A program made the position numbers and the translations under genes. DNA of 59,364 nt from Promethearchaeota archaeon (GTDB lineage: Archaea > Asgardarchaeota > Lokiarchaeia > Sigyniarchaeales > SOKP01): positions 124,786-184,149 of the forward strand of contig JAHPZI010000001.1 in the NCBI GenBank assembly GCA_019058295.1, given 5' to 3'. How positions within the stretch are numbered: the first letter of the stretch is position 1; every line of letters starts with the position of its first letter. Below the pieces are notes generated by a model. That model had not been told where the DNA came from, ran no database searches, and was given only the letters and a program-made list of their open reading frames with translations. This document shows, piece after piece, positions 1 through 59,364 of the stretch.

Positions 1-49
1 GCAAAAAAGCACTAAATCCATTTAACCAAGATAAAGTTTGAATCGCCAT
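1..49 (-). CDS. N-terminus (partial, runs off window) of a 7TM membrane protein, same family as 51689..52411
   Basis: Minus strand from ATG at 49 reads MAIQTLSWLNGFSAFF, matching MTSTISWINGFSALAL (51689..52411) and ISGWLDGFTA (24970). Confidence 0.65.
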   Translation of the reverse strand, partial: MAIQTLSWLNGFSAFL

Positions 50-247
50 TTTAATAAACTTGTTATTTTTTTGTTAAAATTTTAAATTTATTTACTTTAA
101 AGAATATCATATTTCTTTATTAAGACTTTGTTTTATTTTAAAGCCCAATTAAATTAAAAAAAATTTAAAACGCTTCTTCTAATAAGAATCTACATATTAT
201 TTTAAATCTCATAAATTTAAATAAAAATAATATACTGTGATTAGAGA

Positions 248-1375
248 ATGACGGATGTAGAACTTTTATCAAATTACTATTATTATTTAAAAGAAAAAAA
301 AGCCGATGGGAAAAAAATAATTGCCCATATGGCTCACGATAATATTCCGGAGGAATTAATTGATGCGGCTGGCTTTATCCCTCTGAATATGATATTTGCG
401 GGAAATGATGAGTTAATGAATTCAAGCCACGATTATTTACCTCCGTCAACTTGTAGTTTTGCTCAGAGCTGTATAGGATTATTTTCAGAAAAACCAAATA
501 ATTTTGATTTTTTGGAATTAATTGATTATTTTATAGTTTCGAATCATTGCGTTTCAGATATTTGCGCTTCAGAAATCATTACAAAATATTTCTCAATCCC
601 TCGATTAAATTTTTATATGTCATATACTCTAAGTGAGAACGCCTTAAAATATTATGAATTGGAATTAAAAGATTTAAAAAATCAACTAGAAAAAATTAAA
701 GGGAGTGAAATAAAAGAAGAAAATTTAAACGAGAGCATCAAAAGATATAACAATTTTAAGAAAAAACTTTTAGAGGTTAACAATTTAGAGATAAAAGGAA
801 AAACTAAATTAGAGATTTTTCAAAAAGCTATGTTATATGGTCCTGATTTTCTTCCAGAATTAGATACAATTATTCAAAATTCACAACCCAAAGGATCTAA
901 TAATCTAAAGGAGCTCATACTTACTGGTTGTTCAATTTTTATTAATGATTATTTAATTGATTTAATAGAAGAAAGTGGAGGAAATATAGTTTTTTTTGAC
1001 ACTTGGATTGGAGACAATTATTTTTCACAAATTTTTGATGATGGGATATTGAATTCAAAAAAAAATCCATATGATCTTTTGTTGTATAGATATCAAAATA
1101 ATAAAGGTGGAGATCATATGGTGCCAGAATATCTTGAACACAAGGTAACTAAATTAGAGAAAATCTTCCAAGATTATAAAAAAAAAACAGGAAAAATTCT
1201 AGGTGTAATTAACCACATCATAAAATTTTGCGATCATATTTCTATTAATTCTGCCTTCTTAAAAGAAAAATTGCAGGAAAAAAAAATTCCAATCTTAAAT
1301 TTAGAGCGCGATTATTCCCGTGCTAATCGTGGACAACTATCAACTAGAATTGAAGCATTTATTGAGATGATGTAA
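248..1375 (+). CDS. 2-hydroxyacyl-CoA dehydratase / benzoyl-CoA reductase family subunit (HGD-D, FldB/C-like)
   Basis: PEELIDAAGF, CSFAQSC, IKFCD and C-terminal GQLSTRIEAFIEM family motifs. Confidence 0.85.
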   Translation: MTDVELLSNYYYYLKEKKADGKKIIAHMAHDNIPEELIDAAGFIPLNMIFAGNDELMNSSHDYLPPSTCSFAQSCIGLFSEKPNNFDFLELIDYFIVSNHCVSDICASEIITKYFSIPRLNFYMSYTLSENALKYYELELKDLKNQLEKIKGSEIKEENLNESIKRYNNFKKKLLEVNNLEIKGKTKLEIFQKAMLYGPDFLPELDTIIQNSQPKGSNNLKELILTGCSIFINDYLIDLIEESGGNIVFFDTWIGDNYFSQIFDDGILNSKKNPYDLLLYRYQNNKGGDHMVPEYLEHKVTKLEKIFQDYKKKTGKILGVINHIIKFCDHISINSAFLKEKLQEKKIPILNLERDYSRANRGQLSTRIEAFIEMM

Positions 1376-1378
1376 AAA

Positions 1379-2731
1379 ATGAGTGTTTTTGCGGATGATG
1401 TTGTAACTTTTACTTCTATGCTAAAAATAGTGTACAATTTTTTATCTGGCAACTCTTATCTAAAAAGAAAAAAATTCAGAGAGAAGAAAAAACTAATAGC
1501 GGTTGCTCTTCCCTTTTCAGACTTAGCGTTTTCGTGTGGAGCAATACCGGTCCTTCCAATTAGAATGGAGATCTTTGAAATAAATAAATATTTATCAGCT
1601 TTAGGGTCAGCTACTAACATATTTGGATGGAATAATATTACGAAGTTTTTAGGATTTTTAAAAAACTTAGAATTTCAAAGTATCAACAAAACAGTTGAAA
1701 ATATTATTGGCGAGGTAATTGATACCATCAATAAAAAGTATAATCAAGTGTACGATTTGGGCGTAGAGAGCGGGATTCCGACTGATTTTTGTTACGGAAT
1801 TAAAAGTCTATACGGAATGTATGTTTCAAAAGGTAAAAATGTTGAGGCGAATTTGAATTTTACAATTCGGTGCAGCGCTTGGAATAAATATCTAGAATCA
1901 CTAAAAACAATTAAAAATCCTGCTAAGAATATATGGATTGATGTACCACCAAGAAATATAGGGAATTCATTAGAGATCCTCACGAATAATTTTTCAAAAG
2001 CTATTAACGAACTTGAAGATATTACTGGTATTACCTGTACTGATAATAAATTAAGAGAACATTTCACTTTAAGAAATCAAATTTGTCAGCATTATAAAAC
2101 AATAATTCACGAAATTGCGGCCTCTGATTTTTATCCATGCAATCCTGCAACATTTGCAGAGATCTTAGCTTTACTTACCATTTGTTTCCATGATTACAAC
2201 TCGAATGTGAAAAGATATGCTGAAAACATGTCATCTTTAGTAAATGAAATGAAAGAACGGATAAGAAAAGAAATTGGAATGGAGTGCTCTAAAATGCCAC
2301 GAATTCTAATAACACCGATATTTGGTGGATGGGAACCTAAAAGTCACGAGATCATATATGAATTAGGCGGGCGTAGTTTGTACGCTGATTGGGAATTGTT
2401 AGGCTTCCTTGAAAATATAAATGTCTCAAATAATTCTAATCCTATTGAAGAGTACGCTCGTTTTATTATGAACATCAGTTCAAATTATATGGGTTGTGAT
2501 AATGATACATTAACTGACTCATATTTAAACTTGGCAAAAAAGTTAAATGTTGATGGTCTTATTTTTTTTCAGTTATTTGGATGTCATAGCGTCTCTAATT
2601 GCTATAAACTTCTTAGAGATAAATTAAGAAGGGAGGAAATACCCTCAACTGCATTAACTTTTAATAAAATAGGCGAAAATGTAGAACAAGTTAAAACTCG
2701 TTTAGGAGCATTTATGGAGATGTTTAAATAG
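1379..2731 (+). CDS. 2-hydroxyacyl-CoA dehydratase family subunit (partner of the previous gene)
   Basis: FCYGIK, VDGLIFFQLFGCHS and EQVKTRLGAFMEM; 3 nt downstream of the paralogue. Confidence 0.8.
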   Translation: MSVFADDVVTFTSMLKIVYNFLSGNSYLKRKKFREKKKLIAVALPFSDLAFSCGAIPVLPIRMEIFEINKYLSALGSATNIFGWNNITKFLGFLKNLEFQSINKTVENIIGEVIDTINKKYNQVYDLGVESGIPTDFCYGIKSLYGMYVSKGKNVEANLNFTIRCSAWNKYLESLKTIKNPAKNIWIDVPPRNIGNSLEILTNNFSKAINELEDITGITCTDNKLREHFTLRNQICQHYKTIIHEIAASDFYPCNPATFAEILALLTICFHDYNSNVKRYAENMSSLVNEMKERIRKEIGMECSKMPRILITPIFGGWEPKSHEIIYELGGRSLYADWELLGFLENINVSNNSNPIEEYARFIMNISSNYMGCDNDTLTDSYLNLAKKLNVDGLIFFQLFGCHSVSNCYKLLRDKLRREEIPSTALTFNKIGENVEQVKTRLGAFMEMFK

Positions 2732-2784
2732 AATTATTTAATTTATTCCAATCTTAAATCCATTTTATACATTAAAAAGTAAAA

Positions 2785-3399
2785 TTAACTCCCGAAAAAA
2801 TCGGAAGGTTTTAGCAAATGTGGTTCTTCTTCTTCTTCTTTTTTCTTCTTTTCGTGTGGATCAACCCATTCGTTGGTTCCTGCCTCTGCATAATTCGGAG
2901 TAGGTGCTGCCGCTCCAGGAGTCTTTAAACCAGTAGGAGCCGCCACTCCTGGTGTTTTCACACCCGGAGGAGTCAAACCAGCCCCCGCAGTAATAGGTTC
3001 TGGTCTCTGTTGAGCACTAGATGAGGTTGATTGAACCGTATATGATCCTGATTGTAACCCTTGAAATTCGCTTAAAACTTTCTCAAGATTCATTGACTGA
3101 ACACTCTTATTCATTGTATCCATAATTTCTTTTAAAGACTCGGAAGTTTCTTTTAATCCTTTTGGATTGATTCCAGTGAGAAGAGAATCTAAATTTGTAG
3201 TTATATCCTCGTTTAATTCTTTTAATGAGTCTAATACCGCTTGCCAATGTTTGTTCATTTGATTTTCAATTGCTCTTATCATCTTTATTGTTTCATTCAT
3301 GAAATTAACATGAGCCTCGTATCTTTCTTCATCTTTTGCCCTAAGATCGGAAATTAACATAATAAGTTTTCTTAATTCTTCTTTCTCATCTTCAGACAT
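2785..3399 (-). CDS. hypothetical protein: helical/coiled-coil N-terminus, Pro/Ala/Thr-rich linker, charged C-terminus
   Basis: 204-aa ORF with heptad-like N-half and PPGVKTPGVAAPTGLKTPGAAAPT repeats. Confidence 0.75.
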   Translation of the reverse strand: MSEDEKEELRKLIMLISDLRAKDEERYEAHVNFMNETIKMIRAIENQMNKHWQAVLDSLKELNEDITTNLDSLLTGINPKGLKETSESLKEIMDTMNKSVQSMNLEKVLSEFQGLQSGSYTVQSTSSSAQQRPEPITAGAGLTPPGVKTPGVAAPTGLKTPGAAAPTPNYAEAGTNEWVDPHEKKKKEEEEEPHLLKPSDFFGS

Positions 3400-3583
3400 T
3401 TTTAAAAAGTTTCCTTTTATTTTTTTTCTACAATAATTATGAGAATAATGAAATATATATATATTGATTTAATAAAATGGATTAAAAATTTATTTAATGT
3501 TATTTTCTATTTTTCAAATTATTATAATCTTTTTTTTTATCATTTTTAGATGAATTTTTATGAATTATTACATATTCTAACCC

Positions 3584-4018
3584 ATGAAAATAGGTCGAAC
3601 TATTGAAGAGATTAAAGTAGGGATGAGGGCTGAATTTAGTCATACTTTTACTCAAGAAGAGACAGAAATTATGGCGAATTTAATTAGTGATCATAATCCT
3701 TTCCATTATGATGGTGAATTCATAAGGAATACACGATTTAAACGACCTATTGTACATGGATTACTCGTTGGCGGAATGATAAGTCATTTTGGTGGCGAAC
3801 TTTTTCCCGGTCCAGGTTGTCTTGCAGAAGAGATCTCCTTTAAATTTTTAAAACCTGTATATTTTGGGGATACCATTAGAGCTATCGCAGAGATCACTAA
3901 AATTGAAAAAGAACAAAATAGGCTTACATTTTCGATGGTATGTTTTAATGAGAGCAACGAGAAAGTATGTGAAGGAAAAGCTAAAGGTATTCCCTATCAA
4001 ATAGAGGTGAAGGATTAA
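3584..4018 (+). CDS. MaoC/PhaJ-like (R)-specific enoyl-CoA hydratase
   Basis: SDHNPFHYD hydratase motif, PIVHGLL, FKFLKPVYFGDTI. Confidence 0.9.
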   Translation: MKIGRTIEEIKVGMRAEFSHTFTQEETEIMANLISDHNPFHYDGEFIRNTRFKRPIVHGLLVGGMISHFGGELFPGPGCLAEEISFKFLKPVYFGDTIRAIAEITKIEKEQNRLTFSMVCFNESNEKVCEGKAKGIPYQIEVKD

Positions 4019-4019
4019 T

Positions 4020-4355
4020 ATGAAACTCAATCGTTTAAAGTCTATAGCATACAACGCTATTAGGACCTCTACTGGAGTTGAAAAAGGATATATGCTAGAT
4101 CCTTTTGAACATTATACTCCAGAGTTTGAAATTGAAATTGATTTACTTACTGGTAAGTTGAATCCAGATATGGAAGGGGACGATGTAGAGAGATATTATA
4201 TGTCAATCCATAAATGGTTTCATGAAGTACTACCTAAGGAAGGAATCCCTTTAGATATTATTGAAAAAGCAGTTATTCAATTATCACCAAAAGGGAAAAA
4301 ATGTATTATTTTGGCACAAGGAAAAGAGTTTTCAGCTTCTATTAGCTATGAATAA
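4020..4355 (+). CDS. hypothetical protein
   Basis: 111-aa ORF starting 1 nt after the MaoC stop. Confidence 0.7.
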   Translation: MKLNRLKSIAYNAIRTSTGVEKGYMLDPFEHYTPEFEIEIDLLTGKLNPDMEGDDVERYYMSIHKWFHEVLPKEGIPLDIIEKAVIQLSPKGKKCIILAQGKEFSASISYE

Positions 4356-4496
4356 AGCTATGTTGATTTAAGGATCTTAAGAATAGCTCAATTTGAAATT
4401 AGAGATATTGATTAATCTGCATCAAATTATTTTATAAATAAAGCTAATTTATCTATATTCATTAAAATATAGAGAGAAAATTAGCGAAATAATAAT

Positions 4497-5993
4497 ATGT
4501 CAATTAAAAAAATCGAATGGCCTGAAAATCCTAAAATCTATCAAATTAATACATGGCCTTGGCTTTATAGATTATCAGAAATGTATAATTACCCAATTAC
4601 ACTACAAAATGTTCCTGAAGAAGTATTAGATAAAGAAATAAGTTTATTTGATATAGTTTGGCTTATGGGAGTATGGGAACGAAGTCCGAAAGGGAGAGAA
4701 ATAGCACTTCAACACCCTGATTTACAAGAAGAATATCGTGATGCTCTAAGATATTTTAGTTCGGATGATGTAGTGGGTTCACCATACGCTGTCCATTATT
4801 ATCACGTTGATTCTCATCTTGGCGCTCAAGAAGGCTTGATTAGAATTCGCCAGCAATTAGCTAATCGTGGAATCCTTTTGTTATTAGATTATGTACCTAA
4901 TCATGTTGCGGTTGATCATATGTGGACCTTAGAAAAGTCAAATATTTTTGTTCAAGGTACTTTAGAAGAACAAATGTCTCATCCTTATGATTTTTTTAGT
5001 GTTGGTGATCAGGTTTATGCTCATGGAAGAGATCCAAATTTTCCACCTTGGACAGACACCGTTCAAATTAATGCATTTTCAAAAGAAGCTCGTCAAAAAA
5101 CCATAAATACGTTGTTAAAAATTGCTGAACAGTGCGATGGTGTGCGGTGTGATATGGCAATGCTATTACTTAATGAAGTTTTTAAACGAACATGGGGTAA
5201 AAGGGGGGGAACACCTCTTGAGAAAGAATTTTGGCGAGAAGTAATTCCAGCGGTAAAAGAAAAGTTTCCTAACTTTAAATTTATAGCAGAAGTTTATTGG
5301 GATTTAGAGTGGGAACTTCAACAAGAAGGATTTGATTATTGTTATGATAAAAGATTATATGAAAGATTGATCCATGACGACGCGAGATCTATTCAAGCAC
5401 ATTTAATGGCAGATTGGGATTATCAAAGTAAATTATTACGTTTTATTGAAAATCACGACGAACAAAGAGCAGTAAAAATGTTTGGAGAAAAAAAATCAAT
5501 GGCAGCGGCTATTATCATCCTTACACTACCAGGAGCACGTTTAATACACGAAGGACAAACCCGAGGACATACAATAAAATTACCAGTTCAATTAAGAAGG
5601 AGACCTATGGAAGAGGATAATGCAAAACTCGTTGTTTTTTACAATAAACTATTAAAGGTTATCCCCGGAAAGGAGTTAGGAAAAGGACAATGGTCGCTAT
5701 GCAAAGTTGAACCTGTAGGTAAAGATGCTTCATATGAAAATTTAATTGCTTATATATGGGAACTTAATAACCTACGCCAACTAACAGTGGTTAATTTTTC
5801 GCCATATCTGACTCAAGGTCATATTCGAATTGGAGGATTGCATTATGGATCTACTAATTGGACTTTTACAGATTTACTTACGCAGAAAAAATACACATAT
5901 AAAGGAGAAGACCTCGATAATTACGGCTTATATGTTGATTTAGATGCCTGGGAAGGCATAATTTTTTCTTGTTCTATGGAAAAAAAAGAATGA
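4497..5993 (+). CDS. alpha-amylase family (GH13) glycoside hydrolase
   Basis: Conserved regions DYVPNH, DGVRCDMA, AEVYW and FIENHDE. Confidence 0.92.
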   Translation: MSIKKIEWPENPKIYQINTWPWLYRLSEMYNYPITLQNVPEEVLDKEISLFDIVWLMGVWERSPKGREIALQHPDLQEEYRDALRYFSSDDVVGSPYAVHYYHVDSHLGAQEGLIRIRQQLANRGILLLLDYVPNHVAVDHMWTLEKSNIFVQGTLEEQMSHPYDFFSVGDQVYAHGRDPNFPPWTDTVQINAFSKEARQKTINTLLKIAEQCDGVRCDMAMLLLNEVFKRTWGKRGGTPLEKEFWREVIPAVKEKFPNFKFIAEVYWDLEWELQQEGFDYCYDKRLYERLIHDDARSIQAHLMADWDYQSKLLRFIENHDEQRAVKMFGEKKSMAAAIIILTLPGARLIHEGQTRGHTIKLPVQLRRRPMEEDNAKLVVFYNKLLKVIPGKELGKGQWSLCKVEPVGKDASYENLIAYIWELNNLRQLTVVNFSPYLTQGHIRIGGLHYGSTNWTFTDLLTQKKYTYKGEDLDNYGLYVDLDAWEGIIFSCSMEKKE

Positions 5994-6032
5994 TAGATTA
6001 TATTTTAAAAACATTATCAATTACTAAGGTTA

Positions 6033-7322
6033 ATGAAAGCTGTTATATTAGCGGCAGGAGAAGGAAAGAGATTAAAACCAATAACCTCCTCTCGTCCTAA
6101 ACCTATGATCCCACTTACTGGCAAACCGCTATTAGAACATACAATTTTGGGATTAAAAGATGCCGGAGTTAATGAGATATTATTAATAGTTGGCTATAAA
6201 CAAGATATTATTAAGGATTATTTTGGCAACGGGTTGGATAAATTTAATATTAAAATTGAATATAAAACTCAAGACGAATATTTAGGTACAGCACACGCTA
6301 CTAATTATGCCAAGGATTTTATCAAGAATGATCCATTTTTAATGATGTACGGGGATTTATTAGTTGATCCTATTATCTTTAAAGAAGTGTTGCAAAAATT
6401 TAACAAAAGTAAACCTGAAGGATTAATCTCATTACTTGAAGTTGGAAATCCTAAAGACTATGGTATAATATCACTTAATTCTGATGGCTTTGTAGAGAAG
6501 ATAACAGAAAAACCTTCTCCAGATCTGAATTTAGGCAATTTAGCGAATGCTGGAATCTATGTTTTTAATCCAATAATATTTGAAGCAATAGAAAAAACAG
6601 AAAAATCCATTAGAGAAGAATTTGAGTTCACAGATTCTATGGAAATTCTTATTAAGCAATTTAATGGCAATATTATCGGTCATATTATAAAAGAGAAATT
6701 CTGGAGTGATATTGGATTACCTTGGCAATTATTAGACGCAAATAGTTATCTTTTAGATAAAATAGAAAAGAAAATCTTAGGAAATATACAAGATAATGTA
6801 GTTTTTGAAGGTAATGTTTATATTGGTAAGGGAACTACAGTCCGTTCAGGAACCTATATTCAGGGTCCATGTTATATAGGAGAAGATAATATCATTGGTC
6901 CCAATGCGTTTATTAGACCTAATACAACAATAGGAAATAATTGTCATATTGGGATAAGTGAAGTGAAAAATTCAATCATACTTTCAGATACAAATATACC
7001 CCACTTTAATTATATTGGAGATTCAATCATTTGTGAAAATGTGAATCTAGGAGCGGGAACAAAAGTTGCGAATTTAAGGTTAGACGAGAAAAATGTCAAA
7101 ATGAATATAGAGGGTCGATTGATTGATTCAGGAACAAGAAAATTAGGAATGATAATAGGACCTAATGTTAAAACTGGAATAAATGTAAGCATCATGACAG
7201 GGAAAAAAATAGGAGCAAATTCACGAATAGGAGCACAGACTTTAGTAATAGAAGATGTGCCTCCAAATACACTTTATTATCAAGATCCAAATAAAGGGAT
7301 TTGTAAAAAAAGCTTATTATAA
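6033..7322 (+). CDS. glmU: archaeal bifunctional sugar-1-phosphate nucleotidyltransferase/acetyltransferase (GlmU-like)
   Basis: ILAAGEGKRLKP...PKPM N-terminus, hexapeptide C-terminus with HFNYIGDS and NLGAGT; convergent with glmS. Confidence 0.88.
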   Translation: MKAVILAAGEGKRLKPITSSRPKPMIPLTGKPLLEHTILGLKDAGVNEILLIVGYKQDIIKDYFGNGLDKFNIKIEYKTQDEYLGTAHATNYAKDFIKNDPFLMMYGDLLVDPIIFKEVLQKFNKSKPEGLISLLEVGNPKDYGIISLNSDGFVEKITEKPSPDLNLGNLANAGIYVFNPIIFEAIEKTEKSIREEFEFTDSMEILIKQFNGNIIGHIIKEKFWSDIGLPWQLLDANSYLLDKIEKKILGNIQDNVVFEGNVYIGKGTTVRSGTYIQGPCYIGEDNIIGPNAFIRPNTTIGNNCHIGISEVKNSIILSDTNIPHFNYIGDSIICENVNLGAGTKVANLRLDEKNVKMNIEGRLIDSGTRKLGMIIGPNVKTGINVSIMTGKKIGANSRIGAQTLVIEDVPPNTLYYQDPNKGICKKSLL

Positions 7323-7336
7323 ATAGGTTTTTCGAA

Positions 7337-9184
7337 TTAGTGAACAGTAACAGTTTTAGCTAAATTCTGAGGTTTGTCAGGGTCTAATCCAACAGCTACG
7401 GAGTAATAATATGCTAAAAGCTGAAGTGCAGGAATAAAAGTTATTGGACTTAAGAGATTATAATATTTATTTGCTGGTTGGTCGATTCTTATGGTAACAT
7501 CACTCAGATCTGTTACTTTCTTATCTTCTTCAACTACAAGAGAGATTATTTTGCCCCCTCTTGCTTTGAATTCCATAACATTACCAATTAATCGTTCATA
7601 GGTACCATCAGGAGGTGCAATAAATATAATTGGAAATCCATCTCTTACTAATGAGATAGGCCCATGCTTCGCGTGTGCTGCGGAATAACCTTCTATAAAA
7701 CGGCAGGCAATTTCTTTTAATTTAAGGCCTCCTTCTTTAGCTGTGGCAATGGATATCCCTCGTGCTAAGAAGAAGAAATTATGACTCTTTTCTAAATTCT
7801 TTACAATATTTTGTATCAAATCAATATCTTTACTTAGGAAATTTTCTATTATATCTGGAGTTTTTCTTAATGCTCTACAATATTCATTGATTTCATCTTC
7901 GGACTCGACACCTTTCATTGTAGCAATTTTTAACCCAATAAGAGCAAGTATTAATACTTGAGTAACATATGTTTTCGTAGCTGCTACGCCAATTTCTGGT
8001 CCAGCTCTCGTTACTATTACGTGATCAGAATATCTAGTCATTGATGAACCAACTATATTTGTAATTGACAATATTTTTACGTTGGCAGCATTTTTTGCCC
8101 ACCTTATCGCTTCTATCGTATCAACAGTTTCTCCTGATTGTGAAATTGCGATAATTGCAGAATTATCAGGTAATGCGTTGGATAATTGGGTTTTAAATTC
8201 AGAACATTCAATTGCTTGAAGATATTTCCCCAAAAATTTTGTTATTATAAATTTTCCTGCAAGGGAAGCATAAAATGATGTACCTGCTGCTGTGATATAA
8301 ATATTATCCGCAGATAAAATTGCTTCTGCAAATGCTTTTATATCCTCTTCTGGAACTTTCAGGGTACGCCTTAACGCATCAGGTTCTTCATGAATCTCTT
8401 TTAACATAAAATGTGGATACCCTCCTTTTTCGGCGGCATCAATATTCCAATCAATTTGGATTAAATTTTTGGATACCTCATCATTAGTTTTAACATCAAA
8501 GAATTTAGCGCCTCCTGGTCTTAGTATTGCCATCTCATCATCATCTAAAATATAACATTGTCTCGTCAAGGGAAGAAATGCTGGTATATCTGAGGCACAA
8601 TAAGTTGCTCCATTATCAATACCTACGACTAAAGGTGACTCTTTTCTTACTACTATTATGCAATCTGGATAATCTGTATGACAGACCACAATCCCATATG
8701 CTCCTGTACATTTTCTTACAGATTCTAAGATAGCAGTCTTTAAATCTAATCCAGTACTCATAAATTCTTCAATTAAATGTGGGATAATTTCTGTATCGGT
8801 TTCAGACTGAAAGATATGACCCTTAGCACGTAATTCATTTCTTAATTCCATAAAGTTTTCAATGATACCATTATGAACAACCGCAATTTTATTAGAACAA
8901 TCCAAATGTGGATGACTATTGATTTTAGTGGGAGCTCCATGAGTTGCCCATCGTGTATGTGCAAGAGCTATTTTGGAACCCTCTGGAAAATCATCCAATT
9001 TAAGTCTTTTATGAATTTCATCAATTTTCCCAGAATCCTTTTTAATAAATAATTCTCCATTATAATTAGTAACAATGCCACATGAATCGTATCCCCGATA
9101 TTCTAATCTTTTAATTGCCTCAAGTGCAATCTTACCAATTGAGATATCTTCCTGATTTGTTATAACTCCAAAAATTCCACACAT
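7337..9184 (-). CDS. glmS: glutamine--fructose-6-phosphate transaminase (isomerizing)
   Basis: MCGIFG, RLEYRGYDS, HTRWATHG, SQSGET, KHGP and DKPQNLAKTVTV. Confidence 0.97.
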   Translation of the reverse strand: MCGIFGVITNQEDISIGKIALEAIKRLEYRGYDSCGIVTNYNGELFIKKDSGKIDEIHKRLKLDDFPEGSKIALAHTRWATHGAPTKINSHPHLDCSNKIAVVHNGIIENFMELRNELRAKGHIFQSETDTEIIPHLIEEFMSTGLDLKTAILESVRKCTGAYGIVVCHTDYPDCIIVVRKESPLVVGIDNGATYCASDIPAFLPLTRQCYILDDDEMAILRPGGAKFFDVKTNDEVSKNLIQIDWNIDAAEKGGYPHFMLKEIHEEPDALRRTLKVPEEDIKAFAEAILSADNIYITAAGTSFYASLAGKFIITKFLGKYLQAIECSEFKTQLSNALPDNSAIIAISQSGETVDTIEAIRWAKNAANVKILSITNIVGSSMTRYSDHVIVTRAGPEIGVAATKTYVTQVLILALIGLKIATMKGVESEDEINEYCRALRKTPDIIENFLSKDIDLIQNIVKNLEKSHNFFFLARGISIATAKEGGLKLKEIACRFIEGYSAAHAKHGPISLVRDGFPIIFIAPPDGTYERLIGNVMEFKARGGKIISLVVEEDKKVTDLSDVTIRIDQPANKYYNLLSPITFIPALQLLAYYYSVAVGLDPDKPQNLAKTVTVH

Positions 9185-9357
9185 TATTAAATCCTAACTT
9201 AACGTAAATATGTTAAAAAGGAATTAAAGATATTTGAAGATTACCGTAGAACTCGTATAACAAATATAATTCAATATATTTATATAGATAAAGTAATGGG
9301 GATATATGAAAAAGACGTATATAAAACGGGAAAATAATCAATAGTATTGTTTATCCA

Positions 9358-10785
9358 CTAAATTAAATTTAATTGTTTCATCTTCTCTACTGCTATTCTG
9401 TTTGTTTCAATTGATTCTTCCATGTTTATACTGGATTCACAAGAGATTCTCAAATATGGGCTTGTTCCTGAACGTCTTATTAAAATCCATCCATCTTCAA
9501 AATCTATTCTAATTCCATCCATCTTATTGATCTTTTTTATTTTCTTACCTAACCCATTAAAAGTATCTTTCATTTCAGAGATAATTTCATCATTAGTTTG
9601 TTCTGAAAATGGAATATCTTTAAGCAATCTGTGGTTTGTACGATAGAATGGGTAATTTGGAATAGACTTTAATAATTCAGAGAGTGTCTTTCCCGATTCA
9701 GCAACCATTCTAAGGACTTTCGCGATTGTTACTATAGAATCTGGACCATAATGAGTACTTGGCCAAATATATGTACCTGAATTCTCTCCTCCCAAAAATG
9801 CATTATGTTCCTTGAGACAAATAGCTACTTTTATATCTCCGACTTCGCATTTGATGACTTCACAACCAAGTGGATTTAACACATCTTCTATTAGACTTGA
9901 TGAATTAATAGGAGTAACAACTTTCATCATTTCTTTTTTAACTTTAGATCCTTTATATCTTTCTAAATAATCTTTTGCCATTAAAGCCAATAATCGAATT
10001 GGATCAACAATTTCTCCATTCTCATCTAAAAAGATTACTCGATCAGCATCACCATCTAGGGCAATACCTAAATCTGCTTGTTCAGATATCTTTAGAAAGT
10101 TAGAGATTTGTTTTAGATTTTCTTTACTCGGCTCACTTAGACGCCCAGGAAATGAACCATCCATTTGACAATTGAGTGTCGTTACATTGATATTATAATT
10201 ACTTAACATTTTAGGTACAATATCGCAACTTGAACCATTTCCAGGATCAACAATAACGTGCAATTTACTTCCATCAAACATAACACGATGAGTTATATCT
10301 AAAATATGAACATCATTTATGTCATTAACTTCAGAAACAGTACCGATCTCATCCCATTTAATCTTTAAGAATGATTTTGCGTTATATATTCTTTCAATTT
10401 CTTCTTCTTGTTCTGGTGTGAACCCCATGCCAGAGATATTCCAAAATTTAAGACCGATATATTCAGGTGTATTATGTGAAGCAGTTATCATTACGCCAGC
10501 ATCCGCGCGCAATATCTTTAGGGACATTGCTAAAGTCGGTGTTGTTACAATACCCACCCGCTTGACATTACACCCACAACTCACTAGTCCAGAAATAAGT
10601 GCGTGTTCAATTGGAGGAGCAGAGGTTCTAATGTCTCTTCCTATTACAACATCTCCCCCATTAATATAAGTTCCCAATGCAAGTCCGACCTCAAGACTCA
10701 TTGCTGGTGTAAACATAACATCTGATTCACTATAATTAATGAATACTCTCCTAATACCACTCGTTCCGAAAATATTTGAGGTCAT
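9358..10785 (-). CDS. glmM: phosphoglucosamine mutase / phosphohexomutase
   Basis: FGTSGIR, TASHN, DGDADR, GGENSG and RRSGT; adjacent to glmS. Confidence 0.85.
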   Translation of the reverse strand: MTSNIFGTSGIRRVFINYSESDVMFTPAMSLEVGLALGTYINGGDVVIGRDIRTSAPPIEHALISGLVSCGCNVKRVGIVTTPTLAMSLKILRADAGVMITASHNTPEYIGLKFWNISGMGFTPEQEEEIERIYNAKSFLKIKWDEIGTVSEVNDINDVHILDITHRVMFDGSKLHVIVDPGNGSSCDIVPKMLSNYNINVTTLNCQMDGSFPGRLSEPSKENLKQISNFLKISEQADLGIALDGDADRVIFLDENGEIVDPIRLLALMAKDYLERYKGSKVKKEMMKVVTPINSSSLIEDVLNPLGCEVIKCEVGDIKVAICLKEHNAFLGGENSGTYIWPSTHYGPDSIVTIAKVLRMVAESGKTLSELLKSIPNYPFYRTNHRLLKDIPFSEQTNDEIISEMKDTFNGLGKKIKKINKMDGIRIDFEDGWILIRRSGTSPYLRISCESSINMEESIETNRIAVEKMKQLNLI

Positions 10786-10910
10786 TTTTTTTGTTTCTTT
10801 ACTTAAAAATATATTAAAAAGATTAATATAATATTTATATAAAATATAGAAGAAAACCTAATTTTTATATTTATTCTCAGTTAAACTGCTCATTCTCAAA
10901 AAGGTAAATT

Positions 10911-12476
10911 ATAAAATCTCGAAATTACTATTTCATAAATAAAAGATTAAGGAAATTTTCTATAATTAAAAATTTTAAGGGATTTACCACGATCTTTCAA
11001 GGCCTATTTAATATTTTAGATTTATACTTTAATGAGATTGATCTTTTTTACGATGCCATAAGTAAATATTTTAGAGAGAGAATTATTATTTTTATTGAAG
11101 GTATTTCCTCAGAAAAACGCGATTTAACAGAAGAATTTGAGTTAGTAACTTCTTTCCTTAAAAAAGAACTCATTAACTTAGGATTTGAACAAGAAGAATT
11201 TGAAAATATGTTTTCAGATCAGTTTTTAATAATAAGACGGAATGAAATTAAAGCATTGAATACACCAATAGAACGATTTGATAAAAAATTAGCTCCTATT
11301 ATTTATGAGATATTTTTAGAAAAAGTGGTAGACTATCTTGTGGATAAACCCTGTATTCCTATTATGTTAGAGTTGAAATCTAGACAATTTATTCCAATTG
11401 AATTTTTGATGGAATTACAAAATTTAAAGAGGGTATTTGATAAAGATCCGGATAAATTGGAAAATTTAAAAAAATATGTTCAAATTCGTGATAGAATAAT
11501 TAATAAATTTAGTGAAAATAAAGAAAAAATAGAAAAACTTGAAGATCTAGATAATCCTCAGGACAAGCTTCAATTAATATATTTAATCTATAGAATTATT
11601 GATTTTTTTCACTTACAGAAAATATTCGACTTTTCACACATTAAAAATTTTCTTAAAAACAACACTGAAGAATGGTTAGTGTCGATCCCTTTAATAACCT
11701 TAAAAAATCCTGATATATATTTTTGTGGAATTTATTTGGCTAACCGTTTGCTTGATATGGATATTGATATTAATATGGAGCAGGTTATCCATTTTTTATC
11801 AAACCTATATGAAGAAAATATTGACGAATTTGAAGCACCTCTTTTTGAAGCAACTGATAGATTATATTATTATCTTAAATCAACACAGATGAGTAATTAT
11901 AAATTATCTGACTTACAGATTAAGATGCTTTTTAAAACAGAACCAAGATTTTTCGAAAGCCATTTTTTGAAAAATTTAGAAACATCGCAATTAGTAGTAA
12001 TAATAAAAATTCTTAACCTTGTTGGATTTACTAAATTAGAACGAGAAATACAATCAATTACGGAAGAGATCGAGAGACGACTTACGCCTGAAGGAATAAT
12101 ACAGTATCGAGATGGATTTGTAACTTCAGAATCAACTTACTATGTTCTATTTTGTAATTATATGAAAAATTCTCTTGATAAATTAAAGGATTACGACCTT
12201 TTAGGTAACATAGTATCAAGGATTTATCGGAACCTAGAAATCCTTGATTTCACAATCGATACGAATTACGACCTCGTAAGCGAATTATTTTACTCAATAG
12301 AATCCTTGAAATTATTTAATTGTATAGAAACAAAGCAAATGATAATACATCTCGCTAAGTTTTTGTTTCCGCAAATTGTTGTTGATACAATATTAAAAAG
12401 TGAAGAAATTCCGCAAACAACCACGAGATTTAGACATTTAAAGGTAAATAGAATTACTGGAGAAACTATTTATTGA
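10911..12476 (+). CDS. hypothetical all-helical protein (start uncertain; first ATG at 11208)
   Basis: 422-aa ORF from ATG 11208, but the frame is open back to a TAA at 10905 with ~100 protein-like codons and only ATA/ATT as possible starts. Confidence 0.7.
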   Translation: MKSRNYYFINKRLRKFSIIKNFKGFTTIFQGLFNILDLYFNEIDLFYDAISKYFRERIIIFIEGISSEKRDLTEEFELVTSFLKKELINLGFEQEEFENMFSDQFLIIRRNEIKALNTPIERFDKKLAPIIYEIFLEKVVDYLVDKPCIPIMLELKSRQFIPIEFLMELQNLKRVFDKDPDKLENLKKYVQIRDRIINKFSENKEKIEKLEDLDNPQDKLQLIYLIYRIIDFFHLQKIFDFSHIKNFLKNNTEEWLVSIPLITLKNPDIYFCGIYLANRLLDMDIDINMEQVIHFLSNLYEENIDEFEAPLFEATDRLYYYLKSTQMSNYKLSDLQIKMLFKTEPRFFESHFLKNLETSQLVVIIKILNLVGFTKLEREIQSITEEIERRLTPEGIIQYRDGFVTSESTYYVLFCNYMKNSLDKLKDYDLLGNIVSRIYRNLEILDFTIDTNYDLVSELFYSIESLKLFNCIETKQMIIHLAKFLFPQIVVDTILKSEEIPQTTTRFRHLKVNRITGETIY

Positions 12477-12575
12477 TCATAGGTTAAATTAAAAGTATCA
12501 ATTTCTTTTTTTTCTTGTAGATCAAAATTTTAATTTAATCTTCAAAATAATTATAAGATAAACAAGACAATCAAT

Positions 12576-14066
12576 TTGATTTTTATGAATTTAGAAAATT
12601 TTGAATTAATTTATAAGGAAAATCGAGTTAAAATAAAAGATAAGGCAAAAATTAGAGCAAAACTAGGCGAAATTGTAGGTGATGAAAATGTTTCAGATAA
12701 GGAAATTGATATATTTGCCTACAATAAGGATACTACTCTTATAACATTAAATTGGACTCTCGAAGGCAAAATCGCCGCACAGCCAGATTTTATTGTATGG
12801 CCTGAGACTCCTGAACAGATCTCCTCTATTCTGAAATTAGCGAATGAAGAAAAGATTCCCGTGATTCCATTTTCAGAAGGTTCTGGAGTTGTTGGAGGGG
12901 CAATACCTATCTATGGCGGAATTATTCTCGACATGAAGAAATTTAATAAAATTTTAGAAATTAATGATAAAGATTTAACTGTTACAGTAGAGACCGGTAC
13001 AAACGGTATGAATTTAGAACGTTATTTAAATGCGAAGGGGTATACGGGAGGTCATATTCCTCAATCTCTTTATACTTCATCTGTAGGAGGATGGATAGCA
13101 CATAGAGCAGCAGGACAATTTTCCTCTAAATATGGTAAAATTGAGGATATAATAATGGGTATGGAATTAGTTTTGCCACAAGGAGATATCATAAAATTTA
13201 AGACTATTGCAAGAGCATCAACAGGTCCTCAACTTGATAAGCTATTCATAGGTAATGAAGGGACTCTGGGAATAATAACCAAAGCCACACTAAAAATTTG
13301 GCCCTATCCTGAAAAGAGAGGATTAATTTCATATGCATTCCCCACTTTTGAAGATTCATTAGAAGCAACTAGACAAATTTTGAGGCAACAAATATATCCC
13401 GCTGTTATTCGAATTTATGATGCTGATGAAACTAATAGGCACTTTGGTCATATAGAAAAAGCTAAGGATAAAGTTATGGTTGTTTTTGTCTGTGAAGGTA
13501 TTGAAAGACTAGTCGATCTTGAAGAGACGATTACGAGAGAGACATGTAAAAAAAATAATGGGATCGATTGTGGAGAGGAACCTGTAGAGCACTGGTTTGA
13601 AACTAGATTCAAAGTAACAGAAACATCATCCACACCAACATTTAAAATTGTAGCTGATACTATTGAGATTGGATTTTTATGGGATAAAGCGGCAGATATG
13701 TATCATTCTGTCATAGAAACTACAAAAAAAATTCAAGGCGTCATGATGATAACGGCTCATGTTTCTCATTTTTATCCTAATGGAGTGGGATTTTATTTTA
13801 CTTTTGCTGGAATCCCTCCAAAAGAAAAAACTGATTTTGAGTTTTATCAAGAGATTTGGAATTGCATTATTAAAACAGTGGAAGATGCCGGTGGATCGTT
13901 TGGTCATCATCACGGCGTGGGAATCAACAGATCTAAGTGGATGGAACGTGAATGGGGAAAATCGTTTGATACTTTAAAGAGCATAAAGAAATTACTTGAC
14001 CCTAATAACATTTTAAATCCCGGGAAAATTTATGAAAGTGTCTGGAAAGAAGGAGGGGAGAACTAA
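12576..14066 (+). CDS. FAD-linked oxidoreductase, alkyl-DHAP synthase (AGPS)/GlcD-like
   Basis: GHIPQSLYTSSVGGWIAHRAAGQFSSKYGKIED, GNEGTLGII, GHHHGVG and DPNNILNPGK. ATG at 12585 is an alternative start. Confidence 0.85.
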   Translation: MIFMNLENFELIYKENRVKIKDKAKIRAKLGEIVGDENVSDKEIDIFAYNKDTTLITLNWTLEGKIAAQPDFIVWPETPEQISSILKLANEEKIPVIPFSEGSGVVGGAIPIYGGIILDMKKFNKILEINDKDLTVTVETGTNGMNLERYLNAKGYTGGHIPQSLYTSSVGGWIAHRAAGQFSSKYGKIEDIIMGMELVLPQGDIIKFKTIARASTGPQLDKLFIGNEGTLGIITKATLKIWPYPEKRGLISYAFPTFEDSLEATRQILRQQIYPAVIRIYDADETNRHFGHIEKAKDKVMVVFVCEGIERLVDLEETITRETCKKNNGIDCGEEPVEHWFETRFKVTETSSTPTFKIVADTIEIGFLWDKAADMYHSVIETTKKIQGVMMITAHVSHFYPNGVGFYFTFAGIPPKEKTDFEFYQEIWNCIIKTVEDAGGSFGHHHGVGINRSKWMEREWGKSFDTLKSIKKLLDPNNILNPGKIYESVWKEGGEN

Positions 14067-15335
14067 ATGAGTGATATTTTAGACAAGTATAAATGGATGG
14101 GGCCTATCATCCAAAAAATGGATCGCGACACCAAAAGAGTATTTATGAAAAACTTCAGAATGCGAGATAAGAATTTTTTTCCCGAAGGCGATTATAAAGC
14201 TGATGTAAAGAACTTGGTAAATTGTATGCTTTGTCCAAATATGTGCCGATTTGACTGCGGAACTCTTCAAGCAGCGAAATCTGAAACCATTAGTCCGGCT
14301 TATAAGGCAAGAATCGGCTATTATCTCACAATTGGGAAAATTGATCCGTTGGATCCCTCAAACAAAGAATTCATTGATTTAATGTATAAATGCTCAAATG
14401 AGGAGTCTTGTAAAGTATGGTGCCCCTTTGAGTTTTCTGTTGTTTCTTTACTTGAAACTGTTCGTGATGATCTCAATGATAAAGGTGTTATGCCGGATTA
14501 CTGTAAGGAGCAAATAAAAAAATTAAAAGAGACAAACACCATAGAGGATCATAATATTTATGAAACTTATAAGGAAAAAGGAATAGAAAATATTGAAACT
14601 GATGGTAATGATGATGTCTATTATTATATCGGTTGTGAATCAATGAAATTTCCTGAAGTTATAAAAGCTAACATTAAAATTTTAAAAAAAGCGGGTGTAA
14701 AATTCTCAACAAATTTAGAAAAAAAGGGATGCTGTGGAGGACCTGCGTTTAACATCAGGGATTTAAAAATAGCAAAAGAGCTTGCTAATAAAAATAAAGA
14801 ATTAATAGAGAACACTGGAGCGAGAATTGTTGTATCAGATTGTCCTGGTTGTATAGAAACCTTAAGGAATCGATACCAAAAAGTAGGGATCGAAATTGAT
14901 GTTAAATTTATTCATATAGTCCAATATATTAAAGACCTTATCGATAACGGAAAAATAAAATTAGAAAGAGAAATCCCTGATGAATATAAAAAAGTAACCA
15001 TTCACGATCCCTGTTTACTTGCCAGAAATTTGAATGATACTGAGTCTATTAGAGCAATTTTAAATAAGATGCCTGGTATTGAAAATATTGACCCGATATA
15101 TAATAAACAATTTACCCATTGTTGTGGTTGGAGTGGTACAGTTCATTGGGCAGATAAAAATATAGCAATCAAAGAAGCTACAAATAGAATTAATGAATTG
15201 AAAGAAACTGGAGCAGTTGTGTTCATTTCCGCATGTCCTGAATGTGAATTAGGTTTAGCATATGGAATCAGTGAAAAGGATAAAGAAAAGATTAAAATAA
15301 TAGATATCTCTGAATTATTAATGAAAGTTATTTAA
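14067..15335 (+). CDS. Fe-S oxidoreductase with CCG domains (GlpC/HdrD-like)
   Basis: CMLCPNMC...C, CCGG...CPGC, HDPC, CCG...ACPEC. Confidence 0.88.
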   Translation: MSDILDKYKWMGPIIQKMDRDTKRVFMKNFRMRDKNFFPEGDYKADVKNLVNCMLCPNMCRFDCGTLQAAKSETISPAYKARIGYYLTIGKIDPLDPSNKEFIDLMYKCSNEESCKVWCPFEFSVVSLLETVRDDLNDKGVMPDYCKEQIKKLKETNTIEDHNIYETYKEKGIENIETDGNDDVYYYIGCESMKFPEVIKANIKILKKAGVKFSTNLEKKGCCGGPAFNIRDLKIAKELANKNKELIENTGARIVVSDCPGCIETLRNRYQKVGIEIDVKFIHIVQYIKDLIDNGKIKLEREIPDEYKKVTIHDPCLLARNLNDTESIRAILNKMPGIENIDPIYNKQFTHCCGWSGTVHWADKNIAIKEATNRINELKETGAVVFISACPECELGLAYGISEKDKEKIKIIDISELLMKVI

Positions 15336-15389
15336 ATTAAGAAATTGAAAAAAAAAACTATAAAAAATTATGTTTCTGAAGTGAATAAT

Positions 15390-16850
15390 ATGAGCGAACT
15401 CTTATGTGTTTTTGATGTTGGAACAACAGGGGCAAGAACCATTATATTTGACATTAATGGTAAAGAAATTATAAGAGCTTATGAGGAGTATCCGATTGAA
15501 AAGCAGCCAGTTGGTATTTCTGAACAAAATCCAATAATATGGTGGAATACGGTTAAAAACACTTGTAATACAGCAGTAAAAAAGATAAATCCAGATGATA
15601 TTATTGGAATATGTGCTTCTTTCCAACGAGCAACTGCAGGTCTTATTGATAAAAATGGAGAAGTTTTACATCCTGCGCTCACATGGATGGATGAGAGAGA
15701 AGTAATTGATACATCAAAGTATCATGAAGAATTAAGAAGAACTGTTCCTAAACTTTTATGGTTCAAAACCAAAAAACCCGATTTATATAATCAAACTTTT
15801 AAAATTTTTTTCCCAGATACTTACATATACATGAAATTGTGCGGGAAAGATTTATGTGTTACTGACCCTACAAATGGTATTTGGGGGATTATGAATATGG
15901 AAACTTTAGATTGGGATGAAAAGCTTGCTGAATCATATGGTTTGCCCGTAGATTTATGGCCAGAGCTTCATACACCTGGAAAAATCATTGGTGAATTATC
16001 AAGCGAAGCTGCAGGAAATTTAGGGCTTAAGAGTAATATCCCTGTAATTCTAGGGGGAGGAGACCAACAATGTGCTGCCTTAGGTTTAGGAGTTGTTGAA
16101 AAAGGACAAGCAAAAGTAACAACAGGAACAGGAACATTTGTCGATTATGTTACAGGCGATGCTCCAGCAAAACCAGCTGGTGATGTTCCCATATTCCCAC
16201 TACCACATGTTATTAAAGGAAAATGGATTCTTGAAGCTTCAATGCCCGGTACAGGAACTGCATTAAAATGGTTCAAGGATAATTTTTCACAATTACAAAC
16301 AAAAACATGTGAAGAAAAAAATCTCAATGTTTATGCTGAATTAACTAAAGAAGCAGAAAAAATTTCTCCTGGAAGTGAAGGATTACTGTTTGTACCATTA
16401 TATATTTTCAGAAAAGGAACAATTCATGGTCTGGGTTGGAATCATACCAGAGCGCATATGATTCGTGCTATAATGGAATCAGCAGCTCTTAGTGCGCAAA
16501 TGTATATGGGAATGTTAGAAGCTATTGGGGGTGCTAAAGTCTCTGAGTTAAAGTCAGACGGTGGTGCAATGAATAGTGATTTATGGGCCCAGATCCTCGC
16601 GGATGTTATGTCCAAAAAAATAGTTGTTCCAGAGAATAAAGATGGTGCGGCTTTAGGTGCGGCTATTTTAGGATTTTGCGGATGCAAAAAATATAATAAT
16701 GTAAATGATGCCATAGAAAAAATGGTTAGATTCGAAAAAGAATTCAATCCCATAAAAGCAAATACAAAAATTTACAAAAAGCTTAATAGATTATTTATGC
16801 CTACAGTATTAAATATTTTTGAGAGTAAACGCGTAACTAAAGACCTATAA
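15390..16850 (+). CDS. FGGY-family carbohydrate kinase (xylulose/glycerol kinase-like)
   Basis: FDVGTTGAR, GGGDQQCAALG, TGTG and DGGAMNS. ATG 15390 preferred over TTG 15345 because of GAAGTGA 6 nt upstream. Confidence 0.9.
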   Translation: MSELLCVFDVGTTGARTIIFDINGKEIIRAYEEYPIEKQPVGISEQNPIIWWNTVKNTCNTAVKKINPDDIIGICASFQRATAGLIDKNGEVLHPALTWMDEREVIDTSKYHEELRRTVPKLLWFKTKKPDLYNQTFKIFFPDTYIYMKLCGKDLCVTDPTNGIWGIMNMETLDWDEKLAESYGLPVDLWPELHTPGKIIGELSSEAAGNLGLKSNIPVILGGGDQQCAALGLGVVEKGQAKVTTGTGTFVDYVTGDAPAKPAGDVPIFPLPHVIKGKWILEASMPGTGTALKWFKDNFSQLQTKTCEEKNLNVYAELTKEAEKISPGSEGLLFVPLYIFRKGTIHGLGWNHTRAHMIRAIMESAALSAQMYMGMLEAIGGAKVSELKSDGGAMNSDLWAQILADVMSKKIVVPENKDGAALGAAILGFCGCKKYNNVNDAIEKMVRFEKEFNPIKANTKIYKKLNRLFMPTVLNIFESKRVTKDL

Positions 16851-16960
16851 AATCTTTTTTTTTCCTAATTTTTACGCCATTAATTAATTTCGAAAAGTAT
16901 TTTTTGAATCTTTTATTGTAAAAACTATAAGTTAATATAATAAAATTATTCTGCAAAAAT

Positions 16961-17794
16961 TTGCCATATTTTAGGAACGTCGAGGGTTACAATCTCTATT
17001 ACGAGGAGTGGAATCCCGATTCAAAGAATGGCATAATAATTCTACTCCATGGTTTTGCGTCATCTGCTTCATTTTTTAAAAAGCAGATTAAAGTTTTAAA
17101 AAAAAATTACAGAATAATTGCTTTTGATGCTTTAGGGCATGGAAGAAGTGAGCATCCAAAAGATCTAAATCTAAACCTAAATAAAAATTTAAGGGATGAT
17201 ACTATAAGGGATTTGGAGGATCTTTTAAAGTATTTAGATGTAAAAGAAAAATATGGAATAATAGGTCATTCCCTTGTTGGCGGGATGATTGCACAATTAA
17301 TCTGCATGAAAGATCCCGAAAGGATTAAGTTTCTCATCTTATTAAATTCAGGCTACATAATGATTGACAATGTAATTCGAAATATATTTTATAATTTGCT
17401 TCCATATTTTATTCGCATGAATTTTTTAGATGTTGTTGCCAATTCAATTGAGGATATCTTAGATAAAACAATTCCATATATTATGACAGCATTATCAAAT
17501 TTTATTTTAAACTCAAAATTAACTAAGGATGAGCTGTATATGCGCATTGAGAGTCAAATCTTTAAAATGATTACGGAAATAAAAGAATATGATCCTTCAG
17601 AGATAAGATGTCCTACATTAATTATAGGAGGGCGTTTAGATAATTTTGCACCAGAACAAATGTCTGAAGAGTTGCATAAAAAGATTCCTAATTCCGAGTT
17701 ACAAATTATTGATATGGCAGGTCATTTCGCTCCCGCTCAACGAAAAGAGGTAGTTAACGGATTAATATGTGATTTTATTGGAAAAGTGAAGTGA
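16961..17794 (+). CDS. alpha/beta hydrolase
   Basis: LLHGF, DALGHGRS, GHSLVGG nucleophile elbow, PTLIIGG.LD and AGHF; TTG start. Confidence 0.88.
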   Translation: MPYFRNVEGYNLYYEEWNPDSKNGIIILLHGFASSASFFKKQIKVLKKNYRIIAFDALGHGRSEHPKDLNLNLNKNLRDDTIRDLEDLLKYLDVKEKYGIIGHSLVGGMIAQLICMKDPERIKFLILLNSGYIMIDNVIRNIFYNLLPYFIRMNFLDVVANSIEDILDKTIPYIMTALSNFILNSKLTKDELYMRIESQIFKMITEIKEYDPSEIRCPTLIIGGRLDNFAPEQMSEELHKKIPNSELQIIDMAGHFAPAQRKEVVNGLICDFIGKVK

Positions 17795-17838
17795 TTATTA
17801 CATATTAGTTTATTAACTATTACAGGATTGATTTTAAA

Positions 17839-18207
17839 ATGAGCTTAGATATGAATGATAATGAAGTAACTCTCTCATTTTTTAAAAATGAAGTAAAACA
17901 ATTTGTTAAAGAGCGTAATTGGAAAAAGTATCATACTATTAAAAATTTAATTCAAGCGTTACAAATTGAAGCCGCAGAATTATCTGAACTATTTTTATTT
18001 AAGGAATTATCAGTTAATGAAGTTCTATCGAATAAAGAACTTTTAGAAAATGTATCAGGTGAAATAGCTGATGTCTTTATTTATCTTTTAAGTTTAGTAA
18101 ATGAATTAGATCTTGATTTAACGAATAGTTTCGTCAATAAAATGAAGAAAAATCGACAAAAGTATCCAACAAAAGAGTTTAATAACGGTAATTATTATAA
18201 AAAGTGA
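17839..18207 (+). CDS. MazG-like all-alpha dNTP pyrophosphatase (dCTPase-like)
   Basis: ERNWKKYH, EAAELSELF, EIADVFIYL and KMKKNRQKYP. Confidence 0.9.
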   Translation: MSLDMNDNEVTLSFFKNEVKQFVKERNWKKYHTIKNLIQALQIEAAELSELFLFKELSVNEVLSNKELLENVSGEIADVFIYLLSLVNELDLDLTNSFVNKMKKNRQKYPTKEFNNGNYYKK

Positions 18208-18278
18208 ATTGATCATTGTTATGTTTATTTTAAAGTTAATAATTTGATTTTTATTTTTTTTTTAATAGGTGTTAAATT

Positions 18279-19256
18279 ATGGCTGGAGAGAATTTGGAAG
18301 AAATTATAAAAAAACAATTTGGTAATACAATCAAGGAGACGAATTTTCCTGCTTTAGGAGAATTATACAAAGGTAAGGTCAGAGACAATTATATGAAAGA
18401 GGACATCAGAATTATAATTGCTACAGATAGAATATCCTCCTTTGACAGAGTTATTACAACAATACCATTCAAAGGGCAAATGTTAAATCAAATTTCAGCG
18501 TTTTGGTTTAAAAAAACAAAGAATATTGCTAAAAACCATTTAATTGACATTCCAGATCCCAATGTATCAGTAGTTCGACAGTGTGAGACAATTCCAGTTG
18601 AGATGATAGTAAGAGCTTACATTACAGGAACTATGTGGCGCAATTACCAAAAAGAAATTCCAACATCAGGAATTTTACTACAAAAAGGGTTGCAAAAGAA
18701 TCAAAAATTTGATGAGTTTATCCTCACACCTTCAACTAAAGCTGCGAGTGGACATGATATCTATTTGCCTAAAGAAGAAATAATCAAGGAGAATATGGTC
18801 TCTAAGGAGACATATGAAGAGATGGAAGAGGCAGCAACTAAATTATTTACATTTGGCCAAGATTATTGTAAGAAGCATGGACTTATTCTAGTAGATACAA
18901 AATATGAATTTGGGATCTATAATGATGAGTTAATTGTTATAGATGAAATTCACACTCAAGATTCATCACGATTTTGGATTTCTGATACGTACGACGAAAA
19001 ATTTGAAAAAGGAGAAGACCCTGATATTCTTGATAAAGAGATATTCCGTGGATGGCTTATGGAAACCTATCCAGATATTTTTCCAAATATTTCGCAAGAA
19101 CAAGAAATTCCTCCCATAGCAGACGATATCAGAATCGAGGTTGCTAAAAGATATATGAGAAGTTATAAAAAAATAACAGGTCAAGAATTCAAACCAGAAG
19201 TATCAAATGTATTTCAGAGAATTCAAGAAAATTTGAAAAAGGCTAAATATTTATAG
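18279..19256 (+). CDS. purC: SAICAR synthetase
   Basis: YKGKVRD, TDRISSFD, LVDTKYEFG, DEIHTQDSSRFW. Confidence 0.95.
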   Translation: MAGENLEEIIKKQFGNTIKETNFPALGELYKGKVRDNYMKEDIRIIIATDRISSFDRVITTIPFKGQMLNQISAFWFKKTKNIAKNHLIDIPDPNVSVVRQCETIPVEMIVRAYITGTMWRNYQKEIPTSGILLQKGLQKNQKFDEFILTPSTKAASGHDIYLPKEEIIKENMVSKETYEEMEEAATKLFTFGQDYCKKHGLILVDTKYEFGIYNDELIVIDEIHTQDSSRFWISDTYDEKFEKGEDPDILDKEIFRGWLMETYPDIFPNISQEQEIPPIADDIRIEVAKRYMRSYKKITGQEFKPEVSNVFQRIQENLKKAKYL

Positions 19257-19302
19257 AAATTAAGAAAAGATTTAAATTAAAAAAAAAAATTTTTTTCTCA
19301 TA

Positions 19303-19506
19303 ATGATTATTGTAATTTTATTAGTTCTTAGTTTTGTATTATTCTTCCTATCCTTTGTATTTATTTTAATTGATGTTTTGTTTTGGGGGAAAAACAAGGA
19401 AGGTTCAAAAAAGGAGGGTATAAGTAAATTAAGTGGATATAGCTTTGGAATAGGGCTCTTAGCATTGTCAGTGCTCATGTTTATTGGCACAATTTTAAGC
19501 ATTTAA
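19303..19506 (+). CDS. small two-TM membrane protein
   Basis: 67 aa with two hydrophobic segments separated by a Lys-rich loop. Confidence 0.6.
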   Translation: MIIVILLVLSFVLFFLSFVFILIDVLFWGKNKEGSKKEGISKLSGYSFGIGLLALSVLMFIGTILSI

Positions 19507-19680
19507 ATTGGTAGAAATTAATATTTTGACCGAAAAAAAGAAATAATAATGTCTATTTTCTTTATTTTCTTTTTATGTAAATATTTTAAAATATAAACTA
19601 TTTTGTCGGTTTTTATTTATTGTATATTATTTTTAAGTTAATAAGAATTATATTAAATATATCTAACTTCTTATTTCATA

Positions 19681-19953
19681 ATGGATCACCAAGAATATAT
19701 AGTGGAAGTCGTCTTAGAAAACAAACCAGCAGCCAGAGATCCAGTTGGAGAGACCATTCAAAAGGACTTACTTGCTAAGAAGGGTTACAACATGGTTTCA
19801 AACGTCCGGAGTGGTCAATATTTGAGAATTAACATAAGTGCTGCTAATGAGAATGAAGCTAAGGAAATAGTCGATAAAATGTGTAATGATCTCAGGATTT
19901 TCAATCCGGTCACTCAAAATTTAACAATTTTAAAAGTAACCCAAAAGAATTAG
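19681..19953 (+). CDS. purS: FGAM synthase subunit PurS
   Basis: RDPVGETI and FNPVTQ; first gene of purSQL. Confidence 0.9.
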   Translation: MDHQEYIVEVVLENKPAARDPVGETIQKDLLAKKGYNMVSNVRSGQYLRINISAANENEAKEIVDKMCNDLRIFNPVTQNLTILKVTQKN

Positions 19954-19959
19954 AAAAAC

Positions 19960-20676
19960 ATGACTATTAAAATAGCTGTGATTCAATTTCCGGGGTCTAA
20001 CTGCGATTTAGACACTTTATATGTGTTGAATAATGTAATTAGTAACGGTATTGAAGCAGAGTTAATATGGCATAACCACTTTAAAGAAGCGCAATTTGAT
20101 GGTGTTGTATTACCTGGTGGTTTTTCTTTCGGAGATTATTTAAGATCAGGAATTATCGCTGCTCATAGTCCTGCTTTAGATGAAGCTAGAATCATGTTAA
20201 AGGGCGGAAAACCAATAATTGGGATTTGCAATGGGTTTCAAATATTAGCTGAAGCGCAATTCCTTCCGGGTGCTTTATTACGAAACGATTCTCTTAAGTT
20301 CATTTGTAAGTGGGTTAATATCAAGGTGGAAAACAATAAAACAGCATTTACAAGTAAAATGAATATTGGGGATGTGTTAGCAATACCTATTGCACATGGA
20401 GAAGGAAGATATTACACGGATAAATTAAAAGAATTGGAAGAAAATAATCAAATTGTATTTAGATATAGTACTGAAAACGGAGAGCTTACAGAACAGGCAA
20501 ATCCAAATGGTTCATTGGAAAGTATAGCTGGAGTATGTAATCTTGAGCAAAACTGTTTAGGATTGATGCCACATCCAGAACGTGCATCAGAACCGATATT
20601 AAGTCCAAAGCAAACAATGCACGGAAGACTTTTTTTTGAATCGATGGTTGAATTTATAAAAAGGAGGGTTTCTTAA
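19960..20676 (+). CDS. purQ: FGAM synthase glutaminase subunit PurQ
   Basis: FPGSNCD, PGGFSFGDYLR, GICNGFQIL, AHGEG and MPHPER. Confidence 0.97.
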   Translation: MTIKIAVIQFPGSNCDLDTLYVLNNVISNGIEAELIWHNHFKEAQFDGVVLPGGFSFGDYLRSGIIAAHSPALDEARIMLKGGKPIIGICNGFQILAEAQFLPGALLRNDSLKFICKWVNIKVENNKTAFTSKMNIGDVLAIPIAHGEGRYYTDKLKELEENNQIVFRYSTENGELTEQANPNGSLESIAGVCNLEQNCLGLMPHPERASEPILSPKQTMHGRLFFESMVEFIKRRVS

Positions 20677-22922
20677 TGCCTAAAGTTATAAGTAATGGAG
20701 ACGAATTAGACGTCGATCTTACACAACCTGAAATAAAACAAATAAAGGATTTATTAGAAAGAGACCCTACTATCACAGAATGGGGCATGTTCGATGTAAT
20801 GCATAGTGAACATTGTTCTTATAAATCCTCTCGACCAAAATTAAAATTATTTGAAGATGCTGAAAAGAATTATGATTATGTACTAGCAGGTCCTGGACAA
20901 GATGCTGGCGTTATCGATATAGGAGATGGATTTGCCTTAGCATTTAGAATTGAATCCCATAACCATCCTTCTGCTATTGAACCATATCATGGTGCAGCAA
21001 CAGGAATCGGTGGAATTATCAGAGATATTCTATGCATGGGCGTAAGACCTATAGCATTGTTGGATCCGCTAAGATTTGGTCCGTTAAAGGGAAATCCTCA
21101 CTCTCAATGGTTATTTAAATATGTTGTTAAAGGCATAGCCGATTATGGAAACTGTACTGGTATCCCGACTATAGGTGGAGAAGTAGAGTTTGATAAAAGT
21201 TTCGAGAGTAATTGTCTAGTTAATGTTGCATGTATTGGATTAGGGACAATTGAAGATTTTGAACATGCTCCAAGTAAAGCATATAATCCGGGGGATTATG
21301 TTATTTTGATGGGAGGCTCCACCGGACGAGATGGAATCCATGGAGTGACTTTTGCTTCACGCACGCTTACTGAAATGTCGGAAGCAGATAGACCAGCAGT
21401 CCAGATTGGTGATCCATTTACCAAAAAATTAATTATAGAAGCAACTATAGAGGCCGTGAAGACAGGATATGTTAGGGGTCTAAAGGATCTTGGAGGGGGA
21501 GGATTATCTTGTGCATTAAGCGAACTTACGGGAGACGGGGGCACTGGTGGCGATATTGACATGTCTAAAATTTTTACTAGAGAACCAGGGATGAATTCAT
21601 TTGAAATAATGCTCTCAGAATCTCAGGAAAGGATGGCTTTTATAGTTAAACCGGAAGGATTGGAAACCGTTTTAGAAGTATTTAGGAAATTTGAGATGGC
21701 TCATGCTGTAATAGGTAGAACTGATGATTCTAAAGTGTTAAAAGTAAAGGATGGAAATTCTCTCGTTGTAAACTTACCAGCTACGGCATTGTCAGATGCT
21801 CCCACAATCCCTCGAGAAGAAAAGCGTCCAGAATATCTCGATAAATTAATTGCTCAACAAACTCCAGAACCTAAAAAGGACCTTGAGGAAATAATGTATG
21901 ATTTAATAGCATCTGAAAATATCTGCAGCAAAGAGTGGGTATATCGACAATATGATCATGAGGTCGGGGTAAGATCAGTTGTTAAATGCGGAGATGGAGA
22001 TTCAGGAGTACTGAGAATCATCGGTACTAATAAATTCTTAGCCGCCAGCGTTGGAATAAATTCAAAACATTGTTATCTTAATCCATATGAAGGCACAAAA
22101 GGAGGTTTAGTGGAAATATGTGGAAATGTAATTGCAAATGGAGCAAAACCTATGGCCATGGTCAATTGTTGCAATTTTGGAAACCCAGAAATACCCGAAT
22201 CTTTTTGGTACTTTTCTCATGCCGTTAAAGGTATGGCAGATTTCTGTACACAACTAAGAATACCAATTATAGGCGGAAATGTTTCTTTCTATAATGAAGA
22301 TGAAGTTAATAAAACTGCAATTAAACCTACTCCAGTAATAATGATTGTGGGTATTATAGAGGGTAAAGAAAATGTCATCACATTACCATTCAAAAAAACT
22401 GAGCATGATATCTTATTACTAGGAGAGACAAAGGCAGAATTAGGGGGTTCAGAATATCACTCAGTTATTTATGATCTTGAAGGTGGAACACCCCCACATG
22501 TAGATGAGAAGAAAATAAAAGCAAATTGGAATTTTCTGTTTGAACTATATAATAACAATCTTGTAAAAGCAAATCATGATGTAAATAAAGGTGGATTAAT
22601 TATTACCATTGCTGAAATGTGTTTTAAAAATAATTTAGGAGTAGACTTAGATTTTAATGAATGCTATGATGATAACTTAAGAGATGACGAATTTCTATTT
22701 AGCGAATCGGTTGGAAGATTCATTATAGAGACACAACCTAAAGATTATAATAAAATCATGGAAATTGCCAAAAACCTCAAAGTTAATGTAAAAAAAATAG
22801 GATTTTTAATTGCTAATCCAGAAATACATATAAAAGGTCTAAAAGGGAAAGACGTTAAGCTCGATGTTAATAAAATGAAAAAATTGTATGAAGTTACAAT
22901 TCCAAACCTTATGGAAATTTAA
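20676..22922 (+). CDS. purL: FGAM synthase subunit PurL
   Basis: SEHCSYKSS, ESHNHPSA, DLGGGG, LSESQER and GGNVSFYNE. Confidence 0.97.
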   Translation: MPKVISNGDELDVDLTQPEIKQIKDLLERDPTITEWGMFDVMHSEHCSYKSSRPKLKLFEDAEKNYDYVLAGPGQDAGVIDIGDGFALAFRIESHNHPSAIEPYHGAATGIGGIIRDILCMGVRPIALLDPLRFGPLKGNPHSQWLFKYVVKGIADYGNCTGIPTIGGEVEFDKSFESNCLVNVACIGLGTIEDFEHAPSKAYNPGDYVILMGGSTGRDGIHGVTFASRTLTEMSEADRPAVQIGDPFTKKLIIEATIEAVKTGYVRGLKDLGGGGLSCALSELTGDGGTGGDIDMSKIFTREPGMNSFEIMLSESQERMAFIVKPEGLETVLEVFRKFEMAHAVIGRTDDSKVLKVKDGNSLVVNLPATALSDAPTIPREEKRPEYLDKLIAQQTPEPKKDLEEIMYDLIASENICSKEWVYRQYDHEVGVRSVVKCGDGDSGVLRIIGTNKFLAASVGINSKHCYLNPYEGTKGGLVEICGNVIANGAKPMAMVNCCNFGNPEIPESFWYFSHAVKGMADFCTQLRIPIIGGNVSFYNEDEVNKTAIKPTPVIMIVGIIEGKENVITLPFKKTEHDILLLGETKAELGGSEYHSVIYDLEGGTPPHVDEKKIKANWNFLFELYNNNLVKANHDVNKGGLIITIAEMCFKNNLGVDLDFNECYDDNLRDDEFLFSESVGRFIIETQPKDYNKIMEIAKNLKVNVKKIGFLIANPEIHIKGLKGKDVKLDVNKMKKLYEVTIPNLMEI

Positions 22923-23106
22923 ATTGATTAATTAAAACAGACTTCTAAAATAATATAGATAATTATAAATATGCATGAATTCTCTTTATAAATGGATTTC
23001 TTAGTAAGAAAAACTTTAATATATACATAAGTTTTTTAATAACTAGCAATAACTTATCATTTAAAAAATAGAATTTTTATAGATTTGCTTATTCATTCAA
23101 AGGTGG

Positions 23107-23307
23107 TTGATTACGCGAGCGAGAGCATGTATAAAATGTAGAGAATATGTCATTATACACCCAGATAATCCTTTGAATCAGGAGACAATTAAAGTATTCG
23201 AAGGGAAACATCGGACACACACACTAATAACGCTTGATCTCGAGGAAGTAAAAGGTCAATATACAAATTTTCAATCACAGAAATCGTCTGAAGAAGAATC
23301 TGATTGA
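23107..23307 (+). CDS. small putative zinc-binding protein (CxxC...HxxH)
   Basis: RACIKCREY...KHRTH; TTG start preceded by AGGTGG; T-rich tract downstream. Confidence 0.7.
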   Translation: MITRARACIKCREYVIIHPDNPLNQETIKVFEGKHRTHTLITLDLEEVKGQYTNFQSQKSSEEESD

Positions 23308-23484
23308 ATGCCTAGAATAATTATGCAATTTTTTATTTTTTATCCTTTTTTACAATTATTATATTTAAAATTTATATAGTACCTTTAAGATTTTTTTATA
23401 TCCAAATCTTTTGAATTAAATCAAAGGATCAGCGATTTTGGATTAATATTTTAAATTAATTAATGCTGACTCGATAGAGTTTAG

Positions 23485-23554
23485 ATGTTCGATTTTCGAT
23501 ATATTTAAATATATGATATTACTTCTAATTATTATATTCGATTTATGATATATT
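23485..23554 (+). promoter_or_regulatory. padR-hsp20 promoter with two putative operator copies flanking a TATA box
   Basis: ATGTTCGATTTTCGATATATT (23485-23505) and ATATTCGATTTATGATATATT (23534-23554) flank TTTAAATA (23504-23511). Confidence 0.5.
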
Positions 23555-23581
23555 ATTAAAAAAAATCAGTGAATTCAAGAA

Positions 23582-24232
23582 ATGTTTTTTGGCAAGAGAT
23601 TTAGCGGTTATCATAGTGGTAGATTATCCGGCTTAGATATATTAGTACTTTCAATTATAAAAAATAATAATGGAATTTCTGGATACAAACTAATCCAAAA
23701 AGTAAATAGAAAATTTAAAGACTTATGGAAAGCATCAGCAGGTACGATTTATCCGTTATTAAGTCGATTGGCAGAGAAAAATTTGGTTAAAATTGAGGAA
23801 TTAATGAGACACAATCGTCAAATTAAAAGTTATAAAATTACTGAAGCTGGAAAAACAGCTCTTAAAAAAGTCTTAGAAAACAATTTAGAACCGAGTATCA
23901 ATTGTCTTGGGGACTACATAAGGACTATTATGAAGGCATCAGTACCGAGTGAGAAATTTATTGAAAAAGTAATGCATTGTTTTCCATTTCCAGAAATTCC
24001 TTTCGATGAAGAGATTAATACTTCAGATTTTTCTAAAGAAAACATTGAACGTTTAAAAAGGATTATTTGGCATTTAAACCATGGGAAACAGAGATTAAAA
24101 AAGAAATTGAATGGAATGAATGAAAAGATTGAGAAATACACTAAAATTCTCGAAAAAATTGAAATTGAACGAAACAAGAATGCAAAACCAATTGAAATCG
24201 TTGATAACGATGAAGAGTTTGAAAATTTTTAA
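23582..24232 (+). CDS. PadR-family transcriptional regulator
   Basis: SGYKLIQ, SAGTIYPLLSRL and YKITEAGK winged HTH. Confidence 0.9.
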   Translation: MFFGKRFSGYHSGRLSGLDILVLSIIKNNNGISGYKLIQKVNRKFKDLWKASAGTIYPLLSRLAEKNLVKIEELMRHNRQIKSYKITEAGKTALKKVLENNLEPSINCLGDYIRTIMKASVPSEKFIEKVMHCFPFPEIPFDEEINTSDFSKENIERLKRIIWHLNHGKQRLKKKLNGMNEKIEKYTKILEKIEIERNKNAKPIEIVDNDEEFENF

Positions 24233-24288
24233 TAATTTAATAAATAAAATTTGAAAAATAAATTAAAAAAAAAGGAGGTAAAAAAGAT

Positions 24289-24762
24289 ATGTGTCATGAA
24301 ACAGGTTCTGAACACCATTTTGGGCATGGTTTCCTTCCTTTCGCTGGTAAGGATTTTCCTCATATGATGAAAAGAATAGGACGTCATATAAACGAATGTA
24401 TGGGTAGATTTGGTTCTTGGGTACCTTACAATTTAGAAAAACTAGAAAATGGTTATTTGATTGTAGTGCCATTACCAGGTCGTACTAAAGAGGATGTAAA
24501 TATTTCTCTTATAGGAAATAGCTTAAACATTAAAGCTGCGAAACCAAAGACGTCTGAAGAAACTAACGATGACAAAGAAACGCCGGGAATTCCATTTTTT
24601 AGACATTTCTTCTCTTTTATGAATGTTGATATGGATATTGCTTTACCGGCTGACGCAGATTTAGATTCTATTAAGTCAATAATGTCAAATGGGGTCTTAA
24701 AAATAAAGCTCGGGAAAAAACCATCAAGGAATATTGACATTAATACTGAAGGAAACAATTAA
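24289..24762 (+). CDS. small heat-shock protein (Hsp20/alpha-crystallin)
   Basis: PLPGRTKEDV, IALPADAD, SNGVLKIKL and a C-terminal IDI (IxI) motif; SD GGAGGT upstream. Confidence 0.88.
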   Translation: MCHETGSEHHFGHGFLPFAGKDFPHMMKRIGRHINECMGRFGSWVPYNLEKLENGYLIVVPLPGRTKEDVNISLIGNSLNIKAAKPKTSEETNDDKETPGIPFFRHFFSFMNVDMDIALPADADLDSIKSIMSNGVLKIKLGKKPSRNIDINTEGNN

Positions 24763-24782
24763 TCCAAATTGTTAGAAATAAA

Positions 24783-24840
24783 GGTAAGTGCTCTGAAATT
24801 TTTCTAAGGTGTCGCACCTATCTAATTCCATAGCACTACC
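24783..24840 (+). other. long imperfect hairpin in the hsp20 3' UTR, followed by an oligo-T terminator
   Basis: GGTAAGTGCT...AGCACTACC outer stem, TGAAATT/AATTCCA middle stem, AGGTG-TCG-CACCT apex; T-tract from 24852. Confidence 0.5.
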
Positions 24841-24969
24841 CAATAATTATATTTTTTTTTCTTTTTTATTTTTATTTTTATTTTATTTATGAACCTCCGA
24901 ATAAAAGTCAAATTTTAAATTATAATTTGAATAATTAATTTTAATTCAAATTAAAAAAAAATTAGTACA

Positions 24970-25680
24970 ATGTTGTCGCAGAATTCTAATTTAGAAATAT
25001 CTGGTTGGCTTGATGGATTTACAGCCACTATAATTGTTATATTTGGTGCTGTATTCTCACTTACCGTTTTATATAGAGCAAGAAAAATGGAAGCTAAGCT
25101 CCTTATTTATGGTGCTTTCATGGGTTTGTTTGCGACTCTTTTATGGTTGGGACCTTGCGTGGATTTTTTTACGAAGATATCTACTGGTCAAAATCTGAAA
25201 CCAGTGGAGCTCTATGGAATTTTAAGTTATATGTGGGTCGCTCCTGCAACCGTCTTAGGTCTGTACCTTGGAGCCGAACTCATGCTACCTAAGTTTAAGA
25301 AGCATATTGTAATTATTTATGCTATTCTAGGTATAATATTTGAATTAGTATTATTCTTAGATACAACGAATGCCTTTGAATTTGAGATCACCGGAGGGGC
25401 AATTGATGCAAGCTTTGTCTATGGTCATGCTACTTTCATTTTAATTGTAGTTTTTTTACTAACTGTCTTTCTCCTTAATGGTTTAGGAAGTTTGCGTCAG
25501 GTGCTTAAGACAACTGGTGTAGTAAGAAAAAAATTTGCATATATGTCAATAACTTTTATTTTGTTTGTTATTGTGGGCGCATTAGATGCATTAGGTTCAG
25601 CTTTAGGTCCAGTTTTATTTATAGCAAGAATGGGGATGATTGTATGTGCATTCCTCCTGTATTCTGCATTAAAACCTTAA
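24970..25680 (+). CDS. orphan 7TM membrane protein (HisKA_7TM-like sensor fold, no cytoplasmic output domain)
   Basis: Seven hydrophobic segments; paralogue of the next gene. Confidence 0.75.
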   Translation: MLSQNSNLEISGWLDGFTATIIVIFGAVFSLTVLYRARKMEAKLLIYGAFMGLFATLLWLGPCVDFFTKISTGQNLKPVELYGILSYMWVAPATVLGLYLGAELMLPKFKKHIVIIYAILGIIFELVLFLDTTNAFEFEITGGAIDASFVYGHATFILIVVFLLTVFLLNGLGSLRQVLKTTGVVRKKFAYMSITFILFVIVGALDALGSALGPVLFIARMGMIVCAFLLYSALKP

Positions 25681-25822
25681 AATCTTAAAATCTTATTTTT
25701 TTTATTTCTATTTTTTATTTAAATAAAGCTTAAATAACTAAATTTTAAATATAAGTTAATTAAAAATATTTCATATAAGAATAGTAAATTTTAATTAATA
25801 TCTAAAAGTGTGATGTTATAAA

Positions 25823-26554
25823 ATGTTTTTTCAAGGTTCTGACTCTGAACTTAATAGTCTATATAGCTTGCTTGATGGTATCACAGCGACTTGTATCGTT
25901 GTATTTGGAATTATATTCGCAATAATAGTATTTTATAAAGCGAGAAAAATGGAGGCAAAGCTCTTAATATATGCTGCTTTAATGGGCGGATTTGCAAGTC
26001 TTTTATGGTTAGGTTCATGTTCTTCTTTTTTATCAGTAATAGTGTTTGGGGGTCATTTGGAGCCAATTGGGCTATATGGCATTTTAGGTTATATGTGGGT
26101 TGCCCCAGCGGCTATCATTGGTCTGTACATAGGAGCCGAACTCATGTTACCCGAGAAAAAGAAGATAATTGTAATTATTTATGCTATACTAAGTATCATA
26201 TTTGAATTATTACTATTTGTAGATTTTCTATTTTTTGATCCAATGAGATCCATAGAATATGAAATATCGGGAAGTTCAATTGATTCTAGTTTTGTCTATG
26301 GCCACCCTATATTCATATTAATTGTAATTTTTTTAGTCTCTGTTTTACTTCTTAACGGAATAGGAAGTATAAATAAGGCTATTCAGTCAACGGGAGTAGT
26401 AAGAAAAAAATTTTTGTTAATGGCGATAACTTTTATTATTTTCGTAATAGTAGCAGCTTTAGACTCTCTATTGCCTCATGGACCAGCTTTATTTATAGCA
26501 AGAATGGGGATGGTTGTATGTGCATTCCTACTGTATTTTGCATTAAAACCTTAA
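25823..26554 (+). CDS. orphan 7TM membrane protein, tandem paralogue
   Basis: Shares ARKMEAKLLIY, YMWVAPA, GAELMLP, TGVVRKKF and FIARMGM...ALKP with 24970..25680. Confidence 0.75.
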   Translation: MFFQGSDSELNSLYSLLDGITATCIVVFGIIFAIIVFYKARKMEAKLLIYAALMGGFASLLWLGSCSSFLSVIVFGGHLEPIGLYGILGYMWVAPAAIIGLYIGAELMLPEKKKIIVIIYAILSIIFELLLFVDFLFFDPMRSIEYEISGSSIDSSFVYGHPIFILIVIFLVSVLLLNGIGSINKAIQSTGVVRKKFLLMAITFIIFVIVAALDSLLPHGPALFIARMGMVVCAFLLYFALKP

Positions 26555-26614
26555 AATCTTAATTTTTTATTCTAAATTTTTATTTTAAAGGAAGAATTTG
26601 GTGTTTAATAAAAA

Positions 26615-26695
26615 TCAAGTGAAATTTCGCCCTCCTCCTCAAATGGAAGGAATCGGTTGTAACTCTGCCACACCCTGGCTTTTTGAAATTCTTGA
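26615..26695 (-). ncRNA. candidate small structured RNA
   Basis: GC-rich island closed by terminal pairing (TCAAG/AATTTC...GAAATT/CTTGA) with two internal hairpins; minus-strand TTTATATA ~22 nt upstream and a T-run just downstream. Confidence 0.4.
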
Positions 26696-26715
26696 ATAAT
26701 AATAAGTTACTTCGT

Positions 26716-26790
26716 TATATAAATGCATAAGGGAGGATTTTTGACTGGGGCAATGATATATAAATGCATAAGGAAGGATTTTTGATTGGG
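26716..26790. repeat. 34-bp direct repeat x2 (41-bp period) containing a TATA box
   Basis: TATATAAATGCATAAGGGAGGATTTTTGACTGGG (26716-26749) vs TATATAAATGCATAAGGAAGGATTTTTGATTGGG (26757-26790): 2 mismatches. Confidence 0.9.
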
Positions 26791-26806
26791 TGGCAAAAGT
26801 TGTGTT

Positions 26807-26825
26807 ATCAGTGTATCACATTGAT
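26807..26825. promoter_or_regulatory. inverted repeat, putative RHH operator
   Basis: ATCAGTGT-ATC-ACATTGAT (7/8 arm match) just upstream of TTTATTTATA and the RHH gene. Confidence 0.4.
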
Positions 26826-26891
26826 ATATTTATTTATATCCTAATTATAAAATTAAAAAACAATAATATAAAAAAAGGTGTTTAAGAGAAT

Positions 26892-27053
26892 ATGAAGTTA
26901 ATAACATGCCACCTACCTGAGGCATACTTGGCTGGAATCGAAGAATTAGTTAATTTAAATGTGTATCCAAATCGTTCGGAAGTCATTCGTGTCGCAATAC
27001 GCGACTTGCTCAAAAGTGAGCTCACTACTATTGTTCGAAAGCCACAAGATTGA
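26892..27053 (+). CDS. ribbon-helix-helix (CopG/CdrS-like) transcriptional regulator, 53 aa; below the ORF-track cutoff
   Basis: MKLITCHLPEAYLAGIEELVNLNVYPNRSEVIRVAIRDLLKSELTTIVRKPQD; YPNRSExIRxA is typical of archaeal CdrS-like RHH proteins. Confidence 0.88.
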   Translation: MKLITCHLPEAYLAGIEELVNLNVYPNRSEVIRVAIRDLLKSELTTIVRKPQD

Positions 27054-27223
27054 GAAAATTATTTTTTTATTCTTTTTCTTTTTTATACATGTTTATAGCT
27101 TATAATATAGTGAAATAGAGCAGAGTGGTTATTTCACCCCAAATCTCTTCTAAAGATTTTTTTAATACAGATTATTTATAGATTTAATGAATTTTTCACA
27201 TTACGACTTTGAGTTAAATTAAA

Positions 27224-27721
27224 ATGAAAAAAGTAAGTCAAGAAGACAAATTATTCTATTTTGAGCGGAATTTTTTCACGTTAGACGGATTATGGATGAT
27301 TGAAACAGAGAAGGAATTAAATTGGGAGAATGCATTGAAAATTGATTTAGCTGTTTGGAAAAAATTATTAAAAATAATTATTCGTAGAATTAAAAAATAT
27401 TTGAAAATAGAAACAAATACGCTCACAGATTTAGTTGAGATATTAACTTTTAGGTGGTCTATTGAAGGATGGAAATACAATACTGTAAAAAATGAGGAAA
27501 CAGAAGCTTTAATTGAAATTCATGGATGTCCATATAAATCTACCATGGATCGAAACCCTGATCGCCACGATAAAATTCCTTTAATATGCCGTAATATGTG
27601 TATTCCTTTTTATAAAGAAATCGTTGAGAATTTTAATTCTAAAATTAGGTTAGAAAGAAATGAATTCATGGGATTGGGGAATGATTTATGCGATTTTCAT
27701 TTTAAAATAGAAGAGAAATAA
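27224..27721 (+). CDS. DUF6125 / ATC-hydrolase-like (V4R-related) Cys-containing protein
   Basis: FTLDGLWM, GCPY, CRNMC and CDFHF. Confidence 0.65.
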   Translation: MKKVSQEDKLFYFERNFFTLDGLWMIETEKELNWENALKIDLAVWKKLLKIIIRRIKKYLKIETNTLTDLVEILTFRWSIEGWKYNTVKNEETEALIEIHGCPYKSTMDRNPDRHDKIPLICRNMCIPFYKEIVENFNSKIRLERNEFMGLGNDLCDFHFKIEEK

Positions 27722-27726
27722 GTAAT

Positions 27727-28152
27727 ATGGAAGATTTAAGCTATAAATGGAATTATTACGATTATTTAAGGATTATTCCTGCAATAATTTTTGCGGGAAT
27801 TATTTTTTATTTTTCTTCTTTAAGCAATCCTTACCCAGTAAGACCCCCTGGACCCCCTCGTATTTTAGAATTAGAGGTATCCATAAATGATATATTACAT
27901 ATCTGCGAATATGCATTATTATCTCTTTTAATTGCGTTTGGATTTTCTGATAAAGTGAGATCGGTTTATTTAATTTTAATCACAATTCTTTACGCAATTT
28001 TAGATGAAATACACCAATATTTCGTTCCAAATCGTTATTTTAGTTTTTACGATATTCTTTTAGATTCTATTGGAGTGATTTTAGGATTTTTATTTTATGT
28101 TATTTTAACTAATTTAATAAAAAGATTAAGGAAAAAAACAAACGAGGGATAA
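27727..28152 (+). CDS. VanZ-family membrane protein
   Basis: LHICEYALL and DEIHQYFVPNR...DILLDSIG. Confidence 0.9.
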   Translation: MEDLSYKWNYYDYLRIIPAIIFAGIIFYFSSLSNPYPVRPPGPPRILELEVSINDILHICEYALLSLLIAFGFSDKVRSVYLILITILYAILDEIHQYFVPNRYFSFYDILLDSIGVILGFLFYVILTNLIKRLRKKTNEG

Positions 28153-28164
28153 ACTCACAATATT

Positions 28165-30048
28165 TCAGATTCTTGAATAGCTATTATAAATGTTTTCAAA
28201 ATGATTAATCTGATTTTTAATATTTAAGATAATTAAGTCACGGGCGTCATCACCAAGTCCATAGAGAGAGAATATTATATCATCAATGTTCCTTAACGAT
28301 CTATAAACATTTTCATCTGCTATTCCATTATTTATTTCCAAATAGTTAATAATTTTGTCTACTTTCTTAATAATTTTAGCTTTAATATCCTCATTAGGTT
28401 TTAGTATAGGAAGATGTCTAATCATATATTGATTTAAATTTATAGTAGTGCCTTTCTGATTATTTATTCCATAAGTACAATAAAATTGATTTAAAATCGA
28501 ATTAATATAAGCGCACAAATATTTTAATTCCCCAATATCTTCATGAAGTAGCGAATAAATAGACGAAGTAAAGCAAATATTATCTTCGGTATAAATTGCT
28601 TCTGGGATTATATTATTATGCTTAATTAGGAGTTTAGGACTCTTATAATACTCATACTCACTACCTTTCAAAACATTTTCATTAATATCTTCGATATTAA
28701 AGGATTTATTTTGATCTATGTAATAATAATGGAAGTCGTCTTTTGCATTGACAAAGGCGCAGGTCCCTTTCATATCGTCCCTAAGATTTTTTTTTATATG
28801 CCTCAGGCCGATATCTTCCTCCCCGCGTATCATTTTAGGAAAATCCTTTATATTCAAATAATTAAGGTCTCCCTGAATCTCGATTATTTTTATAATTTCA
28901 TTAATATTTTCGGGGGTTTTTATTCTTATTCTATTTAACTTAACAGTTTCTGCTTTACAGTAAGGACATTCTTTTTCATAGGTATATACATAAATTTTTT
29001 TAGATTTTGAACATAGTGGACAATGAGGATTGAGACATATTTTTAATAAATCTACTTGTTGGTTGGAATAATTGATGATAACTTTATCGGGATAATCATA
29101 GACTTCCAATTTTCTTTCTTTTTCCTCATGATTTCGTTTATAAATAATTATTTGTACCTCATTTGTTGCTTTCTTAAATTGTTTTGACCCAATATCGAAG
29201 ATTTTCAATATACTAGCATTTGAAAAGAGCTGATTTCTAAATTCGATGTATCCTTGTCTAAGGAGAAAGCTTTTAGGTACTAATAATCCGATAATGCCTT
29301 TGCTCCACTCAAGTGCTTTTATTAAAAAGGCGCAGTAAATATCGTTATAAAAGATTTTTTCATTTTTTAAAAAATCTTTCTCTTCCTTGGTTAATATATT
29401 TCCGTAAGGAGGATTTCCAATGATAATATCATATTTTGAGGAATTATACGTTTTTAAACTGTTTTTTAATTCTATGTTCGATTTTAGAATAGAAAAAATT
29501 TGGGAAAAATCTGTTTTCCCCGAATTGAGATACCAATTACTAAGCTTTAATATACAGAGCTTTAATGCAAATTCATTAATATCATGCCCAAAAAGATTTT
29601 GGATTAATAAGGTTTTTATTTTAAAGGGATCTAGTTGCGGATCCAGATTTTTAATTAGTTTAAAGAGATTAGAAGCAGCACTTAAAAGAAAAACACCAGA
29701 CCCACAAGCGGGATCAAAAACCGAAGAATTTAAAAGAATATTTGCCACTTCTTTTTTCTGTTCCAATGTGAGTTCCAGAATATCTTCAATCTTATTAAGC
29801 TCAATTGGATTAATTTTATTATTAAGAAAAAGTAATAATGCTTGAGTGAATATGAAATCTGAAAGTTTTGTATCCGTATAATAGACGCCCTCTTTCTTTT
29901 TCTTATAATAATTATCTAAAAAGATTTCCTCCATAGTACTAACAGATTCCAAGATTTCTCTTACCATTTGGTTATTTTTCGAATATAAGCTCTTCTCAAA
30001 TAATTCGAAAACCTTGTTTATATCTTGGAAATCGTTAATATTTTTCAT
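28165..30048 (-). CDS. N6-adenine DNA methyltransferase (gamma class, TaqI/Eco57I-like) with C-terminal TRD
   Basis: GVYYT, DPACGSGVFL (motif I), IIGNPPY (motif IV), YLCAYINS TaqI_C-like region; internal Cys cluster. Confidence 0.88.
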   Translation of the reverse strand: MKNINDFQDINKVFELFEKSLYSKNNQMVREILESVSTMEEIFLDNYYKKKKEGVYYTDTKLSDFIFTQALLLFLNNKINPIELNKIEDILELTLEQKKEVANILLNSSVFDPACGSGVFLLSAASNLFKLIKNLDPQLDPFKIKTLLIQNLFGHDINEFALKLCILKLSNWYLNSGKTDFSQIFSILKSNIELKNSLKTYNSSKYDIIIGNPPYGNILTKEEKDFLKNEKIFYNDIYCAFLIKALEWSKGIIGLLVPKSFLLRQGYIEFRNQLFSNASILKIFDIGSKQFKKATNEVQIIIYKRNHEEKERKLEVYDYPDKVIINYSNQQVDLLKICLNPHCPLCSKSKKIYVYTYEKECPYCKAETVKLNRIRIKTPENINEIIKIIEIQGDLNYLNIKDFPKMIRGEEDIGLRHIKKNLRDDMKGTCAFVNAKDDFHYYYIDQNKSFNIEDINENVLKGSEYEYYKSPKLLIKHNNIIPEAIYTEDNICFTSSIYSLLHEDIGELKYLCAYINSILNQFYCTYGINNQKGTTINLNQYMIRHLPILKPNEDIKAKIIKKVDKIINYLEINNGIADENVYRSLRNIDDIIFSLYGLGDDARDLIILNIKNQINHFENIYNSYSRI

Positions 30049-30135
30049 AGTAAATATGAGTCCATTAAAAATAACTTCTTATGCTATATTTTCTCTATAT
30101 TTTTATAGTTAAATATACTTATTATTATTGGGATA

Positions 30136-30627
30136 ATGACGGATAAGAAGAAGAAAGAAGATTACCATGGGATTGCTCCCATTTCGGACCTTGTTAAAAA
30201 GATGAAAAAAGAATATGATAAGGATCCAAAAGAGTGGAGTCTAATTGGCTCAAAAGATGAACAGGGTAATTCTGACACTTTTATCCAAAAAAAGCCTAAT
30301 GCCTACTGGCTAAAGTCAAAAATGCTAAGTCCTTATTCAGCTTTATCTATGGGTACTATTGTAAGGAAGATTGACCAAGATATTGATGAAAAGATTGGAA
30401 AAAAATTGACTCAAGAAGATATGCTCAGACTTTTTGGTATGGTGGTACCAGTTAAAAAAGATAAAAGCGTGGTAGCCGCGGGAATTGAAAAATTTTCTCA
30501 ATATCATGGAGATTACATAAAAAAAATAATTTATGAGAGAGATTCAAATTTAGGTTATCAGTTGGCTAAGAGAATTGATCAAGAATTCTATAAGAAGTAC
30601 CCCCAGAGGAAAAACCTTTACATTTGA
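30136..30627 (+). CDS. hypothetical protein
   Basis: 163-aa ORF. Confidence 0.7.
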   Translation: MTDKKKKEDYHGIAPISDLVKKMKKEYDKDPKEWSLIGSKDEQGNSDTFIQKKPNAYWLKSKMLSPYSALSMGTIVRKIDQDIDEKIGKKLTQEDMLRLFGMVVPVKKDKSVVAAGIEKFSQYHGDYIKKIIYERDSNLGYQLAKRIDQEFYKKYPQRKNLYI

Positions 30628-31053
30628 TTATAATTTATCTTTTAAAGTTTGTAATCCAGCTTTATCTTTAATGATCGGAAGATTTGCAGAATACGCGCTC
30701 GAATTTTTAATTAACTCGGATATTAAAGCGTTAATTTTTTCAGGACCCGGTTTTGATTCAATAGATTTAGCGAAATCTTTTATATTATTCACGTTTAGAT
30801 CTTCCACGTAAAAAGAAATACCTTTTTCTACTTCTTCTAAGAGAAACTGATATGATAAATCGGCATCTCGTTCTGTTTTAACCAATGGATCATCAGGATC
30901 TTCGAAAGTATAGGAAATCTCCGTCCATCGTGAGCCATCTGGATTAGCAGGAACCATTCCGAAGATGTAATCTTTTGTATAAGCCCAGAAAACAGAATTA
31001 TTCTCTGCATTATCGTAGGAGGAATCAACAATACTCTTAAATTCTTCAGCCAT
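30628..31053 (-). CDS. hypothetical protein
   Basis: 141-aa ORF with AGGT upstream; abuts the convergent gene. Confidence 0.7.
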   Translation of the reverse strand: MAEEFKSIVDSSYDNAENNSVFWAYTKDYIFGMVPANPDGSRWTEISYTFEDPDDPLVKTERDADLSYQFLLEEVEKGISFYVEDLNVNNIKDFAKSIESKPGPEKINALISELIKNSSAYSANLPIIKDKAGLQTLKDKL

Positions 31054-31182
31054 ATTTATGACCTATTTATAGATTTTTTATTAAATTTTACTTTGTATAA
31101 TATTATAATAGCAGTTATAAAAAAATTTTCAAAATAATTTCTATTAATTTATTTAGTTATTATTACTAAAAATGATTTTTAT

Positions 31183-31941
31183 ATGCGCAAATTAAATTAT
31201 GAAAAACTGACTTCTGATATCCAAAATTGGATAAAAGAACATGTAACTTCTGCTGATGCGAAAGGAATTGTATTAGGATTAAGTGGTGGAATAGATAGCT
31301 CAGTTATCGCTGCTTTAAGTGTTAATGCGATTGGAAAAGAGAATGTTTTAGGTTTAGGTTTACCTTGCGAATCCATACCTCAAGATCTTGAGGATGCTAA
31401 GGCAATTGCCAAGCATTTAGGGATAACTTTTATAATTTCAGATTTAACTTCAGTATATAAAGAATTCTTGAAAGTTTTGCCAACTCATATAAAAAGTAAT
31501 AAAATAGCACAAGCCAATATTAAACCTCGTCTTAGAATGACAATGGTGTATTATATGGGACAATCACTTGGAAAATATCTTGTAGCAGGGACAGGAAATA
31601 GATCGGAAGTTGCTATAGGATATTTTACTAAATATGGCGATGGGGGGGTTGATTTTGAACCGATTGGTGCGTTATATAAATTCGAAGTTAGAGAAATAGC
31701 GAGAGTTTTAGGGATTCCTAATAAATTTATCGATAAACCACCTTCAGCTGGACTATGGGAAGGACAAACTGATGAGGATGAAATTGGTTTAACTTACGAT
31801 CTACTTGATGAAATTATTTATAGGATTGATCATATTTTATGTTTCGAAGGTTTAAACGAAAAAGATGTAAAAAAAGTCATAAATATGATAAAATCAGCAG
31901 AACACAAAACAAAAATGCCGCCAATGTTTAAAATAAAATAA
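31183..31941 (+). CDS. nadE: NH3-dependent NAD+ synthetase
   Basis: GLSGGIDSS, NIKPRLRM, GYFTKYGDGG and PSAGLWEGQTDE. Confidence 0.96.
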   Translation: MRKLNYEKLTSDIQNWIKEHVTSADAKGIVLGLSGGIDSSVIAALSVNAIGKENVLGLGLPCESIPQDLEDAKAIAKHLGITFIISDLTSVYKEFLKVLPTHIKSNKIAQANIKPRLRMTMVYYMGQSLGKYLVAGTGNRSEVAIGYFTKYGDGGVDFEPIGALYKFEVREIARVLGIPNKFIDKPPSAGLWEGQTDEDEIGLTYDLLDEIIYRIDHILCFEGLNEKDVKKVINMIKSAEHKTKMPPMFKIK

Positions 31942-31945
31942 GTTT

Positions 31946-33589
31946 TTATAAACTTGAGATTAACCTTCTTATTTTGGCTATTCGAGAGCTAATTTCATCA
32001 AGATTACTTCTAAGTCCTTCGTTTTGGTTTTTATATTCATAATCATCAATAATTCCACTATTATAATTATTACTCAACTCTTTATAGCCCTTTTCTAATG
32101 AATATCTTCTTCCTTCAAGTGCGATTAGTTCCTGATATAAAGCATCCTTATCTGTGGGCAATGGTTCGTCATCAACTATGGGAACTGGTTTAATCTCTTG
32201 TGGAATTTCAGCAATTATTTTCTTTTTTTCGACTTTTTTCTTTTTGCCTTTAGAAGTTATTTCTTCAGGAGTTTCAACTCCTACAGAAGAAAACACATTA
32301 AACAAATCTTTACCACTTGAATTAATTGATTCAGTATCTATATCTTCAACATCAATAGGAATTATTTCAGGTTTTTTATTAGGAAATATTAAGGATTTTG
32401 ACTCTTCTTTTTGTTCAATTTTCGTTTCTTCCTGAATTTCTTGTGTTTCCTCTGGCATTCCAAATGGGATGGTTTTTAACTTGGATTCTTCTGGAGCTGT
32501 TGATGTCTCCTCTGGTTTTTCAAATAGGAAGGATTCTAAATTGGATTCTTCTGTATCCATTGGTGTTTCCTCTGGCAGTTCAAATGGAATGGATGATGGC
32601 TTGGATTTTTCTGTATCCATTGATAGTTCCGTAATAGATTGTATGATTTTCGGTTTTTTTACTGGCAATGGTATTGATTTTTCTTTTTCCTCATCTAATT
32701 CTGGTTCTATGGTTGATTTAAATGGAATTTCTGAACTAATCTCATTAGTTGGTTCTTCCATAATAATTGGGGTCAATTTTGATTTCTTTTTAGGTATTGG
32801 TGTAATTGGTGGTTCTTCTTTAGGCTCAAGCATATCTTTTAGCTCATCTATAGATACTTGTGAAATACTCGGTTTTTTTGGAACTTCAGTTATGATTTCT
32901 GGCTCCATTTCTTTATCAACACCACTATCCCCTATTTTTTCAATAACTGCCTCTTCAGATTCAATTGGAACTTTGATCTTTAGGGGTTTCTGAGGCTTCT
33001 TAACTAAGGGAATTTTAATTTTTAGGGGAGCAAGTTTGCCTTTTAAATTAGAAGCTTTTTCTTCAACTTCTGGTTCTTGAGCAATCTCTTCTTGAACTTC
33101 TGGCTCTTGAGAAGTTTCTTTAATTCTTTCTTCTTTTTTCTGTAACTCATTCTTAAGTAGTTCAATTGTCCCTTTCAATCCTTCAATTTCTCCTTTAAAT
33201 TGTTCCGAAACTTGAGCCACAATTTCAGTAATATCAATATTTTTGTTAGCAATTTCTGGTTTAGATTCTATATCTTCTTTAGAATCACTTAAGAGGTCAG
33301 TTGACTCTGATTCTACCCCCATATCTCTGAGGCCCAACATCTTTGTAATATTTTCAGCCAATCCGTTTACTTCTTTGAACCATAAATCTAAAGTATCCCA
33401 ATTTTCCAATTTATTTATTGTATCTTCAATTAAATCAGCTTTATCAGGAATTAAATTTTCATCTTTCAGAAGTTTGAAGCCTTGAATTAATATTTCCCTT
33501 GCTTCAATTTCATCATCTGGAGTAGGTTCACCTTCGGTTAATTTCAGAAAAACATGTTTTATTTCTTCAATTATCTCTTCTTCACTCAT
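31946..33589 (-). CDS. hypothetical protein: helical N-domain, coiled coil, long Glu/Pro-rich disordered region, C-terminal helical hairpin
   Basis: 547-aa ORF with E/K/P-rich composition and PEET..TEES-type repeats. Confidence 0.75.
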   Translation of the reverse strand: MSEEEIIEEIKHVFLKLTEGEPTPDDEIEAREILIQGFKLLKDENLIPDKADLIEDTINKLENWDTLDLWFKEVNGLAENITKMLGLRDMGVESESTDLLSDSKEDIESKPEIANKNIDITEIVAQVSEQFKGEIEGLKGTIELLKNELQKKEERIKETSQEPEVQEEIAQEPEVEEKASNLKGKLAPLKIKIPLVKKPQKPLKIKVPIESEEAVIEKIGDSGVDKEMEPEIITEVPKKPSISQVSIDELKDMLEPKEEPPITPIPKKKSKLTPIIMEEPTNEISSEIPFKSTIEPELDEEKEKSIPLPVKKPKIIQSITELSMDTEKSKPSSIPFELPEETPMDTEESNLESFLFEKPEETSTAPEESKLKTIPFGMPEETQEIQEETKIEQKEESKSLIFPNKKPEIIPIDVEDIDTESINSSGKDLFNVFSSVGVETPEEITSKGKKKKVEKKKIIAEIPQEIKPVPIVDDEPLPTDKDALYQELIALEGRRYSLEKGYKELSNNYNSGIIDDYEYKNQNEGLRSNLDEISSRIAKIRRLISSL

Positions 33590-33843
33590 AAAAGGATCAT
33601 TTGAAAAAATTTTTTATGTTGAATTAGGAAAAAAATTATTCTTAATTATTAATATAATAATTCGATAATTTATTTTTTATGTGTTTACATCATCTAAAAT
33701 AACTATAAATTAATAAAAATTTGAAAAATTATTTGATATAAGATTATAATTAATGAAAATATTTATTAAAGAAGCTATCAAGCTCCCAATATTTATCTTA
33801 ATAATGAAAAAATCTATAGAGAAATATCTTTGATCAATAAAGT

Positions 33844-34266
33844 TTAAACTCTTCTTCCTCTGTGTCCCCCCTTCCGTCTACAATGGTCGTGCGATTTTGG
33901 AGTAACTTCTTCGATCCTGCCAATTTGTAGACCTGATCTAGCTAATGCTCTTATGCATGCTTGAGCTCCTGGACCAGGTGTTTGAGCTTTATTTCCTCCT
34001 GGAGCCCTAACTTTTATATGAATTCCTCCAATATTTTTATCCCTCAGATCGTTGGCGATTCTAAACCCGCACTGCTTCAACAAGCTATTCGAAATGAATT
34101 ACTTTATCGCTGCATACGGGCTACTTTCATTACGATCCGCCTTGACTACCATACCACCCGAGCATTTAGCGAATGTCTCGGCACCGCTCAGATCGGTGGC
34201 AGTAACTAATGTATTATTATACGAACTATAAATATGCACTATGGCCCATTTTATCTTTTTACTTAT
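33844..34266 (-). CDS. rps11: 30S ribosomal protein S11 (uS11), interrupted by a ~30-nt insertion with an in-frame TAA; probable ATA start
   Basis: A single frame reads [90 protein letters not shown]...[11 protein letters not shown]; follows rps13-rps4. Confidence 0.92.
34076..34105 (-). other. intervening sequence in rps11 (candidate BHB intron or translational bypass element)
   Basis: AAAGTAATTCATTTCGAATAGCTTGTTGAA; its removal restores PYAA-M-QCGFR; it sits at the tip of a hairpin spanning 34064-34122. Confidence 0.7.
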
Positions 34267-34288
34267 CTTTATTCACCTTTATTTATTA

Positions 34289-34780
34289 TTATTTTGTTAT
34301 GAAGGGACTATTAGGGATAAAACTAATTAAGTCTTCTTCGTCCTTTTTCACAATATAAGAAGGAGCATTTATTTTTTTATTCCCCACTTGGACATGTCCA
34401 TGTACAATCATTTGTCTAGCTTGGTATATCGTACTAGCAAGCCCTTTTTCGTACACTAATGACTGAAGTCGTCTTTTTAAAATATCTTCAACCGTTAGAT
34501 GTAGGACATCTTCGAATTCTGCTTCAGGACCCAAAATACCCAAGCGTTTTAATTTGGTTATTAATGTCTGTTGAACTTCTCCAGCTTTTTCTTTAGACAA
34601 GGTTCTGGAGTGTCGAGCGATTTCTCTCCAATTTCCTAACATAGTCCGAGATTTCCAGAACTCTCTTTTATTTCTAAGACCATATCTCCCGAGGAATTCT
34701 AATTCTTCTATAATTCTCTCTTTTTGGAACGGATGAGCAGGTTTCTTATATTTTTTTTTTAAACGCCTCGGATCTCCCAT
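34289..34780 (-). CDS. rps4: 30S ribosomal protein S4 (uS4)
   Basis: MGDPRR...YGLRNKREFW and RRLQ...ARQMIVHGH. Confidence 0.97.
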   Translation of the reverse strand: MGDPRRLKKKYKKPAHPFQKERIIEELEFLGRYGLRNKREFWKSRTMLGNWREIARHSRTLSKEKAGEVQQTLITKLKRLGILGPEAEFEDVLHLTVEDILKRRLQSLVYEKGLASTIYQARQMIVHGHVQVGNKKINAPSYIVKKDEEDLISFIPNSPFITK

Positions 34781-34790
34781 AATTAACTTC

Positions 34791-35285
34791 TCACTTTATT
34801 TTTTTTTTTACTAACTTCCGTCTCATTACACCAATAACTAGTCCATGGCGTCCAGTCGATTTAGTTCTTTGACCCCTAACTTTTAAGTGTAATTGATGCC
34901 TAATTCCCTTGTAACTTTTAATCTTTTTCATTCTATCAATATCTTGCTTAATGGTAATCTCAAGTTTATTGCCAATAACGTGGAGATCTTCGCCTGTTCT
35001 TAAATCTTTTTTTCGATTTACCATCCAGTAAGGAATTCCATTTTCTATAGGATTTAGAATTATTTCTTCGATTCTATTGAGATCTTTTTCTGAAATAGCT
35101 CCAATTCTTAATTCTGGATTAATTTTTGCGATTTTAACTATAGCTTGTGCAAATCTCGGTCCTATACCTCTAATTTGTGTTAATCCAAATTCAACTTTAG
35201 CCTTACCATCCACACGTGCTCTAAGATTACGAAAGTAAATTTGTTCTCGAAAATTTTTTGGTCTTAATGGTGATGGAACACTCAT
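34791..35285 (-). CDS. rps13: 30S ribosomal protein S13 (uS13)
   Basis: IRGIG, WMVNRKKD and VRGQRTKSTGR. Confidence 0.97.
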   Translation of the reverse strand: MSVPSPLRPKNFREQIYFRNLRARVDGKAKVEFGLTQIRGIGPRFAQAIVKIAKINPELRIGAISEKDLNRIEEIILNPIENGIPYWMVNRKKDLRTGEDLHVIGNKLEITIKQDIDRMKKIKSYKGIRHQLHLKVRGQRTKSTGRHGLVIGVMRRKLVKKKIK

Positions 35286-35389
35286 TATTTGAACATATAC
35301 GTTAATTTTATATTATAATTAAAGGAAGAGAATATTAAATTCAATATTAATTTTTTTATTTTAAGTAGAAAGCCCCAATAATAAAAACA

Positions 35390-36889
35390 TTAGTAATGAG
35401 GGTATCTTTTATTTTTTTCTTTTTTGGCACTTATATGCTTTTTACACCCATTTCTTTTAAAACCGGCAATTTTTTGTAGCATAGGTAATCCAGGTTTAAC
35501 ATCTTTTATAGGTTTTGATTCAATTAGACCATTTTTAAGTAATTCATCGTACAATTCTTTACCCTTTTCCGTTCTTATAATTACGGTATTCCATCCAGAA
35601 GGAGACCCAATCGATCCTATAGATATATCTGCCGATTCAGATGACAAATCAAAACACACTTCGCAATCTTCTCTTGCTAAATTACTGATCTCTTTGATGG
35701 GTATATTAAGTTCATCCCCAGATTTTGTATACACGATAAATTTACCTTTATTAATATCAGTTTTTTTTACATCATCAACACTGACATTTAATTTCTCTAA
35801 GATTTTCAATAATCCGTCTTCATAGGGAAACGATTCCATACAGAAAATACCAATACAATACTTTACTATTTGGAGAGAGGGTATTCCAATATCATAAATA
35901 TGAGACTTTAAGAGGGCCTGCATCATGCAGGGAACTCCTACAACTGCTATTCCCTTTGATCCGTCATTAAATTGGTTTAGTAATTGTAATGTTGGATTAT
36001 TCACATATTTCGTTCCAGCGGTAGATATAATATCTTCTTTGTTTTTTAATAATACGGGCTCTGGTCTCCAAGGATCACTACTCATCTTTGCTCCTAGTGC
36101 GCCATCAATTTCATTTTTATCAAATAAATAATGTAAACACGTACTGGAGATGCCACCATCTTGACATACTTCTGATATTTCTTTTACTTTTGTCCTAGCT
36201 GAATACGCTTCCTTAAAATATCCAATATTACCATATTCTTTAATCTCTGGTACATTTCCTAATTTCATAGGTAAGATTTTTGTAGGAAGATAGGATCTTG
36301 GACATACGAAATAACATAGTCCACATCTTATACATTTGTCTTCATCTATCTTTCCGAAACCATTATTTATTTCAATGCAATTTACTGGACAGATACCTGC
36401 ACATATGCCACATCCAGAACACACTTCAGATTCGAATATTGTACTAACTGGTTCATAGATTGATTTAATAGAAGTAAGTGATTTGATATTTGGAAAACTA
36501 ATTGAAAGATCTTTAAAAATTGATTTTGGAGGAGAATCATCAGCTCCTTCTATTTCATCATAAAGCTCTTCCACTAAAACAAGTTTTTCATTTTTTAATA
36601 ATTCTAACAGGCTATATGATTTGTAAATGTCAATCGAACTTTTTTGAGCAAATTTTTTCAGGCTTTCAAAATTATTTTTTTGATTAGATTTTAAATAATT
36701 ATAGAGTTCATATTTTAATCTCTCATCATCAAACATTTTAAATAAAATATTATAATATTGGGTTTCATTATAAATCCCTGCTTCTAAAATGTCCTTTTTC
36801 GCATCTATTAATGCACGGACTCTATATGAATCTAAAGTATCTGATACTGTTTTTAGAAACTCCCATGAAACCTGTGCTTCAGGACACAT
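35390..36889 (-). CDS. F420-binding FrhB/FdhB-family subunit with 2[4Fe-4S] ferredoxin domain and a ~145-aa N-terminal extension
   Basis: CSGCGICAGICP and CIRCGLCYFVCP; QDGG, AGTKY, VGVPC, IGIFCME and ADISIGSIGSP.GW. Confidence 0.88.
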   Translation of the reverse strand: MCPEAQVSWEFLKTVSDTLDSYRVRALIDAKKDILEAGIYNETQYYNILFKMFDDERLKYELYNYLKSNQKNNFESLKKFAQKSSIDIYKSYSLLELLKNEKLVLVEELYDEIEGADDSPPKSIFKDLSISFPNIKSLTSIKSIYEPVSTIFESEVCSGCGICAGICPVNCIEINNGFGKIDEDKCIRCGLCYFVCPRSYLPTKILPMKLGNVPEIKEYGNIGYFKEAYSARTKVKEISEVCQDGGISSTCLHYLFDKNEIDGALGAKMSSDPWRPEPVLLKNKEDIISTAGTKYVNNPTLQLLNQFNDGSKGIAVVGVPCMMQALLKSHIYDIGIPSLQIVKYCIGIFCMESFPYEDGLLKILEKLNVSVDDVKKTDINKGKFIVYTKSGDELNIPIKEISNLAREDCEVCFDLSSESADISIGSIGSPSGWNTVIIRTEKGKELYDELLKNGLIESKPIKDVKPGLPMLQKIAGFKRNGCKKHISAKKEKNKRYPHY

Positions 36890-36935
36890 ATCATATTATC
36901 CTTATTAATATTAATTAAAATGATTATTTTATTTT

Positions 36936-37004
36936 CCGAAAACCCATGCTTTGGGTTAGTCATATCCAATCTATAATTTTTATTTGATATTCATTCTAAT
37001 TCGG
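36936..37004 (-). promoter_or_regulatory. eukaryote-type SECIS element in the mvhD 3' UTR
   Basis: Minus strand: AUGA-AUAUC-AAAU-[AAAAAUUAUAG]-AUUG-GAUAU-GAC, giving a UGAA/UGAC quartet with tandem G.A pairs and apical As (core 36959-36994); basal pairings UUAG/CUAA and CCGAA/UUCGG. Confidence 0.75.
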
Positions 37005-37424
37005 ATTAAATTTTGGTAGAGGAGGTAATGCTTCTACTTTTTTAGCGATATCTTCTACTGATGCCACATAAGTTTCAACTTCAGCGGCAGAACAGAAATA
37101 CTGTTGAATTCTATCTTCAGATATTCCAATGCGATTAAATATTTTTTTCAGTAACAATACATGTTCGTACGTATTCATATTGCCGTTACCGAATTCGCAC
37201 TCTCCTTTTCTTCATGAAATAATCGCAACGCCATCTGCTCCATTTAAGAAGCATTCCATTATTAAATGTAATCCAATTCTTCCAGTACATCTGACACGTA
37301 ATAAATGAACTTTAGTAGAATATAACTTTCGCGTAGTTCCAGTTAAATCCGCTACAGAATATCCTCATTTATCACAGCCAAAGGCAATTATTCTTTTTCC
37401 ATCTGATTTTACATCTTCACTCAT
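36996..37424 (-). CDS. mvhD: hydrogenase Fe-S subunit MvhD/VhuD, selenoprotein with 2 Sec (U20, U71), 142 aa
   Basis: MSEDVKSDGKRIIAFGCDKUGYSVADLTG...RVRCTGRI...GADGVAIISURKGECEFGNGN. TGA at 37365-37367 and 37212-37214 align to conserved Cys of MvhD (CNWC, GCHxGDC); SD GGTGA upstream. Confidence 0.92.
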
Positions 37425-37445
37425 AAATTTTCACCTTTATTTTGT

Positions 37446-39455
37446 TTAATTTTCCATTGTTTCCTTTGATTCTTCAATAATTTTAATTGGAACCTCAGTA
37501 CCTCCGATACCCTTGATCGATTCTTCAAATTGTATATCTCTATAATATTTTAAGTCAATTGCCCTTGCAGGGCAGGAAGTGACGCAAACACCGCAACCCT
37601 TGCATTTTAAATCATCAACAACAGCAATATCATCGTCGCCTACTTTTATTGCTTGATATTCACAAAGCTTCTCACACCTATGGCAACCCACGCAAAGTTT
37701 CTCATTTACTTCTGCAATAATTAGTTCTTGTTTAATCGTATCATGTGAGAGTAAGGTTGATGCCTTACTAGCTGCGGCTAATGCTGTTGATACAGAATAT
37801 GGAATGTTTTTCGGACCTGCTGCGCATCCACAGATATAAATTCCCATTCCTTTAGTCTCTTGCGGGCTTAAACATCCATGAATTTCTGATAAGAATCCAC
37901 TTGGACCCTTACTAAGGCCCATTATTTCGATCATTTCTTCTGTTCCTTTTGATGGGTTTATTCCAGTTGATAAGACTACCAGATCAGCAGATATAATAAC
38001 AATTTCATCCAATAGTGATGAATAAGCTCTAACCTTTAGTTTTTTAGTTTCGGGATCCTCAGTTATCTCTCCTACTTTGCCACGAATCATTTTGATACCG
38101 GTATCCCTTATCTTTCTATAATATTCTTCATTTCCTTTATCTGGTGTCCTAATATCTATATAGAAGATTGTTATATCTATTCCAGGATACTCTTGGACTA
38201 ATAATTGAGCATTTTTAAGAGCAACATTACAACACACCGCAGAACAGTAAGGATTTCCTTTTAATGTCCTTGAACCAACACATTGTATCATTACAACCGT
38301 TTTTGGGGTTTCTCCATTTGAAATCCTATAGACATGCCCCCCAGTCGGTCCTATTGGACTTAACATTCGTTCTAATTCTATTTGAGTAATTACATCAGGA
38401 AAAATTCCATAGTTATATTCATTCGTTTCCATAATGGGATATTCATCGTATCCAGTCGCCACAATTACGGCACCTACCTTTATATCAAGAATTTCAGGCT
38501 CTTGCTCAAATTCAATAGCTTCAGCAGGACAAGTTCTCTCACAAGTCTTACAATCAATACACACATCTCGATCAATTACGGCATATTTAGGAACAGCTTG
38601 AGGGAAGGGAATATAAATTGCTCCACGCTCGCCTATGCCTCTGTCAAATTCACTCGGTACTTTCACGGGACATTTAGTAGTACATAATCCACAGCCAGTA
38701 CATTTTTTCTCATTAACATAACGAGGATTTTTTCTGATTTTAACATTATATTCACCGGGAATACCGCTAAATTCTATGACATCACTATAAGTTAGAAGGT
38801 TAATATTCGGATGCTTAGCAGCATTTACCATAATTGGAGCAAGAACTCATATTCCACAATCATCAGTGGGAAAAATTCTATCCAGTTGAGCCATTTTTCC
38901 TCCAATTGTAGCTTCTTTTTCGACAAGATAAACTTGAATCCCTTGGTTTGCCAAATCTAATGCGGCATTCATTCCAGCAATTCCAGCACCAATAACCAAA
39001 GCAGCTTTTGTAACCGGTATTTCTTTAAATGGTATATCCTCTAACTCACGTGCACGATTAATTCCTGCGAGAATTAACCTTTTAGCTTTTTCTGTTGCCT
39101 TCTCTTTATCACCTTGGTGAACAAAAGAACAATGTTCCCTCAAATTAACCATTTCAAAGTAATAAGGACTTAATCCCGCTTCCATTAAAACTGCTCTGTA
39201 CGTTGGTTCGTGGATTTTTGGGGTACACGCTGCAACAACCACTCTATTTATGTCTAATTCTAAGATATCATTTTTTATTATTTGTTGCCCTGGATCACTA
39301 CATGTAAAATCGTTAGTTCTTGCGATAACGACGTTTGGTAAAGGTTCAGCAAAGTCTCTTAACGCATCGCAGTCAAGCCATGCGCCAATATTAACTCCTC
39401 ATCGGCATACATAAACGCCTATTCTAATATCTTTGGTCTGAATTTTCTCAGACAA
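37446..39455 (-). CDS. hdrA: heterodisulfide reductase subunit A, selenoprotein with 2 Sec (U19, U203), 669 aa
   Basis: From TTG 39455 one frame reads RIGVYVCRUGVNIG (canonical CHCG; TGA 39399-39401)...GAGIAG...FPTDDCGIUVLAP (TGA 38847-38849) and continues into the 461-aa ORF; this joins two ORF-track fragments. Confidence 0.93.
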
Positions 39456-39663
39456 TTTAAATCACTTTTTTAGAGATACTCCTTAAGAATCTTTAATTTT
39501 TAATATTAAATTTTACTTTTACTTGAGTAAAATTATAAATTTATTTGGTTTAGGAAATAATTGAGATAAATTAAAATTTTTTGTGATTATAAAAAAACTA
39601 TTAATTTCAAAACACATTGAATTCACATTAAATTTTTTATTTATGAAATATTTTCTTCATTAC

Positions 39664-39987
39664 ATGTCTGAAACAAAAGATAACGCTATAGAAGCATTTG
39701 CTAACGAACTTATGAATGAGGAAGGCTTAAAAGGCAAACCTACTTTGAATAAAATTATAAAAATTATTGATAATGTAGGATTAATTAAAGAAAAAGTTAA
39801 AGAAGCATTTTTAAAACTTCAAGCAAAAGAAGAATTTGCAAATGAGATAATGGCAGAATTAGGAATAAAAGGAAAAGCAACTCGTATAAAAATAATGAGA
39901 ATTATAGATATGGTAGGATCTGATAAATCAAAGATCAAAACCGCATTCCTTCGCTCAACAATTAACGATCGTATACACCATGATTAA
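39664..39987 (+). CDS. hypothetical protein made of two tandem ~46-aa helical repeats
   Basis: EAFANELMNEEGLKGK...IIDNVG...VKEAFL vs EEFANEIMAELGIKGK...IIDMVG...IKTAFL; ATG 39664 preferred over GTG 39583. Confidence 0.75.
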   Translation: MSETKDNAIEAFANELMNEEGLKGKPTLNKIIKIIDNVGLIKEKVKEAFLKLQAKEEFANEIMAELGIKGKATRIKIMRIIDMVGSDKSKIKTAFLRSTINDRIHHD

Positions 39988-40082
39988 ATTTTTTTTGTTT
40001 ATCTACTTTTAAATTAAGTAATAATTTATAATAATTGAATAGAGGATTATAATTTCATAAAATTTTAAATAAGGACATTAAT

Positions 40083-41366
40083 TTGCTTGATATTGAATTA
40101 TTCCGAACAAAACTCACGGAAATTATCGAATCTGAGAAAAAGAGGTTTAAAGATCCCTCAAACGCAGAAAAAGTCTTGGAATTAGACAAAAAATGGAGAG
40201 CAGTGTTAGCGAGAATCCAAGATTTAAGACAAAAGAGAAATGAAATATCAGCTCAAATAGGGGAATATAAAAAGGCAGGAGAAACTAAAAAAGCGGAGGA
40301 AGCAGTTAAAATCTCAAAAGAAATTCGGCAAGAAATAGAGACTTTAGAAAAAGAGAAATCACAATATTTTGAGGAAAGAGAGAAATATAGATATATAGTC
40401 GGAAATATTCTGCATAATTCTGTGCCAATAGCGGAGACAGAAGAAGGAAATGAATTAATAAGAAATGTGGGTAATAGACCAAAATTCGACTTTGAGCCCT
40501 TAAATCATGTTGAATTAATTGAGGCTATTGATGGTGCAGATACTAAAAAAGCTGCTGAATTGGTTGGATCCCGATTCTATTATTTAAAAGGCGATTTAGT
40601 ATTATTAAATTTAGCTCTTATGAAATTTGCTTTAGATTTTTTGATGAGTAGAGGATTTATTCCAATATGGACTCCCTTTTTTATAAAGCATGAAATAATA
40701 AAAGCAGCAGCAGAATTAGCGGATTTCGAGGAACAATTGTATAAAATACAAGATGAAGATTTATACATGATCGCAACTTCTGAACAGACTTTAGCAGCTT
40801 ATCATTTCGATGAAATTTTAGATCCTGAAGTCTTACCTATTAAATATGCAGGAATTTCATCTTGTTTTAGGAGGGAAGCAGGTTCACACGGAAAAGATAC
40901 CTTAGGAATATTCCGCGTACATCAATTTGAAAAAATTGAGCAATATATTTTTTGTAAACCAGAAAATTCATGGAATTTTCAAGAAGAACTAATAGAAAAT
41001 GCCGAACAAATATATAAACAATTAGAGATTCCATATAGGACCGTAAATATTGCATCTGGAGAATTAAATGATAACGCGGCTAAAAAATATGACTTAGAAG
41101 CCTGGTTTCCAGCGTCACAAACATATAGGGAACTTGTTAGTTGCAGTAATTGTTTAGATTACCAAGCAAGAAAATTAAAAATCAGGATGGGAAAAGTTGG
41201 TTCAGAAGAAAAACAAATATTGCACACATTAAATTCGACTGCTATCGCAACAGAACGTACAATTTGTTGTATTTTAGAAAACTTTCAAAATGAAGATCAT
41301 TCAATAAGAGTGCCAAAAGTGCTTCAGAAGTATATCGGCAAAAAAGTTATTAAAAGTACTAAATAA
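40083..41366 (+). CDS. serS: seryl-tRNA synthetase
   Basis: N-terminal coiled coil, ATSEQ, FRREAGSHGKDTLGIFRVHQFEK, ELVSCSNC and HTLNSTA. Confidence 0.97.
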   Translation: MLDIELFRTKLTEIIESEKKRFKDPSNAEKVLELDKKWRAVLARIQDLRQKRNEISAQIGEYKKAGETKKAEEAVKISKEIRQEIETLEKEKSQYFEEREKYRYIVGNILHNSVPIAETEEGNELIRNVGNRPKFDFEPLNHVELIEAIDGADTKKAAELVGSRFYYLKGDLVLLNLALMKFALDFLMSRGFIPIWTPFFIKHEIIKAAAELADFEEQLYKIQDEDLYMIATSEQTLAAYHFDEILDPEVLPIKYAGISSCFRREAGSHGKDTLGIFRVHQFEKIEQYIFCKPENSWNFQEELIENAEQIYKQLEIPYRTVNIASGELNDNAAKKYDLEAWFPASQTYRELVSCSNCLDYQARKLKIRMGKVGSEEKQILHTLNSTAIATERTICCILENFQNEDHSIRVPKVLQKYIGKKVIKSTK

Positions 41367-41399
41367 ATATATTTGATCGATAAAATTAAATAGAATCTT

Positions 41400-42641
41400 A
41401 TGTCACCTTTAGAAGTAGATTTAGAGGAATTTGAAGAGTTTTATAATGAAAGGATTAATGCTCAATTTTTTAAAATAAAAAGAGCTACAAAAAAATTAAT
41501 CTATGACATTAGAAACAGTTTAATTGATATTAAAATCTGTATGGATCATTTCCTTGATTCTCAAGATAAAATAGACCAAAAATCTCTAAGATCTTTAAAC
41601 TTATTCTCAGAGCGAGTTAAGAGCTATGTAGATGAGATTGAAATCCCTGAAGAAGAAGAAATTAATTATTCAAATCTAATAGAATTAATTAATTCCATTA
41701 AAAAATTATTTAAATCTATAAATGAAATTGCTAGAAAATCACTCCCTAAATTTCAGAAAGAAGTACAAACTGAAATAAAAGAACTGAATTATAGAACTCG
41801 CAAACTACAAAAAAAGCAAGCAATGTTAGACTCATTTTTAAGAAAAAAGTATGGAGATGTAAAAAACGCAGAAGATTTATTGAAAAAATTACCTAAATTA
41901 ATCAGTCTTAAAGAAAATATTGAAAATTCAAAATCAGATTTAGCTAGCTTTGAAGGGATGGCAGAAGAAACTAATAACAGTTTAGAAAAATTAAATTCAG
42001 AGTTAATTAACCTTGAAAAGAACGAATTATTTAAAAAACTTGAAAGCGAACGCGACAGACTTTTTAAATTAAAAATAAAAATTAATGATGAAATTGGTTT
42101 TAAAAAAGCTTTAAAAAAATTAAAATTTGAATTAGATAAAGAAACAATTCATATTTCCAATATCAACTTAAATTATTTAAGAAATTTTCTAAAAGATCCA
42201 GTTGCGACGCTAATCAAAGAACGTACAGATTTGCCAAAATTTTCCGCGTTATTAGTCCATCTAAGACATACATTAGAGGAGGGTAATATATTAAATCTTA
42301 AAACAGATACAAAATTGAAGACAATTGAACAAATTAATAAAATTTTCGATGAAAAGATAATACATGAAATTATTGAAGAGTTTAAAAATTTAAGGAATAA
42401 AATTAAAGAAATAGAGCAAGAAATAAAAGATGCAGGTCTTTCAGAAAAATTAAAAGATGTTAAGAATAAGATATCAACCAATACTGCAAAATTAGAACAT
42501 ATTCAATTAGATGTTGATAGAAAAAATAAGGATTATACAAAATATTTAGAATCATTAAAAGAAGAACGTGAGATTCTTCAAAAAGCAATTAGCGATATAT
42601 TGCAAGAGGATTTGAAAATAAATATTACCCTTGAATTTTAA
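41400..42641 (+). CDS. hypothetical coiled-coil protein
   Basis: 413-aa K/E/L-rich ORF with heptad periodicity. Confidence 0.75.
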   Translation: MSPLEVDLEEFEEFYNERINAQFFKIKRATKKLIYDIRNSLIDIKICMDHFLDSQDKIDQKSLRSLNLFSERVKSYVDEIEIPEEEEINYSNLIELINSIKKLFKSINEIARKSLPKFQKEVQTEIKELNYRTRKLQKKQAMLDSFLRKKYGDVKNAEDLLKKLPKLISLKENIENSKSDLASFEGMAEETNNSLEKLNSELINLEKNELFKKLESERDRLFKLKIKINDEIGFKKALKKLKFELDKETIHISNINLNYLRNFLKDPVATLIKERTDLPKFSALLVHLRHTLEEGNILNLKTDTKLKTIEQINKIFDEKIIHEIIEEFKNLRNKIKEIEQEIKDAGLSEKLKDVKNKISTNTAKLEHIQLDVDRKNKDYTKYLESLKEEREILQKAISDILQEDLKINITLEF

Positions 42642-42652
42642 AATTAAATAAT

Positions 42653-43384
42653 CTAATTTTTCTTAATTATTTTAAATTCTCGATTATTGTCTGCATTCAT
42701 CTTTTGTAAGGTTAATTTTAAGTTATTTTTCAAAAAGCGGAAAGTTATTGTATGCGTTAGATTAAATATTTTTAAATATTCGTAAGCTAGCACTAAATCC
42801 TGTATAATATCTATATCAAAACCGGCTCTAAATGAATCGTAGATTGCCATTTTCTCTATTCCTTTCTCTTTCGCATGGTTTAGTAGGGCTACAAGAGAAG
42901 GAATTTCGGGATCTGAAAAACGAGTGGAAACAATATCTGGAGGATTTCTTCCCAATATAGAAACGCCTGCTGAATTTATTGCGGGACAAACAATTAACTG
43001 GTTCTCTTTTACTAAAGAGTTAATTTCTTTAAAATTTTTAGCCGATATTAAGATTATATCTAAAAAGGTAAAAATAGTTTGCTCAGCATTAAATCTTTTT
43101 ATTGCTATAGTATTGAGATCTTTAATAACATCATCAAAAGATTTTCTAGGTTGTGTTAATTCCTCCTTAATGCCGATTAAACCATAATCTTCTGCAAGCT
43201 GTAGTATTAAATTGTCATTACAATATACAATTTTCTCTTTAAAGCAGTTTACACTTAACAATTTACTACTTAAATCTTTGAACATAGCAATTGTTAACTC
43301 TTTAAGCTGCTCATTTGAAAAGCATCCCCTTAATCGAGTCTTTGTTCTTCCTAATGGTGCTATAGGGATTAGTAAAACACTCAT
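42653..43384 (-). CDS. cofC: CofC-like 2-phospho-L-lactate/PEP guanylyltransferase (F420 biosynthesis), divergent
   Basis: LIPIAPLGRTKTRL N-terminus and GFDIDIIQDL C-terminal motif of the CofC/MobA-like NTase fold. Confidence 0.7.
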   Translation of the reverse strand: MSVLLIPIAPLGRTKTRLRGCFSNEQLKELTIAMFKDLSSKLLSVNCFKEKIVYCNDNLILQLAEDYGLIGIKEELTQPRKSFDDVIKDLNTIAIKRFNAEQTIFTFLDIILISAKNFKEINSLVKENQLIVCPAINSAGVSILGRNPPDIVSTRFSDPEIPSLVALLNHAKEKGIEKMAIYDSFRAGFDIDIIQDLVLAYEYLKIFNLTHTITFRFLKNNLKLTLQKMNADNNREFKIIKKN

Positions 43385-43454
43385 AGTAAATTATAATTAA
43401 ATAAGTAAAAAACGTTAAATAAAGATCTTAACAATTAGAAATTAAAATAGAGAA

Positions 43455-44012
43455 TTATTTAAGATTATTTAATATTTGAATAGAAAGATCCTCAAAAGCT
43501 ATATCGACGCTTTCATTTAACTTTGCAGAGGTTTCAAAATATCGTACACCGTGGGCCTTTGCTTTTTTTTCTATTTCTTCAGTATGAACAACTCTTTTAT
43601 CTTGTAAATCAGTTTTATTTCCAATAATTATAAATGGGATATCCCCGCTCAATTCTTTCATCTTTGATATCCAAAAATCCAGATTATCGAAACTCTCTCT
43701 ATTAGCTATACTGAACGCGACCATGGCACCTACAGCTTGTAAAAAATAATATTCTGTTACGAATAACTTGTCTTTTTGACCTCCAATATCCCAATAGAAA
43801 AGCGTGAAAGAAGACATTCCCGAGGGAATTTCAAGATTTTCTCTTTTCATCTTGTCGACTATTCTTTTTAAATTAACTTCTTTAATTAGAAAATTAGCAC
43901 CTACGGTTTGAATATATTCAGATCTAAACATATTATCCACATATCGAGCAATTAAACTGGTTTTTCCAACGCCAGCATCCCCTAAAAGAATTACCTTACC
44001 CCTATAACTCAT
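43455..44012 (-). CDS. Rab-like small GTPase (Ras superfamily)
   Basis: G1 GDAGVGKTS, G2 T, G3 WDIGGQ, G4 NKTD and G5 ETSAK; no C-terminal Cys. Confidence 0.93.
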   Translation of the reverse strand: MSYRGKVILLGDAGVGKTSLIARYVDNMFRSEYIQTVGANFLIKEVNLKRIVDKMKRENLEIPSGMSSFTLFYWDIGGQKDKLFVTEYYFLQAVGAMVAFSIANRESFDNLDFWISKMKELSGDIPFIIIGNKTDLQDKRVVHTEEIEKKAKAHGVRYFETSAKLNESVDIAFEDLSIQILNNLK

Positions 44013-44103
44013 TCTATTACCCTACGGATTTTTTATATAATATATAGTTAAATTTATTTAACCATAAATACGTTTTATTTTTTTTTTTTCAATTAATTAT
44101 AAT

Positions 44104-44964
44104 TTAAAATAAATCTGGAGCCTCTTTTTTCTTTGTTTCCAATGCTGCCTCTTTACACTCAGAGCTAATAAAATGTCTAAACAAATGCTCATATCCTATT
44201 ATTTGTTTGGGTCGACCATGTTCTAACCATAATCCTGATGTATATTCTGGCGCTCCGCTCACTTGATCAAGAGTGGTGAGTATAAAATCATCATCGGTGA
44301 TTAATAAACCAAATGGTATGACCGTGTCGCCTACGATAGAATGGACTTTAATTTTTAATTTTAATAACTTTTTAATTTCTTCTTTTATTCCATCAAAAAA
44401 TTTTAAAGCAATAACAATTTGAATTGAATTGGAAACGAATTTCTTATTCCATAACTCTTTCGTTATCCACTCATATCCCCCAAGTTCATCCATTAATAAA
44501 TCTGGAGTAATAATAAAAAATAGTCTGTTTTCTGCTTGTATAATTAATTCTTTTATTTTTTTCCTAATTTTTTCTTTAGAGTTGATTGACCAAACACGGG
44601 GTTCAGATTCTTCTGTATCAACCTCTAGATCGCTTATTTCATCTTCAAGCAAATGAGTTTTATCAATTAAACGGGAATACTCGTCTCGAATGGATTGAAA
44701 TATTTTTTCAAGGGGGATAACTTGGTAATTTGCACCTCTTTTAACTGGTTCTTTCTGAATGAATCCTCTTTCAATTAATCTATTCAATGAATCGTAAACT
44801 CTTGCTCTATCCACTCCGGAATTTTTTGCTATATCTGCAGGAGACAAAATTTTGTATTTACAGAGCGTCAGCAGGACCTTTGAATCATTCTTAGTGAAAC
44901 CGAGGCTCTGTAACGATTCTTCAATACTAGATTCAGTTTCATCTTCCTTAGGATCTATGCTCAA
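44104..44964 (-). CDS. TrmB-family transcriptional regulator
   Basis: LGFTKNDSKV...SGVDRARVYDSLNRLIERGFI HTH plus C-terminal effector domain. Confidence 0.9.
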   Translation of the reverse strand: MSIDPKEDETESSIEESLQSLGFTKNDSKVLLTLCKYKILSPADIAKNSGVDRARVYDSLNRLIERGFIQKEPVKRGANYQVIPLEKIFQSIRDEYSRLIDKTHLLEDEISDLEVDTEESEPRVWSINSKEKIRKKIKELIIQAENRLFFIITPDLLMDELGGYEWITKELWNKKFVSNSIQIVIALKFFDGIKEEIKKLLKLKIKVHSIVGDTVIPFGLLITDDDFILTTLDQVSGAPEYTSGLWLEHGRPKQIIGYEHLFRHFISSECKEAALETKKKEAPDLF

Positions 44965-45494
44965 AATTAAAATCCTTTTCTTTTTTTTAGCCCAATTTAT
45001 TTTATGTAAATATTATAAAAGAACTCAATTTTATACTTTTACATTTTTAGTAATAAATCTACGGATTGTTAAATAATTAATTTAAGTAAAATGATACTAT
45101 TTATTTGAGAGAACCTTTATTTAAAAATTCAAAATCTCATTAAATGAAAATTAAATTTAATTTAATTATGAAATCATCAAAATTTTAGTTATCCTTAATT
45201 ATTATTTATTATATCAGTTTTAATTTTATTGAAACATTAATAATAGTAAAATACTAAAAAATTAAGAGTTTAAGCCCTTATTAAATAAACATTAAAATTT
45301 TAATTTGTCGGAGAAATTATTATTTAATTAATATTCCAATCTGATATCCGAATGAAAATGAAATCTTATATGAAATCTGCGAACATATTGATTCGAAACA
45401 GAAACTTTAAATAATAGAAATGTGTAGTTATACATAATTATTAATCTAAATTATAATTAAAATTTTAAAAAAAATTTAGTGGAGGAATATAATT

Positions 45495-45746
45495 ATGGCT
45501 AAAAAGAAGCCTGCAGCTAAAAAAAAACCAGCAGCTAAAAAAAGTGAAGGATATATCGCAAAAGCTCCCATCAGACGGTTGATGAAAAAAGAGGGAGCTG
45601 ATCTCGTTGCTGCCGAAGCACTTGATAAATTAATTGATTATCTTGAGAAGGCTGCTGCGGACGCTACAAAACAGGCAATTTCACTTTGTAAGGCGGATAA
45701 AAGAAAACGTGTAACAGCGTCTGACATTCGCAATGCAACACGATAA
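45495..45746 (+). CDS. archaeal histone (HMf-type fold) with Lys-rich N-terminal tail
   Basis: IAKAPIRRLMK.EGA..V...A...ADKRKRVTASDI histone fold preceded by MAKKKPAAKKKPAAKK; SD GGAGG. Confidence 0.93.
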   Translation: MAKKKPAAKKKPAAKKSEGYIAKAPIRRLMKKEGADLVAAEALDKLIDYLEKAAADATKQAISLCKADKRKRVTASDIRNATR

Positions 45747-45762
45747 AAGTATTAAATTCCAA

Positions 45763-45781
45763 TTTCTTTTTTTTTCTTTTT
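45763..45781 (+). terminator. oligo-T terminator of the histone gene
   Basis: TTTCTTTTTTTTTCTTTTT ~16 nt after the stop, between convergent genes. Confidence 0.55.
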
Positions 45782-45794
45782 ATTATTTAAATGC

Positions 45795-46322
45795 TTAAAA
45801 TTTTTCAAAAAATTCTTTGTTTAAGAAATCATTTATTTTTTCTTCGATTTTTTTTTTAACAGAATCCAGTCCTTCAACAACCACCCGTGTTTCAGCGGTT
45901 ATGTCAATATATCCTAATTCTGATGGAAACCTAGGAACAACATGCCAGTGAATATGATTAATACTTGCCCCCGCATAGTTACCTTGATTTATACCGATAT
46001 TATATCCTCGAGGAGAATATATCTCATCTAATAATAATTGTAGTCCTTGAATTGTCCTAGATGTATGGATGAGCTCCTCCTTAGTGAGGTCTATATACTT
46101 TGCAACGTGCCTAGTTGTACATACCATTGCATGTCCCACATTATATGGATACAGATTAAGTACTACAAAATTTAAATCATCTTGATAAACTTTGAGAGAT
46201 TTTACCCTCTTATCGTCATCTCTTATAGCACATAAGATACAATCAACTTTTGGTTTTTCCTTTCCCGTAACATATTCTAACTTTCCTAATGCTTGTAGCC
46301 ATTTTTCAAAAATTTTTATCAC
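45795..46322 (-). CDS. HIT-family nucleotide hydrolase
   Basis: CILC, LNLYPYNVGH and AGASINHIHWHVVPR. Confidence 0.92.
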   Translation of the reverse strand: MIKIFEKWLQALGKLEYVTGKEKPKVDCILCAIRDDDKRVKSLKVYQDDLNFVVLNLYPYNVGHAMVCTTRHVAKYIDLTKEELIHTSRTIQGLQLLLDEIYSPRGYNIGINQGNYAGASINHIHWHVVPRFPSELGYIDITAETRVVVEGLDSVKKKIEEKINDFLNKEFFEKF

Positions 46323-46341
46323 CTTAATAAAGAAAAAGATT

Positions 46342-46887
46342 TCATGAATATAAAGAAAAATCTGTACCAGAAGTAAATTCTTTTGCTTTCGTAAAGTCTT
46401 CTGGTTTAATTTTTTCTGAACAATATTCCTCTAAAATAATATTGCTATACGCAGCACTATTAAAGACTTTTCTAATGCTATTAAAAAAAACATTTTTTGA
46501 AATGCTTCCGTCTTTTTTAAGGAATACTTGGTCGCTTATCTCATATCGATACTGATCTATACTAATACGAAAATAAACATCTTTTAGAAGAAAAAATTTT
46601 CTTAGTTCCATAAAAAATTGCATTTTTTTATTATTATTTAAAGAATTTAACGCATTAATATGAGGGTCTGATATTTGGGTACCGATAGTAATTATAATCA
46701 AATCTTTATTTTTTGGTTTAATGACAAACATAATCTTATTTATTTTAATCCATGTTTTTCCTCCAGGAAAAACAAACTGAAATCCAAAATCAATTTTTGG
46801 ATCCTTTACTTTTTCTCTTAAAATGCCTTCATCTAATAAGTATTCTCTAATTAAGTCTTCAATTTTACTCTCTTCTGACATTTTCAC
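46342..46887 (-). CDS. DUF2299-like archaeal protein
   Basis: IREYLLDEG N-terminus and overall size resemble DUF2299; C-terminal SLYS. Confidence 0.6.
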   Translation of the reverse strand: MKMSEESKIEDLIREYLLDEGILREKVKDPKIDFGFQFVFPGGKTWIKINKIMFVIKPKNKDLIIITIGTQISDPHINALNSLNNNKKMQFFMELRKFFLLKDVYFRISIDQYRYEISDQVFLKKDGSISKNVFFNSIRKVFNSAAYSNIILEEYCSEKIKPEDFTKAKEFTSGTDFSLYS

Positions 46888-46940
46888 TCAAAATTTTTAA
46901 GAATAAGCCTAATTTCCAGTTAGGATAAAACAAAAAAGGA

Positions 46941-47294
46941 TCAATACTTGCCTCTTGGCCTATGTTGTGGTTCTATACCGGATTCCTCTAGTTTTTTAAT
47001 ATTTGCTTCCAATTCTTCAAGAGGAGTGCAGTAAACAACATTAAGTGTTTCATAATCGATGAATATTAGTCCTACTATTCCTAAACCCATCAATTGATTG
47101 TTTTTATCTATATGTGTGGAGTCTATCCCCATTTTAATGGCTTGCTTACCTCCTTCCAATTCAACTAACGAAGGTTGGCATGCAGTAAATCCCCCCCCAC
47201 GTTTCTTCATCAAATAATTCATTATGGCATAATCTATTTCATCGGAAATAGCACCTTCTTTTTGGATAACCTTAACAACATTGGGAGCAGACAT
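46941..47294 (-). CDS. hypothetical protein
   Basis: 117-aa ORF in a minus-strand run of genes. Confidence 0.7.
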   Translation of the reverse strand: MSAPNVVKVIQKEGAISDEIDYAIMNYLMKKRGGGFTACQPSLVELEGGKQAIKMGIDSTHIDKNNQLMGLGIVGLIFIDYETLNVVYCTPLEELEANIKKLEESGIEPQHRPRGKY

Positions 47295-47370
47295 TTTAAA
47301 GATAAAATTTTATATTTTTAAAATCAATACTTAAGAATTTTTAATTGTTTTTATTTTCAATCGTTTAGAT

Positions 47371-47640
47371 TCATATTGGATTCCAATCTTTATCTTCTAC
47401 TTTAACCTCATCTACGCTGTGAAGAGAGCAATTTAATTCTTCTAAAGTTTGAGTTATTATATCTAGTGACATTTCGTCTGTACCTTTTAAATTAACAAAT
47501 ATTGATGTTGTTTTTTGGTCAATCTCATCAACCCGAACAATGACGGATTTTACACCACTTATTTCTTTCAATGTTCGAGCAAGGAGATCATTACTAGGAT
47601 GATGGGGTTTTAAAATATCTAATGTGTACTCGATTATCAT
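47371..47640 (-). CDS. DUF211-family protein
   Basis: LDILKPHHP...EIDQKT...SLHSVDEV. Confidence 0.85.
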   Translation of the reverse strand: MIIEYTLDILKPHHPSNDLLARTLKEISGVKSVIVRVDEIDQKTTSIFVNLKGTDEMSLDIITQTLEELNCSLHSVDEVKVEDKDWNPI

Positions 47641-47729
47641 AATTTTTAGATTTTAAACCTTCTATAATATTTATGGGATATTTAAATTATAGTTATGCAA
47701 ATGTTATACAAATATTTAATCTTTTTTCG

Positions 47730-48428
47730 TTAAATCATAAATTTTTTAATTGCATCTATTAATTTTGAGGGTATCTCATCTTCTTTAATGACTTTATCAG
47801 CTTTCTGAAATATTTCCAAATTAGTCATTCTGGATATTTTGGTTTGTATGGCAACGGATCGGGCGCCTATATTGAGAGCTCCTTCAATATCACGAGAATT
47901 ATCTCCAATTACTAATATTTCTGAAGGAGAAACTTTCAAATTTTCACATATATATAAGAGATGATCTGGATGAGGCTTTGGATTTTTCACATTATCTCGC
48001 CCAACTATGAAGTTAAAATAATGCGCCAGTTTTACTTTTTCAAGCGATACTTTTGCGTTTTTATTAGTATTAAGCGTATATATCGCTTGTGCTAAATTCT
48101 CTTTACTCGCAAATTCAAGAACTTGATCAATACCATTAATCATTGTTGCCATTTTGGCTGCTTTCAGCTCAATTTTACTAACTTCTCCATTTATCTTTTT
48201 TATAATTTTTTCAATCTTTTGAGTGTTGTACCCCATAGATTTAAATATATCCCTTGAAGTCGAAACGTTCTCGAAAATTGATTTTTTAATTGTTAAATTA
48301 CTTTTTGAAATTCCATATTTTTTTAGAATTTTGATGGCAGCTCGTCGTGCTCTTATAAAATCTATTTTAAAGTGGATAATTGTTCCATCTAAATCCCATA
48401 TGATTGCTTTAATAGGTTTAATCTTCAT
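47730..48428 (-). CDS. HAD-superfamily hydrolase (phosphoglycolate phosphatase-like)
   Basis: WDLDGTI, KPHPD and IGDNSRD. Confidence 0.9.
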   Translation of the reverse strand: MKIKPIKAIIWDLDGTIIHFKIDFIRARRAAIKILKKYGISKSNLTIKKSIFENVSTSRDIFKSMGYNTQKIEKIIKKINGEVSKIELKAAKMATMINGIDQVLEFASKENLAQAIYTLNTNKNAKVSLEKVKLAHYFNFIVGRDNVKNPKPHPDHLLYICENLKVSPSEILVIGDNSRDIEGALNIGARSVAIQTKISRMTNLEIFQKADKVIKEDEIPSKLIDAIKKFMI

Positions 48429-49001
48429 TTAGAATACCAGATCTGAATATATGGGTCCCTTAGGCGTGAGAACTGATTTTTTTAATTTCACTTCTCTTAT
48501 ATTGAACGACCCGAATTCAAGATTTTTATTATCGTTTAATAGGTTCTTAAAGCTATCAAAGTTTTTATAATTAATTTTGTTAGGTTTTAATCTACCTATA
48601 GTTAAATGTGGGGTGATTTTACTTCTTTTATCTCTTTCAATTTTTAATTGCTGATTTAGGATTGATTCCACATTGTCTTTAATATCTTGTAGAAATTCTA
48701 AATTGCCTATTAATTTAATCCAAATTACCGAATATTTTCTAAATTGTCCCGTTCCTTTTAATTTAAATTCATAGGTTTTATCTTGAAACATTTTCTCATT
48801 GATTTCTTCTGTTAAAATTTTATAAATTTTTGGAGCTAAAGATTCTTTGATGTTTCCTAAAAATTTAACCGTCATGTGAAGATTTTGAGGTTCTACTAGC
48901 TTCAAATTTGGTTGATTGTTTTTCAATCTTTTTCCGTAGGATTGAATTTTGTCTTTAGTTTCCTGATCATTTAATTCTAAAGCAATAAAACTTCTAATCA
49001 T
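48429..49001 (-). CDS. thpR: RNA 2',3'-cyclic phosphodiesterase (2H phosphoesterase, LigT-like)
   Basis: MIRSFIAL, HMTVKFLG, PHLTIGR and SVLTPKGPIY. Confidence 0.92.
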   Translation of the reverse strand: MIRSFIALELNDQETKDKIQSYGKRLKNNQPNLKLVEPQNLHMTVKFLGNIKESLAPKIYKILTEEINEKMFQDKTYEFKLKGTGQFRKYSVIWIKLIGNLEFLQDIKDNVESILNQQLKIERDKRSKITPHLTIGRLKPNKINYKNFDSFKNLLNDNKNLEFGSFNIREVKLKKSVLTPKGPIYSDLVF

Positions 49002-49033
49002 AATTTAACCTCTATTAATTTCAATCTTGCACC

Positions 49034-49984
49034 TTATTTAAGCTGTTTATCAATGTAGGGTTTAGTCGTTTCAACATAGTATGCCTCTCCATGTTTATTA
49101 AACACCTGCCAAGCTTGATCTAATTGTTTTGGCATATCGGGAATCCAAAACCGATCTGGAATGGATTCGGAGGGATTCCATTTTTTTGTAAGATCAATAT
49201 TAGTTATAATGACTCCTTCACCATCCTTTTGCTTCAAACGTGCGAGTATTTTTCCACTACCATCCACAATTTGAGTTTCTCCAAGGTAATAAGATTTATA
49301 CGGAATATCCGGCATCAATGGGGTTTCACCTTCGAAATCTCCAGCATGGGCAGCATGAACTACGGGTACACCTAACATTCGAGCAAACTTAGCAGGGGTT
49401 TCTATCATCATTTCTAAAATGGTTTCACGAAGTTCTGGTTTATATCCTGGAAGGCGCGCTTCTGGTAATGTCCACCAGCAAGATCCACCTACCACTATAT
49501 CCACACGATTCAACAACCGCTTTGTCGTTCTGGTGCGAACAAATTCCCAACAAAGCGCGACGCCAACATTACCAACCTTCGTTTCAAGCACACCGTCATC
49601 TGTTCCTCCAATATAATAGCAATTTTCCCACATGGTTGGTTGATCTTTATCGTGAAAATACTTAACATCATCTGGAAAAGCCAATACAAAAGTATTATAA
49701 CTTTCTTCTCCCCGAAGAGCTATGAATGAACCACCAACAATTCCATTATATTTTTTTGCGAGTTGAACTAACAGTTGCATTGGTTTACCATTAATAGGTT
49801 GGGCGACATCTAACATTTTAGAATGAAAACCCATTGCGCTAGTGAAAAATTCGGGTAAAATTACTAATTCAGCTCCATCTTCAAATGCTTCACTAGCAAG
49901 TCGCTTAGCAATTTCAATATTGGCTTCTACGTTTGCAAATTTCGCTTTCATTTGGATCGCAGCTACTTTCATATTATATACCAT
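49034..49984 (-). CDS. carbon-nitrogen hydrolase (nitrilase superfamily)
   Basis: LPEFF, HDK and LCWE catalytic E-K-C triad. Confidence 0.9.
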   Translation of the reverse strand: MVYNMKVAAIQMKAKFANVEANIEIAKRLASEAFEDGAELVILPEFFTSAMGFHSKMLDVAQPINGKPMQLLVQLAKKYNGIVGGSFIALRGEESYNTFVLAFPDDVKYFHDKDQPTMWENCYYIGGTDDGVLETKVGNVGVALCWEFVRTRTTKRLLNRVDIVVGGSCWWTLPEARLPGYKPELRETILEMMIETPAKFARMLGVPVVHAAHAGDFEGETPLMPDIPYKSYYLGETQIVDGSGKILARLKQKDGEGVIITNIDLTKKWNPSESIPDRFWIPDMPKQLDQAWQVFNKHGEAYYVETTKPYIDKQLK

Positions 49985-50261
49985 CCATTTCTAGGTTTCT
50001 TCAATATTATCTTTCAGTTTTTAGCGGAAGATAAAAATCGTATTCTCTATGTAATAATTTTGTTTTAATTTATCTATCAATTAATATATTAAAGTTAACT
50101 TAAAATTTAATAAAATTCACTTAATATCAAAAGACGTCATATAAAGATTATATTAAAATATTTATAAAGATAAAAGTGAATATAATATTACGATACAATC
50201 TTTAAATCAAATTGTTTCAGATTTTTTAACAAATAAAAAATAAATTCTTTCGGTTTTAAAT

Positions 50262-51647
50262 ATGAGTGAAGAAAAAAAACCAAACACAATAGCCTTTAGT
50301 ACGGCTTCAAGCTTAGATCAATTTGCATATCAATCATTTACATTTTTAATATTTACTTTTTATTTTACCATCGTGGGAATCAATGTAATCTTAATTTTTA
50401 TTGCATTTGTCATTTGGTCAGTCTGGAACGCATTAAACGACCCTATTTTAGGATCTCTTTCAGACCGTACCCATACGAGATGGGGGCGTCGTATTCCTTG
50501 GATTATGGCTTCAATAATTCCTTTAGGAGTGATCATGATTTTATTATACACTCCACCAATTAGCTTGGGAATTAATGACCAGATGACGAATTTTGTTTAT
50601 TTTCTAATGATTATCATTATTTTTGAATTCTTTTATACAATGTTTTCTATTAACCAAACAAGCCTATTTCCCGAAATGTTTATAGAGAAAGATGAGAGGG
50701 GTAAAGTAAATGTTTTTAGGCAAATTTTCATTGTGATTGGTCTGATTGCTGCATTCATTCTCCCAACTTTATTCATCCCGGATTTAACAGATAAAAGATA
50801 CTTACCAAATTACTGGATTTTTTCTATAGTTGCATGTACAATCATTATTAGTATGGGGTTTATATTTTTAAAATGGGGTGTTCATGAAAAAGAAGAATTT
50901 AGGGACGATTACAAAGATATGCCAGGATTTTTAGAATCACTTAAAATTTGCGTGAAAAACAAAAGTTTCTTATGGCCAGCTTTCTCACTTATTATGGTGT
51001 GGTTTGTGTTCGGGATGGTCCCTGTAATAATTCCACTTTACGGGAAATTCGTATTAGGTATTGAAAATTCAATATATATATCATTAATGTTAGCACTTGC
51101 ATTTATATCAGCAGCGATCTTTGTAAATGTATGGCGAATAATTGCTCAAAAGTTAGGTGTGAGAAAAGCTTGGATGTGCTCAATGTTAATTTGGATAATT
51201 ACAATGATTCCTTTAATGTTTATTTCGAAAGGCGACATGATACTTGCATTCCTTATTTTTTTTCTAATAGGAATTGGATTTGCTGGTGCTTTACTTCTAA
51301 GAGATTTAATGTGGGCTGATGTTATTGACGAAGATGAAATTAAAACAGGAGTGCGTAGAGAAGCAGCCTATTATGGAGTAAATGCTCTATTTATGCGATT
51401 GTCAACGATATTGGTATTTCTTGCAATTAGTCTCGTATTTTCCACAACTGGCTGGGGACAGTACACCCCAAATCCTGGAGCTGATGTAATATTTGGATTA
51501 AGAATTTTAATGGTTATTTTTCCAATAATCGCATTAGGAATTGCAATCTTTGGTTTTTATATGTATCCATTACACGGCGAAAGATTGGAAAAAGTAAAAG
51601 AAGCACAGAGAAAACTTCACGAAAGGAAAAAAAGAAATGTAAGATAA
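50262..51647 (+). CDS. MFS transporter, glycoside-pentoside-hexuronide (GPH) family
   Basis: NDPILGSLSDRTHTRWGRRIPW and DVIDEDEIKTGVRRE; ~12 TM segments. Confidence 0.92.
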   Translation: MSEEKKPNTIAFSTASSLDQFAYQSFTFLIFTFYFTIVGINVILIFIAFVIWSVWNALNDPILGSLSDRTHTRWGRRIPWIMASIIPLGVIMILLYTPPISLGINDQMTNFVYFLMIIIIFEFFYTMFSINQTSLFPEMFIEKDERGKVNVFRQIFIVIGLIAAFILPTLFIPDLTDKRYLPNYWIFSIVACTIIISMGFIFLKWGVHEKEEFRDDYKDMPGFLESLKICVKNKSFLWPAFSLIMVWFVFGMVPVIIPLYGKFVLGIENSIYISLMLALAFISAAIFVNVWRIIAQKLGVRKAWMCSMLIWIITMIPLMFISKGDMILAFLIFFLIGIGFAGALLLRDLMWADVIDEDEIKTGVRREAAYYGVNALFMRLSTILVFLAISLVFSTTGWGQYTPNPGADVIFGLRILMVIFPIIALGIAIFGFYMYPLHGERLEKVKEAQRKLHERKKRNVR

Positions 51648-51688
51648 AATAATTTATCTTTTTTTTTATTTTTGAAATGATTATTTTA

Positions 51689-52411
51689 TTATTCTTCAGC
51701 TGGTTTAAAGCCTAGGTATGTAAATAAAAATGCTGGAATCATTAGGAATCGAACAATAAATAAAAGATCTTGATACATGGCACCTGTAATAATCACAGTA
51801 TCAAGCAGGATGACGCTACCTATTATTGGAGTACTTAGAATAATCCAAATCGCTCTTTTTCGCAATTCACCAGTTACAGCTTTAAAAAATCTTAATATAC
51901 CGATAGCAAAGATTATAGTAATACCTAAAACAAGAGCATATACTAAATAATAAGGGACTCCCTTAGATGAGAGCCAATCATCTAAAACCTCGCCCTTTGG
52001 GACAGGAGGACATACTACTGCTGTAGTAAATGTCGCATATAATATTATATAATAGAAAATACTAAATATCCCTACCGCTATTAATACATGTTTTTTGTAT
52101 TTAGGAGGCATTAACATTGTCCATGCTATACTTAAGACTGCCATAGAACCAATGGGTATTGTGGAATAAGAAAATAGAGGTATAACCCTATTTAGCCCTT
52201 CGGCATTGTCCCCGGAGAATAATACAGACAAAAATGATATTGTAATTCCCATCCAACCTAATGCACAAGCAAAACCTAAAACAGCACCATTGAGGTATAA
52301 CGAATTTTTTGTCTTCTTATAATTATACAAGAAATATAGACCATAGATAAAAGCAGAGCAAACAAGAGCTAAAGCGCTAAATCCATTAATCCAAGAGATA
52401 GTTGAAGTCAT
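51689..52411 (-). CDS. orphan 7TM membrane protein (same family as 24970/25823)
   Basis: Seven TM segments; SWINGF, TGELRKR and LDT...FIVRF...GFKP. Confidence 0.75.
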   Translation of the reverse strand: MTSTISWINGFSALALVCSAFIYGLYFLYNYKKTKNSLYLNGAVLGFACALGWMGITISFLSVLFSGDNAEGLNRVIPLFSYSTIPIGSMAVLSIAWTMLMPPKYKKHVLIAVGIFSIFYYIILYATFTTAVVCPPVPKGEVLDDWLSSKGVPYYLVYALVLGITIIFAIGILRFFKAVTGELRKRAIWIILSTPIIGSVILLDTVIITGAMYQDLLFIVRFLMIPAFLFTYLGFKPAEE

Positions 52412-52602
52412 AATTTAAACACAAAGAATTTTTTAATTTTTATTAAAAATTATTATTTCTTTTCTTATTTAAAACTATTCCCCAGCAATTAATAAAAACT
52501 AATAATAGATTTATTTTATTAAAATTTTGAAATTATGGAAAACAATTAGAATACGATTTAAAAATAAAATAAATAAAAAGAAAGAAAAAACAATCTATTA
52601 AT

Positions 52603-53400
52603 CTAAAACTCGTAACCACACTTTTTACAAACATTCTTTTTAGCATACATTGGAATATGTCCAACATAGCTTAAAATCTTAGTTTTATCTTCTTGCTGTT
52701 TAATATCTCCGCCAACAGCTCCACACATAGGGCAAGTGACTCGCTCCTCACTGCTGAACCCTCCAGCGCCAATTTCAGGAGGTTTGAATTCGCTTAATTC
52801 AGTTTCAACTTCTGTAAGCTTGGCAGTTGTTTCCTCAATTGCTTGTTCTTTTTCTTCAATTAAAGATGCTTTTTCTTCAATTTGAGCATCTTTTTCTTGA
52901 ATTTGAGCCTCTTTTTCTTGAATTTGAGCCTCTTTTTCTTGAATTTGAGCCTCTTTTTCTGCGATAGTATTATTTAATCCTTCAATTTGACCCTCTAAAC
53001 TAGAAATCTTTTCTTGTAACTCACTTTTCGCTTGATTAGCAGCTTCTAAATCAGAAGTTAATGTACTAATTTGTTCTTCCTTATCTGATAATGTATTATT
53101 AGCCTCGTTTGATTGTCCTTCTAAATCTGAAATTTTCTGTTTTAAATCATTAATTTCAGAAGTAGATTTGTTGATATTATCTTCTTTTTCTTTTGATTCT
53201 TTTTCCAACTCAGCTTTAGTTTTATTTAATTCTTCAGTAGTAGAAGTAAGGTTTTGTTCAGTTTGTCCTAATTTATTTTTTGTTTCAGTTAATTCTCTTT
53301 CGAGATCATTAACCTTAGCTCTAAGGTCGAGAAGGAATCTACCCTCAACTTTTTGCCCTTTACTAGGAGATTCTTCGGCTTTAACCCAATCAATTCCCAT
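52603..53400 (-). CDS. long coiled-coil protein with C-terminal zinc ribbon
   Basis: ~180-aa heptad run, then CPMC...CKKCGYEF. Confidence 0.85.
   Translation of the reverse strand: MGIDWVKAEESPSKGQKVEGRFLLDLRAKVNDLERELTETKNKLGQTEQNLTSTTEELNKTKAELEKESKEKEDNINKSTSEINDLKQKISDLEGQSNEANNTLSDKEEQISTLTSDLEAANQAKSELQEKISSLEGQIEGLNNTIAEKEAQIQEKEAQIQEKEAQIQEKDAQIEEKASLIEEKEQAIEETTAKLTEVETELSEFKPPEIGAGGFSSEERVTCPMCGAVGGDIKQQEDKTKILSYVGHIPMYAKKNVCKKCGYEF
52870..52960. repeat. 21-bp tandem repeat (~4.3 copies) encoding the heptad QEKEAQI
   Basis: TTTTTCTTGAATTTGAGCCTC x3 exact (52891-52953), plus one degenerate and one partial copy. Confidence 0.92.
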
Positions 53401-53638
53401 TATTTTTCACTATATTAATTTAATTTTTTTAATTGTTAAATGAATTATTTTTTAATAATTTATTCATTAAAGATGGTTAAATCCTAAGCTAATTTTTATC
53501 TTAGATATAAGATAATTCAGCCAGACATTTCTAATGAAATTATATTATAAAGTATTATTATTACATATAAAACAATATATATTTATTCTTTTCTGATCTA
53601 GTTTATAAACAAATTTAAAAAAAAATGAGTTAAATTCC

Positions 53639-54481
53639 ATGGATAATGAAAAGGAGTCGTTCAAAATTGACTTTTTATCAACTTCAGGAGTTTATAAAAC
53701 ACCCTTTACGTTAATAATTTTTGTCCAATTATTCATTGGGGGAATAATTTTAATTATTATAAATCTTTGGTTCATGAATAGTCTATATTTTCTCTTGACT
53801 GGGAATGAATTTTATGCGTTTGGAATTGAAGGGGAATGGTATTTTTGGCTTTTGCTCCCTTTAAGTATTTATGGTAATATTTTTTTATTTGCGGTTTCAA
53901 TATTTATTTTCAGCGCAGGTATTCTCAAATTGCTTAATAAACTCCATCCTCCAAGAGAAGGTGTTTTTGAGAAAGGTAGTAAAGATTGGAAATATATGCA
54001 TAGAAGATTTTGGATAGCTTATTTTCCAATATGGCTTGCAAGAGCGCTCCCATTACCGTGGGCAGATATTTTTGTGTATAGATTGTTTGGAGTTCGTATT
54101 GGTAAAAATGTAGTTGCATATGAGGGGTACATTGATCCGGAGTTTGTGGAAATTGGTGATTTTACAATGACTTCTATCAATATTTGTATTTTTTCTCATT
54201 TAATTTACCACAATAAATTAATAATTAAAAAAGTAAAAATTGGGAATGAATGTATCATAGGCCCCCAATCAATAATATCCCCTGGAACTATTATGCAAGA
54301 CAGAGCAGTATTAGGAGCAAATAGCTACACAAATATAGGTCAAGAATTAAACAGCGACTTAATTCATGTTGGTACACCTGTAAGTATAAACTTTCCAATA
54401 CAGACGTTAGAAGAATCAATAGAAAAAGTTGACGCAATAAAAAAAAAGGATTCCAATATAAATAAAGGAGATGTAAATTAA
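53639..54481 (+). CDS. membrane-anchored hexapeptide-repeat (LbH) acyltransferase-like protein
   Basis: Two TM helices, YRLFGVRIGKNV and KVKIGNECIIG...GTP. Confidence 0.8.
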   Translation: MDNEKESFKIDFLSTSGVYKTPFTLIIFVQLFIGGIILIIINLWFMNSLYFLLTGNEFYAFGIEGEWYFWLLLPLSIYGNIFLFAVSIFIFSAGILKLLNKLHPPREGVFEKGSKDWKYMHRRFWIAYFPIWLARALPLPWADIFVYRLFGVRIGKNVVAYEGYIDPEFVEIGDFTMTSINICIFSHLIYHNKLIIKKVKIGNECIIGPQSIISPGTIMQDRAVLGANSYTNIGQELNSDLIHVGTPVSINFPIQTLEESIEKVDAIKKKDSNINKGDVN

Positions 54482-54484
54482 GAG

Positions 54485-55219
54485 ATGTTTCAACCAGCAA
54501 GTTTAAAAGGAGATTCTCCAACTCCAATAGACGAGAGAATTCGCAAAAAATATCTTATTTTATATATTTTAATAATTCTTCTTAGTTTTATACCATGTTC
54601 GTTATTTGAATATTTTTATATTACATATTTTTGGAAAGAGGGAAATTACTGGTTGTTTTTTTTATTATTACCAATTAATATATTAATTCTAGCTTACATC
54701 CTTCAGTTAAGTGCAATATTATTCTCATTCTTATTCCTCACAATCTTAAGATTATTACACAAACCAAAAGAGGGAAAATTCAACCGAGATATTAAAGATA
54801 AAGATTATTTATATTGGAACTTAAGAAATCTAGTTAAAAAATGGCCTTTATTTATCACTGCTTCAATTCCTTTTCCGTGGCTTAAAAATAGGTTTACTCT
54901 AAGATTCTTTGGTACGAAAATAGGTAAAAAATGTATCTGTGATAATAGTTGGATTTCTTCTGAATTTGTGTCAATTGGTAAAAATGTTATCATTGGAATG
55001 GGCACTACAATTTTGAGTTTTGGAATCGAACAAGATAATTTTATCCTACAAAAAATCATTATAGAAGATAATGCATTGATTGGTGCGAAATGTTCAGTCA
55101 TGTACGGATCAACCATAAAGGAAGGTGTGAAATTATCTGCACATTCATTCACAAATCCCTACCAAGTGTTAGAAAAAGATTTAATTTATATTGGACATCC
55201 CGCAAAATTAAAATCCTAA
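54485..55219 (+). CDS. membrane-anchored LbH acyltransferase-like protein, paralogue
   Basis: Two TM helices, PKEG, LRFFGTKIGK, IEDNALIG and YIGHPA. Confidence 0.8.
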   Translation: MFQPASLKGDSPTPIDERIRKKYLILYILIILLSFIPCSLFEYFYITYFWKEGNYWLFFLLLPINILILAYILQLSAILFSFLFLTILRLLHKPKEGKFNRDIKDKDYLYWNLRNLVKKWPLFITASIPFPWLKNRFTLRFFGTKIGKKCICDNSWISSEFVSIGKNVIIGMGTTILSFGIEQDNFILQKIIIEDNALIGAKCSVMYGSTIKEGVKLSAHSFTNPYQVLEKDLIYIGHPAKLKS

Positions 55220-55250
55220 TTAATTAATATTATGAAAAATCACTATTAAA

Positions 55251-55356
55251 GGTGAGAATCTGAAATTGCTATAAAGAGCTTATGATGTTACTCACCATAA
55301 ACAAAAATTTCGCTCTTAAATTATGGAATATTCTCTTTAATGTCAGTGTTCCATAA
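55251..55356. other. two intergenic hairpins (candidate structured RNA)
   Basis: GGTGAG...CTCACC (55251-55296) and TTATGGAATA...TGTTCCATAA (55321-55356). Confidence 0.35.
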
Positions 55357-55484
55357 TAACCAATAGCCTAATTTTTAAAAATATTTAAATAAAACTATTC
55401 TTATCTTTATTTTATATATCGATATTGCCTTAATTTTTATTTAGTAAAAATTTTTATTAATTAATTTAGAAAGAGAAAATTAAG

Positions 55485-58400
55485 TTGCGCATTACAAAAC
55501 AAAAGAATATATTAAAAAAACGATTACTCGTCCTTTCAATTATTTTGTTTTGTAATTTATTTATTATAGGTTTGAATTCGATTAATTTTTCATCCATAGA
55601 AAGCAATGATAAGGATGACACAGATCTAACAAATAATGCGTTAAATACTCAAGATTTAGAATATGATGGACAGGATAATACTTATAGCGGTATAGGTGAT
55701 AGTTGGAATGTTACTCATTGGGCTAATAGAACCGATCAAAATATGGATTTAACTTTTAATGAAGGTTCGACAGATATTGCTGAAATGCCATTAGGAGGAA
55801 CATGGGAAGGGTATCAAATCGATGCTGAAATATATAATTTATATGACGAGAGAAATTGGTCTAATGGTACAATGTCTTATGGACCTGATGATGGTGACTA
55901 TTCCGCTAATGATGATGACACTACATATATTGCAAACCCTTATCAAAGCTGGGTTTTTACAGATGGAGATGGAGGTAGTAGTAATAATAATATGGCAGGA
56001 AATTATCTTGATTCCGGTTATGGACCTGCTGATGGACAAGATTCCCTTCAGTTGAGAATGGCTGGAAGTAGTGGTGGTGGATACTATAGATATGAACAAG
56101 GGGATTATTGTTCATGGGATTCAACCTTTAATATACCTCGAGGAAAAGTAACTGATAGTATATTACAATTCGATTATAATCCGAATCGTTTTGCTGATTT
56201 TAATTCTTGGGAGTTCTCTGTTTCAATTGGAACTAATAAAATCTATTCTATTGGTTCATATTCCCTAAGAAACATTGCTGGAGAAGGTAATTGGAACACC
56301 CTTTCGATCCCGATGGGATTATGGACAAACAGTACACCTGTCTTTTCAGACCCTGTACAGAGTCAAACTATCGATTTAATCTTCAGATTAGAATATATTG
56401 CTGCTTCTGCATCTTATTCTTCGGGTTTTTATCACATTGACTATCAAGAGGTCTTTATTGATAATGTGGAACTAATTACACAAGCAGAAGCTCTTCCATC
56501 TCAACTTCAATTAGAAATAAATGGAACAAGCGTTAGCAATAATGGTTATGGTCAAGGTTTTGCAAATCTAACTGGAAATTGGCAAACAGATAAAGTTTAT
56601 ACAGAATTCAGTTGTAATGATGTAGGATTACTAGGTAACTATCAAATTGATTTAGAAACTAATTTAAATATCTATGCTACAAATCCCGGGCCAGAAACTC
56701 TATATGAAACGAACACTGCTTCAGAAGGGACCTTATTTTCTGTAGAAAATAACTCCATAGTAGAATGGGATTTTTACTCTTATTTAGCTGTTCTAAATGA
56801 ATATGAAGAATCATCTATGAAAATTGAATTCCCAGTTGATGTAAACATTACTTGGGTTTCAGATCCTCAAGATCCCGGAGTTAACAAGCTAGATCAATGT
56901 GATAACACAACACAAGGAGTATTACTCATTCCCGTTAATACAATATCACCAACAGCGAATGGCTATTGGAGATTCAGAGCGAAATCGCCCAATTACTGCA
57001 ATCAATTGAATATATATAAGAATACAACAGTAATTCCGACTGGATCCGACTGGGCTTTAGACTCCACTTTCTTGAGCGGAGATTATATGAACATTACCTT
57101 ACAACTAGCAAATACAGCAGTCGTATCTAGCTATATAGATCAAACCCAAGCTCAATTAAATATAAGATTTCCAGACGATACCTTATGGACATCTCAAGCA
57201 CAAATTAAAACGGCAGATTCTACTGGTTTAGTACAATTTGATCTCATTCAAATCCCAGATGCCCCCCCAGACTATAAAGTTGGAGAGTATGAAATAATCC
57301 TTACTTGGAACAACTCTGTTTCAGACTTCGGTTTGAACGAGACGGGAATTATCGTAAAAAAGATTACCGTGAAACATAGCTCTACATTAACTCCAGTCCA
57401 ATCTTATTATGACGATGTGTTTGAAAATTCATTAATTGATTTAAAAGTTGAGTTAACTGATACCGTTAATAATTATCCTATTGAAAATGCAGAAGTATAT
57501 TGTAGAAATTTTACAAACGGTATTCAGTATTTTACTGATATTGGCGCTGGTTTTTATTTATTTGATAATTTTAATGTGAGCGGGGCAAGCCCTGGCAATA
57601 ATACATTAATTATAAATGCCACTTCTCCTTCATATACAGATAGTACTACAAATGTTACAATTGATATAATAAGGTATACCACCTTAACTGCAGAAGAATA
57701 TCCATACTTGCAAGCTCAATGGAATAAGAATTTTACAATCCATCTTAATTATACTGAAACAATATCTGGGGCTGGTATTATTACAACACCCACTAACAAT
57801 TGGCTAGGAGATACTCAAACAACCATGGTCGCGGCTGGAATTTATGAGATAGAATTTAATACGTCCGTTTATGAAGTAAATAAACTCTATTCGTTATTGA
57901 TAGATGTGGATGAGATAGGTTATGAATCGCAATCAATATTAATAAAGATTGAACTTTTGGAACGTCAAACATATATTAATGACATTTTCTTTGAGAGTGT
58001 AAATCACACAGAAGATAAATACATACAGATTAATTCTGGAGATCTTTTAAACATCACAGTATCATATAGAGACAATGAATCTAAAGAATTCATTAGTGGG
58101 GCAACGGTAAAAATAGTAGGAGGAGGTCTTGATAAACCCCTAAATGAAAGTCTAATTCATAATCATTACAATATAACTTTAAATTCTACTACAGATTTAA
58201 ATGTAGGAGTTACATTTTTATCGATAACCGCCCAAAAACAAAATTTTGCATTTGTTTCAGAATTAATAACAATCTATGTTGGTGAAATAGGATCTAATTA
58301 TAGTATATATGTGAATGGAACTGATAAGACTCGTAGTCCAGCATTATCAACGACTGTTGATAAAGATCTGGTAATTAATTTTATGTATAGAGAAACTGCT

Positions 58401-59364
58401 GGAGCAGAAAAGAGTATTTCAGGTGCTACAGTTAGTATTAATGGATCGGGAATATCGGATTTATTGACCCAACAAGGATCAGATAATTATACAATAACCA
58501 TAAATACAAATGATCTCAATCAAGGGATTAATTTTCTAACTATTTATGCGACAAAATCAGGATATCAACCTCAATCAGTATTACTCACAATACAAATAGT
58601 ACAAATCCAAACTAATTTAACTTTATTAGTAGATGATGTTGACATAACGAAAACACCATCAATTACACGAGAGATCGGCGATTTTATAAATATTACTACA
58701 TATTTTAGAGAACAATTACCACCCCAAAATCATATTTCTGGTGCTTCAATAAATGCTACAATTCCCGGTAAAAATTTTGTAATTAATGAAAGCCTTACAT
58801 ATAACCACTACAATTTAACCTTAGATACAAACGATTTGAATTTAGGAGTAAATTTCGTTACTATTTATGCATACTTAGCTAATTATCAACCTCAATCGTT
58901 AATCTTGACTATTGAGATAATTCCGAAAGAAACATTATTAAATATATCCTTGAATGGAGAAGATAGAACGGCTGACATAGATAAATCCATTGCCTTAGAT
59001 TGGAACGAATTATTGAATGTTTCTATTACATATCGAATAGATCCAACCGAGGTTCACATTGGAACTGCTACGGTAACAATAGTAGGAGGGGGATTTTCAG
59101 ATGAGCTTATAGAAAATGGACAAAAATATAATTTAACAATAAACACAGCAAGTTTAGGGGTGGGAGTTCATTATTTAACCATATTAGCTTATAAACCTAA
59201 TTATGAATCTCAATCAGTTGTAATTAGAGTTGAGGTGAATAATAGGGATACAAATATCCCTCTGATTGTCATAAATCTCGAAGATCGAACGACCGAAAAA
59301 ACGTACGAAATTGCGTGGAACGAAGCTTTCAACGTCAGCATCGCTTATAACGATACGGAGACGG
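55485..59364 (+). CDS. very large secreted/surface glycoprotein with tandem Ig-like repeats (partial, >1293 aa, runs off window)
   Basis: TTG start and signal-like MRITKQKNILKKRLLVLSIILFCNLFIIGL. The segments I translated, including the window end, are in this frame; absence from the ORF track is consistent with no stop. Many NxS/T sequons and ~106-aa beta-rich repeats. Confidence 0.88.
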   Translation, partial: MRITKQKNILKKRLLVLSIILFCNLFIIGLNSINFSSIESNDKDDTDLTNNALNTQDLEYDGQDNTYSGIGDSWNVTHWANRTDQNMDLTFNEGSTDIAEMPLGGTWEGYQIDAEIYNLYDERNWSNGTMSYGPDDGDYSANDDDTTYIANPYQSWVFTDGDGGSSNNNMAGNYLDSGYGPADGQDSLQLRMAGSSGGGYYRYEQGDYCSWDSTFNIPRGKVTDSILQFDYNPNRFADFNSWEFSVSIGTNKIYSIGSYSLRNIAGEGNWNTLSIPMGLWTNSTPVFSDPVQSQTIDLIFRLEYIAASASYSSGFYHIDYQEVFIDNVELITQAEALPSQLQLEINGTSVSNNGYGQGFANLTGNWQTDKVYTEFSCNDVGLLGNYQIDLETNLNIYATNPGPETLYETNTASEGTLFSVENNSIVEWDFYSYLAVLNEYEESSMKIEFPVDVNITWVSDPQDPGVNKLDQCDNTTQGVLLIPVNTISPTANGYWRFRAKSPNYCNQLNIYKNTTVIPTGSDWALDSTFLSGDYMNITLQLANTAVVSSYIDQTQAQLNIRFPDDTLWTSQAQIKTADSTGLVQFDLIQIPDAPPDYKVGEYEIILTWNNSVSDFGLNETGIIVKKITVKHSSTLTPVQSYYDDVFENSLIDLKVELTDTVNNYPIENAEVYCRNFTNGIQYFTDIGAGFYLFDNFNVSGASPGNNTLIINATSPSYTDSTTNVTIDIIRYTTLTAEEYPYLQAQWNKNFTIHLNYTETISGAGIITTPTNNWLGDTQTTMVAAGIYEIEFNTSVYEVNKLYSLLIDVDEIGYESQSILIKIELLERQTYINDIFFESVNHTEDKYIQINSGDLLNITVSYRDNESKEFISGATVKIVGGGLDKPLNESLIHNHYNITLNSTTDLNVGVTFLSITAQKQNFAFVSELITIYVGEIGSNYSIYVNGTDKTRSPALSTTVDKDLVINFMYRETAGAEKSISGATVSINGSGISDLLTQQGSDNYTITINTNDLNQGINFLTIYATKSGYQPQSVLLTIQIVQIQTNLTLLVDDVDITKTPSITREIGDFINITTYFREQLPPQNHISGASINATIPGKNFVINESLTYNHYNLTLDTNDLNLGVNFVTIYAYLANYQPQSLILTIEIIPKETLLNISLNGEDRTADIDKSIALDWNELLNVSITYRIDPTEVHIGTATVTIVGGGFSDELIENGQKYNLTINTASLGVGVHYLTILAYKPNYESQSVVIRVEVNNRDTNIPLIVINLEDRTTEKTYEIAWNEAFNVSIAYNDTET

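Follow-up and report, generated by a model that had tools for sequence, protein, structure and literature searches.

A probable BHB-type intron in the coding sequence of the ribosomal protein uS11 gene of a Promethearchaeota archaeon

The gene for ribosomal protein uS11 (rps11) of a Promethearchaeota archaeon, one of the Loki-type Asgard archaea, is interrupted by 30 nt that most probably are a BHB-type pre-mRNA intron, spliced out of the coding sequence by EndA and RtcB; we give this reading a probability of about 85%. The insert lies at positions 34076–34105 of the window, that is, the whole analyzed stretch of 59,364 nucleotides (contig JAHPZI010000001.1, positions 124,786 to 184,149). It is conserved, its structure covaries, the exons that flank it are under purifying selection and the genome under study (G000) encodes the endonuclease. 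From these observations we infer cleavage, the exact cut register and ligation of the rps11 pre-mRNA. The sequence-only reading had offered such an intron as one candidate. This proposal is now well supported by inserts at the same site in four species, covariation in three helices and exact restoration of a Met codon, and further by a putative broad-specificity alpha/beta EndA and by verified BHB introns in other coding genes.

The rps11 gene is located on the minus strand, 3' of rps13 and rps4, and is divided as follows.

34106–34266, minus strand: rps11 (uS11) exon 1, from a probable AUA start (34266–34264) to ...GCG AU (translation, Pfam).
34076–34105, minus strand: putative rps11 intron of 30 nt, with an in-frame UAA at 34099–34101; its deletion restores PYAAMQCGFR.
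33844–34075, minus strand: rps11 exon 2, from G CAG UGC ... to the stop TAA at 33844–33846 (Pfam, purifying selection).
34264–34277, minus strand: Shine-Dalgarno-like GGUGA, a 6-nt spacer and the presumed AUA start, a geometry common to congeners.

Translation of the rps11 frame gives ...KWAIVHIY... and, towards its end, ...GRRV and a stop, and is interrupted by the TAA. It confirmed that both halves of uS11 are in one frame around an insert of about 30 nt, and that its deletion joins GCG AU to G CAG, giving GCG ATG CAG and the peptide PYAAMQCGFR, as had been read from the sequence. This peptide is present in 76 of the 80 nearest S11 loci of species-representative genomes. Exon 1 matches positions 2–45 of the Pfam family Ribosomal_S11 (PF00411; E = 6e-15), with an N-terminus that aligns with the MSK... 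of relatives, and exon 2 (33847–34075, without the stop) matches positions 52–110 (E = 5.5e-17), the two exons being contiguous parts of the family. In the spliced-intron reading, splicing would be obligatory for S11 synthesis, because the unspliced mRNA could give only a 55-residue fragment made of 53 exon-1 codons and Ile-Lys before the UAA.

Between the upstream TGA and the conserved KWAIVHIY, rps11 has no ATG, GTG or TTG. An ATA sits 6 nt past GGTGA, at the position where relatives have ATG-AGT (M-S-K), and the same geometry is found with ATA in G005 and with ATT in G002 and G006. Since ATA or ATT stands at the same spacing, a non-canonical AUA/AUU start of rps11 seems to be conserved in four congeners. 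The use of this start does not correlate with the presence of the intron. Directly downstream of rps11, 31946–33589 (minus strand) encodes a highly acidic protein of 547 aa that is of low complexity and rich in Glu, Lys, Pro and Ile, with a more ordinary C-terminal end. Many archaea have rpoD directly downstream of rps11.

We searched 161 genomes of the class Promethearchaeia for S11, which was detectable in 130. As had been suggested, the comparison of rps11 across the class was informative, both for the distribution of the insert and for the covariation of its stems. A homologous 30-nt insert occupies the identical site in four species, namely G000, G009 of the same genus, and G127 and G078 of another genus. 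The stops inside the insert differ (TAA in G000, TAG in G009, TAA and TAG in G127, two TAG in G078), and in all four species removal of the 30 nt between ...AU and G... recreates the AUG and PYAAMQCGFR. In two further genomes, G104 and G105, S11 is masked at the insert site. The split S11 of G035 was discarded as a further case, the gap being a run of N. Collection-wide scans with a loose pattern for more S11 introns gave no S11 context among the matches listed, which were chance matches. As a separate observation, the PF00411 search finds no S11 in 31 of the 161 genomes of the class, some of them rated 99–100% complete (G007, G022, G135, G090, G085, G089). A second search of G001, G007, G022 and G029 with the exon-2 protein gave no credible match. 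Masking, contig breaks or genes broken by several introns are possible causes of the missing S11.

The closest relative of G000, G005, has an uninterrupted rps11, and the two are sisters at 98% SH-aLRT support. To explain the insert, the S11 tree needs three or more gains or losses, although the AU test did not reject a tree in which the four S11 genes with the intron form one clade (p = 0.079).

The RNA structure was tested as one named structure on a 70-column alignment (20 + 30 + 20 nt) of the four species. Its elements in G000 are listed below, with an arrow at each putative cut.

34113–34120, minus strand: helix A, 5' strand in exon 1, CCCGUAUG, paired with 34066–34074 (also in RNAalifold).
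34066–34074, minus strand: helix A, 3' strand in exon 2, C-A-GUGCGGG, with A 34073 bulged (covariation, RNAalifold).
34109–34112, minus strand: central 4-bp helix, exon strand CAGC, paired with intron GUUG.
34078–34081, minus strand: central 4-bp helix, intron strand GUUG (covariation).
34105–34108, minus strand: 5' bulge of 4 nt, GAU↓A, putative cut between 34106 and 34105.
34082–34104, minus strand: helix B, the intron hairpin, 9 positions with one A.A mismatch in G000, loop AUUUC at 34091–34095.
34075–34077, minus strand: 3' bulge of 3 nt, AA↓G, putative cut between 34076 and 34075, the canonical place between bases 2 and 3.

Across the four species, 94% of cells are paired in this fold and 7 pairs are changed on both sides, covering all three helices. 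None of 500 shuffles matched its pairing and covariation, and when the partners were slid by 1–3 columns as a control, pairing fell to 30–43%. Helix A consists of 8 pairs, with one compensatory change (G-C/A-U) at synonymous sites. In helix B, which also appears in single-sequence and alignment folds, 5 of the 9 pairs show both-sided changes across species. In the central helix, CAGC/GUUG of G000 corresponds to CCGC/CCGG (3 of 4 pairs) in one orthologue and to CUGC/GCAG in the other two. The second pair varies accordingly (A-U, C-G, U-A and U-A), its exon base standing at the third, synonymous position of a codon for Ala. Helices A and B are also recovered independently by RNAalifold.

The hairpin that had been drawn from the sequence of G000 is present and conserved in the four species. 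Folded over 86 nt, the region has a minimum free energy of −23.8 kcal/mol (z = −2.33), and 2 of 200 shuffled sequences did as well. As a BHB, the RNA is stable (−9 to −22 kcal/mol); structure prediction nevertheless places the energy minimum in another fold, which is what one expects of a motif bound by protein. It had also been proposed that the GC-rich codons next to the insert reflect selection on structure. Mostly, this GC richness belongs to the conserved stretch itself, intron-less relatives included, and the GC content of the helix A bases is similar with and without the intron (0.65 vs 0.61). Helix A follows in part from the conserved peptide, because in intron-less relatives a median of 6 of the 8 positions are already paired. 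However, a perfect helix A (8/8) is found in 3 of 4 intron-bearing genes, vs 5 of 90 intron-less ones.

According to the rule described for BHB motifs, the cut falls between bulge bases 2 and 3 (PMC2738675). The 3' bulge fits this rule in the four species (AA↓G, AU↓G, AC↓G and AA↓G). The 5' bulge has four unpaired columns, G or C followed by AU↓A, in 4/4 species, where a canonical motif would have two bulges of 3 nt. Because of this fourth nucleotide, the S11 intron belongs to the relaxed and not to the canonical BHB class. A strict cut between bases 2 and 3 of the 5' bulge would take out 31 nt, a frameshift in each of the four species. The caveat raised from the sequence alone, that strict cutting in the best registers breaks the frame, thus holds, and the motif has no strict register. 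An in-frame Met is obtained in 4/4 species only if the cut follows bulge base 3 and so precedes helix B by 1 nt. Since the strict rule shifts the frame, the productive cut is placed by the protein and not by the known enzyme rule. The GCGA/UUGU register suggested earlier is not the one selected by covariation, which points to CAGC/GUUG.

The main competitor is the same splicing in another in-frame register, which would also remove 30 nt and leave AAG (Lys) instead of AUG in G000. Here helix A would be extended by a C-G pair (34112 with 34075), the central helix would be reduced to 3 bp, and the cuts would fall after GCGA and before the last intron base. RNAalifold prefers this extra pair (columns 14–51, C-G in 4/4 species), and the register obeys the rule of a cut after bulge base 2 on both strands with a product in frame. 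On the other hand, the four species would then carry Lys, Met, Thr and Lys, respectively, where nearly all relatives have Met. We favor the Met register, with its cut after three of the four bulge bases, because the AU of the Met codon is invariant, while position 2 of the would-be codon varies (A, U, C, A), and because the competing C-G pair that closes the 4-bp helix (columns 14–48) is invariant in 4/4 species. On these grounds the Lys register seems unlikely. The two registers predict distinct junction peptides, which would be ...SSPYAAMQCGFR for Met and ...AAKQCGFR for Lys.

In the Met register, the pre-mRNA would fold so that exon 1 pairs with exon 2 in helix A, while exon-1 CAGC pairs with GUUG near the 3' end of the intron; the rest of the intron would form the 9-bp hairpin, leaving one bulge per strand. 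An alpha/beta splicing endonuclease EndA would then cut once in each bulge. The productive 5' cut would be made one base 5' of the intron hairpin, three bases past the central helix instead of two. An RtcB-type ligase would join the exons and recreate the AUG of PYAAMQCGFR, and the 30-nt intron would be released, probably as a circle.

Two EndA paralogues, alpha and beta, are encoded in G000. The alpha paralogue (contig C1, 120809–121414) lies 3.4 kb upstream of the window. Its best relative of solved structure is 3P1Z_B, which is the catalytic subunit in the (alpha-beta)2 enzyme of Aeropyrum pernix (E = 4e-36), and its GSPLGISKPR aligns with the Crenarchaea-specific loop, including the specificity-loop Lys. 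The second paralogue, on contig C26, has no His where alpha has the catalytic His, as read by eye from the alignment, which fits a structural beta subunit. Asgard archaea have an EndA of the loop-bearing (alpha-beta)2 type, whose loop confers cutting of relaxed motifs (PMC5829648). By its sequence, the alpha/beta EndA of G000 is predicted to be of this broad-specificity type, capable of cutting such motifs. No RtcB was found in G000, a genome that is 79% complete; it is present in 8 of 9 congeners, including the intron-bearing G009.

The S11 intron is one of several in coding genes. Similar BHB inserts, which the sequence-only reading had proposed to look for, were found in uL11 and argG of G000. 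The uL11 gene carries a 30-nt intron (contig C30, 126695–126724) which forms a strict hBHBh' motif in a hand fold, with helices GGACC/GGUCC and GGUU/AGUC, the bulges being GU↓A and AA↓A. Once it is removed, the sequence reads GPPIGPVVGPTGIN. The same uL11 site is interrupted in G004, G007 and G006 (28 nt in these three), and the central helix covaries (GGUU/AGUC, AGCU/AGUU, GGCU/AGCC and GGCU/GGCU). In argG (contig C2), a 30-nt intron with helix GAUU/GAUC and bulges AG↓A and AA↓A is present, and its removal restores LMYSGGLDTSCMIKW. The rtcB genes of G002 (C3, 15750–16250) and G006 (C13, 33200–33700) contain a 29-nt strict BHB intron with UUGG/CCAA, located between GVGY and DINCG, and removal restores GVGYDINCG. 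Finally, S11 of G142 (C91, 7962–8944, minus strand) has no insert between PYAA and MQ. Its intron lies between GGMVV and KADRDE instead; it is a strict BHB intron of 29 nt that shifts the frame, with GGUU/AACU. The same gene is therefore interrupted at a second site in another lineage. According to the hand folds, the introns of uL11, argG, rtcB and G142 S11 all obey the strict rule of a cut between bases 2 and 3.

Two further observations concern possible members of this class. The uL11 gene of G006 (C4, 64065–67097, minus strand) contains two inserts. One is the 28-nt BHB intron, between GPAV and GP, and the other, of about 36 nt with two stops, lies upstream between TGG and ASGGPP. In G000, C1 contains at 113981–114008 (plus strand), about 10.8 kb before the window, a candidate hairpin of 28 nt whose 8-bp stem and CGUA/UACG exon-intron helix are both perfect.

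A whole-genome census with a structure descriptor gave as many raw BHB-like matches in the reversed genome as in the real one (2462 vs 2428). Filters based on ORF fusion were confounded by gene boundaries; the strongest filter left 20 real matches and 2 in the control. Among the candidates that were translated, those other than S11 and uL11 resembled gene junctions or were ambiguous. A covariance model built on S11 and uL11 (R1) revealed no further true members in G000, its six weaker matches being in intact ORFs or spacers.

A programmed translational bypass, of the kind known from T4 gene 60 and from mitochondrial byp elements, had been the other explanation put forward from the sequence alone. 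Ribosomes would take off at the AAG before the UAA and land on an AAG 27 nt downstream, giving PYAAIKQCGFR (junction peptide ...AAIKQCGFR). As in those systems, rps11 of G000 is interrupted in frame by a short stretch that contains a stop and a hairpin, between matched AAG codons (AAG-UAA ... AAG). Unlike in those systems, the matched codons are not conserved and what is conserved is the pairing of a splicing motif. Codons that properly bracket the insert are found in G000 only; G127 and G078 lack a matching landing codon and have two stops each, and the only codon match of G009 would leave six extra residues. The covarying exon-exon and exon-intron pairings are not needed for bypass. Moreover, the sister introns of 28–29 nt (uL11, rtcB, G142 S11) share the build and follow the endonuclease rule, and a translational mechanism cannot explain the intron class because introns of these lengths shift the frame unless removed from the RNA. 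We therefore regard bypass as very improbable.

It is just as improbable that rps11 is broken or split, either as a decaying pseudogene with a functional copy elsewhere or as halves translated separately, the second from UUG 34083. The in-frame stop, the incompleteness of the genome, the in-frame UUG codons inside the G000 insert and an AUG after the insert in G009 would agree with it. However, G127 has no in-frame start after its last stop and G078 has none before codon 22, and no Shine-Dalgarno motif was seen by eye before the UUG in G000. A second copy was also searched for, as had been proposed, and PF00411 finds one S11 locus only in the 3.2-Mb assembly, 21% of the genome being missing. 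In the lineages that have the intron, purifying selection on both halves is strong. Synonymous and non-synonymous codon differences over both exons are 41 and 5 between G000 and the intron-less G005, and 65 and 9 between the intron-bearing G127 and G078. Our comparison indicates that rps11 with its insert is a functional, selected gene in these lineages. In addition, the insert is kept at exactly 30 nt, with a covarying structure, in four species.

That the insert arose in assembly or sequencing, or is a rare variant within the population, is conceivable for a metagenome-assembled genome but can practically be set aside, because independent Logan assemblies of two samples carry it identically and three other species carry a homologue. 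The contigs of the probable source run are identical to the window over this region, and the second sample, from the same study, has a contig of 178 nt (34015–34192) that bridges the insert with 0 differences. No contig without the 30 nt was found in the assemblies of the two samples, which settled the check for an assembly error.

The S11 intron, read as a spliced BHB intron, resembles the cbf5 pre-mRNA intron of Crenarchaeota (Aeropyrum, Sulfolobales, Desulfurococcales; PMC2738675). Both are short coding-sequence introns with a BHB-like, in cbf5 often relaxed, motif; both go with a heterotetrameric broad-specificity EndA, are gained and lost among related species, and restore the frame upon removal. 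They differ in that the S11 intron belongs to an Asgard lineage (Promethearchaeia) and to uS11, and is one of several coding-gene introns in its genome. The borders of the cbf5 intron fit a cut between bases 2 and 3 in both bulges, whereas the conserved 4-nt 5' bulge of S11 needs a cut after base 3. Splicing of cbf5 was shown by cDNA, whereas the S11 intron is known here from DNA; among the sequencing runs listed as RNA, none contained its sequence. In the literature searched, cbf5 of Crenarchaeota is the only documented archaeal coding mRNA spliced by tRNA-splicing enzymes (PMC2738675), and the full-text search found no papers on introns in Asgard ribosomal-protein genes.

Asgard tRNA genes heavily interrupted by BHB introns are described in a 2026 preprint (10.64898/2026.10.13.758758, citing Marck and Grosjean 2003), which does not treat protein genes. 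With archaeal and Asgard tRNA introns, the S11 intron shares an exon-exon helix h, a 4-bp helix H, an intron helix h' and one bulge per strand. It is also similar to them in size, is presumed to depend on the same enzymes and is likewise patchily distributed, with repeated gains. Unlike in tRNA, the host RNA is an mRNA and the exon parts of the motif are constrained by codons. Because this mRNA is also read by ribosomes, S11 splicing would compete with translation.

The closest resemblance is to the uL11 intron of G000. Both introns, like that of argG, have a 1+9+5+9+4+2 build, and 22 of their 30 bases are identical, including the AAAGUAA start and the UCGAAU loop closure, while the 4-nt intron segment of each is complementary to its own upstream exon. 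They differ in that the uL11 intron is a strict hBHBh' with 3-nt bulges. An identity of 22/30 arises by chance 4–6 times in this 31%-GC genome and is not significant alone, and a covariance model built on uL11 introns only (R2) does not retrieve the S11 intron. Because no score is significant, homology rests on shared build, register and context; judged from these, the S11 and uL11 introns are likely, though not proven, to share a common ancestor. More tentatively, the two mini-introns might be copies of one mobile 30-nt element, spreading among the mRNAs of essential genes by EndA/RtcB reverse splicing followed by reverse transcription or recombination, with the 4-nt segment serving as a re-targetable guide, paired with the exon of each new host. 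We consider this a possible, though doubtful, scenario. If it were true, Asgard coding-gene introns would be gained by a protein-enzyme route unrelated to group II introns.

The conserved 4-nt bulge raises the question of how a loop-bearing alpha/beta EndA chooses its cut when a bulge is one base too long. As exon sequence makes up half of the motif, this case shows RNA structure constraining synonymous sites of a core gene. That splicing capacity is coupled to ribosome synthesis, as had been suggested, is speculation. In G002 and G006, the interrupted gene rtcB encodes the presumed exon ligase itself, and its mRNA would need the ligase to mature. Gene-calling programs will cut such genes short, with consequences for phylogenomics and for completeness estimates from marker genes. 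Altogether, interrupted protein genes with obligatory mRNA splicing (S11, uL11 and argG, and rtcB in relatives) would occur in this lineage with no spliceosome.
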